DNA of 63,119 bases, the filler included, from Pelomyxa schiedti (lineage: Eukaryota > Protista > Evosea): NCBI GenBank assembly GCA_020536535.1. It is 9 parts of 9 records of this genome, joined end to end, with 100 filler letters (N's around TTAATTAATTAA, not from the genome) between each part and the next. Parts side by side here need not be neighbours in the genome. Positions count along the whole stretch, not along the records: positions 1 to 19,134 come from JAHLWZ010000569.1; 8 more parts are not named here. One strand, given 5' to 3'. A model generated the notes under the pieces. It saw only the letters and a list, made by a program, of their open reading frames with translations. It ran no database searches and was not told the origin of the DNA. Shown one piece after another: positions 1 to 63,119 of the stretch. How positions within the stretch are numbered: the first letter of the stretch is position 1; every line of letters starts with the position of its first letter. Both the position numbers and the translations under genes were made by a program.

Positions 1-1397
1 CCAGATCTCCCCAAAAATCTAGTGAACAACAAGTCACCATAAGTGCATGCAAAGAAAGGCCTTTACGCAGAGGTAAGTTCAGGACTGCCCCGTAGTAACG
101 ATGACAACTCGGAAAGGCCATATGGGCCACAAGAATTTTCTTGCAAAAGTGCCAAAATATGTTGCACCTACGAAGTGTGTCACATATGCAGGGAACTAAC
201 GCCAAACGACCTCGTTGTCCAGCAAAGACGACGGTTGAAACGCAATCAAAACGGGCTAGTTACTGGAAGACCACTTTCACTTCTAAGCCTCCCGCCTCTA
301 GACTCAGAGATCTCTCCTGAAACCCTTCTCGGACTGGAGGGAGGTGATTATGACCCATATCCACGCCCCCCCGTCATGTCCCCAATCAGTTGCTGCAGAT
401 CTCTGACGTTGCCAAATAAATTAAGTAGAAAAAGGTTGCCTCGCCGTGATTTCAAATTTTGTTCCTTTTTCCGCATACAGACATGAGGGCCAAGGTCGGT
501 GTCGTCGCCCATTTTACTCCCACTTCGCTTTTTTTTTTTTTTGTCGCCCTCGCTTTTTAATTATTGTACCGGAACTGTTCTAACGACGCTCTTTTTTTTT
601 AGTGGAGGAAGAAGCGGCAACGCCGCCTGAAGCGTAAACGCAGAAAGATGAGAGAAAGATCGAAGTAGATTTACTCTCCTACGCAAACCCTTCGCTTTGA
701 CGGTGAGTCCCACATCACCCACAAAAAAAAAAAAAAACATAAAAAACCAAAAACACAACAAAACGATACAACCACAATCTCATCCGCTGTTCAAGACGAT
801 TAACACCAACCACAGGGACAATGACTTGCACTGTCGGCGAACGAGCTCTCCACGTGAGGACCCCTCCTCGTCAACAAACCACTGTCTTGTCGTTGTGTTG
901 GGTCTATTATTCACCCACTCCACACACAACAAAAATAAAAGGGAAATAAGAAAAAGTTTACCCTCATCAAACCCCTGTTTCTTTTCTTTCTTTCCTTCGT
1001 GGTAACCGAGTTTTTCGTTTCGTGCCGCTTTCTGCGTCTCTCTTGGAAACACTTGGTGGCTGGTTTTTTTGAGCCTGACCGCCGATCCACATTCACGTAT
1101 CGGCAGGGTGTGCATGCATCAACCCAATCAGGATCTTGGGGGTATCACGCAACTGCAGGGTCTAAATGGAGGAACACTTAGGTTTAGCATTGAAGGAAAA
1201 ACAATGAAAACCGTTTGTTTGAAAAGCGGCTCGTTTATCAATTTCTGCCAGATTTCGTGAAGACGGAAAAGATCAAAAAAAATTTACACAAACAAAGACA
1301 AGGAAAAAAAAGCTACGAGGTAACAAACGACCGTAAAAGCGACACAAGCTACATTCTGCGACACTACTTATAGCATATTAGATAATACCCAAACGAT

Positions 1398-3573
1398 ATG
1401 GCCGACGCAACCCCACTTCCTGCTGGATGGAGCGAAAGAGTGGACACTACCTCTGGGAAGAAATACTACGCAAACTTGATCACAAGGGCTTCTCAATGGG
1501 ATAGGCCCACCGTTCCCGCTGCGTCGCTCGCCACCCCGCAGCAAATCGCCGCTTACGAGTTGGCTCAAAAGCAGGCCGCAGCCCCCGTTACTACAATTAC
1601 TACTAATACAGGCGCTGTGCAACCCGTCGCTACAACAACAACGCAGCCCCAGGTGGCGAACACTGCTGTACAACCTACGCAAACAACTACTCCGGTTGTA
1701 GCTGCGGCCAATCCTGCTCAGGAGCCCCTTCCCGAGGGCTGGGAGGAGAGGAAAGACCCAACCTCCGGCCGTGTGTATTTTGCAAACTTGGTTACACGTA
1801 CCTCTACCTGGGAGAGGCCCAAGTTGCCTGCGGCTGCGTTTGCCCCAGCTGCCAATACTCCTGCTGCAACTCCAACTGCACAACCAGTTGTTGTAACTGC
1901 AAACCCCGCCTCTACAGTTGCGACAAACCCCGCAACAACCCCAGTCACTCCCGCCGCTACACCAGTTGCTACGGCAACAGTCACTCCCACAGTAGCAGCT
2001 ACTCAACCTGCGACCGCTACACCAGTGGCCACCCAACCACAACCAGCTGCCCAAACACCCGCCACACCTACACCCGCCCCAGCAGCAACGGTAAGCCTCC
2101 TATTCTACCACTTCACGTTTACTAATTCGTGTAGAATCCCCTGGAACCTCCTCCTTGTGGATTATGTCATAAGACATCCCGAATACCCATGGAGTGCCCT
2201 AACTGCAAAGGAGTCGCTTGCAAGTAAAAATTGTACAAAATACCTTATACACTCTTATTTGTTTCAGAGAATGTATTGAGCCTCTAGCCTCCTCCGAATG
2301 CCCACTCTGTCATAAGCCTGTTACTGTTGCCCAATTGAAGGACAAAATGCCACCGAACTTCGAGGAGCGCTTCGATGCTACATCACAACGAGTAAGCAAT
2401 AATTTTCTCACTCACGCCTTCTAACCTTGTTTCAGATTTACTTTGTAAATGTTGTTTCCAGAACCTCTCAGTGGGATAGGCCTAAATACCGTATGTGCTA
2501 ACATCCTCTATTTTAAGTTGACTCCACGTAGCTGCGCCTGCGTCCGCTCCTGCACCCACGCCTGCTCCAGTGCCTGCTGCCACTGTAACTGTTGTACAAA
2601 CCACCTCGACACCAGCCACACAACCTACAGCAACACCTACCCCGACACAAAATCCCACTCCAGTCAATACAACTCCCGCTGCCACAGTCAGCACTGCCCC
2701 CACAACTACTCCTGCAACTTCTACCCCAACTCCAGGCGCAACAACAAGCACACCAACCCCAACTCCAAATCCTACTACACCAACTCCGAATCCATCTGCA
2801 CCAGGTGGCGGCCCTGTGGCGGGCACCAACCCTAACTCCAGTGTCAGACCTCTCAAGGTACCTTGGCACGAGCTTTAGGCAAAAACACTAACCCTTTTGT
2901 AGTTTGTGACTGTTGGTGATGGCGCTGTAGGAAAGGTTTCCTCTCCATTTTACCACCCAGTGTTCTAATTCTGTTCAGACTTGCCTGCTAATTTCTTATA
3001 CTGCCAATGCCTTCCCTGAAGAATACGTGCCAACTGTGTTCGATAACTATTCATGCAACGTCATGTTTGAGAGCAAAGGCTACAACCTTGGGCTGTGGGA
3101 CACAGCCGGACAAGAGGAATACGATCGACTCAGGCCTCTCAGCTACCCACAGACTGACTGCTTCTTCTTGTGCTATAGCATTGTTTCTCCTGCATCTCTT
3201 GACAACTGTCGCGAGAAGTGGAATCCAGAAATCACTCATCACTGCCCAGAAGCAAGAACAATTCTGGTCGGACTCAAGAAGGATCTTCGCAATGACAGCG
3301 GCCTCGTTGCCAGCTTGGCCGAGAAGAAACAACACCCAGTGACCACCGATGAAGGTGCCAAGATGGCCAAAGAACTCGGCTGCGTCAAGCACCACGGTAC
3401 CGCTTTACCTTTTCCAATTACCCTCTGCTCGTAACTAACAACTACCTACAGAGTGCAGTGCCAGGACACAGGAAGGACTTGTGGCCCTGTTCCATGAAGC
3501 CATTAAGGTCTGCCTCTCTCCAGCTACCAAGCAATCAAGTGGCAAGAAGAAAGGAGGTTGTTGCCTGTTGTAA
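1398..3573 (+). CDS. WW-WW-RING-WW-(Pro/Thr linker)-Rac/Rho GTPase fusion with CAAX box, multi-exon
   Basis: WW1 [19 protein letters not shown] and WW2 [18 protein letters not shown]. Spliced C8 RING CGLC-x9-CPNC-x4-CKEC-x8-CPLC (2135-2330). WW3 [21 protein letters not shown]. GTPase motifs [42 protein letters not shown], ending GGCCLL* at 3573. All introns read as GT-AG in compatible phase. Confidence 0.88.
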
Positions 3574-3807
3574 TAGCCCTGGACACCAGAACCCGAACAT
3601 AAAAACCACACCCATACGAAACAAAAACAAAGCTAAATAGAACTTGCATTATTTCCTGTGTATTCATACTACACAAAGGTTTTTTTTTTCTTCCCATCAA
3701 TGAACTCCCTTTGTTTTGGGGATGACCGAGTGACGCGGCGAACCTCTCTTCTTGTCAACACAAAAGATCAACTACAAACCAGAACCCATAAGTGAGTGGT
3801 GGGGGTG

Positions 3808-6079
3808 ATGCGTGTAGACCGACACGTAGCAGTTGTTGCCAATTGCGTAGTCACACTGGTGCTACTCGTAAGCTGGTGTAACTGCTCTTCGTCATCTTCA
3901 TTCTCTGAGAGTACTGCAAGTGTTGTCGGCAGCCCTAGCACAAGTAGCAGTGTTGAGAGTTACTTCAGTGATTCTCACAGTCACAGCACAAGCGGCGGTA
4001 GCGGTGGCAGTGGCAGTAGTGGTGATTCTGGATCATGGGAATCGAGGGGACAATCACACAGCCAGCCAGTTGGGATTGTGAGTTCGTCGCCAACGTGGGG
4101 GGATGGTGTGAGTGGAAGCGGAAGTGAACAATCGTCAGCATCATTATTATCATCGTCATCGTCACTATCAAAGGCACCATTGTCAGGTAGCAGCGGCTCT
4201 GACGAGGGTGCTGTGTGGAAGAAGGCTGAGGCTGAGGCCATCTGTGACCTGTACAACTCGTTGAAGCCCTGGATATGGCTGGCCGATCCTTGCGTGGAAT
4301 ATCCTGATCAAATACCGTACAACGAGACTATATTTCGGGGACTAGAGTGGGATCCCGAAGGTCACATCACTTACATGTGCTGGTTTCCAAAACTCTGCTC
4401 CTTTTTGCGCACAGCTTCTTTATTGACTCTCTACAGAGGGCTGGACACCTTTGCTTCACAACAGGGAACTATTCCCGAGACATTGGGAAATATCACTCTC
4501 CTTTCTACCATGTACACCTGTCTTTTTTTTTTTTTTTTATCATTCCTTCCTCACTCTGCACTTACAGCAAGCTTGGATTCAATCGTATGAATGGAACCAT
4601 TCCACAATCTTTAACGAAGCTGACCCTGTTATACCAATTGTTGACCAACCAGCGATAATCTTTCAATATTAATATCGAATCAAGGAGTATTTTTAGCAAT
4701 GAACTCACGGGAGAACTTCNNNNNNNNNNNNNNNNNNNNNNNNNNNNNNNNNNNNNNNNNNNNNNNNNNNNNNNNNNNNNNNNNNNNNNNNNNNNNNNNN
4801 NNNNNNNNNNNNNNNNNNNTAGTAGTAAATACAGGTTACTAGTGCCGGACAAACCCCCACCCCACCCCATGCGCACACACCTGTCCACATAAATCAATTC
4901 CATGGAGTTATCAACCCCCAACTGCACCACCACCCCCCCCCCACAACAGGTTGCTGACTGACAATTTGTTCAGTGGACCCTTGCCCAGCTTTCCTTCAAC
5001 TGACATAATGACTGTGTAAGCCACGTTTCCCTCACCGTTTTATTGTTTCTTGTTTTTGCTTTGGTTATTTATAATTTAACACCGAAAAAGAGATCTCTCA
5101 TTCAATCAGATCAATGGAACAATTCCAGCATGCTTCTTCAACTCCACATCCTTGCGGAAACTGTGCATTCATTGTTTTCCACTTAAAAACACTAATAATG
5201 GCACTTCACAAGGAATTTGCAGCATAACATGTTGATTGGTCCACTGCCGGATCTTGGTTCTCAGCCGTGTAACCTTGGGACACTGTTGTGATTCCTTCTT
5301 TTTCTGTTTTGTTGTTTTCTCATGCAAACACACCACATCAGTGATGTGTCATCAAACCTCATTTCCGGAGAGATTCCAGTTTATCTGCTTGCAAGTTCCA
5401 AACTTTCCTCCCTGTACTACTCATTCTCATTGCGCACTTTTTTCTTCTTATAATTTCATATATATTGCGGGCTTCCCCAATCAATAATGATCCCTTCCAT
5501 TTTTTATTTAGAAATATGAGCAACAATCTTCTGGAAGGAACCATTGATGGATATGAATCTTATTCTTACTACACCTACTGCTTGTATGAGCTTCTTTCCT
5601 GAATCCAATGTGTCACCTAACCCCAAACAGTGACCTGAGCAACAACTTTCTGCATGGGACTATTCCACAAACCCTCACTGAAAAGGAAATCACGGTTTGG
5701 TGTGCCCCATTTCCCCCGATTGATTTTGCTTCAATTCACCTTAACCCAACAAATCTTGAATCCTGAGACAGAAACGTAACCATAACTACAAACCAGCAAT
5801 CTTGGTAACAATTGCTTTGAATGTGGACGTGGGAACAGTTCCAACGTCACTGCTTGTGGGTGCAACAACACAAGGCCCCAAGAACAGTGTCAGAATCCAC
5901 AATCACCCTCCTCCTCACTACCTTCGTCAGAGGCATCATCACCACAAGTGCATTCCTCTTCCCAGGAACCACTGGGCAGCATAAGTACAAGCAGTGCCAG
6001 TTGTTGCTATGGGTGCAACAATCTCGTTTCAGGTTTGTTGCTCCTGACTATGATACAAGTGCTACTACTGAGTGGTTGA
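3808..6079 (+). CDS. Secreted or GPI-anchored plant-type LRR surface protein, copy 1 (interrupted by gap 4720-4819)
   Basis: N-terminal hydrophobic signal and Ser/Gly tract. Cap EAEAICDLY..W..DPC. Exons of about 72 nt encoding LxxLxxLxLxxNxxxGxIP (QGTIPETLGNITLL, NRMNGTIPQSL, NQINGTIP). Cys-rich cap, Ser stalk, hydrophobic C-terminus LVSGLLLLTMIQVLLLSG*. Confidence 0.8.
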
Positions 6080-6382
6080 CGGTACCACCAAAGTCCAAGA
6101 AAAGAATGAAGTTTTTTTTCCTTATCCCAATGAAAACATGTCCAAAGGGGGCTCCATAAAGGACGTTTTCTTCTTTGTTGGGGGAGGTAGTGAGGACCCT
6201 CGCACAAACATAAACAACCAGCAAATGAAAAATAAAAATCCTTTCCCACAATTGAGCTCCCCGATCATTGGTGAGAATAAAAGAAGTCTCGAAGCCGAGA
6301 AAGCAATTCTCTTCGCGATTGCAAATATTGGGAGCCAGACTGGTCTTCATGCTCCACCACAACTCAAAGTAACATGCACTGG

Positions 6383-6535
6383 GAGCAACAGTTGATGGTG
6401 TGAATGATGGCTAGTTGTCCACATCATGTAAAAGGGGTTGTTACCATTAACTGCCATTTAGAGACATTCAGCACCTGCAACCAATCTGATGACAATGTAA
6501 CAACTAGCCATCATTCACACCATCAACTGTTGCTC
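6383..6535. repeat. Perfect 36-bp inverted repeat with 81-nt spacer (hairpin or MITE-like)
   Basis: gagcaacagttgatggtgtgaatgatggctagttgt (6383-6418) is the exact reverse complement of 6500-6535. Confidence 0.95.
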
Positions 6536-6567
6536 TTTTGGGGGTGAAAGAAAGGCCAATGATTCAT

Positions 6568-9382
6568 TTATGTCTCGGCTTCGATAAAAAAAAACTTTTT
6601 ATTCAATCGAATGTCATGAAAAACCAAATTGTGGGAAACCGAAACTTTTGCTGGTGGATACTTGCGAATGCAGCTGTGTCTCTTCTTAGTCCGCTTATGA
6701 TTGAGACTGCCATCAAGGGTTGGCCCTGGTTGAGCTGGAGGTGGCTCACGCTCAGTAATCCATGGCGATTGCAGCAATTTCTGCTTGAACTCCTGGGCAC
6801 TTGTCTGATCAGGGTGAGTGAGCATCAAGCACACACCCACCACCCCTGGTGAAAAATTCTTTCAGCTGGTGCTGTGCAGCTGGAAAAGGGCAGACTTTTG
6901 CAACCCAGGAAAATGGAGACCACAGATACGATTCTGGTTTCCCGTCCTTTGTCTTTTGTGATTTCTTGCACCACATCCATCACTTCCTTGATTTCCGGTG
7001 TTGTATCATCGGGTTTGATGCTCACAATGGACTGGGCACAGTGGGTTGGTGTCTCCACGATTGCTTTTTCGAAGATTGGTTGAAGTTGCATGAAGGTGTC
7101 GAGGAAAGAAAAGCTGCTTGCATTTCCGTCAGCTGGGCATTTCATGGAAGGGATCGCAATTGGCTTGACACCACCACCGCCAGACTGTTGTTGGAAAGAA
7201 GAACACAATCTCTTGCCCAGAGCAATGCTGTTGGAAAGCACATAAAATTTATTCCTGGACTCTGTCACCGCATCTTGCAAAACTTTACTCTGTGTGTGAA
7301 ACATAGAAACAGAGGCAGAAGTACAAACCTTTGATGTGGCAATTTTCTCGAGATTGACTTGGCAGACCCTCAGGTTCTCCATGGCGGACTTCACAGATTG
7401 TTGAACTCCGGTCTCCATGGCGCTGTTGCACTGGCTCACTTGCACTTGCAGCTCCTTCAGTTGCAATTCGGCATTTGATTTCACCTCGAGCACCTCAGTG
7501 CATTGCTTGATGAGTGCGTCGAGTATTCCTTTCAGTGATGCCCACAGTCTCTTTTCAGCAACAGGGAGGTGTTCCTGGTGAGGAGAGCTCGGCAGTCATT
7601 GCGGACAATGCCTGAATAAATCCATGCTTGTTTATCACAGAGAATAATCCCCAATCGAAACTGTCCTGTGTTCCAGAACATCCCCATTGCTCTGGGTGCA
7701 AGATGGTTTTCGGGAAAGCGATTGCGTGAGAGGGTGGCAACACTGGCTCCAAATGGGCTTGCACTGTCATGTTGGAAAGTGCCTGACGTCACATGTGAAT
7801 TAATTTGTTGAATCAGGGATGCACAAACTGTGAGATGGTCCTTGATTTGCTTTTTCACGAGAAGTGCCATTGGGTCTGCCTCAAGCTCACGCAGTATGAC
7901 TTCGCAGTATCGCACACTTTCGTCAATGCTTGAAACAAGCCCTTGGAGTTGAGTCTGCTGTTCTCCGACTTCAGCCACGGCAGAGGGAGCACATCTTGAG
8001 ATCTTCTTCTCTCTCTTGAGAGGACAACCTGAGCGAAGAAAACTCCCTTTCGACTTGTTCTGACATCAGTTTGATGTGCTTCAGAGGGAAAGAAGTGACA
8101 ATGAGCTGCACAGACAATTGTTTTTGCAGAGAGGTACCGTACCAATTCAGAGTCATCACTGATCGACTTGAGGTGGACAATTGCTGAATCAAGCCTGCTT
8201 TTGCACAGATTCAAAGAGGTGCAAAGTTTGCTCAATTCCTTCCTGGCTGACTGAATCACATGTTTCACAGTGAAGAATTCGTGACTCTATTTGGGAAGGG
8301 TAAGTTTGCCTGTGCCTCAATACTTTTGGTGGGAGTGTGCAATGAGAGTAAGTACTCTGTGAAAATTAATTTGACATGATGAAATGAACGAGTCACAGGA
8401 TGTGCAATATAACTTCGCTTTTCGGCCGTCATGAATGCACTTGAATGATCTTTTTGCAGTCGTTTTTTTCTAATTACTGCTCAGTATTGGGGAACCAGAA
8501 TGCTTCAGAAGTACTCTTTCCGCAGGAGCGTGATCATGGAAGACTTCATGGAGAAAATCAGAGCAGCTTTTGCACAGGCTTTTATCACACTGGGGCCAAA
8601 ACACAACAGCCAGGAGCGTGCATCCCTTTTTAGCTTATTTTTATGGTCAGCAAATCCCAAAAATACCGCTTCAGTCACACCACAATTCACAGGGGTTGCA
8701 ACGGTTTCCAGGTTTTCAGAAACAGCAAGTGGATCAATTTTGAGCACACTTTCCAGCACCTTCACCAAGTAGCCACTTTGGGCATCACCCCCACCACCCA
8801 GCGACAACAGCCCTGATTCTTCTGGCGACGAATTCTCAACCTCCAACATCCCTGCCAAGCTGATCACTGGGAATCGTGAGCCACACACTGGGCACACCAC
8901 CGCCCATGTCACCGACACCGCACCCCCGCCACTTGTTGTCATTGCTGCTGCTGTTCTGGGGTTGCTGTCAGTCATGGGCACTTGTGCGTCAACTGCGGCC
9001 GTTGCACAGCCAACACCACCACGAGCGACGGGTCCGCTGTTGGCGTCGGCTGCTGTGTGTTGTTGTCCGCGGAGGCGGTTGGTGACACAGATGCAATCGG
9101 GACAAGCTTGATGCATCCCAGGTTCACTCCGTGCAAGCACGGCAACAGCCTGTGTGGTGCACCGTGCGTGTGTTTCATGTTGGTGAGGTATATTTTGACA
9201 ACACAACGCAACACACACAGACACGCGGACAGACACACAGACCTTGGGTCAGAATAAGGCATGGAGCAACATGGACATGTTGTCCTCCTGCCCCGATTGT
9301 TGTGGTTGTTGTGGTTGTTGTTGTTGCTGTTGCTGTTGCTGCTTGTCACGCTTGTTGTTCCGCCTGTTGCTCCTGCGTCCAT
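6568..9382 (-). CDS. TRIM/RBCC-like protein: RING, two B-boxes, coiled coil; 3' end approximate
   Basis: CPCCSMPYSDPR|LLPCLH..GC..CPVC RING. GCTLLAVVFWPQCDKSLCKSCSDFLH..H B-box. KCIHDGRKAKLYCTSCDSFI B-box. Long heptad-rich exons at 6825-8270. Some junctions unresolved. Confidence 0.62.
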
Positions 9383-9688
9383 TCTTCTTCAAACAAACCA
9401 CCACGATTGGAATGGCCCGGTTGGTTGGACTTTTTGATTGACTTTGGCTCAGACCAATGTGTCTCTTGCACAAATGCTCAGGTAAGTTATCACTCAAACT
9501 GTGTTGCTCAGCTTGCTACTGGTAATCTAAATCCAGCCTCGTCGAAAGTGGCTTCTGGGCTGCGGTGCCAAATTGGATTTTGATAGGAGGTGCAGGCAAG
9601 TTTTAGACTGCCATTGCTTGTGCCATAACATGCATGGTACAAAGAGACTCCCTTTTTTTTTTTTTTGACTTTTTAGCGACCAATCGAC

Positions 9689-12600
9689 TTGAAGGGCGCT
9701 GAAACCTCCACTCCGAACAGTCTCTTGGACCAAGTTTTCAGCAATTCCATCGCTAATCTTGGGAGGGTGTGTGCCGAGCTTGCGAGTCCACAGTGTACTT
9801 GTCGTCACCTGTGCCTTGAAAGCAAAATTGGAAGCGAGGGAGCAACAATCATCGCGAAAGCACTCGAATCAAACAAGTCACTCGTGTGTCTGAATCTCAG
9901 AGGCACGTGCCTTTATCCATTGTGCTCTTTCTCAATTCTCAAACGATGGTTGACTCCACTCAGACAACAAAATTGGGAGCGAGGGAGCAACAATCATCGC
10001 GAGAGCACTCCAATCGAACAAGTCACTCGTATCTCTGGAAATAAGCAGTGTGTGCCCATTGTGTTCTCTCTAATTCTCAAATGATGGGTTGCCTCTGCAA
10101 AACAAAATCACCCAGACAACGAAATTGGGAGTGAGGGAGCAACAAGCATTGCGAGAGCACTCGCGTTGAACAAGTCACTCGTGTCACTGAATATATCATG
10201 TGTATTCCCATTGTGCTCTCTCAAAAATCTCAAATGATGATTGACTCTAAAGAAATCATCCAGACAACGAAATTGGGAGTGAAGGTGCAACAAGCATCGC
10301 GAGAGCACTTGAATTGAACAAGTCACTCGTATCTCTGTATATAAGAAGTGCGTTCCCGTCGTCCCATCGAGTTCTCACAATTCTGAAATGATGATTGACC
10401 TTCCAAAACAAAATCACCCAGATAACGAAATTGGGAGTGAAGGCGCAACAAGCATCGCGAGAGCACTCGAATCGAACAAGTCACTCGTGTCTCTGGATAT
10501 GTCATGTGTGTCCCCATTGTGTTCTCTATTAATACTCAAATGATGATTGACTCACCGAAACGAAATCACTCAGCCAATGGAATTGGGAGCGAGGGAACAA
10601 CAAGCATCGTGAGAGCACTCCAATCGAACAAGTCACTGATGTCCTTGAATCTCCATCGTGCTCTCTCAAAATTCTCAAATGATGATTGACTCTGAAAAAA
10701 TACAATCACTCAGGCAACGCAATTGGGCGTGAAGGTGCGACAATCATCGCGAGAGCACTCGAATCGAACAAGTCACTCGTGTCTCTGGAAATATCATGTG
10801 TGTCCCCTTTGGCTCTCTCAATTCTCAAATGATGATTGACCCTCCAAAACGAACTCCTCAGCCAATGGAATTGGGAGTGAGGGAGCAACAATCATCGCGA
10901 AAGCACTCGAATCGAACAAGTCACTCGTGTATCTGAATCTCCATAGTATGTGCCTTCGTTCCATTGCGCTCTCTCTCAATTCTCAAATGATGGGTTGACT
11001 CTTCACCCAGACAACGAAATTGGGAGCGAAGGTGCAACAAGCATCGCGAGAGCACTCGAATCGAACAGGTCACTCATGTCCCTGGATATGTCAGGTGTGT
11101 TCCCATTGTGCTCTCTCACACAATTCTCGAATGATGGGTTGACTCTGCAAAACACAATCACTCAGACAACACCATTGGGAGTGAAGGTGCAACAAACATC
11201 ACAAGAGCACTCGAATCGAACAAGTCACTCGTGTCTCCGAATCTAGGAGGTGTGTCTCATTGTTCCATTGTACTCTCAAAGTGGTGACCCTTCATTCACA
11301 CAGAGATACTGTTCTTTTGGTTTACGTGGGTGATTCATCCCACTTTGGGTGCTTCTCTTCTGGTCTTTCTGCAACCTCAAACTTCTGCATTTTCGTGCCC
11401 TACTGTTGGTGGCACCAAATACCCTCTAAACTCGGACATTTGGCTTATCTCAGGAGGCCCAAAAATACACTCTCTGATGCCCTCTTTGAAATTCCCATTG
11501 AGATTCTCGATTCGCGGAATCGCCCTCCCAGTTACGATATCCATATTCCACTATTCTATTGAATCTTCCCCTCCATTTCTCTGACAAAAAGGGTCACACC
11601 CCACTGCAATGGGACTTGCCACAGGCAAAGAATACTTTGTGAATAACTTCAAAAACTCACCTATAAATTCTGTATGGACTCGATCGGTGATGCCAGCAAC
11701 ACGAGCCAAAGAAATTCCTGTAACTAGCACACAAACAGCCAGCCCGTCTTTGTACTCTCCAAATTTATCACTCCCGTTTGCCCAACGGTCATCAGCAGCA
11801 CGCAAACTGGACACTCCTGCACAAACACCTGAAACACTCACAAGTGCGGCAACAGCAACACCATTTCAAATTCAAACAGCCAACGCAGACCAAACGTGTT
11901 TCTGGCTTGAATCTATTGGTGTGGACGATGACTGCTTGAAAATCATTAGAGCAAACAAACTGAGAGGAAAAACACTTGCCAATTGCTCCGTTCAACAATT
12001 GTGTGACCTTGGCCTCGTTTTTGGTGATGCAAAATTCATTGTCGAGGAAGTCAAAGCACATTTATCAAGTCAAGAGCAATCGTCATGCAGTTCGCTCAAG
12101 TCGACAGGTGCAAAAATCCTCACTTCTCTATGGTTTTTCTCACATTTTTTCAGTGGGAGCAGAATCTCTTTTCAGTGCTGAGATGAATTACAAGTGCTTT
12201 GCGTTTGTTGTTGGAAATCAATCTTATGGGAAGCGTTCACTCGAAAACGCCATTCATGATTCAGAATCAATTTGTGAGGTATCTTCCATTTTCCCAACAA
12301 ATTCTGCTTTTTACATTGAATACAATTGCAGTTCTTGAAGAAAAGATGTCAATTTGAAGTGGTCCGCCACACGAACATCCCAAATCTCGAAGTATTCGAT
12401 AGCCACTTTCGAAAATTCAAAGAAACACTGATCAAGCAAAAAATGGCAGGAAACAAGGTTTGATTTGGTCTCTTTCCCTTGTAGAATTTTGGGAATTGAC
12501 AGGCATCAGGTTGCAAGCATATTTTATTTTGCAGGACATGGAAGGCAGGTGGATGGACACAACTTCCTGCTGATGACTGACGACGAGATTGCTTTCGAGG

Positions 12601-13210
12601 AGACCAGTTACGACCTCATGGAGCTCAAAGCACCTATGCTTGGCACCGTGATTGATGGAATGAAGAGATACTCTGACCTGACAATCGGCATTCTTGATGC
12701 TTGCCGCCAATCCAATGACAAGGGTGGCTCCAAGGTGACTATAAGCTCTTTCATTCTTATTCAGGACATTGGTCTTCTCAAATTGGCAGATACGTGGATC
12801 CGAACAACCAACGGAACTCCAATTGACGAAAGAAGACTTCCGTGCCGGGTGCATTTTGATTTATCCAACAAGCCCAGGTTTTTTCCCTCCTTTGGGTTTT
12901 CCCTGAATTCAACCTGTCTCGCTTCTTCGCATCTGAAACGCACAGGGAGGACAACACAGGATGTTTGCACCCTCCCAAACAGGCGGAACCATGGATTCTT
13001 CACTGGTTGCTTCCTCGAAGGTTGCTTTGCCTCCATTTCCAACCCCCGCTTTCTTACATCACACGCGTTCCAGTTGTTGAGAATGCGGAACCCGGCACAT
13101 CGTGGAACGATCTGGAGTCCGCCATTATTCAGATTGTACAGAGGGAATCTCATGACGAACAGACACCATGGATCTCAAAGAGCTCTGGGCTTCGCTTTGC
13201 TCTCTTCTAG
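9689..13210 (+). CDS. Ribonuclease-inhibitor-type LRR array, SAM domain and caspase-like (C14) peptidase; start uncertain, single-transcript linkage inferred
   Basis: Ten 28-aa repeats NxIGSEGATxIARALESNKSLxxLxL. SAM-like QTCFWLESIGVDDDCLKIIRANKLRGKTL..QLCDLGLVFGDAKFI. C14 motifs AFVVGNQSY..LENAIHD, FYFAGHG (His at 12537), ILDACR (Cys at 12702), IYPTSPG, GFFT, EQTPW; stop at 13210. Confidence 0.75.
9820..11300 (+). repeat. Tandem exon+intron unit of about 150 bp, ten copies (84-nt phase-1 LRR exons)
   Basis: Examples: exon 9964-10047 and exon 11166-11249. The introns also share sequence (ccattgtgctctctc..ttctcaaatgatg..ttgac..cag). Confidence 0.92.
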
Positions 13211-13440
13211 TCGATCCCAAGAGAAAGCCATTCTTAGTTCCTGCACAACTTGTGAACGATGCCAAAAGAAAAAATTCAGTGCCTATCTGTGCCGAAAATG
13301 AGCAGCGTCGTTCTCATTGTTCCGCCATCCGAGTTTGTTTCACTGTTCTCGAAAGAGACAAAAAACAACAATACGAAAAGCCACAACAGGTACGCTGGGC
13401 CCCAATACAAACCCATAAGTGAGAGTGCCCGATCGTGCTG

Positions 13441-16102
13441 ATGGGTGCTGTCCGCCAGGGAACATGGGTTGTTGTGACCAACTGCGCAATCACACTGATG
13501 ATACTCATCACATGGTGTAACTGCTCGTCGTCATCACCGTCTTCGTCGGCGTCCTACTCCGCGTCCTTGTCATCTTCCGAGAGTACTAGCATTAGTACTA
13601 GTACTAGCACCAGCTACAGTGAAAGTGTCAGTGACATTCACAGTATTGACAGTGACACCACTACCTCTGGAGCGAGTGTGTCTCTCAGTATCAGTCACAG
13701 CACGAGCGTCAGTGGAAGTGGAAGTGGAAGAGGGAGTGGAAGCTCAGAGTCATCGTCAAAGGAACCACCATTGTCAGAGGGCATCAGCTCCGACGAGGGT
13801 GCTGTGTGGAAGAAGGCTGAGGCTGAGGCCATCTGTGACCTGTACAACTCATTGATGCCAACGGTGTGGCTGGTTGACCCTTGCGTGGAGTATCCTGATC
13901 AGATACCGGAAAACGACACTCTATTTTGGGGACTAATCTGGGACTCCGAAGGTCACATCGCTTCCATGTACTTGTTTGCTTTCAAAAAAAAACTCAGTTT
14001 TCAGCACAGCTTCTTTATTTAACTCTTTCTACTCACAGAAGCCTGGACGGTGATGCTTCACAACAGGGAACTATTCCCGAGACACTGGGAAATCTCACCC
14101 TCCTTGAAACCCTGTGTGCACATATTTTTCCCCTCTCAATCCATTCCTTCCTCACTCTGCACTTACAGCAAGCTTGGATTCAATCGTATGAATGGAACTA
14201 TTCCACAATCTTTAACGAAGCTGACCCTGTTATACCAATTGTTGACCAACCAGCGATAATCTTTCAATATTAATATCGAATCAAGGAGTATTTTTAGCAA
14301 TGAACTCACGGGAGAACTTCCCTGCCTTCCGCCATCACCTTTTCTGATGTCTGTAACAATCGTCTTTTGACCTTACTTACAACATAAAGTGAGGTTGATG
14401 ACAATTATCTCAGTGGCACCTTGCCTCCTTGTTTGTCGCAGATGACTTCACTGAGGCTTTTGTGAGTATTTATTTAAAACCAAACAACTCTTATATCTGA
14501 CTTACATTCAGCCGAGTGGACCATAACCAGTTCGTTGGGACGGTACCATCACTCAGTGCATCACTCCAGGTTTTTCTCTGTTCTGCAATCATGCGAAATT
14601 CACCATTTTCAGTATCTGGACTTATCTTTTAACGAGCTCCATGGGTCTCTGGACCTTTTCCTCAACATGAGTTCACTTGTCACTCTGTATGAATACCTCC
14701 CTCATGAGTCAGCTTCAAATAACTGCAAAAACCATTTTCTCCTCCTGGAAAATGTTTGTCAATTTGAAGATACCTTCAGGAAACATTGTTCAGTGGAAGC
14801 ATTCCCACATCCATTTCCTCATTGACAAGTCTGCAAAACATGTTTGATCCAAAAAAAAAAAAAAACCCAAAGTCACTTACGGGTTTGACAAGGGATCTCA
14901 CAGGGAGTCAGTTCACAGGATCTATTCCCGCTGAATTCTTTTCCCTGCCTCTCCGCAAAGGGTTGTTATACCCCTCATATCTTATCTTTTTTATCTGTTC
15001 CAAACAAACAAGGAAAATTCACCCCACCCCCCGCAACAGGTTGCTGACTGACAATTTGTTCAGTGGACCCTTGCCCAGCTTTCCTTCAACTGACATAATG
15101 ACTGTGTAAGCCATGTTTCCCTCACCGTTTTATTGTTTCTTGTTTTTGCTTTGGTTATTTATAATTTAACACCAAAAAAAAAAAGAGATATATCATTCAA
15201 TCAAATCAATGGAACAATTCCAGCATGCTTCTTCAACTCCACATCCTTGCGGAAACTGTGCATTCATTGTTTTCCACTTAAAAACACTAATAATGGCACT
15301 TCACAAGGAATTTGCAGCATAACATGTTGATTGGTCCACTGCCGGATCTTGGTTCTCAGCCGTGTAACCTTGGGACACTGTTGTGATTCCTTCTTTTTCT
15401 GTTTTGTTGTTTTCTCATGCAAACACACCACATCAGTGATGTGTCATCAAACCTCATTTCCGGAGAGATTCCAGTTTATCTGCTTGCAAGTTCCAAACTT
15501 TCCTCCCTGTACTACTCATTCTCATTGGCGCATTTCTTTCTTGTGATAATTTCATATATTACCGGACTTACCATCCATTTTTTATTTAGAAATATGAGCA
15601 ACAATCTTCTGGAAGGAACCATTGATGAATATGAATCTTATCCTTACTACACCTACTGCTTGTGAGCTTCTTTTTCTAAAGCCAACCTAACCCCAAACAG
15701 TGACCTTAACAACAACTTTCTTCATGGAACTGTTCCGCCAACCCTAAACGGGGAGAAATACGTGTTTTGGTGTGTTATGTAACCACCCAACATCCTTTCA
15801 CTCAAATACCCAGCAACCTCGAAAACAATTGCTTTGAATGCGGACGCGGGAACAGTTCCAATGTTACAGAGTGTGGGTGCAACAACACACGGCCCCAAGA
15901 ACAGTGCCTTAATTCCGAATCAGCCTCGTCATCATCAGAGGAAGTAATCATGTCACCATCACAAGCTCATTCCTCTTCCGCCCAGGAATCACAGGGTAGC
16001 ATCAGCACAAGCAAGGCCAGTTGTTGCTGTGGTGGGTGCAACAATCTCGTACATGTTCTGTTTCTGATGGCTGTAACACGAATGCTACTATTTCAGCCTT
16101 GA
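13441..16102 (+). CDS. Secreted or GPI-anchored plant-type LRR surface protein, copy 2
   Basis: Same architecture as 3808-6079, with shared SDEGAVWKKAEAEAICDLYNSL, single-LRR exons and hydrophobic C-terminus LVHVLFLMAVTRMLLFQP*. Confidence 0.82.
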
Positions 16103-17788
16103 ATCAGGTAGAAAAAAACTTTCATCAGTTGCACTTTCACCACCCCGAAGTTCGTTGTTCTTCTGTCTGGGAGCAATTTGGCCCATTCACCACCAACAGG
16201 ACACAGAGCACACCTTGGGTGTTAACTCCCTCAGTTACGATACTGCCAACAAGAGACTTTTTTCTCAGTCTTTTACTCTCAACATTCCAAAAAAAACTGG
16301 AAACGCGGAACCAACGGCCAACGGACGCTCTTTTGAGTGACACACAATGGCACTGACAGTGGGAACTGCTGCGTCTTCATCGAAAACACCCCCCTCGACG
16401 GTGGATGCTGCTGCAGCACCAAATGGTTGAGCACGACAACAACCACCGCGAATACGAAATGTGGAGCACGAACGACAACAGCGTAAAGGCGAGGCCACTC
16501 AAGTACTTGGCAAAAAAAGCAAGGCAACAAAGCTGGTGGTGGCCGCAATAAAATGGGTAAGAAGGAAAAGCTTGGGGCGGGCGAGGGCGCCGCGTCGTGG
16601 GTGTCGGTGTCGGTGGTTGTGGTGATATACTACTATATGGCCGAGCCACTGGCTGAGGCGCACCTCAGGGACCCCGCAAAAGGGGAAGAGAGTCAGAGTT
16701 CCAGTCGCTGCAGACGGGGAGGGACATGGCGCAAAGCAAGACGGAGAGTCCCCAGCCAAATACCCTCCATCGGGAACACACCCTCTCTTCTGGGCGACTT
16801 ACTTCAAGAGAGAACAAGTTGCAATGCAGCTTTCTTCACTTGGGGTTGATCCCAACCATCGAATGTTACAGCTGTAGCTAGACACAACATAAACCACCCA
16901 ATTAACCCCGTGGTGGTCGCAGTGATGAACAATCAAAAGGAATTAATTGGTTGATCCAATGGCGAAACACCGTGGTGGTGTTCTTCCTGCCAAAGGACAA
17001 CGTTCATGGTGGTACTTTAAGGATGAGGGGAAGTACCCTCACATCGACTGTATGTTTTGTTGAATTTGAGTTCTTTTGGTTCATTTCCTTCAGGATACTT
17101 GGAAGAATACCACATGGTTGATGTGTCTCCCTCATGTTGGGCCAAGAGCAGACACACTTCTTCGTTCATTCCATGCCTGAACTTAGGACAACAATAGAAG
17201 TATGACGGTACTCACTCGACTATTGTTCAGTTTTTAAAAGCATCGATGACGACGCAGTTCAATCTCCTGAAATTCAGCAAGTGCTGGAATTTCTTGACAT
17301 CCAATCTCATGGAAGGATTCAACATACTTCTCGTTTTTGGTTTGTTTGTTGCATTTGCCTCTCATTGTACACACAGATCGTGATACCACTGGGGATTCCT
17401 TCTCGAACACGATTTCCACTGTGTTCTGTGGATTCGTTTTGTGAACAACTTGAGCACTTCGGCATCCTAAGTACATCCCGGATACCTTGGTATTACATAC
17501 AAATCTGACCATTATCCAACAAGGTATTCAAATCTCACCTTGCTTTCAAAAGGGCAACTTGCCTTACTGACCTCAAATTTATTGAAGATGGAGTGAATGC
17601 CCGATGCACCACCAACAGGGTGGATCAACTGGGGGCGTTGCACATCAATTGCAACCAAACACAGACACTCACTCAGTCCAGTATCATGAAATGGGGTTTT
17701 GATACATCCTCCAGACATGTCCAGTGGGGGTCTGGAATGGAAAAAATGTTTTTTTTGAATTGCACATTTACGTTAAATACATAGTGGG

Positions 17789-19134
17789 CTATCCAAGCAA
17801 AGAATCACTTCCCATGATGAACAGAGCACCACCGTCACCACCTTTTCCTTCATTGCAGTCATACACATCACAACGTGCATCATTTCCACCACCACCACCA
17901 CCGAATCGGCCACCTGGTGTTCCCCTCTTCCTGTTCTCGCCTGGTGCCCCTGGTTGGCCTCCAACAGGCTTTCCTTGAAGTGTCCCAAGCCAACAGCCAC
18001 CTCCACTCCCTGCTGAGTCATAGAAGCCGTTTGTTCCACCGTCTCCTCCCCTGCCTCCATTTTGACCTGGTGTTCCTGCTTCATTTTTTTTTTTTTTATT
18101 TTGTGATTTAGTGGGTTTTGTATTGTTGTATGTTGTTGTTTTGTTTTTTTACATTGAACTGCCTCTTGTGAACTTCCACCACCAGATCCAGCACCCACAC
18201 CACCACCATCACAGCACACACTGTCACCTCGGCATGCGTTCTTTCCAGCACCACCATTGCCCCCTGTTCCTGCTGCACCACCTCCCCCACCACCTGAGGC
18301 GTGTGCTCCGCCACCTGTCCCACCTGTGAATGAGCCTGTGTTCACTGCCTTGTGTGTCCCTGGCAGAGTCACTGTACCCACCCCGCCATCTCCACCACGT
18401 TCGCTGCTGGTGGCATTGGCCCCTGTTGCATATGCTTTACCACCATCACCACCACCGCCACGTGCCAGTGCTTCACCTGATGATGTTGTCACAGTGGTGT
18501 CACCACCTTTCTTGCCCTGTTGACTCAACCTCGACCCGCCAGCACCACCCCTCCCAACAACAACAATGAACGTTTCACCCTCAGCCACTCCGAGTCCCAG
18601 AACAAATGCAGTTCCACCGCCACCACCTCCTGCTCCTCCACCATCAGGATCATGGCAGCCAGCACCACCACCAGCACCAACAACAGCAAATGACATCACA
18701 GTCACACCACATGGCACAACCACCATGTGTTCTCCTGGTCTGTCAAGGCAAACTGACAATGGGTGGAAAAGGCGAGCAGATGCAGGGTCACTGAATGGTC
18801 CAACACCACCTGGTGATGATGCTGCAACACGAAGAGGTGCCACAGAGCAACCTGGGGAGAGGCTGAAAACACACTGAAGGGCAAGCCCATGATACACCTC
18901 ACGTCGTTGTTGTTGTGCAGTTCCTTCAAGTTCAACAGCAACAGTGTATGATACAATCTTGGATCCATTTGGTGGTGGTGCTTTCCACTGCACTGAAACG
19001 GCGTCAACAGCTGTTTGTGAAGCTGTTGGAACATCAGGTTTACGTGGAAGGCCTGTGAATGTGGGTGGTTACAACACAGTATTTTTTCTCAACAAGAACT
19101 CAACTCACCCATATTTTCCTGCAATCTCGTGTTT
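17789..19134 (-). CDS. Fibronectin type III plus glycine-rich domain protein; 5' end truncated at contig end
   Basis: VQWKAPPPNGSKIVSYTV..VYHG..LRVAASSPGGVGPFS is FN3-like. PGEHMVVVPCGVTVMSFAVVGAGGGAG..GETFIVVVGRGGAGG follows. After an intron at about 18080-18170 the frame ends GKGGDGGALFIMGSDSLLG*. Confidence 0.75.
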
Positions 19135-19234
19135 NNNNNNNNNNNNNNNNNNNNNNNNNNNNNNNNNNNNNNNNNNNNTTAATTAATTAANNNNNNNNNN
19201 NNNNNNNNNNNNNNNNNNNNNNNNNNNNNNNNNN
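19135..19234. other. Synthetic contig linker 44N-TTAATTAATTAA-44N; also at 20312, 21648, 23873, 27824, 56025, 57933 and 59240
   Basis: Identical 12-mer giving stops in all six frames, centred in exactly 100 nt. Plain 100-N gaps occur at 4720, 28607 and 55175. Confidence 0.97.
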
Positions 19235-20311
19235 GGAAGCAGCCCAAAGTTGTTGGTATGTCCCCCATCAGTTAGATAGAGGTAAGGTAACTCCCTCAGG
19301 TCTCTGGTCACAAAATGGATGTTGTAAGTCGACCACAAGAACCTGGTTCAAGGTTATTGACTGGCGCTGAAAAATGCCAGAGGGAAAAAAAAAACATACT
19401 GGTGGTAGGGATCAACAAGAAGGAACTTACGAATACCAGGTACAAATGCCAGTGCAGAGTACACACAGAACAGCACAGAGGCTAAGATAACTAGTACTTC
19501 ATTCACATCCAGATTTTCTGAGGTATCTGGGCTCTTCTCGTCCCCACCATACCACAACTTGTTCGCAGAACCCCACATTGCCATGCCTCCAACAATACCA
19601 TAAAATAGGCCAATTACAATCCGGCGGCACCACAGTTGGCAAGAGCTTATTTTTGAATTTCTAACCCATGTCCCCAGTCCAACACCAGAGACTTCCTATT
19701 TCAGCAGGAGTAAGAAACATAAAAATGGAATTCATTCCGTAGTAGACCAAAACGATTCGGCCAAAACCGGTATTGTACTTCCCAATGGAGTATGCAAGAG
19801 CTAAATTGGTAAGGAAAGCAAAAAATGAGATGCTTCAAGGTGAAGAACCTGAGCTCGAGATGGCCACCAAAGCATCTTGGGAAATCGGTTCAAATCCCAG
19901 GTTTCCGCCCCACTTGTCCTGCAGCACGCCATCCTGGTTTGACCATACCCTTCCACCAATCAAATGAACTGAAAGGGAAAAAAGAAATTTACATGGAATA
20001 GGGCTCACCATCATCCAGCTTTTCCACCACACCATTACTTGTGAGTACTGAAATGAAAGTAGGCCCTTTCCAATTGTTTGCGGCACTTGATGGAAGGTTA
20101 AGCGGTACCCCTGTTGCGGAATTTGTGACATTAAAAGCCAGTTTCAAATGACGGTGCCATGCCCTAACAGCAGTGTAAGATGAAAAATTATTTCCATTAC
20201 CAGTAAAGCAGATTGTTCTTCACCCAAAAATAGAGCCAGAAAACACTTAGGATGGCAGACGCAACCAATACACAACCCCAATATGTCCTACTATTACAGG
20301 CCCCAAAATAA
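19235..20311 (-). CDS. Fragment of an unidentified multi-pass membrane protein, multi-exon
   Basis: Hydrophobic segments IVIGLFYGIVGGMAMWG and VLVILASVLFCVYSALAFVPG between short introns. Confidence 0.4.
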
Positions 20312-21747
20312 NNNNNNNNNNNNNNNNNNNNNNNNNNNNNNNNNNNNNNNNNNNNTTAATTAATTAANNNNNNNNNNNNNNNNNNNNNNNNNNNNNNNNN
20401 NNNNNNNNNNNTTGGGATGGCCCGCAAGTTTGTTCCCTCATCCAAAATGCGTTAGTAATCCGGAAATCTACTGCAGGATATACTTTCTCCCCTTATCCTA
20501 AACAAGAATTTCTTCATGGATGCGGTTTACTTACACGAGGGTGTTTCGACCCAAACGCAGGTAACATACCACTCATTTCAGTCCCACCTCTAATGGGTAT
20601 TTCTTTTTCTATTCTTCTCTTTTCTACTTTGCATCATGTCCCACACATCGTTCTAGCAAGTGTTCTCCTACCTACAGGAGTTCGTTGCCCGGCTAGGAAA
20701 GAATTCGTACACCTACGAGTTCAGCTCAACACGGCAATACCAGCCACAAACACTACAACTCATGGCGAACCCGCTTCAACGCCCACCTCAGAGCGCCTTT
20801 ACTATGCCCACACTCTTCCCCTAAATTGCATAAAAAAGAATTTCATTCCTTCTTTTTTTAGAACCATCATTTGTTGCTTTGAGTCGTGTTTCAGGTGGTT
20901 TGCGGTTATCTATTTATTAAATGGTTTGATGCCTTATTATTAACGCCCAAAAGGCAGAACCTGATAAAGACTCGTGTTCTAAGCAGGTAGTAAACTGAGT
21001 ACCTTCAATAAGAGGTTTTCCCCTCCTTCTAACACCCTTCTTGGGGGTACCGGGTAAATGAGAAGCCACCCGGTGCCTCAACAGCATCGAGGACTCACCG
21101 ATTTGCCCACTAAATGTATCACACGATGTACTGACGTTTCCAATCAATTCCCTGGCCTCTGTTTCCTATCGCGTCAATTTTCTTGCCTACTCTATCACCT
21201 GGATTGAAAAGAAAGTTAATACAAGGAGAAAATCACGATGCTTTGAATGGAACCTGATTTTCTCTAGATTTAGGTGGTAGAACTGAGTGCCCCTGGCTAT
21301 TTTCCCCTACAATAACTCAGTTGCGTAGCCTGCAGGATGAGTTTGGATGAACAGGGTTTGTCAAGGAAGCTGAAGTTACGGCTTCGTGGAGCGTAGTGGA
21401 CTGAAACTCTTATTGGTGCCACTCCCTCAAAAGCAACGAAATAACTGATTGCAATGCATTTCCATCACACAGACTTTTGCAAATCGTAGCGTCGTGTGAA
21501 ACGAATATTTCATTTCTCGTTTAGTACGGACCCCCCTCACTATATCTTTTTCCTTTATTAACCCGTTTTGGGTTTTCCAACGTTCCAGGCGAAGCTTCGA
21601 TACCTTTTCCACCTGGTTGATCAAAGAACACCAACACAACAGAAAACNNNNNNNNNNNNNNNNNNNNNNNNNNNNNNNNNNNNNNNNNNNNTTAATTAAT
21701 TAANNNNNNNNNNNNNNNNNNNNNNNNNNNNNNNNNNNNNNNNNNNN

Positions 21748-22048
21748 GAGCAAGAATCATTTGTTTGTTCGGGCATCACTGTGTTCAGAAGTGACCAACT
21801 TCGAGGTTTTTCACATTGGGCACCTCACACAGCCATCACTTTCTGTTCCGTGCACTTGGTCACGCCCTGATAAGTGCACAGGCCTCATCCTTTCAACCTC
21901 ACATCACGAAATCATTTTATGCGATTCCGACAGCCCAGTTTCTCCCACACCAGAAATTGAGTTCTCACTGCATGATGGTGTCAGTGGATTTCACATTGGT
22001 GTGTTTGCAGTGCCATTGGAGTCACTGATGTTTAACTTGAGTTTGTAA
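21748..22048 (+). CDS. 3' fragment of an uncharacterised expanded-family protein
   Basis: Open frame from the contig edge ending FSLHDGVSGFHIGVF, similar in pattern to the C-termini of 23990-24634 and 58686-59239. Confidence 0.45.
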
Positions 22049-23180
22049 TGTTGTTTGTTGCCAGAAGACAATTCACTGACACTGGGTGTGTTGTTAAAAA
22101 TGTCCCACACTTGACTAGGCCATGGTAATCATCATTCGAAAAAAAACAAGAACGCTGTATAAATCTGGACGGCTCTTGAGAGACAGGAACGAGGGACACA
22201 ACCAGCTAAAATGAAGTTACAAAAATCACGGGGAAACTCAACAATTGTGAGCAAAACAAAGAAATTTAAAAAACGAACGGAAAGACGATGAACGAGCCCA
22301 CCGTGGTCCAGCGCGTGAAAATGAACGTCGTGGTATTTCGTCGTATCGTACGTGGACGCTTTGTTCTCCAGACAGGGAGAATGATTTGAAATGTGAGGAC
22401 TTGATGAGCTTCCGGGAAAGAACTCTGTAGTGTGGTTGATGGGTTGGGGGACCCACAATTGTTATTCCCAGCCCAGTCCTCACCAGGGCTGAACCCAAGT
22501 TGTCTCACGCGAGAACACGGACCCCCGAATCAGGAAAACTCTTTCAAGAGATCAATGATGAGCAATCACGCTGGTAGACAAAGCTAACAATAGCTTAAGA
22601 CAAGGCGGTTTTTGTTTTCCACATAAGAACAGCCGCGTTAAAGAAAAAGAAGAAAAGGAGTGCGGTGTGAGTTACTAATCCTATTCCCTGTTTCCCCTGC
22701 GCTACACCAAGGCTACAAAAAAAGACGACGAGCACGAGCATCAGCACCACCACGAGGGTCGCGGGACGAGGAGGACGAGGCAGCGCAGGGAGCGGTGGGT
22801 GGGACGACTAAGACTCGGGCGGGGGCGGCGAGAGGATCCCCTCCCCCGCAGGGGACCACGACCACGCCGACAGGGGAGAGAACCTCCACCACCCCCCTAG
22901 GAAGGGGGGCCACCACAACCACGACCACCGCCACGTGCGGGGAAACGGGGGGAGCGAGGTCGGTGACGACGACGAGGAGGAGGAGGAGGAGGGATCAACG
23001 AGGCAGGAGGCACACAAGAGAACTGGGGCGCCGCCGCTGTGTGAGGCCGTCGACGACAAGGATGTGGATACAGTGGGCACCAAGCGGCCCAGGGGCCTCA
23101 GTAACTCTTACTACGACCCAACTACCTACCCCCAAATTGCTGTCGATGTGGAAGACACCAAAGCAGTGTGTGATTTCAGG

Positions 23181-23252
23181 ATCTTGTATTTCTTCTCTAG
23201 TGCTGTTGAGGAAGCCCAGACCCTCAACAGCACTAGAGAAGAAATACAAGAT
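23181..23252. repeat. Perfect 31-bp inverted repeat with 10-nt loop (pre-miRNA-sized hairpin)
   Basis: atcttgtatttcttctctagtgctgttgagg (23181-23211) pairs exactly with cctcaacagcactagagaagaaatacaagat (23222-23252). Confidence 0.95.
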
Positions 23253-23399
23253 TTTGGCACCATATTTGGTAAAAGGGGTAAGAAGTAAATATTAAATATG
23301 TTCAACTCTGAAGTCAGTACTCAACCTAGCAAGATTTTGTGCTATGTACTTCTGTAAACCCCTCAAAATGGTTCCAGACAGCCTACTCTAAGTGTAAGT

Positions 23400-23652
23400 A
23401 AGCTCACAAAAAAAACACAGAAACTCACCAAGAGAAGAACCCACAAGTCAACAAACACCCAGGGTGCATTGGTGATCTCGCCCAAGCCACGCAACATCAC
23501 GACATCCCCGCCCAGTGGTGTGAACTGGCGACCGCGCCCACTCCGGCATTGTGGGACATGGATGGACGCCCGTCGCTGGTGTTTCGATGTATCACAAGTG
23601 CTGCACAGCACACCGCCATCACTTGTGACTTGGCCGTGGTGGTGCTAGTCAT
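23400..23652 (-). pseudogene. Probably frameshifted paralog of the adjacent uncharacterised-family gene
   Basis: MTSTTTAKSQVMAVCCAALV matches the neighbouring MKRTITTAKAQAMAVCCAAIV. The frame stops early and a plausible continuation (DVVMLRGLGE..WVFV) lies in another frame. Confidence 0.45.
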
Positions 23653-23759
23653 CGTCTGCACACTCCACCAGCGATCAACTAAAATAAATCACACCTTTCT
23701 TTCCTCTTTTTCTCGCTTCTGTTTTGACGTTTTTCAACGAAAACAGTATCAGCTGCGTG

Positions 23760-23872
23760 ATGAAGCGAACCATCACCACGGCCAAGGCACAAGCGATGGC
23801 GGTGTGCTGTGCCGCGATTGTGGGACGACGTGCTCCAATAAGTGGGACAGACACCGCGGTGGTGGCGGTTGC
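23760..23872 (+). CDS. 5' fragment of an uncharacterised expanded-family gene
   Basis: MKRTITTAKAQAMAVCCAAIVGRR resembles the N-terminus of 49273 (VGQAVALCCGVLPRCG); runs into a linker. Confidence 0.5.
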
Positions 23873-23972
23873 NNNNNNNNNNNNNNNNNNNNNNNNNNNN
23901 NNNNNNNNNNNNNNNNTTAATTAATTAANNNNNNNNNNNNNNNNNNNNNNNNNNNNNNNNNNNNNNNNNNNN

Positions 23973-24634
23973 CACGGCCAAGAAATTGGGTGGACATTCC
24001 TGCTGAACTTGGTGACCAGGTTGATGTTGTGTTCTCCCACAATGAGCCCACTGAACTCGTTGGGTCTGGCGACGAGGCCTCGGTGCTGGTGCGATGCAAC
24101 AGCTGTAGTGAAAGTGGTGGAACTGGACTGAGGGTTGTGACTGTGGACCTGGAGAAGAGCTTCTCAACGTCGTCGATGGTGGTGGTGAGGATGGGCCCAG
24201 AGTGCATCGTTCCAAAGGGAACCCATTGGTGCCCCTTCCTGTTCATGGACGAAACTGGTGAAGCAAAGGTGGTGTTCCATGTGTATAGTGAAGCAAAGGG
24301 CCTGCGGCTATCAAGTGCGTTTGCTGTGAGCCTCAGAACTGGCAAGCAGCTCAAGCTGTTTGATCACTGTGTGGAGACAAGCAAAGCCAACGACCATCTG
24401 GTGAAGCTTGGCATCATTGATGTCGTTCATTCGTACAAATTCGTCAACGTGTTCACAGGAAACCAGTGCAACGAGATACCACCAACTACAAGATTGCAGA
24501 CACTTCTGGATCGCAGTCTGTTCTTGAAGCCAGTGTCACACTCACAAGCCAAATCACATTCACTTGTGGCTGTGATTGACGAACAGACAGGTGTGACACT
24601 GTGCCTCTTGCCTGCCACATCAAATTTATTATAG
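23973..24634 (+). CDS. 3' part of an uncharacterised expanded-family protein (beta-rich)
   Basis: 214-aa intronless ORF with coding-like composition, ending VAVIDEQTGVTLCLL. Confidence 0.6.
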
Positions 24635-25084
24635 TCAATCAAACATGTGGGGAGATATATGCGACACCATGGGGATTTCACATTTGGTTGTTTCACAAGA
24701 ACCTGTTTCATTGAATGCCACGATTGGCGTCTCTACGTTTGTGAATAACGAAGAAGGAGGATAAATAACTTCGAAAGTTTCATGCCATCATTAACGGGTG
24801 AACTCATAACATGATTCGCCGCGGTTGTCACTCAGATCCTGCAAGCCGCTGCTTCTGCAAGTCCTTATTCACATCAGCAACTGTGTTCTTTCTTTATATA
24901 GAGCGGTGATTGGTGTGTACTTTTTTACGTCTCACCAGTGGGTATCACTGATGAGTGGGGAGAGAATGGTTTGATCTGGGTGTTGATTAACTGGCTGAAT
25001 AAAATAATCAACAGACACTGTACTTTTCGTTATCGTCGCTCAGGCGGTCTGTTTTTTTTATTCAGCCAACTGTTCGTTTTTGAG

Positions 25085-26874
25085 ATGATACGGTCACTCA
25101 AGTTACTTGTGGGCGGAGACGACGGCGTGGGAAAAGTGTGTCGAAAATACCACTGGTTGTTTCCATCCTATTCACACTGGACCAATTGGGGGTTTGATTT
25201 CCACAACAGACATGTTTGTTGATCAGGTTCACATCGGGCCTCTGCCCCATGAACGACTACATACCAGTGGTGAGACTGTTGGTTTTTTTTCCTTTAGTGT
25301 GTATACTCACGAAGAAAACAAAACAGGCGCTGAACAACTGCCAGTAAGGGGGTGTTTTTAATCTTTGACACATGACAATTGACCAACTGGCAGACTGCCT
25401 CTTATGTTGGAGGAGAAGGCATACAACGTGGTATTGTGGGACACCACGGGTTTGACACCCTTCCCTCTGTGTGTGTGACTGAACATTTCCTTCAGGTGGG
25501 GAGGATTATGACAGAATAAGACTGTGTTCCTATCTTGGAACAGACATTTTATTGGTATTCTAGTTTCTATGCGTTTCGTTGTTGTGATGACTCATCAGCT
25601 CTGCTTTTCTCTTGTCAACCCTCGCGGTTTTGAGAATATTCGGTCAAAGGTTTCAAACAACACAACTCCATTTTACTCTTGAACTAAACAACCGAACATC
25701 CACAAAACAAAACATTCAAGTGGTTCCCTGAGGTGAGCGGTTCCCGAGTGAGGTACCATACCACCTAAATGAAGTTATGTCAGATTTCCCACCATTGCCC
25801 AAAAACCCCATTCATCATTGTGGGGACAAAACGTGATCTGAGAACTGATCCTGCTTGCCTCAATCGCCTTATACAGAAACACATGTCACCCATCTCCTTT
25901 GAAATGGGTTCTGAGGTCAACCTGATCCCGTCCTCACAAATGACCAAATCAATTCCCTGGACCAAATCAATTGTTTGACTTCCCTTTCAGCTGGCCCAAG
26001 AACTTCATGCAGCAGCATATGTTGAGACGAGTTCCTTGACTGGAGAACACGTTCAGGATCTTTTTACACTTGCAGTCAAAGTTGCCACAACTGGAAGAAA
26101 GAAACCTGTTTGGTCATCATTCTCATTGGTATCTGTCACTCACTTTCATCACTCATCCTTCAGACAAACTCACCTTCATGAAAACAAACAGGGAACTCTG
26201 TGGAATTCACTTGTTCCTCGCATTGGATCATCAACATCAAGGCCCGCTTCTTCTTCCACCGTTCATCATCATCAGCAACCCTCTGATGTTGATGTGGCCG
26301 CAAGGTGACTTCTCTCCCCCCACATTTTTTATCCCTCTTCTGACTGTTACTGATCATCACAAACATACACAAATCAACAGATACGGTCACTCACAATCAC
26401 AATGTAGAACTGTTCTGATAAACGTTTTTCAAATTCTTCCGCACGAAGTGTGGATGTTCATATTCTCGTTTTGTGATCCGAAAGACCTCTTCCGGCTTTC
26501 CGCTGTGTGTGCACATCCCCTTCCCCTTTAATTAATATCAATCAGTTCCGCACCCAGTTCCGCCTTTGTGCGGTGCGGAACGAAGAATGTAAACTGTCAT
26601 TTCAATGAATAATTCACATTTTGCACACAGGTGTGCCGGGATTTCCGAGCACTTTCATCATCTGACATTCTTTGGGTGCGGTTCATTCCGGAAACTATCA
26701 TAAGCTCAAGAACCAACAAGGGTGTCACACTCAAGTCCTTGTTCCGATCAACCGCTGCGTTCTACATTTACAAAAGCGGAACGTACCTCACTGATGATTG
26801 GTGTGTGCGCCTTTTCCTGTTGACAAGTTCATTCACTCCCCTTTGACTTCAGGATCTTTGTTCCTCGTGAGTGA
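25085..26874 (+). CDS. Atypical Rho/Rac GTPase fused to an F-box domain; includes 12- and 17-nt microexons
   Basis: KLLVGGDDGVGK|TCLLIRF, DYIPV|ALNNC, LWDTTG|GEDYDRIR, WFPE|ISHHCPKTPFIIVGTKRDLR, YVETSS. F-box ILPHEVWMFIFSFCDPKDLFRLSA|VCRDFRALSSSDILW. No CAAX seen. Confidence 0.8.
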
Positions 26875-27434
26875 GTTACGAGAATTGCATCAAAAGATGT
26901 TACCCCACCGTATGCTTTTGCACCGAACCCTCCACTTTACATTTAATCATTCCGCACCACACACAAACTGTCAGTTCTATGAATAATTCACATTTCGCAC
27001 ACAGGTGTGCCGGGATTTCGGAACGATTGCAATCGGATTGCATTCTTTGGAAGCAATTCGTTCCAACGAGCTCCTTCAACTCATCATCAACATCAGCCAA
27101 CAATGATGGTGCTCAAGTCCCTGTTCACATCGTGGGGGTTTTTTTTTTTCTTTCCGTTCACCCACTCAAATTTCTTTTTTTCTTTACGTTCACTCAATTT
27201 TTGTTCCTGGAGTGGCCGCATCGCTGGGGCTACTATCCTACAGTTTTGAGAACTGATCATCGATGATGTTTGCTCATTAAATAATAATAGTAACCCTGTT
27301 TGGGGCTACTATCCAACACACACCTTACCAACAGACACTGAGGAGCCTTGAAAGTACGATGCGATGTAAACCACGCCCAGTGGTCTCAGGGTATCAGGGT
27401 AATATCTGGATCTGGGTAACGGTTCTTTTTTGAA

Positions 27435-27823
27435 ATGATACAGCCACTCCAGTTCTTTGTGGCCGGAGACGGCGGCGTGGGCAAAGTGTGTGTGCCGAGA
27501 ATATGACTGTCTGTTGATGTCATCCTATTAACTTTGGGGGGCGTTCGCTTTGACAGACATGTTTGTTGATCAGGTTCACATCGGGCGAGTGCCCCCGTAA
27601 CGACTACATACCAGCGGTGAGCCTGTTAGTTTTTTTTCTTTTAGTGTGTACACTCACGAAGAAAACAGGCGCTGAACAACTGCCAGTAAGGGGGTGTTTT
27701 TAATTAATTGTTGACACATGACAATTGACCAACTGGCAGAGTGAATCTTATGTTTGAGGAGAAGGCATACAACGTGCGATTGTGGGACACTGCCGGTTTG
27801 ACACCCTTCCCTCTCTGTGTGTG
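27435..27823 (+). CDS. Tandem paralog of the atypical Rho GTPase, truncated at contig end
   Basis: MIQPLQFFVAGDGGVGK|TCLLIRFTSGECPRNDYIPA|ALNNCQ|VNLMFEEKAYNVRLWDTAG; introns homologous to those at 25137-25495. Confidence 0.8.
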
Positions 27824-27923
27824 NNNNNNNNNNNNNNNNNNNNNNNNNNNNNNNNNNNNNNNNNNNNTTAATTAATTAANNNNNNNNNNNNNNNNNNNNN
27901 NNNNNNNNNNNNNNNNNNNNNNN

Positions 27924-28606
27924 GTGACAATAGTACAGACTGGGAGGCTGATAGTGAAGTCAGTTTTCGCAAACAAAAAAGAAACAAACGTAAGAACAAA
28001 TTTGAAACGCGAGGAAGGAAGCCTAAGAACAAAGTTGGGAGGCCGCCATTAAGTCAAGCAGAAAAACGTAACAGACTAAAGAAAAAGGAACCACTGAGCA
28101 GAGGAGGAAAAGTCTCTACTGGAAAAAAGGTTGGGAGGAGCCATACGGACTGTGCTCAAGTGGATGCTTCCAAGAAACACAAAGGAAGGCCTGCAAAATC
28201 CTCAGAGCCTCAAACTGTGAAACAGAATTCAGTCCTCTTCGTGGAGCCTCTTCAGGATGGTCTTCTGGATAATATCCACTCTCCCTCCCATACAACAGTG
28301 TTACCGTCTTCGACTCCTTCAGAGCTTCCCCAGAAGCGAGGCAATACTACTATCAATGAAAACGATAGCCTTACAAAGCGCAGAAAGAAGCAACCATCTG
28401 CCCAGACTGTATGAGGATTATCCATCACCCTCCCTCGTAGTAACAAAAAACCACACAAAAAAAAACAGCTTGCCGATTATGTCACTGATGAAGAAAACTA
28501 TCAGAAGTGTTCTCGCATTCTCAATGCTATTTACAAGCACAGAGACGCGCCTGATTTTCGTCACCCAGTAGATGCCGTGGCACTTGACATTCCAGATTAC
28601 CATGAC
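27924..28606 (+). repeat. Second-copy fragment of the bromodomain gene (matches 52734-53423)
   Basis: Near-identical sequence with scattered substitutions and a slightly shorter intron. Confidence 0.9.
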
Positions 28607-28706
28607 NNNNNNNNNNNNNNNNNNNNNNNNNNNNNNNNNNNNNNNNNNNNNNNNNNNNNNNNNNNNNNNNNNNNNNNNNNNNNNNNNNNNNNNNNNNNNN
28701 NNNNNN

Positions 28707-30800
28707 TGAATCCTGACAATGCTTCTCCACTGCTTGTATGCATGAAACGATATTCTGTTTGCAACTTGAGATATAGCTTCCCATGCCTATTGGAAAAAGG
28801 TCTCAGTAGGTGCTGGGTGTGGAGATCTTTGAGCAAAAGGTATTTGAGGAGAAGGTATTGGCATTGATGATAAAAGGAAGAGGGAGAGTGAAGTGAGGGA
28901 AACATACTGCCAGTGGCATCCATCAAGAAAACGACATATTGATCTCTGCTTCCATGTCCAAACTCCGCAATTGAAGAACAATCAATCGAGGTGAGATGCA
29001 CAGTGGGTGCGGTATCGTCAAATCCCGAAGTTGAGGCCGAGGATATGCTTGATATTGCAAGGCACCCACTGGAGGGAGCAGAAGCTGTGAAGTATTGCGT
29101 CGGGGAATCCTGAACACGTTTGTGATAATACTTGTTGTTCCCTCAGTTCCATCCGGCTCAGCGTTCTCTTTTTGGGCAAGTGCAGCAGGGTCGTGCAGCG
29201 AAAGATGTCTGGTTGGAGACCAAGGACGCACCGGAAGTGAATGATTTTTCGCTCGAAGGTGGGATTCACTGGAATGTGGCCAGGCTTAGAAACTGGGCAC
29301 ATGACACACGGCCAACAGCTGGCACATCGAGGGCTACCGGGCTGAACTCTGCTTTTTCAACCATTTTTTCAAACTGTTTTGCAAAGGCTCTGCACTTGCA
29401 AGAAACCTCACTCTCAAGAATTGCAAAGTACACCCTTGAGAAACAGCCAGTGTATTGTTGCAAAACCTCCTTGAAGATAGCGGCAACGTGGTCTGCATCA
29501 CCATCAAATATGTATTACAAGTAGCAGTGTCGCAAAAAAGGGGATATAATACAGTGTCAGAGGTGAGAGAAAAATAGTAAATCAAACCTGGTGGGTTGTT
29601 GAAGGCACCACAACCAATTGCCCCAAGGACAAGTTGCTTTACATTGTACATGGCCACAGTGTTCAAGAGCTGTTCTATTTTGTATCTCGTGATCATCGCC
29701 GCACTCGGTGACAGGAACATTTCTCCAGTCCTCCTTCACGGTGAACTTGTTGTCAACGTTGCAAAGGGCAGCCGCTGAGATGACATCAACAGTCCAAGGC
29801 TCGGCGAGGAATTGAAACCCGCTCAATGAGACATCTCTGAACACCGTCACACCACGAGTGAAGATGGTGCCACATAGTGGCAGTGGGTAACCAATCTGCT
29901 TCAGTGCTGGGAACAGTGATGTACGCATGCACAAGTCTTCCTCTTGTGCACTTTTGCCTTGGACTTGGAATCATATTCATTCTCCTCCGTCCAGAATGCG
30001 TAATCTTAAAAATTGGGACTTGAATGTTTGTTGGTTGTTTATTTGGGGGTGAAAGTCACCTTGCTCAAGTGTCCAAGTCTGCCCAAAATTTTGTGCAATG
30101 TATGCAAACACAGAGGGGCAGTTCTTCTTGAAAAGAATGTCACTCTGCCGATTGCTTTTGAAATCAGAAATTGCATCTGCGAGGTCCTGGTGTTGTGTGG
30201 TCAGGTATAATGCAGTCAAAACTTACGAAAAAAAGGACCAATCCCAACCTTCAAGATGGTTTCGTCTCGTTCGTTCCAAGAGGTGGTGCGATGCAAGAAC
30301 AAAATTGTGCTGCTCATGAAGAAGACCAGGATCCACAACCGTGTGAAGTAGTATTTATTCACATCCGATTTCCGCATTGAGCTCATGGGGTCGACGGCAT
30401 AGAGTCCTTCAACGTCAACCAACAGAACGGGGACATCACACCCGGGAATCTGTGTGGTTGTTGGTGCGTGAGGACCAAGAATAAAGGAACGCAAATACAT
30501 TGAGGAGTCTTGGGAAAAAACGTGCAACCAAATTTCAAGTTGTCTGCAAAGAAAGAAGATTCAGAACGGTCATGCTGTTTGCTTGGTTTTTTAGGATGTG
30601 GTTACCAGAAGTGACAAACGGATCAGTGTTTGTGCCCTGGAGGATCAGTGTTACATAATTGAGCAGCGTCGACTTGCCAGTCCTCGTTGGGCCCAGCACT
30701 GCCACCGTCACAATTTTGTGTCTTTGATTGACTGGAAGAACTGCCTCACTGGCTCAGCACCAAAGGTGCCCCTGATCCGTGTTTGTATGCCCACATCTTA
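28707..30800 (-). CDS. GBP/atlastin-like P-loop GTPase, microbial PARG-like macrodomain (TIGR02452/DUF2263 type) and start of a vWA domain; ends and linkage uncertain
   Basis: IVTVAVLGPTRTGKSTLLN (about 30655-30715), VLLVDVEGL, FFMSSTILF. AQEEDLCMRTSLFPAL..YPLP..IFTRGVTVFRD..VDVISAAA..LVLGAIGCGAFNNPP..VAAIFKEVL..VYFAIL. VVFLMDATGSM|..YISSCK. Confidence 0.68.
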
Positions 30801-31050
30801 TCGTTGAACGACGTTGGGCTCCTCCCTGCGACTCTGCACAGGCACCTCACTGTTAGCAACCAGATGAGATTTGATGGCTATGGTTCCATGTCATCTTTGC
30901 TTCTGAGCTTTGTGTCCCACTCTTTCTCCCTTCAGGGATAGCATGAACTTCCTGCCGAGGAGCCGAGAGAGTTGTTCTGAAGAGTGCTCGATCTGAGAAA
31001 TAGATCGGATTAGCATCCGTCCGTTAAAACCAAGTGCGGTTTTTTGTTAC

Positions 31051-37264
<6,214 letters not shown>

Positions 37265-37382
37265 TGCCCAATTGAGAGGAAATAAAAAAAACTCTGTATT
37301 CTTCTTCCTTCCTGTCACCACTCAGGGTGCCAAAAAACCCAAATTTGACCCTTGTTCGGCACAATTTTTTAAAGATCAAATC

Positions 37383-39424
37383 ATGCAGCTGTCGAAAGCG
37401 GTGCCGCAACAGCAACAAGTCATAGATCTCACATCGGACGACGACGAGGAAGATGCGCCTACGCCTATACAGGTGGCCTGCGAATCTGCGACACCGGCGC
37501 GCCCCGTCGTACCCCGCACCGTGCAGCCTGATTCGCCCAATCCCGATCGCGTCACGTTCACCCTGCACCAACCCCCGCAGACCCCGCTGCAGCACGCGCC
37601 AATTCGCCCCCCGCCTACTTCATCTACACCGGTGCAGCTGCCCCCGCAACCAAACAAAGCGACGCCGCGCGCGGCCGCCGTAGGCAATACCGGCAAACCA
37701 GCACCCACAACCGCGCCTGCGCCGTCGCCCGCGCCCGCCAACGGGAACAGAAGCGCGCCGAAAACACCGCAGACGCAGGCGCCACAAACCCAGAGGTTGC
37801 CTCCCACGAGGGAGTCCGCGTCGCCAAGCGCAACAGCTCCCGCTGCCGATGTTTTCCGCCCTTCTTCCATTTCGCCTGCTACGCCGGATAGTAGCACCCT
37901 TGAAACACGAGTGCCTGCAGCCCTGCCACTCTATCAGATTGGCGGTGCCGTGGCTCCAATGACGGACGTTAACGCGCAAAAGTCGGTGACTCCCGACAAA
38001 CCTGCGAGCGCTTTGAGTGGCGTGGCATGTCCAGTGCCACTGTACCCATTAATACATGCAAATGTTGTTGCTGATGTTTCAATGCCAACTGCAAGTGTGA
38101 CGGAGATTTCGCCAGGTACTGTGGACAGCCCAATGCCCCAGTCGAAGCCTGTAGTTGCACAGCAAGAGTCACATGAAATGTCTGTTCAACCCAACACATG
38201 TCCGCCCACACCCAAGCAGACTGTTCCTACTCCTGAACTTTACGACCCATCTAAACCCACTTGTCCAGTGTCAGGTACCCCTGTTTCGAACTTTCCACAC
38301 CCCAATACGCCTCTATTTTACGGAGTTCGGGAACTGCTTACATCTGCACAGCCCCCACTCTTCCTCCTGCTTTCCCACCTCCCCAGACCTTTTCTCAACC
38401 AAAGAATGTTATAACAGATTCTGATGCAGTTTTCCCCCAACTCTTTGCTGACCATGACATGGAAGTTACTCATAATGCCTTAAAAAATATCTGTGCTTCA
38501 ACATCAGAATGCATTCGGACTTGCTTCTTTAATACTCAAGACAGTGGGACAATCAATCGCCCTCATAAGCCAAACCCCAATCCAAGGTTGATAAGAGAGA
38601 TTACGTCGGTGAAGCCTAAAGTACTTTGAGTGACGATTTCAATTCAACTTTAATGTGCTAAACAAGGATTCTACTATTGAGCGCAAACGACCCCCCCCAA
38701 ATCACCTGCCACCAGAGGAAGGGAACAAAAAAGCAAGGACAACCCAAGAAGGTAACGCTGCATTGTACTCAGATTTATCCAAAAGATACCAGATGATGGC
38801 TCCGCTCTTCAGTCCCTTTTGCCCATTTTTATGCAACACACCGAACAACTAAAGTCAATGACCAGTCAAGTAATCAAGGAGCATGCAAAAGTCTCCTCGT
38901 TGGAGTTATCAAAGAAACTTTATGGGGTATTCATATGCCAATTCACAGTAACTTACTCGACGCTGAGTAGTATTAGGAACTGGAAAGATGTCTCTTACTC
39001 CTAGATTCTATGGGTACAAACAACACCACTTTCCCAGCACTAACTCCTAGAACTTCTCTTTTGTTAACTGGTACAATTATACACCCCAGATAATCAGAGA
39101 AAACTAGCGCGGGAAGCAAATGAACGAACCAATGCAGGTTGAGATGGAAATCAACACTACTTCGTACCGTCATCACGCACTGTTAATACTTTGGGATGCA
39201 CGTTAACTGTACTTCTCCCTGTCACAGCAAAAAGGGCACTGATAGAGAAACGCAAAGCCGAACTTATACAACTCAGACAACAGTCGAAAGAGCTCCGAGA
39301 CCAAATTTCTGCCGGTTTCAATTCCCCCTCCAACAAACTTAAAAAAACCACCTGGAAACTGCCCTAGCACCAAGCTGAAATGTTCTCACTTCTCTCCCAC
39401 CCGCAGCACCCGCTGAGCTGCTGA
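37383..39424 (+). CDS. Pro/Thr-rich, probably nuclear protein with an N-terminal SUMO-interaction motif and C-terminal coiled coil; 3' end approximate
   Basis: VIDLTSDDDEE, long low-complexity exon, basic RKRPP..KKAR, then short helical exons (KRALIEKRKAELIQLRQQ). Confidence 0.55.
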
Positions 39425-39528
39425 AGGAACTCACAGAACTACAGCAAGGAAAGAAGCCGTGAGACAGTTGATGCTGCTTATCTCCAGCCCCCAAAAGCAA
39501 GGAAAACAACATTCTTTTGTTACAACGA

Positions 39529-42500
39529 TTAAAGGAAATGCATTTGTTTCTTTATCTCCACTCTCTTCCAGTCTTGCATTGCCTTCCATTGGTCTCTGGG
39601 CATTCCAAAGTGCTGTTCAAAGTCGGCGTCACTCAGATATTCCTAATGGAAAGTTGGTATTTGGTTAGTCCGTTACGGAATTTTAAAAGCAACAACTATA
39701 TCACAGGTATTTTTACCTCGAGGCGGGTTCTATCCAACCCAGGGATTTTATCAGTCAACAGGTCATCATAGCTATATGTGGCAGAGTACTTTGCAAGAAC
39801 AGCATCGGCGTCAACCGGCACCACAGGGCTGTGACCTGCAACCTACGAGGATTGTTTTGTCAATCAACGCAATGAATGAACTGGAAACAGAGGGGAATAA
39901 CATACTGGTCTCCAGTCAGGGAAGCATGTGGTGAATTCAGCCGGCTCTGATTTTGCATATACTACAAGTATGGGTGCGTTGGCTGACCTGTGGTCACCTT
40001 TCTCTGATTGTAGCCTCACATAGTCCTTGTGTGAAGTTAGTGGATTGAAAAATGGGAAAATTTTAGGGTACTTTGGCGGCTAGTATGACCCAACGTAATT
40101 CAGTGGGGGGACTGCGGGGACCAACCCAAATAAGGACTGTTTTGGTAGGCATTAATGGTGAGAAGATATGGAAATGAATGGAACCTGAATCAAAGTAGTC
40201 AAGGATGTAGAGGTTCTGAATAACCAGGTCATTTTGTAGAAATGCATACAATTCGGTTATCTGTGAAAGAAAAGGGTTTGGGAAAAGGAAAAAATCCCTT
40301 TGGGGGAAGGAAACCTGCAGTGCTGCGCAACAAAATAGCCTCGTTGGGTGAGACAAACTCCTGGAGGGAACTGAGAAAACGTCTGAAGTGTGGCCAAGCA
40401 GCTGAAGAAATTGTGTAGATTCCTCCCCTTGAATTTCTTGTTCCAAATGTAATGGTTCCTCAATCATCATGATCTATTTACTTAAGTTTCTTGTAGGGGA
40501 TTTGCTTTTAGTCATCTTACTCTTTTTGCTAACGAGGGGCAAGCTGAAAGTGCCTCAGGGCTACAATTCTTTCCTCTCCACATAATGGCTTTATTTCTGC
40601 ACAGGTGAGAAGGCCACCATGGGGGAAAAAAATACAGACCCAGAGATAACAATAAATGGAGATGCGGAGTGGAAAGCCTGCACAGATGCAACCACTTGAA
40701 AAGCATAGTGATGAGAACCGGCCAGATCACTTCGAACTTGGTAAAGACGTACATTCTCTGCTGCACTAACAGTATCAGTTGTTGAACTCGGAGGTAGGCC
40801 CTTAGATAGCATGTCAACAGGTAAACCATTAGTGATAAGACTACCATATGAACAACAAGTTTGTTAGTAAAAATCTGACAAAATCCAATGGTTTCCTTCC
40901 CACAGAGAATACGTTCTTGAATGACAAAACTTCCCCCAGAAGTAAGTTTGTCACAAATAGCTTGGGCCATAAGGGCTGATGTTCCAAAATCGTTACGATG
41001 GCTGTCACTGCCTGAGGCACAAGTGAGATTTAAGGACTAAGTATGAAATTCATTCACCTTGCCACCAGAATACAACATTCTTGCTGTAGCTTTCTATTGT
41101 TTGCTCCAAGTTGGTAAAAGCTTTTGTTGAGAGTAAACAAACCTGTAGCACAATACTTATGATGAACGATGTAACTGCAACCACTGGACAAGATTTAACC
41201 GAATGAAGAGTTGGGAGGTTCAGTTACCTGTAAAAATGTCCCTTTTGGTCCTCTGGAATGAGTGTCTTCTCATAATCGTGAACTCTCCAAATCTTGAAAT
41301 GGTGTTCAGGAAATCAGTGGTAGAAATTTTCTGGTATTATTAATACCACAAGTTCACCACATTCAACAAGTAAAGGTAGTGTATTTTGTTGTTCCTCGGC
41401 AGCTCTATTTCGATACTCTAATAGATGTTCGACAGTGTAGGATTCTCTTTGTTGAACCTCTGAAAGAATAAGGAGCTGGGAAGTAATGTAAAAGCACCTT
41501 TCTTTGCACTAGAAGAGGAGCCCACAGATATTGGTAAGTCTCCTGGCCAATCGAAAAACTTCTCAGCAAAAAGAGCATTTTCTGTACCTTCATTGAGAAT
41601 AACCAACCGACACCATGATGGCCTTGTGGTTGCTTGTTTGAGTACCTGAAAAAGTGAGTTGCTTTCACGAGAAAAAGGAAGAATACTGTTGCTTTTTGCT
41701 TTGCTTGGTTCCTAACAGTTTGTGTTGCTTTTTTCCCAAGCCAGACATAAGTGGGAGTGTTGTCAAGAATCACAAGTGCAGGGATAAAAAGAAAAAAAAA
41801 GGATATATTTCAGCTGCACAGTCAAGAACCAAGGAAGACTCTGAGAGAGCCATTGCGTACTTCAGTCTTTTACTTTCACCTCTGGATTTCAAAACTTCTT
41901 CTTGATCTGGTACAAATCTGGGGTACTTATTAATCACGTTTCAGAAGTTATAATCGCAAACCGAAACAGCTCAAAGGAAGACTCGAAATTTGTTTCAAAC
42001 GTCTCTGAATCTTCAGGATCACAAAGAAGGGAACTAACTGAGGCAGGAGCCGAGGTACCAAGGGCTTCCCAAAAAGAAGTCCAATGATTATCTGTAGTCC
42101 CTGTCACATTCACAACTTTCGCTTGTCCGGAGCGCTCTTTGAAGCGAATTCGATTTGCTGTGGTAACTAAAAAATTGTGTAAGCTAGGGTGGTTTCAAGA
42201 GCTTGCCCATAACCTGCTTTGGCAACTTCCATCTTGTTGGCTTGTGGGCCATTCCACACATAGATTGTAGGACCTAAATAGTATTATATGCCATTCACTA
42301 AAATAAACTAACCTAAGTCCAGAATGTATGAACAAGTTTGCGTGATAGATTTTGAATGTGTTTCCACAAGAAGGCATTGCACTTTGTAGCGGCCTTTTAC
42401 TTTTATCAATCGTTTTTCTTGCTGAACACTAGCGGATTTAGTTGTAACAGAATTAAATATCTAAGAGTGTCAGTGTTGTTTTGAATTTGGCAAGGAACCT

Positions 42501-45500
42501 GCTGCTTTCGTCTTTCATCTTCCTCTTTTTTTCTTGCCATACTATCAGCAAGGCGCTTTGCTTCTTCGTCAAGGAATTGCCTAACTAAGTTTAAAAGATT
42601 TAGCAGTAATGGTGTGAAACCTCTCAGAGTCGGAGTGGAGGACACCAGCCAGTATGGGGAGTGCGGCAAGTGTGTGTCTCCTCTTATGTGCATCAATTTC
42701 ATCTAGTAGTGACGGACTGGACTTATGAGCCATTTCCTGTTCTCTCTTCTTCCTTTCTTCTATTTGTGCCCACAAATCTACCACTGGAGCTAAATTTCAG
42801 TTAATAATCAAGCAAAGGGTTTCAGGTATGTTACTCGATGCTTCTATTTCAGCCGGTGGTGGTAATATAACAGAAACAGGCCGTGATTTTTTATGAGTTT
42901 TACGCGGTCCTTTGGCTCTCCCTTTGGTGACAAAGACAAGAGTGGTCGGCTTGGTATCTTTTGGTGCTCTAGTTATTCATAGGGAGATAATATTTAGAAT
43001 GACCAGTAGTAGGGGCAGAGTCAGCGGAAACTGGCGAAGGACAGGGTGGTGTGGCTATTACGGGACTTGACGATGTCAATTCCGCGCAGGGGGAAATCTC
43101 TCTTGAAACCTGATCAACTGATACAGGGGTTGAACTTCGACAACTGGAATTTGATGCTGTAGAGCACTTGGCACAAACGAAAACATCCTTTGATGTTTCT
43201 ACATATTTTCCAGACTGAAGGGGCTGCGAACACTGTGAACACTTCTGAGTTCTAGAGATGGTAAAAAAAAGTAGCCCTAGGGAGCACACACATAAAACAC
43301 ACTTGAAAAATGTTGTGCGGGAGGTAAAGCAGGGACGACATGTTGGCTTCTTCTCCAGCTGCTGGTAACTTCCTAATTGAAGTGTCGCATTGCACAGATG
43401 GCATTTGAAACATCTGTACATGCCATTAAATGACTGTAGTATATTGTTGTAGATGGTTTTGCATGGGTGCAATTGATTACCCTTTGTGCCAAATTCCAAG
43501 TGCAACTACTTTCTCAGCAGCATACACAGTCTTATTGCATCCCATACACACCTCACCCATGCGTGGGGGTGGTGAGACTGAAGGGACAAAGTTACTTCAA
43601 TGTGATATTACTTGTTACTGTGAGAGAGACCTGATCTATTCCGAACAGATGCTGGGACAGGTAGTGTTTGCCCAGTGGCATTTTTTTGAGTTGCATCAGG
43701 GATCTGCATCAGAGACTGTGTGTGTGACATGCTTGCAGTTCTTCGCCGAGAAGAAATTTGTCTGGGTGCTGACATACAAGGTGTAAGTTGTGGCTTCGAG
43801 CTTGGAGGTGGGGATGATGCATCAGTTGCAGCTGGGGTTGTAACAATTTTGGGTACTTCCGGATTTAACTGGGATTCTGGGGCAGCTACATTTATTTTGG
43901 CTTCAGTAGGTAAACTCGTGGGCTCCGGCGGTGGTGAGAAGGCTGGAACCAGGTTTTCCATGGGTTTTGCCTCTGGAACTTCTTCTGGTTTCATCTCTGT
44001 TGGGGTGACTGTGATTATCGTCTCAATAGCTTTTGTTATGTCACCACCAGAGGGCTCTACACTTTTTATTGTTATGTCTTCCGAAGTTTCAGCTGAGCTG
44101 TGTTCCTTTGGGTGAGTTATTGACATTGTTGGTTTGATTTCCACTTGTTCAGTAGTTGAAGAAGTATGTGGTGGAAGCAACTTTTCAGTGAGTTGTGGTG
44201 TGGGTTTGGACTCGACTGGTTCTGGTGTCACCTTGAATTCTTCTGGGATTGGCTGCGTAGGGGTCTTGGGATTTGGTGACGAGGGTAAGCTTAGATTTGT
44301 GATTAACTTGCTATCTGCTGGTAAAGTGGGTGTAGGCAATAAAATTTCCACATGTTGTGTTGTTGTGTCCTTTTCTGGAGTCGGTACAGCGGAATCGACT
44401 GAAATGCCAGATTGTTTCCCTTCAAGATGGGACTGGCCTTCAGGTCCCTTTATCACATTCACTGGTTCAATTTTTACGGAACCTTTGTTTGATACTTCGT
44501 TCATAATTTCTGGAGGTGCACTCTTCTTGGCAGTTTGCTCTGTGAGTTCAGGAGTGATGACTTGAATAGGTTTTTGAACAGGAGTTTCAGGCTTACAGGA
44601 CTGGATTGCCTCTGATGGGGTAGATGGTACAGGTGGTGGTGATACTATTTGCGGTACTGCAATGCTATCCAAAGGAGGAGTTCGTGAATCAGTTGATTTA
44701 CATGGTGGAGTATTATTTCTTAGTGCTCTTTTTTGTGCCAGTTTGAGTTCAATTTCGCGAAGTTTGTGTTCAAGTTGCTCGCGTTCTCCTAGTAATACAT
44801 TTCGGCGGAGTGGGGGTGATTTTTGTTGATCAACAGATTCAGGTGTAGTTGACTTATTCGAAACTGCTTCTGTTTGTACATCGGCAGGTGGGGGCACCTC
44901 CATAGGAGTACTTTTAAGTGGTTCAGCATGCTGAACCACTTCTGGCATTTCCTTGCTACGCTCCTGTCCTTGGTGCGAAATGTCACTGAAAGGTAAGGAG
45001 GGCAAAGCTTCATCGACTGCCTTGAGTGGAATGCAGACAGCAAGGGGTAACTGGGGCTTCTCTTCTTTTTGATGTCGTGTTTCAGTTATTTCAGTTGAAG
45101 GTAGTATTGGTAGTTGTGGAGTAGGATCAACTTGCTTCGTAGGTGACAGTGTCGTATCTGCTGGTGGCTCTGGGTGTGGTTGTGGTTGTACTGAATTATT
45201 TCTTTCCAAAGTCTCCACTTGTGGCACTATTTTCTCTGGTTCAGGAAGTTGAGTTTTGAAAGAGGGGTGGTCCTAACAAAGAATAAGTTTGTATTTTTTT
45301 CTAGTGGATGAACTTAAGCTTACACTTTTTACAGCGGGCAATGAATGGGTTCTGTCCTGTGCCTCAACTTTATGTGGTGTGGAGTCTGGTACTTCTGTTT
45401 CCCTGTGATGTAATATTGGAATAACTATGGGATATGGAGATATCACTTTTCGTCAGTGACTTCATTTCGGACTTCTTCAGGAATTTCTATCTTTTTATCT

Positions 45501-46281
45501 TTTTTCATTTGTTGGGAAAGTTTCTTTGTTTCAAAAAGCATACCACCAACAACCACTTGAGAATGGGAAAATCTGCACATCATTGTCCCACGCGGAGATA
45601 GGTACATATTAAATTGAGGCATTTGACCCAAGTTTGTGATCTAGGTCTATCAGTAGAAATTAAATAGAATATATACCACTAACAGTTATCACGTTCTTTG
45701 GACAGGAAAGTTCCTTCAATAAAACACCCCCTAAACGAATGCACATGTTCAATAAGACATGAGAAAGAAAGAAAGAAAAAAAAAAACCCCCCCAAAAAAC
45801 CCGTAGTGTGCACTTCAAGAACCACCACAATTCTTAGTTTGCAATACACACCAGCGAGATTGGAGGGAACAGAGAAAAAATCAATGTCAGCCTTGAGCGC
45901 GGCCTCCACCATCTCCCTCTTCCTATCTACGGTCACCGAGGCGCACCTTATAAGCCCCCCAGACGCGCTCTTCACCAAATTGGAGCTCGTGGGGCTCCTC
46001 TCCGGCCTCCCGTCGCCCGCGCCACCTCCCGTCGTAGTCGCCCTGGGAGGCGGGGCGCTCTGTCTCAAATTGGGCGGCAGCCCCCCCTGCGAGCCCCGCC
46101 CCGCGGACGGCAACTTAATTGCCGCCGCCGCGGGGCCTGCCGCAGCCGCAGCGGCCGGCGCCGGGGACGGGGACGTGGGCGGGGGCTGGGCTTGCTCGTG
46201 GGCCTGGCGCTCGGGGGGCGGGGGCTGCTTGGGGGCCTCCTCCGCTGGAGCTGGAGGAGGCGCGCTGGTCTGCTGCCCCAT
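39529..46281 (-). CDS. Villin/gelsolin-family protein with LIM domains, long Pro/Glu/Thr region and C-terminal headpiece
   Basis: LIM CMGCNKTVYAAEK..WHK|CFKCHLC..CRPC and CSQC..CAKC. Gelsolin motifs YVWLGK, FFDWPG, IMWRGK, LIWVG, QGEESTQF. Headpiece EYLSDADFEQHFGMPRDQWKAMQDWKRVEIKKQMHFL* ending at 39529. Confidence 0.78.
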
Positions 46282-46501
46282 TCGTAGCTTATTTGGTTAC
46301 GTCCCTGAGGCCTCCTCACCAACAAGCCTCACGTCGTTCCGTTGCACAAAAGAAAAAAAATTCGCTTCTGATAAAAGGAAAAAGAGCCCAAAAAAAGATC
46401 TCTTTGACAATGAGAGTTCACTCAACGAAGCAGGTTTATTGGTGGTGCAAACATTGGTTTATTTTTTGTTTTAATTTACAGGATACAAAAAGGGGTGGTT
46501 A

Positions 46502-48105
46502 TCAAGAACAAGAGAGGTTGCTGCCATCAACTAGTTTCCAACAAACAAAATCTGGAGTCATGTGGACCACAACAAATCCAACCTTGTCCATTTGTTCCAA
46601 TACATTTGCAAGAGTTCCAAAAGGTGGCCTTGGGCAGAATGAAGCCAATTTTTGAAGTGATGGTGATAGGGCAAAGGCTTCCACCCCTGGACAGCTGTAC
46701 CCAAATTGTGTTGAAGGCATGCACAGAATCCGGGCTACAGCATAGCCAGAAAGGTCGTCAGTGGGGTGTAATGCACAAATGGGTTGTGAGGGAGTTGTGG
46801 GTGTGAATGTTGTAGTATTGCTTTGAACCGTGTAAGTACTGGGTGAGTTTGGGAGGAGGCTAAAGTGTTTCGTGAGTAATGAAGCCCCTCTTCCTCCACT
46901 TGAGGAGGTAGAGGGTGGCAGTACTATTTGATAGAAGTCCGCTTCTCGCTGTATAAGGCTCTCACTGCATCCAGGTGGAACTTCAAGTAGTCCTGTCCGC
47001 ATATAATCCAATATTGGCTCAAACAATTTCCCATTTCTGTCAATGAATAAAGCCTTTTTAGGCAGTTAGGTTAATGTACAGCGGTATTTGTGGGCCTATC
47101 AGCGGGAAATACCCCAGTTTCGTCTTTGAGGGTTGGGATTCGGCCGCTCATAAGCCCAGTGAAAAAAGATTCTCCTCTAGATACAAGCGTATCCTTTGTA
47201 GTCATATAAATTACACCACCCACATTCAGTCTCACAATAGTGTTGTTTTCACTCTCTGGAGTCCCAGACCGTGATCGGTGTGATGATCGGCCGCAGTGTG
47301 AGTGTTTGTGAATCGATCCGTTCGCGGAAGCAGATTGGGCAGAAAATGGCGAGTGGACACAACAGCAGCAGCACGGCGTAATTGTGGGAGCCGTCCCGTC
47401 ATTTGCCGGATATGGACTTGCGTCGCAGCTTCCGGGACAGTATAATCTGTTGGAATTGGCTGACGGCGAAGATGACACAGACCCTGAGCAGCAGGCGCAC
47501 GAGCACGATGAGCCGTCGGTCGCCGTTCGGCCCATAATGTTGATTCCGCTGGTAGGGGTGCTGTTGCAGGTATTCCTCATAAGGACCGGGGGCCCAGTTG
47601 CCCGCAGAAGCATCGGCGAGTTACTGCCGCTGCCGCTGGAACTTCCTTCCTTAATCGCGGGCGGCACCGTGGATGCACTTATGGGAGCAAGCAGCGAACT
47701 CGCCGTCGATATTACCGGCGAAGAAGACGACAACGACGTAGCCGGCGAGCACTTGCTCCAGCACGCCTGAGGAGGCGGGGAGGTCGACGGTTCGATCCCA
47801 GGCTCGGGCAATGATGTGTTGCCGCCGCTGTGGTTTGTGCTGCTGTTGGTACTGTTCTTGGGTGCCCCGTTGCCAAGCGCGTTCGCGTTAGTGCACGATA
47901 CGTTAGTGTTGGTAGTTGTGGTCGTGGACGTGGTGGTAGTGGCAGTGGCTGTAGTAGTTGTGGGTGAGACGCTGGACCGTGTGTCGACAGTCACGACCGG
48001 GCTGAGGGAGAGGGAAGAAGACGACGATTTCTGGGACACGGCCGAGGATGAGAACGTGCGACGCAACAAGCCCCTCTTGATTGCCGACGGTGATGAGGCC
48101 GACAT
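46502..48105 (-). CDS. KCTD-type BTB/POZ (T1) domain protein with Ser/Thr-rich N-terminus
   Basis: IVRLNVGGVIYMTTKDTL..FFTGLMSG..DETG|..FIDRNGKLFEPILDYMRTG..EADFYQI, with one intron at about 47057-47112. Confidence 0.88.
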
Positions 48106-49272
48106 TTCTTTAGGCGAAATGCACTTTTTCCGACGAAGCTAAGCGTGATGACAGTCGTAAGAGAAAGGAAACCACACAAAAGTGTGCAAACGAAGTGAGC
48201 CACTTTTGTGTGGATAACACTATGTCTGTTCTCTGTTCACCGGAGTCTGCATCCAGGCCCAGTGCCATCAAAACACATCATTTGGGTTACCAAAGGTGAT
48301 CAGCACTGCATGCTGATCGCTGTGCCACCTGTCTCTGGCTGGTTTGTTTCACTTTACCTTTGCCGTGACACATTTTACCAGGACATACCTGAAGAAAAAC
48401 CTATGCACAGTGACTAAATGCATTTGTGGTACAAGCAACAATGGTGAGCTCCTGTACCACTGTAGGAGCGATAGCAAAAATCAGCTTGTGTTGCTGGAGA
48501 ATCAGGTTGGTGTATTGACAACCCTTGGTAAACATCCAAAAGTTCTCAGGCACTGCAGTGGTGCAGCACACAAAATGGATGTGTATCACTGGGTCAAACA
48601 GGTAAACAACAAAAAACTTGAAGTCTTTTCAACTGCTGACTTTCATCACTGATTCCTTGTGCATGTTCGTTTGTGGGGGTGGTGATAAACTGGTGGCCAT
48701 ACTTGGACATACTGAACAGCTGCATACCTGTAATGACCCAAAGGGCACGACATTCAACACACTTGTCATAGGCAATGTGTACCAGCTCACCTTGGTTCTG
48801 TACCAGAGTGTACCTTGTTCTTATGACCAGAAGTCTTTCACATTCAACATTCTGTTCCCAACAGATTAACCTGAGAAATGGGGAACACTTGTATGCCCCA
48901 CTTTTTTTGTTGGTGGTGGCATGTTACTGCCCTGGCAACAGTCCACAGTGGGTGCTGGCATTGTTCACTGGAGTGTGCAGCCAGGCCCAGTGCCATCTGC
49001 CTTAACGTTGGGAGGAAGTTTGTGTGTCTGTCATGGTGGTTCAAAAGCGGTCCGCCATGAGCAATTTTGAGACCTGTTGGCATTAATTCATTGAATTGTA
49101 GGCATTGGCTGTAGGTGGTGTGAAACAGACCATGGTACCCATACAGCCTCTACAGAACTTGAGGGACTGGCTTGCCCTGCTGGGTGTTGCTTCAGTGTAA
49201 CACATTGCTAGAAAAGTACAGGACTGAGACCATAATCAAAGGAGTTCTTTTAATTAATAAAAATCATTGGTG

Positions 49273-50661
49273 ATGGTGAGCCAGTGTGTTGTGTGTCACA
49301 TCGCGTCAGTTGGGCAGGCCGTTGCTTTGTGCTGTGGGGTTCTACCCAGATGTGGCCGCTGTTCCGCTGTGCGCTGCATGTCCTCGTCGCTGCTGCGGGA
49401 GATGGCGGACTACATTATGGGACTCGGCGCCCCCGGCTCCCCGCTCTCGCGCCGTCGCCGCCGGCTGTTCTTCACCACCGCGCTGCGCGTGGGCTCCGGC
49501 AGCTACGCGGCCCACGAGGAGCCGTCGCTGGCGACGCTGTGCGTGTCCCCCATCGGCAGCGTGTGCGAGAGCCCGAGGGTCCTCGAGGGCGCGCACGAGG
49601 CCATGGGCCAGCTCGACGACGTGGGCGACGTCGTGCTGCTCAGGGTCACGCAGGCCACGCACTCCGTCGTCTACCGCGACGAGATCGGCTCGGTGCGAAA
49701 GGCGCTACAGGAGCCCAGGAAGAAGCGCACCCGCGTGCGGGCATCCCATAATCGCGGCGGGGAGGCGCCGAGGGAGCCCCCGGAGCTCGCGCGGGGCGGG
49801 AGGTCGGGGTGTGAGTGGCGGTTTAGGGTTGACGCGGGGAATTACGTCATATGCAACTGCAACGAAAGGTGGGTGGTGATTGTGGTTTCCGGTACATTGT
49901 GGGGCAATGAGCATTTCATGCACATTTGGAAAGTTGTAGATACGGTTCCTCAGGAACCCCACGAGATTCTGCCACTGGCTACAAGGTTTGGTGAAGCTCC
50001 TTCACAGTTCCAATTTTCCTCCTATGACTCTACTATCCCTGCTGGTGATGAAATATCAATACTGTCCTGTACACGCTGGGTTCCATCTGCAATGAAAATT
50101 ACCCTGTATATAATAAATTTAGCCAAGCCTTTCAATGAGAAAAATGAAGTGCTAGCAACACCCATCATAGTATGTTTGAGGCCCATTGGAACCAGAGTGA
50201 CCTATCCCGGGGCTGTGTCCTGGCACCAAGGTGGATGTGTCTTCCTTCCAGTGACTACCGAGGACGCTACGCACACTTTAGCCACGAAGCTATATCGAAT
50301 TGTCTCCCCCAAGTCTGCGTCTGTATCATCGTATCCACTTCCCACAGCCAGTTGGATAAGGGCAGCGTCCAACTCCCGATTCATCCTAAGGGATGCAACA
50401 AATGAGGCTATGTATCACATATGCGATATCGACCATCCAGAAAGCATACAAACACAAATTATCACAGTGGAGCCTGGCTGGAGTGCAAGTTTCCATGACT
50501 ACTTTGCACTAATCACAAACCCAGGCCCTACTCCCCTAACTTCCACGGTGAAGCTGCTGGACACAGAAAAAACCAAACACAAACACCTCGTCACTATCAC
50601 ATTGACCCATCCACCAGGCTCACACCCCACAGTCACATTCAACCCCAGAACCTCTCTCTGA
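49273..50661 (+). CDS. Intronless uncharacterised expanded-family protein
   Basis: ORF of about 460 aa with N-terminal QAVALCC..PRCG..SSLLREM motif, GC-rich 5' half and beta-rich C-terminus (VKLLDTE..LVTITL). Confidence 0.7.
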   Translation: MVSQCVVCHIASVGQAVALCCGVLPRCGRCSAVRCMSSSLLREMADYIMGLGAPGSPLSRRRRRLFFTTALRVGSGSYAAHEEPSLATLCVSPIGSVCESPRVLEGAHEAMGQLDDVGDVVLLRVTQATHSVVYRDEIGSVRKALQEPRKKRTRVRASHNRGGEAPREPPELARGGRSGCEWRFRVDAGNYVICNCNERWVVIVVSGTLWGNEHFMHIWKVVDTVPQEPHEILPLATRFGEAPSQFQFSSYDSTIPAGDEISILSCTRWVPSAMKITLYIINLAKPFNEKNEVLATPIIVCLRPIGTRVTYPGAVSWHQGGCVFLPVTTEDATHTLATKLYRIVSPKSASVSSYPLPTASWIRAASNSRFILRDATNEAMYHICDIDHPESIQTQIITVEPGWSASFHDYFALITNPGPTPLTSTVKLLDTEKTKHKHLVTITLTHPPGSHPTVTFNPRTSL

Positions 50662-50952
50662 GCTGAGTGCAATTTCTTCAAATCCCAAACCGGGTGTATA
50701 TTGCCTTCAAAATGCTGGCTACACTACTTGGAGCAACAAGCATAAAGAACACCCAGCCCGACAAAAGTAAATCAAATCCGTGGAATTACGAACCTTCTGT
50801 GTCTGTGCCCAATTCCCTTTTTCGTCCAAAATCAAGAGAAGAAAAATTAAAAACCATCGGCTTCAGAAGCTGCGGCTGTTGCGTGGCCAACCGAGCGAGA
50901 TCTTCCCCTTTTTGCTTCATATTTTTCCTTCGTTTCGGGGAGGAGCCAAGCC

Positions 50953-53900
50953 ATGCAAGGCGATACCGACGACTCGTCGCCGCCGCGTACGTACGCGTGT
51001 ACTTCGTCGTCTTCGCCGCGTCGTAGATCGCGAGGAGGAGGAGGAGAAGGAGGCCGCGTCGCCGCCGCCCGCGTCGTCGAAAAACATCAAAATCAACCGC
51101 AGCCGCCGACGCCGCCGTCCGACGTAGACGAGAGATTCCCGCCCGAGGAGCCCATTTTCGAAAGCAGGCCGACGCAGCCGCCGCCAAAGCGCCCCCGAAT
51201 TGACCAAGATATCGGCCCCGCACCTGCACCTGCACCTGCAAATGCAACTGCAACTGCAACTTCGTCTCTCGATAAGGCCCGTAATTCGAGCTCTTGCGGT
51301 GGGAATGAGTGCAGCGCTGCATCGTGTTGTGACGCCAACAATCAGCAGATTCGGTGTGTGGTGACTGCCATATCTGGCAGTTCTCGCAATTCGGAGAATC
51401 CTGTGGAGCAGGGCACGGGGTGTTGCAGCTCGACTGATGCGGCTTCTAATTTTTTCAAGTATCCTTTGATCCTCTTCAACTCTCAACTTTACTTATTGAA
51501 CAGACAATGTCAAATGAGAATCAACCAACTTATATGTTATTTGCAGGCCAATCGATTCTGCAACTGAGCTTGGCAAAGAGCAAAAACAGAATACAGAGCT
51601 TGCTCGTGATCAAGTTGGCACTCTGGATAGAAAACAACTGACGGGAAACCAGCAGCCAGAGCTCCAACATGGAGCTAGCACTGACCCAGTGGGTCAACCG
51701 TCCAATTCAGCTGTGGAACCTCCTAAGTCCACTGAAAACGCTTGCAGCATGCATACAACCGCAGAGGAAAGAACTGTAATCGCTACGTCGTCCTCAACTA
51801 GCTCCACCAACTCACTTGCGAACATTTCGTCATCCCCTTCCGTAACCACAGAGTGTGGTACGCAGCTTCCTCTTAGTTCCACTGATAGTCAATATTCTTT
51901 CACACCCTCAATTTTGTCACCTGAACTTCTTGTCAAGACCAGAGCCTTGTGCAGTGAACCCACAATCACCCGTTCATCCTCTGAGCCAATTACATCCCCA
52001 CAGAGACCTTTCGAACCCAGTGAAATAGTAGCCCCGCTTGCCCCTAGTACACAACCTAACTCTGCCGCAACCAACCATACAACTAACTCTTCTATCTCTA
52101 AAGGAGCCACTCAAACATCTCCCTTTTCAAAGAAGCTTTTTGCTCAAGCTGTTGTGGTTGGCAGCCCCATTCGTGTAAAGGAGGACTGCCGCGCCAAGTC
52201 ATCTACCACCGTCATATCTTTCAAGAAACCCACACCACAGGAATGTCGTTCATTCCCCAATATCGTACCTTCTGTCAACAGTAATATGGGCTCCCCAGTG
52301 TCTGTGGTTCCACCTCCCGCACTTCAGGCACCTTACATGGAAAGTGCATCTCAAGTATCACCAATAAATGACTTGCCTCCAAGTAATTATTCCGCACAGC
52401 AAGTGAAGATACTCAGTCAAACACCTAATCAGGGAACTTCAAAGAAAACATTTTCTGCTCCAGTTCCACCCCCCACATCAACCCCTCAGAAGATTTTACA
52501 AGGGAGCTTTGGTGATGACATTTCTCCTACATACATTTCTCCAGTCCCTCCACCAGTGTTATTACCCTTTGGGGAAGGGAGTATTTGCACTGAAGATAGA
52601 TTGGAACCCCGCAGACAGAATGCAGATCACAAAAAAAAGAGGAATGAAACCAGTGCCTACAGTAATCATAAAAGGAAAGGTCAAAAAGACGAAGAGTACG
52701 AGTATAGAAATGAGTCTGAATCGGAAGAAGAATGTGACAATAGTACAGACTGGGAGGCTGATAGTGAAGTCAGTTTTCGCAAACAAAAAAGAAACAAACG
52801 TAAGAACAAATTTGAAACGCGAGGAAGGAAGCCTAAGAACAAAGTTGGGAGGCCACCATTAAGTCAAGCAGAAAAACGTAACAGACTTAAGAAAAAGGAA
52901 CCACTGGGCAGAGGAGGAAAAGTCTCTACTGGAAGAAAGGTTGGGAGGAGCCGTACGGACTGTTCTCAAGTGGATGCTTCCAAGAAACACAAAGGAAAGC
53001 CTGGAAAATCCTCAGAGCCTCAAAATGTGAAACAGAATTCAGTCCTCTTCGTGGAGCCTCTTCAGGATGGTCTTCTGGATAATATCCACTCTCCCTCCCA
53101 TACAACAGTGTCACCGTCTTCGACTCCTTCAGAGCTTCCCCAGAAGCGAGGCAATACTACTATCAATGAAAACGATAACCTTGCAAAGCGCAGAAAGAAG
53201 CAACCGTCTGCCCAGACTGTATGAGGATTATCCATCACCTTCCCTCATAGTAACAAAAAACTACACAAAAAAAAGAAAAAAACAGCTTGCTGATTATGTC
53301 AATGATGAAGAAAACTATCAGAAGTGTTCTCGCATTCTCAATGCTATTTACAAGCACAGAGACGCGCCTGATTTTCGTCACCCAGTAGATGCCGTGGCAC
53401 TTGACATTCCAGATTACCATGACATTATCAAGATGCCAATGGATTTGAGCACAGTTCAAAATAAGCTAGCAAGCAGGGACAGCTACAGAAATTGCCTGGA
53501 ATTTGCATCCGACATGAGGCTTATTTTTGCCAATGCTATGCTGTACAATCCAGTAGGCCATCGGGTTCACCTCGCAGCCGAGAAGTTATTAAAAGTTCTA
53601 GAAGGAAAACTGAAGCGAGTTTTCCCCACTTCTGAATCGGCTAATGTTCCTGACCTGGAAGACTCGAACACTGCCACCCTTCCCACAACTGATGGTGTCC
53701 CTTCCACGTCCACCCCTGCTGTGCAGATACTGCCTTGCACTGATCCACCGGGCCGAGTTGCTGAAGTAACTTCGCATACATCTGCATCACCTAAACATTC
53801 GGCCGACATATCTGCATCACTTAGGCCATCTACAAAGAGCAGGCATCTAGGCCGCTTAATACAGGCTTCGTCGGGAAGGCAAACACCACGATCCTCCAAG

Positions 53901-54575
53901 GAAAACATGTTACTCTTGGCTAAAAGCCATGAGGAACAAATAAACCAAGCACTCCAAGTACACAAACAATTCCACCCCAGGAGAGGAATGTTGCATTCTC
54001 AAAACACCACCGAAGTGGAATCTGAACCAGACCAGAATCTCAAAGATCAACTTGATGACATAAAAGTATCACTCGAGCAGTTCTTGAGGGATGCCCCATC
54101 CACACAGAAGCTGTGTCAAATCGCCGAAATACTTCAGCAGCACCACCCTCACCTTGCGCTCCTTAGTAACCACAATCACAAAGGCCGGCGATACGATGGA
54201 AGTACCTCCATCCAATCTCATTGCACTATCGATCTCAACCTATTTGCACTGCTTGACACACCCACTTTGATCGAAATTCAGACAATCCTGGGTGACCAAC
54301 TGCACAACCAACCACAGCAACAACCACAACAAGAGCGGAAGCAACAGGAACAACAATCCCATACACCCACAGAACCCAACACCCACACCACCACAACAAC
54401 CGACAGCAACTCCAACCAAACAGAAACAGACAGCACCAGCACCAGCCTTGTCATTCCGGCAGCAACCAAAGAGACACAACAAGATAACCATCAAGCAACA
54501 TCAACCCCAAAAGGTGATGGTGATGGTGATGGTGAGGAGGGGGATTCCAAAAAAGCAACCCCAGGCAGCAACTAG
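50953..54575 (+). CDS. Bromodomain protein with AT-hook-like motifs and a probable ET domain (BET/GTE-like)
   Basis: FRHPVDAVALDIPDYHDIIKMPMDLSTV..DMRLIFANAMLYNP bromodomain. RGRKP and GRPP motifs. KLCQIAEIL..IDLNL..TPTLIEI is ET-like. Intron 53219-53286 joins the two ORF-track frames. Confidence 0.85.
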
Positions 54576-55274
54576 CCCAAAACCGTGCTGGCCCCTCTGT
54601 TGTTGTACAAATACTCTTGCAATTAATTTCTACTCTATACAAATACGCCTTGGGTAGAAATACCAACTCACTAAAAGCGTGGTCGTTGTCCTATTGGCCT
54701 GACGGATCAAGTTAAGCAGCAGAGAGAGCTGGTGAGGGGAGAGTAAACAAACATTCGACGAAAACTTCTGTTTCACCGAAGGGAACCCTTTTTGGGAGGG
54801 TGGGCATCTGGCCGGGCAAGTTGTGTTTAGAAAAAGAAAAGAAGAAAAGAAGAAAGATTGGCCAATAGATCGGTTCTATTTATTGTGGTGCTGTGGCAGT
54901 GTTGCCACAATCGCATCTGCGGTGCAGTTCCCTTTGGTGCCGGCAAGTGCTACTGTGATTCCGGCATATGCCGGCATCCGCCAGGTCCTGGTGCGACAGT
55001 ATTACTAGCAGGGGGGCATAGATACAGGAGGGTGGGTGCCGGTTCAGGGAAGCCAATGCAGCGCTGCTGGCAGCTGGTTGGGGGTAGCTGCATGCAGGCA
55101 CAAGCAAAGAAGAAGCTTCTTGCCGTACTCAGCCAGTTGTTCCTGTATGTAGGTGAGCAGAAAGGTAGTAGGCCNNNNNNNNNNNNNNNNNNNNNNNNNN
55201 NNNNNNNNNNNNNNNNNNNNNNNNNNNNNNNNNNNNNNNNNNNNNNNNNNNNNNNNNNNNNNNNNNNNNNNNNN

Positions 55275-56024
55275 TCACACCCTCAATTTTGTCACCTGAA
55301 CTTCTTGTCAAGACCAGAGCCTTGTGCAGTGAACCCACAATCACCCGTTCATCCTCTGAGCCAATTACATCCCCACAGAGACCTTTCGAACCCAGCGAAA
55401 TAGTAGCCCCGCTTGCCCCTAGTACACAACCAAACTCTGCCGCAACCAACCATACAACTAACTCTTCTATCTCTCCAGGAGCCACTCAAACATCTCCCTT
55501 TTCAAAGAAGCTTTTTGCTCAAGCTGTTGTGGTTGGCAGCCCCATTCGTGTAAAGGAGGACTGTCGTGCCAAGTCATCTACCACCGTCATATCTTTCAAG
55601 AAACCCACACCACAGGAATGCCGTTCATTCCCCAATATCGTACCTTCTGTAAACAGTAATATGGGCTCTCCAGTGTCTGTGGTTCCACCTCCCGCACTTC
55701 AAGCACCTTACATGGAAAGTGCATCTCAAGTATCACCAATAAATGACTTGCCTCCAAGTAATTATTCCGCACAGCAAGTGAAGATACTCAGTCAAACACC
55801 TAATCAGGGAACTTCAAAGAAAGCATTTACTGCTCCAGTTCAACCCCCCACATCAAACCCTCAGAAGATTTTACAAGGGAGCTCTGGTGATGACATTTCT
55901 CCCACATACATTTCTCCAGTCCCTCCACCAGTGTTATTACCCTTTGGGGAAGGGAGTATTTGCACTGAAGATAGATTGGAACCCCGCAGACAGAATGCAG
56001 ATCACAAAAAAAAGAGGAATGAAA
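55275..56024 (+). repeat. Second-copy fragment of the bromodomain gene (matches 51900-52649)
   Basis: Near-identical with scattered substitutions; reading frame intact. Confidence 0.9.
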
Positions 56025-56124
56025 NNNNNNNNNNNNNNNNNNNNNNNNNNNNNNNNNNNNNNNNNNNNTTAATTAATTAANNNNNNNNNNNNNNNNNNNN
56101 NNNNNNNNNNNNNNNNNNNNNNNN

Positions 56125-56434
56125 CCTTGCAATCTGGGTGAAGGAAACAAACCCAGAGGAGGCATTCCAGTTGTTCACAAGTGCTGCTGTTCAGGGATGT
56201 CCCCCTGCACAAAACCACCTTGGCATTGCTTACTGTAAGGGGCTACATGTGCACACTGACAGAAAGAAGGCAGTGAAATGGTTCAGGCTGAGTGCCTCAC
56301 AAGGAGACATCCCGGCACTTAGGAACCTTGCAGGGTACTACCAGGGAGTAACCAATAGGGACATCAAGGAAGCATTCCGGCTGTACTTGCTTGCTGAAAG
56401 CAAAGGTATTCTGACAAATAAAACCAGGTCTTAA
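56125..56434 (+). CDS. Sel1-like repeat protein fragment
   Basis: EEAFQLFTSAAVQGCPPAQNHLGIAYCKGLHV..KKAVKWFRLSASQGDIPALRNLAGYY. Confidence 0.85.
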
Positions 56435-56813
56435 TTACCTCAAGTTTTTCTCAGGTGACAAAAAGTCTAGCCAGGATCTCTTTGCACTTAGGGAGAGTTA
56501 CACTTAAAGTACATGTGGTACTCCTTTTCTCTGTTTTTTCATAAATGGGATCAAAAAAAAATTGTGTGGGGAGCAAAACATGAAACTGTGAGTTTTCCAC
56601 AACAATCTCCTCACATTTGTATTGGGTACCCATCATCTTTCTTCATTTGTTCTTTCTTATTGATGGTGTGTGGTGGTGTCAAGTGGGTGGAGAGAGTGAG
56701 CCTTTCCTTTGACAAAAAAGAGTAGTAGTAGTCATGGTGGGTTTTTAGCGATGCTTGTTGTGGTGGGTTTCTGTGAGGATACTCAAGTTTCTACTTAAAC
56801 CCCTCAACTCAAA

Positions 56814-56932
56814 TGTGGATCTACTCGGATTTCGTTCGACCCGTTTGTGGATCTACTCAGATTTCGTTCGACCCCTTTGTGGGTCTACTCGATCCGTTTG
56901 TGGATCTACTCGGATTTCGTTCTACTGCTTTT
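56814..56932. repeat. Minisatellite with a unit of about 32 bp (two full and two partial copies)
   Basis: tgtggatctactcggatttcgttcgacccgtt repeated head to tail. Confidence 0.85.
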
Positions 56933-58685
56933 TTTGAGTGTTGTTTTTAAACAACCAGAGCAAAATAAATCAATAAATCTCTTAACAAAAATCATTGTGG
57001 GTTTTTTGATTGATTTTCAAGCCAAATAAAGGCCAAGAGTCATTGAGACATTGAGAGAAAGCCATAGATGTGGTCTTACATCATTTCAATGCAATGTCCC
57101 TGAAACCCTTTTGGGGGGTGTACCCAAAAATTTGGGTTTCAAGAGTCTGGGAAGTACTGTCGTTTTTTCTGTGGAGCATACTTGTGGGACAGTAAATACC
57201 AGGTACTTCTGGTTCTGCCTATGTGTTTTGGTGGTGACCCTCTCACTACTGGCCAGAAGTGCAGGACAAATGGTGCAGAAGAAAACTCCTCCAAAGGCCG
57301 ATCAAGTTTCTTTTGATTTGTGGTGGTGCCCCTTTCCGTCTTCGCCTTGCGTGGATTACGTAGCCGTCATCGACTTGTGTTGCTGCTATTGGCATCAGAA
57401 GCAGCAACATCGGACAAAGCCAATGTGCGCAGCCCCACCCTCCCGTCCCACCAACAACGCGAGAATGCGCACCCATAAGTGCGTAAGAGACATTCAGGTA
57501 GTGGGTGGGTGGCACGAGTAAGGCAACAAGCACAAGAACATGCTACAAAAAGTGGGTATATAATATTCCCCATTTCCCTATATATTTATCTACATGTCTG
57601 TACAGATACATGCGTTGTTGTTTGGACTAAATATTTTATATATTTTATGATAACAACAAAATACACAATGTAAGTACTGTAGTGCGACAAAACTGGACCA
57701 CATATTAAATGACCCGTTACAAGCACAGCTGAGTGTGTATTCCATCAGTGTTTTACCCATCGAATATGATTGTTTTCTCACTCCCTGCAACTTCCAACCT
57801 AAACCAAAAAGGTGCATATGAAACAATCAAACAAATCTTGGCCGAAAAAGCTTGGATTCCACTTCCTCCTCTACCTTGTAACTGAGGGAATATTCTATGT
57901 CAATGTAAGTGTTACTTCTATCCCATCTCCACNNNNNNNNNNNNNNNNNNNNNNNNNNNNNNNNNNNNNNNNNNNNTTAATTAATTAANNNNNNNNNNNN
58001 NNNNNNNNNNNNNNNNNNNNNNNNNNNNNNNNAATTAATGGAGTCAGTATCAAACTTTTGTACTTGAAAATGTGAGTTCAATTTCTTTTTTTTTTTATTT
58101 TTTTAATATTAAAAGTAGAAATGGTTTTTATTATGGTCTTAGATATCAAAGTTTAACAAATTGGTAGGATTTGATTTGGTGATGTTCCTTACATATTTAT
58201 TTTCAAGGAACTATTAATTATAAATTATTATACCCAGGACTGTGGATGTCCTCGCCGTTGTTAGCCAAGGGGTCGTCGTCTAGCGTGAAAACTCCCGACG
58301 ACGTCGACGTAGTCGTTGTTGCTGTTGCGGTTGCGGTTGCGGTGCTCGTAGTCGGAGTAGCCCTCGCTACCGTCACTTGTGCCTGTTGAGGCGGTTGTGC
58401 CATTGTGTCTCAAAAAAAATCTTCGATCTAGATCCAAGCGGTAGTCGCGACAACCGGGTGTGTTTTTTCCCTCCCTCAATCGCGGTACTGGAGGTAGCCT
58501 AACACCGCACCACCTCGTTTGGTTTGTTTTTTTTTTAAAAGAAGAAAAAAAACGAAGTTTTTTTGCCCTTCCGTTTTTGAACGAACGGGGGCGGAATCAG
58601 ATGTGTTCAAATTGGACATTAACAACACAAGCAAGCTTTTGCTGGGCGGTTTTTTTCCTGGAGTAGTGTTTCCCGAGACTCACTG

Positions 58686-59239
58686 TTATGGGAGCAGGTC
58701 AACATTGAAGTCAAAGATCGAGGACCCCACAGAGTCCAGTAGGAGAATACTGTGTCCTGTTGTTACCTCAATCACATGCAAGGTTGCTGCCTCCTTTGTA
58801 AAAATGAAGCCCCCTGCGAGCTTAATACTAGTGTTATAGTTATAGCCCCTCAGAACGAAGGATTTCACAAGGTGTGTCTGTTCCTGGCAATCCCAGATTT
58901 CGCAAGCCGAGTCCCATCCAGTTCCCATTTTGACCAAGTAGAACTGATTCTCGTTCAGCTGGGACCACTTGTAGTGGCCATCAATAATATCAGTTGCAGT
59001 TCTTGAGCCTTCCTCCAACTCGAATGTTTTTCCTATTAGCCATGGTGCCTTGGCAAGGAAAACACGCCTGGAGTTGTCACCCTTTCTCCGCATAATCATC
59101 AACTCAAAGAAATCAATGAACAGATACTGGATATCAACTCCGGGAAGGGCCCCTCTTGTTGTACTTATCACGAACAGAGATCCACTGCAGTAAGAGCGTC
59201 TGAGATTGATCAGCATGAAGCATAGAACTACGGTTTTGT
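58686..59239 (-). CDS. 3' fragment of an uncharacterised expanded-family protein
   Basis: ORF of at least 176 aa ending LHVIEVTTGHSILLL. Confidence 0.55.
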
Positions 59240-59339
59240 NNNNNNNNNNNNNNNNNNNNNNNNNNNNNNNNNNNNNNNNNNNNTTAATTAATTAANNNNN
59301 NNNNNNNNNNNNNNNNNNNNNNNNNNNNNNNNNNNNNNN

Positions 59340-59620
59340 GATGAGAACTTGTACCAATTGGAGAACAAAAGAGGATTCCTCTAACACAGATGGTACATAT
59401 TAGCCAACTTAAATCCTAAAGTCAGCTATGAAGAGCCAATTCCAACAGAGGATCCTGAAGCGGAAGGAGAGTTAGACCCTGATTTAGAAGCAAGGGTACC
59501 TCCAATACAACACTGGATAGAACCAGGAGGTGGTTTAAAAAGCAAGAAGAAAAAATGGAGGAATTGGTTCAAAGGCAAGTCTCAGAAGCTTGTTGAAGCC
59601 TATGAGAAGAACCCATGACA
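59340..59620 (+). mobile_element. Possible decayed LTR-retrotransposon integrase C-terminus
   Basis: YQLENKRG followed by a frameshift and PLTQMVHISQLK, resembling the Y-x-L...VHVSQLK end of Gypsy integrases; short match only. Confidence 0.3.
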
Positions 59621-59779
59621 AGGCATTACGGAAGGAGTCGATAGAAGAGATGAAGAATATATACCCAAAGCAGAGAAAACAAGAGAGAAAGCTACAAAAA
59701 AGTCAAAACCACATGAACAAACATTTAACAAGTAACTGAGACACATCAGTGCGAGAAGCGATAGAGAAGAGCGAAGGTG

Positions 59780-59821
<42 letters not shown>

Positions 59822-60289
59822 ACAAGTGCTCTAAGGCAAGTGCAGTGCACACAATAAATCCTCCAGGCAATGGCAAAGGAAAGGTTGCATCGCGATTGGA
59901 AAATGCCCGCCAACTCACCAACTACTACACCAACGACGCCGACATGCTCACACCACCAAAGCGTGTAACACATTGGATGGCCGGGTCGTCCATCTAAAAA
60001 GGGGGGAGGTAGCTGCAGACGTAGGGCTCGCCGGATCTGAGTGACAACCACGGCGATTTCGCGGACGGCTATTTCACAACAATCCGTTTCATTGAATGCC
60101 GCCGTTGGAACCACTAAGTTTGTGAAGAACAAAGAAAGAGATAATAATAAATAATCGTGGGTTCTGTTGATCTGGTACCACGCAGTGTAGTTCGAGAGGA
60201 ATGGATCCTCTCGAGGAAGGATTCTGCAGGTGTACTGAAGGTTTTAAAGTAGATGGTTGGTTGCTGGAGAGAGTCGTTCGGAGAGTTGT

Positions 60290-61454
60290 TCAAAATGTCC
60301 AGTCACTGTTTTGATGGTCGCCAAACAGGCTTGTGAAGTTAGTGGAAACGAGCAAATCAAAAAAAAGTCTACCGGCTTTCGTCATCGCCAGTTCTCCCTT
60401 TGTGGTAGCAAGCTCTTCCTTTGTTCTTTCATGTGCCTCTTTTTCCTTTTGCAATTCGGTCCTAGTGTATTCCAACACGTTCTGTGTTTGCGATAAGCGA
60501 AATTGGGAAGGTGAACAAGTCCGTTGCGTACTTGTTACTCGGAGGGACTCTGTCCGCTCATTCCATTTGGCCACAACAAAATGACACCGTGCATCAAACT
60601 CTGTATCCAATTCAGATGCCGATGAAGTGGTTGGAGCTGTTGGAGTCGAAGCTACAATTGCTGTAGATGAAGTTGTGTGAGTTGAATTTGAAGCTGCCAA
60701 CACCAAGGAGACTGCAGTTGGAGTTTGTATTACAGAGGACAGTGCAGCAACTGGGTCTGATGTTGCAGTTCTCATTGTGCTATCTAGGGTGGCAGCCTGC
60801 TGTAAGATATCATGAGTGACAAGTGCAGTAACAAATACCTCCAAGGCGATCGGGCAAGACTGTTTTTGAACCATCATGATAATAACCCCATTGTTAGCGC
60901 AAGCTTGCTCCCGCGAATATTGCTCTTGCAGATCCACAGATCCGTTCCAGTGGACTATAAGTGCAGCTTTGTAACCGGCATTCACAATAAAGTCTATATT
61001 CCTGAACCGTGTAGTGCAAAGAACTGCTTTTCCATCGATAGCGTTGATATGCTTAAGAAATTCTTCCCTCTTAACATGTCACAAGGTAAATAGAAACACC
61101 ACTACATACATGCACCGCCCTTGATACTGAGGTAACTTCTGAAATCCCAAGCAACGTAAGTTCTTTTGAAATAGCTTCGCATTCTTCCATTTTTGTACAG
61201 AACACTACAGTCAAGCCACTCATCACCATAGCAACATTTCTTGCCAACCTGGCACCCAAGTTAACATCAACATCTGCAATACAATACATCCTCCCCCATA
61301 GTGCTAACCCATACCGCGTGATCTTATCCTCATTGGTGCTAAACTCCTCTTTTAGACAGTGTGCCATGTGTAAGGTACCACTACACTCGTGCCTTTTTTC
61401 TTTCCTTATGTTACCAAACACTCTACAATAAACAGTCCGGTTTTGCCACAACAA
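60290..61454 (-). CDS. Protein with a degenerate SF2 helicase C-terminal-like domain, Ser/Thr linker and coiled coil
   Basis: VVFCTKMEECEAISKELTLLG..H..KREEFLKHI..AVLCTT..LIVHW..QY follows the motif IV-VI spacing without the canonical residues. ELQKEKEAHERTKEEL is coiled-coil-like. Confidence 0.4.
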
Positions 61455-63119
61455 AATTTAATTTCGGAGGGAAATGACGTGCGTAAAAATTAAAGGTCAC
61501 AGAAACTAAACGGAAGCAGCACTTTTTGGCATCAATCCCGAAACAGGAGGATGTATTCTCAATGCCGCCAATGAATTCCTCCTGGTAGGTAGTAGGTACA
61601 ATGATGGTGCGGAAGTCACTACTGATGAAACTCGAGTGTTTGTTTTATTAATTAGTAGGACTATTTGATTGTGTGAGTACCTTTTCTTGAATGAATTCAT
61701 AACAGCCACGAGTATGAATAAAGTAATCCAGCTCCCACATCTGGTCCACTCTTCATAATATTGGCTCCAAAAGGTACCTTTTTAACCCTGGGCAGTTCTG
61801 CATACAGAAGTGAGTGACCCTGGCGCCACATTTCCCTAGAGTGCAAAGAGATCTGCTACGCCTCAGGCGCAAACACCTCGCAATGCTTCGTCCTGCCCCC
61901 CATCCCCTTGTTGTGTTTTGATTTCGTTTTAGTTAGTCAAAGTTGTGTGCTACAAACAAGAGCATCCTAGTCATATTCAAGCCACTGTTTCTCGATATAC
62001 ACAACATGGACAATGCTATTAAAAATACACAAATGGATTTATGGTGAGTATGGAGCTTACAGGCACTTAGAAAAAACATGCAAATGCAATGAAGAGAAAT
62101 GACGATACCTGTGATGCTGCGGATACCGTGGTAGATCTGGTTTATTCGGTTGTTGGCTTGGCATACGCCACCATGCAGTGCGGCTTTGTTTTTTAACTGT
62201 TGTTAACGAACCCGACACTTGTTTCCCAGGCCCAATTTTTGGGAACGAATTCCGTCCCACCAACTTGAGGATTTTGGAGACTGGAGTTTTTTCACGCTTT
62301 CTCTCACTGAAACATGTTGTACCCCATGTAATTGTGGAGTAAGAACCACAGTGTAATCTCAGGGACAGTCCAAAGAAGTGCACGAAACAAACCAATTTTC
62401 GAAGTGGTACCGCGAGAGGCACCCGATCGCCTGCGTATCTTTCTTCATTTTACTACAACAACCACAACAACATGGGAGCTACCGGCCCGGATGGATTCCG
62501 AGTAAATGACACGGGCCTCGTATGGTGTGCGCGTTGGTTGGTAGCCCTGGCTGGGACCCACCGGTGGGACAAGAAGGAACCCCCATTGGGGGCCGGGGGG
62601 TTGGTTGCTACGAGTGCCAAGAAGAGCTGCTCTTTTTGTGGCAAAAAGCACGCATAACAGCCACCCGCCCGCTGTAAATACGCGTAACGCCGTTTGGGTG
62701 GTGAGCCGTTGCGTGTGGTTTTGCTTTGTAGAAAAGGGATGTTCCGGAAAATGTATTTACCTGAGTTAAACTCAAACCTACACATGCGAGCAGTGACAAC
62801 AAGAAGTGTTCCAAGTGGTCTCCACATACTCAATAATCTTTTGACTCATGTTTATCTAGATTCGTGGTCGTCCCTATCTTCCATTGATAAAATGCACATC
62901 AAAAGCTTGTCAGGAAATGCACACCCTGGATTGCTTACTAGCCTCTCAGCTAACACAAAGGAAACCTTCTTCTTTTCGCCATCCATGGCAACAACAAAAT
63001 CCTCAGCACCTCCTGGTCTCACAATAACATAAACCCACATTCCATCCATGTAATAGACAAAAAGAAAGAACGAAGAAAAATTTGTACAAAAAAAAGTGCT
63101 TTGCTTTATTGAGAGTTCA

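Follow-up and report, generated by a model that had tools for sequence, protein, structure and literature searches.

Leucine-rich repeats encoded one per exon at the front of an LRR-SAM-caspase gene of Pelomyxa schiedti

The locus and its gene

The stretch of Pelomyxa schiedti DNA that we analysed (63,119 nt, hereafter the window) carries on its plus strand, at 9819-11249, an array of ten 28-residue leucine-rich repeat (LRR) units of the ribonuclease-inhibitor type (RI-type), to which Tandem Repeats Finder gives a score of 1264. The array is the front of a gene that continues with a cap, a linker, a SAM-like domain and a caspase-fold protease. No further copy of the LRR unit is present on either strand within the window, and a minus-strand reading of the array, being open in patches only, was rejected. 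The features of the gene are the following.

9677..9902, plus strand: likely first coding exon (N-terminal segment, N-cap helix and LRR unit 1), its start at the acceptor 9676 being predicted
9903..11165, plus strand: nine homologous phase-1 introns of 56-74 nt, eight GT-AG and one GC-AG
9964..10047, plus strand: LRR unit 2 exon, 84 nt; junction residue D, strand EIS
10116..10199, plus strand: LRR unit 3 exon, 84 nt; junction residue N, strand NIS
10264..10347, plus strand: LRR unit 4 exon, 84 nt; junction residue Y, strand YIR
10422..10505, plus strand: LRR unit 5 exon, 84 nt; junction residue N, strand DMS
10574..10657, plus strand: LRR unit 6 exon, 84 nt; junction residue S, strand NLH
10714..10797, plus strand: LRR unit 7 exon, 84 nt; junction residue R, strand EIS
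10862..10945, plus strand: LRR unit 8 exon, 84 nt; junction residue S, strand NLH
11011..11094, plus strand: LRR unit 9 exon, 84 nt; junction residue N, strand DMS
11166..11249, plus strand: LRR unit 10 exon, 84 nt, the terminal repeat; junction residue D, strand NLG
11304..11530, plus strand: cap exon, with a W-F-T-W motif common to Pelomyxa LRR proteins
11594..12107, plus strand: Pro/Ser/Thr-rich linker and SAM-like domain (the latter at about 11890-12055; SAM_1, E=0.002)
12153..13210, plus strand: caspase-family domain, Peptidase_C14, in six exons (Pfam E=2e-22)

Units 2-10, each flanked by AG and GT, are all exactly 84 nt long. Unit 1 (9819-9902) forms the 3′ end of a longer exon; no AG precedes it, and a GC donor follows it (9903, intron 1); GC-AG introns make up 1.59% of introns in the P. 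schiedti draft, according to the accessible text of the genome paper (PMC8887013). A preliminary description of this DNA had reported nine 84-nt phase-1 exons with mutually homologous introns, and split codons giving D, N, Y, N, S, R, S, N and D, both of which we confirm. The nine strand triplets that it listed are correct for units 1-9, but the tenth (NLG) was missed, so that its nine listed units are not the nine 84-nt exons. It mentioned neither the SAM-caspase tail nor the two lesions of this copy that are described below.

The repeat introns are on average 81% identical to each other (69-90%, ungapped columns) and the exons likewise 81% (71-92%). Since the introns are as similar as the exons, each exon and its intron were copied as one block. 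The sequence TTGAC lies 14-28 nt upstream of the acceptor in eight of the nine introns. None of the nine has a length that is a multiple of 3 (as related sequences they do not amount to nine independent draws), so retention of any one would shift the frame. With every unit 84 nt long and in phase 1, any number or order of units stays in frame.

From its sequence and from modelling, the protease domain is predicted to have a caspase fold with a His-Cys dyad. At this locus the dyad is intact (His codon 12537, Cys codon 12702) and the stop codon lies at 13208-13210. The best match of a model of the related protein P0005 (pLDDT 66) is MALT1 (Foldseek E 4e-8, TM 0.62), which fills the top Foldseek ranks with TM 0.5-0.6 and was also ranked first in a separate search (E 0.26-0.9). 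In pairwise comparison MALT1 reaches Z 12.6 (rmsd 3.4, 173 aligned), caspases Z 12.1-12.2 and metacaspases 9.8-10.1; the 12.6 of MALT1 and the 12.2 of caspases, within 1 Z unit of each other, are a tie. The full-length model of P0008 has low quality beyond the LRRs (mean pLDDT 44) and is reliable in the repeats only, each of which has one short strand and one helix; it matches RI, NOD2, NLRP, RanGAP and ciliary LRR proteins. The SAM_1 match of the locus gene (E=0.002) is below Pfam's curated cut-off.

A 77-residue query from downstream of the array retrieved 13 caspase proteins among 16 candidates, and all 13 are from Pelomyxa schiedti, in line with the amoebal origin that had been proposed for the array. 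H-G is present in all 13 and D-A-C-R in 12 of them. One, P0003, aligns exactly to 11076-13207 in 11 segments, lies on a contig of 19,134 bases, the length of the first contig of the window (1-19134), and is thus the public model of the locus; it starts at an internal Met of unit 9 (11076) and leaves out the first eight repeats. Three named paralogues among the 13, P0004, P0006 and P0008, combine LRR_6 repeats, the cap, the linker, a SAM-like stretch and Peptidase_C14, whereas P0023 covers the LRR-to-SAM part and ends at the start of the protease. The set closest to the locus consists of P0003, P0004, P0005, P0006, P0007, P0008 and P0023, and six of these form one clade with 100/100 support in a tree of 12 protease domains (P0015 and P0023 excluded). 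An M-G-x-x-x-S/T start is found in four of the 13, including all three full LRR paralogues, which all have M-G-x-x-x-S, a sequence that we take to be an N-myristoylation motif. The exon structure of the paralogues is inferred from protein sequences.

Pfam finds LRR, SAM and Peptidase_C14 matches, and no Roc, COR, NACHT or NB-ARC domain in P0003, P0004, P0006 or P0008, so the gene belongs neither to the ROCO nor to the NLR genes; the public name 'NLRC3' reflects LRR similarity alone. The Atlas places the protein in a generic caspase cluster (0.90, 159 features) and in generic LRR clusters, and neither Pfam nor the Atlas has a name for the cap region. In searches that each scored about 8,000 candidates, at least 11 Pelomyxa proteins carried RI-type LRRs. 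Beyond Pelomyxa, a 23-nt degenerate repeat motif had no matches in metagenome contigs, and the caspase alignment found eight loci there at 23-36% identity, none of them Pelomyxa-like; a plasmid search, with 107 of its 109 records from Ralstonia, was not used.

Parts of the gene recur in other arrangements. The cap region (W-F-T/S-W ... L-F-E-I-P-I-E-I) follows LRRs in nine Pelomyxa proteins, including P0016-P0021 and P0146, and the tails behind it vary (caspase, kinase or other); an LRR and cap front precedes kinase domains in four proteins. The SAM and caspase-like module (P0009-P0015) is also found behind Sel1, ankyrin plus PARP_reg and Ras modules and behind unnamed regions, and P0014 has two caspase-like domains.

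The copy at this locus is probably damaged, given that AAG (9692-9694) occupies the position of the start Met of P0008 (K-G-A-E-T-S instead of M-G-A-E-T-S) and that the cap exon is one base short. The interval 9380-9830 contains five ATGs, but none that is in frame unless splicing intervenes. In the cap exon, a span of 152 nt corresponds to 153 nt in P0008, with the base missing between 11315 and 11467; the frame shifts near 11461-11466, and P0008-like sequence resumes in another frame. The public model spans this frameshift by a 134-nt intron (11320-11453), at the cost of most of the cap. Two observations speak against damage: an upstream ATG could be reached by 33 mechanical splice routes, and the ten repeats are stop-free with intact splice ends. 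On balance we have fair confidence that the damage is real and recent; however, the accessible text of the genome paper describes the draft as built from amplified single-cell DNA (PMC8887013), and if the window comes from that draft, as we assume, the lesions may be assembly errors.

The public model uses an AG inside the cap exon (11452-11453), and P0023 skips from its last LRR to the residue that matches this same AG. A cap-less form may exist, or the locus copy and P0023 may both be damaged in the cap. P0023 and P0005 look like two halves of one gene, and their contig is as long as the one that carries P0008.

Several other features of the window were recorded. On its contig, the LRR-caspase gene lies between two paralogous genes (3783-6067 and 13410-16090) that share 72-84% of their DNA sequence; they have a signal-like start, a Ser-rich stretch and plant-type LRR-like motifs, their first exons have no Pfam match, and they may be a second receptor family. 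Fragments of a bromodomain gene at 27924-28606, 51900-53423 and 55275-56024 occur in two to three copies on different contigs with 96-98% identity, and are either recent duplicates or separately assembled alleles. The contig joins (19135-19234 and seven others up to 59339) consist of 44 N, a 12-base all-frame stop linker and 44 N, and scaffold gaps appear as runs of 100 N at 4720, 28607 and 55175.

Variation and turnover of the repeats

In a set of 40 repeats taken from the five closest proteins, variability peaks at the residue encoded by the split codon at the junction (3.4 bits, 12 residues in 39), with positions 2, 27 and 25 next. The preliminary description saw the splice junction as the source of this diversity. 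The junction does rank first in eight of ten Pelomyxa proteins, but it also does so in seven of 11 LRR proteins from long contigs that are presumed to be single-frame calls (14 of 25 such proteins, with fewer than five repeats, having been dropped). In four intron-free arrays of one genome bin, G001, mean variability is highest at the junction (0.83; ranks 2, 5, 1 and 10); these arrays were read as open frames at nine loci, of which four with too few repeats and one duplicate were dropped. In one of the four, an 18-repeat array with 84-nt spacing, the junction and positions 2, 25 and 27 vary most. As the residue is equally variable in arrays that lack introns, its variability comes from the LRR fold, and the intron lies at the most variable residue of that fold without causing the variability.

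G001 (loci L011, L014, L015 and L016) is a 1.8-Mb bin labelled Rhizobiaceae that contains many long intron-free RI-type LRR genes, and such gene sets are typical of intracellular bacteria. The 18-repeat gene with 84-nt spacing is about 50% identical to a Pelomyxa LRR protein.

The idea that variation is concentrated on the strand side of the repeat is supported. Pairwise pN is 0.45 at positions 23, 25, 27 and 2 and 0.09 elsewhere, with an overall pS of 0.28, and 40 of the 42 four-residue strand codes found across paralogues are distinct. The helix, described earlier as nearly invariant, is conserved, but its positions 10, 12 and 16 show three residues each. Codon models gave an omega of 0.79 for exposed strand sites (preselected), 0.94 when position 2 was included and 0.37 for the rest; purifying selection thus acts on the helix and scaffold side, and the strand side can vary freely. 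The expected excess of non-synonymous change was not borne out: M2a did not improve on M1a (LRT 0.83, p=0.66), in an alignment of ten exons by 27 codons that excludes the junction codon and has low power. This agrees, with little power, with one of the three outcomes that the preliminary description had named as refuting its reading. An omega of 50 for three codons was discarded, because the codons had been picked after the fact.

The paralogues differ in repeat number and order. The inner repeats of the locus and of P0008 are not colinear, while unit 10 is closest to the last repeat of P0008 (5 differences, against 7 or more for the others). The earlier suggestion of a receptor-like gene family is supported, with non-colinear repeats between its paralogues. 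Repeats are closer within than between genes (8.40 versus 9.29 differences, p=0.0002, 47 repeats). The intron family also appears at another locus: the model of P0006 extends through an intron with similarity to introns 1, 3 and 5 of the array (scores 63, 48 and 45; maximum of shuffles 34). For P0023 this test gave no significant result.

Within the array, the distances of the two exon halves are unrelated (r=0.09). Compared with simulation on a single tree, excess conflict was found for upstream intron plus exon (p=0.005) and for exons (p=0.03), and two more tests gave p=0.10 and 0.11. A triplet recombination scan passed Bonferroni correction in none of 840 triplets. A near-site mosaic test on exons (p=0.0002) was set aside, since its signal came mostly from within-codon pairs and p became 0.33-0.61 once pairs less than 4 nt apart were removed. 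Taken together, the data suggest exchange between units, with no sign that it is confined to exon borders. On a larger scale, other genes of this genome combine LRR plus cap, and SAM plus caspase, with different partners.

Possible roles of the array and its rearrangement

The reading that we favour, and to which we give somewhat better than even weight, is that the array is the repeat domain of an LRR-SAM-caspase family, a likely sensor-protease whose binding face is probably rebuilt by germline unequal crossing-over and conversion, and that the copy at this locus is a recently damaged member. Unequal crossing-over and conversion among exon-plus-intron units of about 150 nt would change repeat number and order over generations, the 84-nt phase-1 design would keep the products in frame, and copies would be born and lost. 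The transcript would be spliced constitutively, by intron definition. Intact members could be anchored by N-myristoylation, as their M-G-x-x-x-S start suggests, and the concave face may, judging from the domain content, bind a protein or microbial ligand. Clustering via SAM would then let the protease dimerise and become active, as domain content and the behaviour of MALT1 and SARM1 would predict. The product is likely a cytoplasmic sensor-protease, which could serve in defence or in the control of prey and endosymbionts. A fast-changing sensor-protease family is likely, an immune role is suggested by analogy, and the variety of the family was probably built by DNA duplication over generations, not by splicing.

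It is less probable, though well worth weighing, that the repeats turn over without any role in defence, with a signalling or housekeeping LRR protein undergoing ordinary recombination while its exposed residues drift neutrally. An omega near and not above 1 at exposed sites fits such drift, and the failure to detect positive selection counts against an arms race. The mosaic signal within the array is weak, the family is small, related LRR and cap modules sit on kinases, and ciliary and RanGAP proteins are made of this type of LRR as well. However, the three to four strand-side positions evolve several-fold faster than the other positions, nearly all strand codes are unique across paralogues, and the gene ends in a protease whose dyad is intact and which is found behind Sel1, ankyrin and Ras modules as well.

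We consider it unlikely that the array provides a Dscam-like repertoire, in which single cells would skip or combine the 84-nt cassettes, producing as many as 2^9 isoforms that preserve exon order and have new residues at the junctions, on the binding face. All 36 possible skips among LRR exons are in frame and stop-free, the exon ends use all four bases, and skips could yield T, A, C, H, G or P, residues absent from the nine present junctions. LRR exon skipping has been reported for human NLRP3 (PMC6642158) and Ectocarpus ROCO genes (PMC11378527), in the portions of those papers available to us. Yet skipping is rare when introns are short, as they are here, and the junction varies in arrays without introns. 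The safety of skips follows simply from duplication of one unit of 3n nucleotides. It had been claimed that a junction can never form a stop. None of the 16 combinations of exon end and start does, but the cap exon starts with AG and units 3, 5 and 7 end in T, so that splicing any of these three to the cap exon gives TAG, and any skip stays open only among the LRR exons. Stop avoidance is also not convincing as a design feature, since 13 of the 16 dinucleotides are stop-safe anyway. A splicing-based repertoire is unproven.

A still more ambitious version appears slightly less probable again. It sees a one-chain inflammasome-like family in which single cells skip or recombine cassettes, giving an anticipatory repertoire to a multinucleate amoeba with several prokaryotic endosymbionts. 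Its single chain would combine a membrane-anchored LRR sensor, SAM and a caspase-like protease, and the split codon would write new residues at the most variable position of the binding face. Finally, programmed somatic rearrangement of cassettes among a cell's many nuclei, in an adaptive-like manner, is very improbable: homologous introns are possible recombination substrates and the accessible text of one paper proposes the idea for Ectocarpus (PMC3341825), but neither the window nor the short introns hold spare, inverted or non-coding cassettes, the units differ by 8-29% with no identical copies, and somatic recombinants are unreported even in brown algae in the accessible text of another (PMC11378527).

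If the family works as the germline sensor-protease reading proposes, it is a concrete candidate for the intracellular pattern receptors still missing in amoebae, and it would be easy to assay because sensor and protease are on one chain. The available text of one survey counts over 150 Dictyostelium LRR proteins, none with a shown receptor role (PMC5758549).

Comparison with known systems

The literature within our scope, which leaves aside supplements and most subscription papers, contained no LRR-SAM-caspase family in an amoeba. Searches for Pelomyxa together with caspase or with leucine-rich repeat found only unrelated papers; in its accessible parts, the main text of the P. schiedti genome paper mentions neither (PMC8887013), and such a family does not appear in the available text of papers on paracaspase architecture and amoebal LRR receptors (PMC4053784, PMC5758549).

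The individual parts do have relatives. MALT1 shares with the protease domain the caspase fold and the His-Cys dyad, but identity to MALT1 and clan CD caspases is only 15-18%, and the Pelomyxa protein has LRRs and SAM in place of the death and Ig domains that characterise the MALT1 layout. MALT1-type paracaspases cleave specifically at Arg and are activated by dimerisation.

For the array, the sections of the cited papers accessible to us describe four comparable systems. The parallel with brown algal ROCO genes that had been drawn at the outset is sound: these genes also have one LRR per equal-length, same-phase exon (PMC3341825, PMC11378527), their repeat number varies between paralogues, and they too are candidate immune receptors. 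However, their exons are 72 nt, encode 24 residues and are in phase 2, compared with the 84-nt, 28-residue RI-type, phase-1 exons and very short introns of Pelomyxa. They have a ROC-COR instead of a SAM-caspase tail, and inverted or non-coding LRR exons, which are not seen in the Pelomyxa window. Their exposed LRR sites are under diversifying selection, whereas the Pelomyxa array gives the non-significant result above, from ten exons and with low power. Tetrahymena LRR genes with 90-bp exons are likewise built of repeated exon-intron units, and in them too a 'junction' amino acid is encoded jointly by two exons (PMC6564038); unequal crossing-over is the mechanism proposed, and there are fusions to kinases and other domains. 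Their exons are 90 nt and phase 2, in thousands of genes with a link to retrotransposons, while in Pelomyxa they are 84 nt and phase 1, in about a dozen genes found.

Human NOD/NLRC genes likewise encode 28 residues of RI-type LRR per exon (PMC6642158), preserve the frame and have their exon border fixed in the strand region. In contrast, the Pelomyxa gene lacks NACHT and CARD and carries its caspase-like domain on the same chain, and its units are young (81% DNA identity, introns included). The Protochlamydia LGR proteins are bacterial and intron-free, yet their arrays of 28-residue RI-like LRRs grow by duplications in multiples of 84 nt (PMC2216083), so an LRR unit can turn over without splicing. 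One-LRR-per-exon arrays thus gain another lineage, with its own exon length and phase. The cassette architecture itself is already known, and the SAM-caspase tail adds to the interest of the gene.

Follow-up and report, generated by a model that had tools for sequence, protein, structure and literature searches.

SAM-paracaspase genes with interchangeable heads in Pelomyxa schiedti, and an LRR-bearing member that may have been damaged recently

The window, i.e. the whole stretch of Pelomyxa schiedti DNA analysed here (63,119 nucleotides, nine joined parts), contains at 9634–13210, on the plus strand, a gene model of 19 exons and 18 spliceosomal introns, the last exon ending at 13210. The locus lies on contig C569. 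Its introns were all GT-AG and 46–74 nt long, with the exception of one GC-AG intron after exon 2. Leucine-rich repeats (LRRs), a SAM domain and a caspase-family (C14) protease follow each other on one strand in the order given by the earlier note on this DNA. The genome searched for family members comprised 52.4 Mb in 5337 contigs. Searches were carried out with exons, NCBI proteins stood in for full-length chains, and the use of joined models was confined to frame checks, dN/dS and the tree. The features of the locus were as follows.

9634–9636, plus strand: start codon ATG, a micro-exon (ATG/gt); the same ATG/gt...aag/GG layout occurs in paralogues L033, L035 and L037 and in NCBI models P0006 and P0007
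9637–9694, plus strand: phase-0 intron after the ATG micro-exon, splicing to GGC at 9695
9695–9902, plus strand: exon 2 with the N-terminal cap and the first LRR; the GC-AG intron (GAG/gcacgt) comes next; gene model compared with paralogues
9964–11249, plus strand: nine 84-nt phase-1 exons, each with one RI-type LRR, separated by introns of 54–74 nt
9964, 10116, 10264, 10422, 10574, 10714, 10862, 11011 and 11166, plus strand: starts of the 84-nt LRR exons
11304–11530, plus strand: family-specific, unclassified linker exon, 227 nt here versus 228, 231 or 261 nt in paralogues
11459–11461, plus strand: site of a 1-nt deletion seen in the alignment with six paralogues; DNA contigs of three runs cross it unchanged
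11592–12107, plus strand: last part of the linker domain, disordered stretch rich in Ser, Thr and Pro, and SAM domain (about 11861–12070), all in one exon; internal ATG at 11609
12154–13210, plus strand: paracaspase domain in six exons (12154–12278, 12332–12457, 12510–12734, 12790–12877, 12946–13020, 13074–13210)

The start had previously been placed at a TTG at 9689. The paralogues point instead to the ATG micro-exon, whose splicing to GGC at 9695 yields the N-terminus MGAETS. Loss of the start codon, with AAG replacing ATG, was rejected, as the paralogues share this AAG, which is the acceptor after the micro-exon. MGAETS fits the myristoylation consensus MGxxxS. Many family members with different heads also start with Met-Gly, and several with MGxxxS. 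The site of the GC-AG intron is GT in most paralogues; GC-AG introns make up 1.59% of the introns of the P. schiedti genome (PMC8887013). The protease part of the locus was identical to NCBI model Pelo_7147 (KAH3761032.1), the annotated product of the locus. An origin from bacterial contamination was ruled out on the basis of the 18 spliceosomal introns and of intron positions conserved in the paralogues.

Several other genes were present around the locus. It is flanked by two paralogous plus-strand genes (3796 to about 5800 and 13435 to about 16300), both of which combine a hydrophobic N-terminus and a stalk rich in Ser with LRR-like exons. Their first exons are 68% identical over 81 aa, and the genes look like surface receptors. 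The head-to-head neighbour of the locus (about 6000–9280, minus strand) has a Cys/His-rich RING-like segment and coiled-coil-like exons; the ORFs tried from it gave no Pfam match. Further away are a gene for a WW-domain protein with Thr/Pro-rich tracts (1398–2880, plus strand), one for a Rho-type small GTPase (3027–3434, plus strand) and an ORF with a fibronectin-III-like start followed by a glycine-rich domain (17773–18993, minus strand; Gly_rich_2, E = 2e-8).

The ten RI-type LRRs counted in the earlier note were confirmed, each of 28 residues, the first in the exon at 9695–9902 and the other nine in the exact 84-nt exons. Pfam LRR_6 matched the paralogue protein P0007 with E = 2.6e-35. All 54 matches to the DNA pattern of the 84-nt exon fell within LRR-SAM-paracaspase loci. 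Across the LRR loci the number of repeats ranged from 2 to about 16 and changed by whole exons. In pairwise, non-independent comparisons of 66 LRR exons, framework positions showed a pN of 0.090 and a pS of 0.352, the exposed positions of the concave strand a pN of 0.353 and a pS of 0.265, and position 2 (the residue after Asn) a pN of 0.497 and a pS of 0.175; measured against the overall pS of 0.337 the variable sites reach only about 1.0–1.5, with the two most variable ones at about 1.5 times this value. The codon split by each LRR intron encodes a residue of the exposed face, so reordering of exons creates new residues there. The pattern of substitutions is suggestive of variation driven by ligands.

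Downstream of the repeats, the linker domain had no Pfam match. Its structure model contained four low-confidence beta-strands, and its matches in the structure atlas had scores under 0.8 and were driven by the LRR end. The SAM-like domain proposed earlier was borne out. In the window copy it matched Pfam SAM_1 with E = 0.0016, which alone is below the curated cut-off, and Pfam SAM matches were found in 14 of 15 family members. A profile of the family SAM retrieved many SAM domains among solved structures (to E = 5e-8), including that of SARM1 (E = 0.002), and the SAM of a paralogue was modelled as a five-helix bundle with a pLDDT of about 95. Many SAM domains bind other partners. The full-length model had a pTM of 0.48 and no reliable packing between domains; used as a query against the structure atlas, it returned LRR proteins only.

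The C14 peptidase with intact AGHG and DACR motifs was likewise upheld: the family matched Pfam C14 with E = 2e-22, and the His-Cys dyad of the window copy is encoded at 12537 (His) and 12702 (Cys). The earlier note had left its subtype to a comparison with metacaspases, paracaspases and bacterial proteins, in which MALT1 was the best match. The predicted protease domain had the caspase-hemoglobinase fold and a pLDDT of 89.6, and Foldseek ranks 1–21 for the model were all MALT1. VIA-align Z values were 25.2 for MALT1, 22.6 for caspase-9 and 13–19.4 for metacaspases. A sequence profile, its rows mostly bacterial, gave E = 1e-31 for MALT1 versus 7e-13 for caspase-1. A search of solved structures with a single sequence found nothing, and the match to metacaspases was a weak one at the sequence level (E = 0.15). 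Asp codons at 12258, 12696 and 12960 align with D365, D462 and E500 of MALT1, the residues that anchor the P1 arginine (PMC4626109), and these three acidic S1-pocket positions were invariant or nearly so in 89 sequences. Judged by sequence and structure model, the protease is a paracaspase (C14B). No Pfam match to the death and Ig domains of MALT1-type (type 1) paracaspases was found in P0004, P0005 and P0007. The disordered loop that follows the catalytic Cys contains a nearly invariant Arg-Gly pair, which could be a site of self-cleavage.

The locus belongs to a larger family. At least 25 SAM-paracaspase cassettes were identified in the P. schiedti genome, and 25 of the 29 SAM domains of the family type lie within about 1 kb upstream of a protease catalytic exon. 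The genome-wide count of LRR-SAM-effector genes proposed by the earlier note gave LRR arrays as heads at 9 loci among these cassettes. Elsewhere the cassette follows Sel1 repeats, MORN repeats (two cases), ankyrin repeats combined either with an unknown domain or with a PARP regulatory domain, a Ras GTPase, a second caspase-like domain or, in several members, an unknown Pelomyxa domain. The Sel1 gene, one MORN gene and one ankyrin gene carry head and SAM in one unspliced ORF, so these fusions are independent of splice prediction; the Ras and PARP_reg heads are joined to the protease in NCBI models. For the LRR type, complete reading frames of 940 aa (L035) and 992 aa (L037) could be modelled, with canonical introns, both catalytic motifs and no internal stop, and NCBI models P0004, P0006 and P0007 likewise combine LRR and C14 in a single chain. 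As far as gene models go, the single LRR-SAM-paracaspase chain is real in the family. In a quick, midpoint-rooted tree all 19 Pelomyxa protease domains included formed one clade (SH-aLRT 99), in which the close LRR-type copies were a young subclade (100). Tandem copies were located on contig C721, and decaying copies include L036, L048, L050, P0091 and P0133.

The family showed some further variation. Seven members (L038, L041, L044, L045 and L050; P0012 and P0133) share a domain of about 150–250 aa upstream of the SAM or protease that has no Pfam match and may be a new sensor or adaptor domain. In L039 (P0008), the SAM-paracaspase takes the place expected for a PARP catalytic domain, following ankyrin repeats and a PARP regulatory domain, and in L042 (P0009) it follows a Ras GTPase; both heads are reminiscent of integrated bait domains. 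An assembly gap and a duplicated exon in the protease of one paralogue (L032:7051–7153) split its annotation (P0017), and this copy may be intact. There are also proteins with two caspase-like domains (P0019, P0011), one of them with dynamin-like and kinase-like parts. More distant C14 domains occur in long ORFs on contigs C511, C165, C406 and C1049.

The window copy differs from its relatives at the join between LRRs and SAM. The earlier note had reached the SAM in frame through an unusual acceptor (cagag). In the alignment of six paralogues, the conserved acceptor of the linker exon is canonical, CAG/AG at 11304, two bases before that GAG. With it the join is in frame in all six, and a conserved phase-1 intron leads into the SAM exon; in L035 and L037 the frame is open from the LRRs to the protease with the conserved splice sites. 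The frame problem arises because the linker exon of the window copy lacks 1 nt near 11460, a deletion private to this copy. With conserved splicing, translation of the window copy ends after 414 aa, before the protease. The stop lies at 11640–11642 if the following intron is spliced or at 11582–11584 if it is kept. An assembly error at 11460 was rejected, as contigs of three DNA runs span the site without gap or difference; the runs derive from one sample, the assembly's own, and their contigs keep introns and drop rare variants. The single-chain architecture claimed before is well supported for the gene family (six in-frame joins, two stop-free models and P0004, P0006 and P0007) and is doubtful for the window copy.

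Against the paralogues, the protease of the window copy had a dN/dS of 0.20–0.37, with private changes like those of the paralogues. This half still looks constrained, which means either that the lesion is recent or that the protease half remains in use. On balance we favour the reading that this locus was damaged recently and belongs to a family of one-chain sensor-SAM-paracaspase genes specific to Pelomyxa. Most likely the window copy has no full-length product. Its rescue by other splicing is a considerably less probable outcome, and an intact allele elsewhere in the population would be a surprise.

Three bypasses of the deletion were considered, all open through to the stop at 13210. A 134-nt GT-AG intron at 11320–11453 would give 783 aa with the complete LRR array attached, skipping of the linker exon 752 aa, and the GAG acceptor of the earlier note 827 aa with 51 out-of-frame codons. 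These open frames, the valid ends of all other introns and the lack of excess amino-acid change in the protease half are what one would expect of a functional copy that makes the full LRR-SAM-paracaspase chain by splicing around the deletion. We nevertheless consider such a copy unlikely. The 134-nt intron is about twice as long as the other introns of the gene (46–74 nt), and paralogues in which the exon is retained possess this donor and acceptor as well. Both this intron and exon skipping would delete most of a conserved domain, and the GAG route would swap that domain for a frame interrupted by stops in four of the six paralogues; among 106 acceptors modelled in the family none was GAG. 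The NCBI model that uses the 134-nt intron also starts at LRR 9 and looks like a patch by the predictor.

The frameshift might also split the locus usefully, into a truncated LRR decoy and a headless SAM-paracaspase translated from the ATG at 11609, which would act as a regulator or constitutive partner of the intact paralogues. This ATG does open the SAM frame, and in the degenerate L036 the SAM-protease half is likewise intact and annotated accordingly (P0018). In intact paralogues, however, the Met at 11609 corresponds to a conserved residue inside the linker domain, and neither AATAAA nor ATTAAA occurs between the LRRs and the gene end, where the earlier note had suggested looking for a poly(A) site as a sign of separate transcription. 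We regard a useful split as improbable.

The locus and its intact relatives can be compared with several known systems. Among paracaspases (MEROPS C14B), MALT1 was the best profile and structural match and shares the His-Cys dyad and Asp or Glu at all P1-Arg anchors, where the Pelomyxa proteins have Asp. Unlike MALT1, these proteins have LRR or other heads and a SAM instead of death and Ig domains, are 16–18% identical to it, and are encoded by at least 25 copies rather than one. In a search of 1.84 billion representative sequences, the nearest non-Pelomyxa relatives of the protease were bacterial caspase-family p20 proteins (Thiomargarita, Geobacteraceae, Desulfobacula, Microcystis), about 30% identical where named. 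They too are often multi-domain (TPR, GUN4), whereas the Pelomyxa genes share the positions of their spliceosomal introns and make up a long-branched clade of their own. Neither SAM nor LRR was found in the non-Pelomyxa protease matches scanned, and no other eukaryote with the SAM-paracaspase layout was found in the sequence library, whose amoebozoan coverage is uncertain. According to the literature, animals and dictyostelids acquired paracaspases sporadically from bacteria (PMC3417536).

In its layout the family is closest to SARM1 (ARM-SAM-TIR), which also combines a repeat sensor, a SAM oligomeriser and an enzyme in one chain with no NTPase (PMC7688312, PMC9780360), the SAM standing between sensor and enzyme in both. 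The Pelomyxa proteins differ in having LRR rather than ARM repeats, one SAM rather than two, and a protease rather than a TIR NADase. The likeness is one of layout and does not imply shared descent. The earlier note had drawn an analogy to an inflammasome lacking a NACHT/NB-ARC ATPase. Its structural part is well supported for the family, which has gene models of single-chain sensor-SAM-protease proteins in which no NACHT or NB-ARC was found. As an enzyme the protein compares better with MALT1, and in layout with SARM1, than with the caspase-1 inflammasome. NLRs and inflammasomes share the RI-type LRRs and a caspase-family effector whose activation is attributed to clustering (PMC11121540); the Pelomyxa proteins differ from them in lacking NACHT/NB-ARC, CARD and PYD and in carrying the protease in cis. 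NCBI names three of the paralogues NLRC3 or NOD3, names that derive from the LRR alone.

None of the 13 NACHT matches in the genome is on the contig of the locus. At least 11 of them exceed the Pfam cut-off, mostly in ORFs of about 1000–2900 aa; NACHT matches were located on contigs C682, C951, C231, C820, C185, C387, C381, C42, C424 and C790. Pelomyxa also has predicted STAND proteins, separate from the SAM-paracaspase family.

The LRR exons resemble those of Tetrahymena (PMC6564038) in having one repeat per fixed-length exon, a uniform intron phase and a junction codon shared by neighbours, and in expanding by exon duplication, with exon reordering giving new exposed residues. Those of Pelomyxa differ in being 84 nt long, in phase 1 and confined to LRR-SAM-paracaspase loci.

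By analogy, the family is best read as SARM1-like sensor-oligomeriser-protease receptors. In such a receptor, the N-terminal Gly would be myristoylated and hold the protein on a membrane, where the LRR array or other head would bind a ligand or release autoinhibition. SAM-SAM contacts would then cluster the chains, and clustering would dimerise the paracaspase, as for initiator caspases (PMC11121540). The dimer would cleave its substrates after Arg, the first of them perhaps being its own conserved R-G loop. The likeliest use of such receptors would be to watch for bacteria or bacterial products (food, symbionts, parasites), the receptor genes themselves undergoing birth-and-death turnover.

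A role in immunity, defence or symbiont control is the likeliest one, as far as we infer. P. schiedti is a free-living anaerobic amoeba with several prokaryotic endosymbionts (PMC10579272). It is conceivable, though less likely than not, that Pelomyxa built its own diversified innate-immune repertoire independently of NLRs, with the SAM-paracaspase shuffled behind exon-modular LRR arrays and captured bait domains (Ras, PARP regulatory) and policing bacterial and archaeal endosymbionts and intruders. Somewhat less probable still is that the proteases do housekeeping or developmental signalling (in membrane traffic, control of vacuoles, encystment or division of the multinucleate cell) and that the heads serve as localisation modules. 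LRR, ankyrin, MORN, Sel1 and Ras domains serve ordinary signalling too, and Ras GTPase, MORN and PARP regulatory domains are among the heads found here. The paracaspase of Dictyostelium, moreover, is tied to vacuole function rather than defence. However, the rapid gain and loss of copies, the tandems on C721, the range of LRR number and the variation of the ligand face fit recognition genes better.

No description of a SAM-paracaspase with swappable heads was found in the literature searched, and the genome paper (PMC8887013) does not mention caspases; this is apparently a paracaspase architecture undescribed before, with its expansion in a single amoeba. For further study, the intact paralogues on contigs C721 and C933 are preferable to the window copy, which is probably a damaged member, and the SAM-protease part is small enough for expression and assay. 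If the proteins work as inferred, they would represent a third way, beside NLRs and SARM1, of wiring a repeat sensor to a clustered enzyme, and would provide testable candidates for how a single cell tells a symbiont from food or a parasite.
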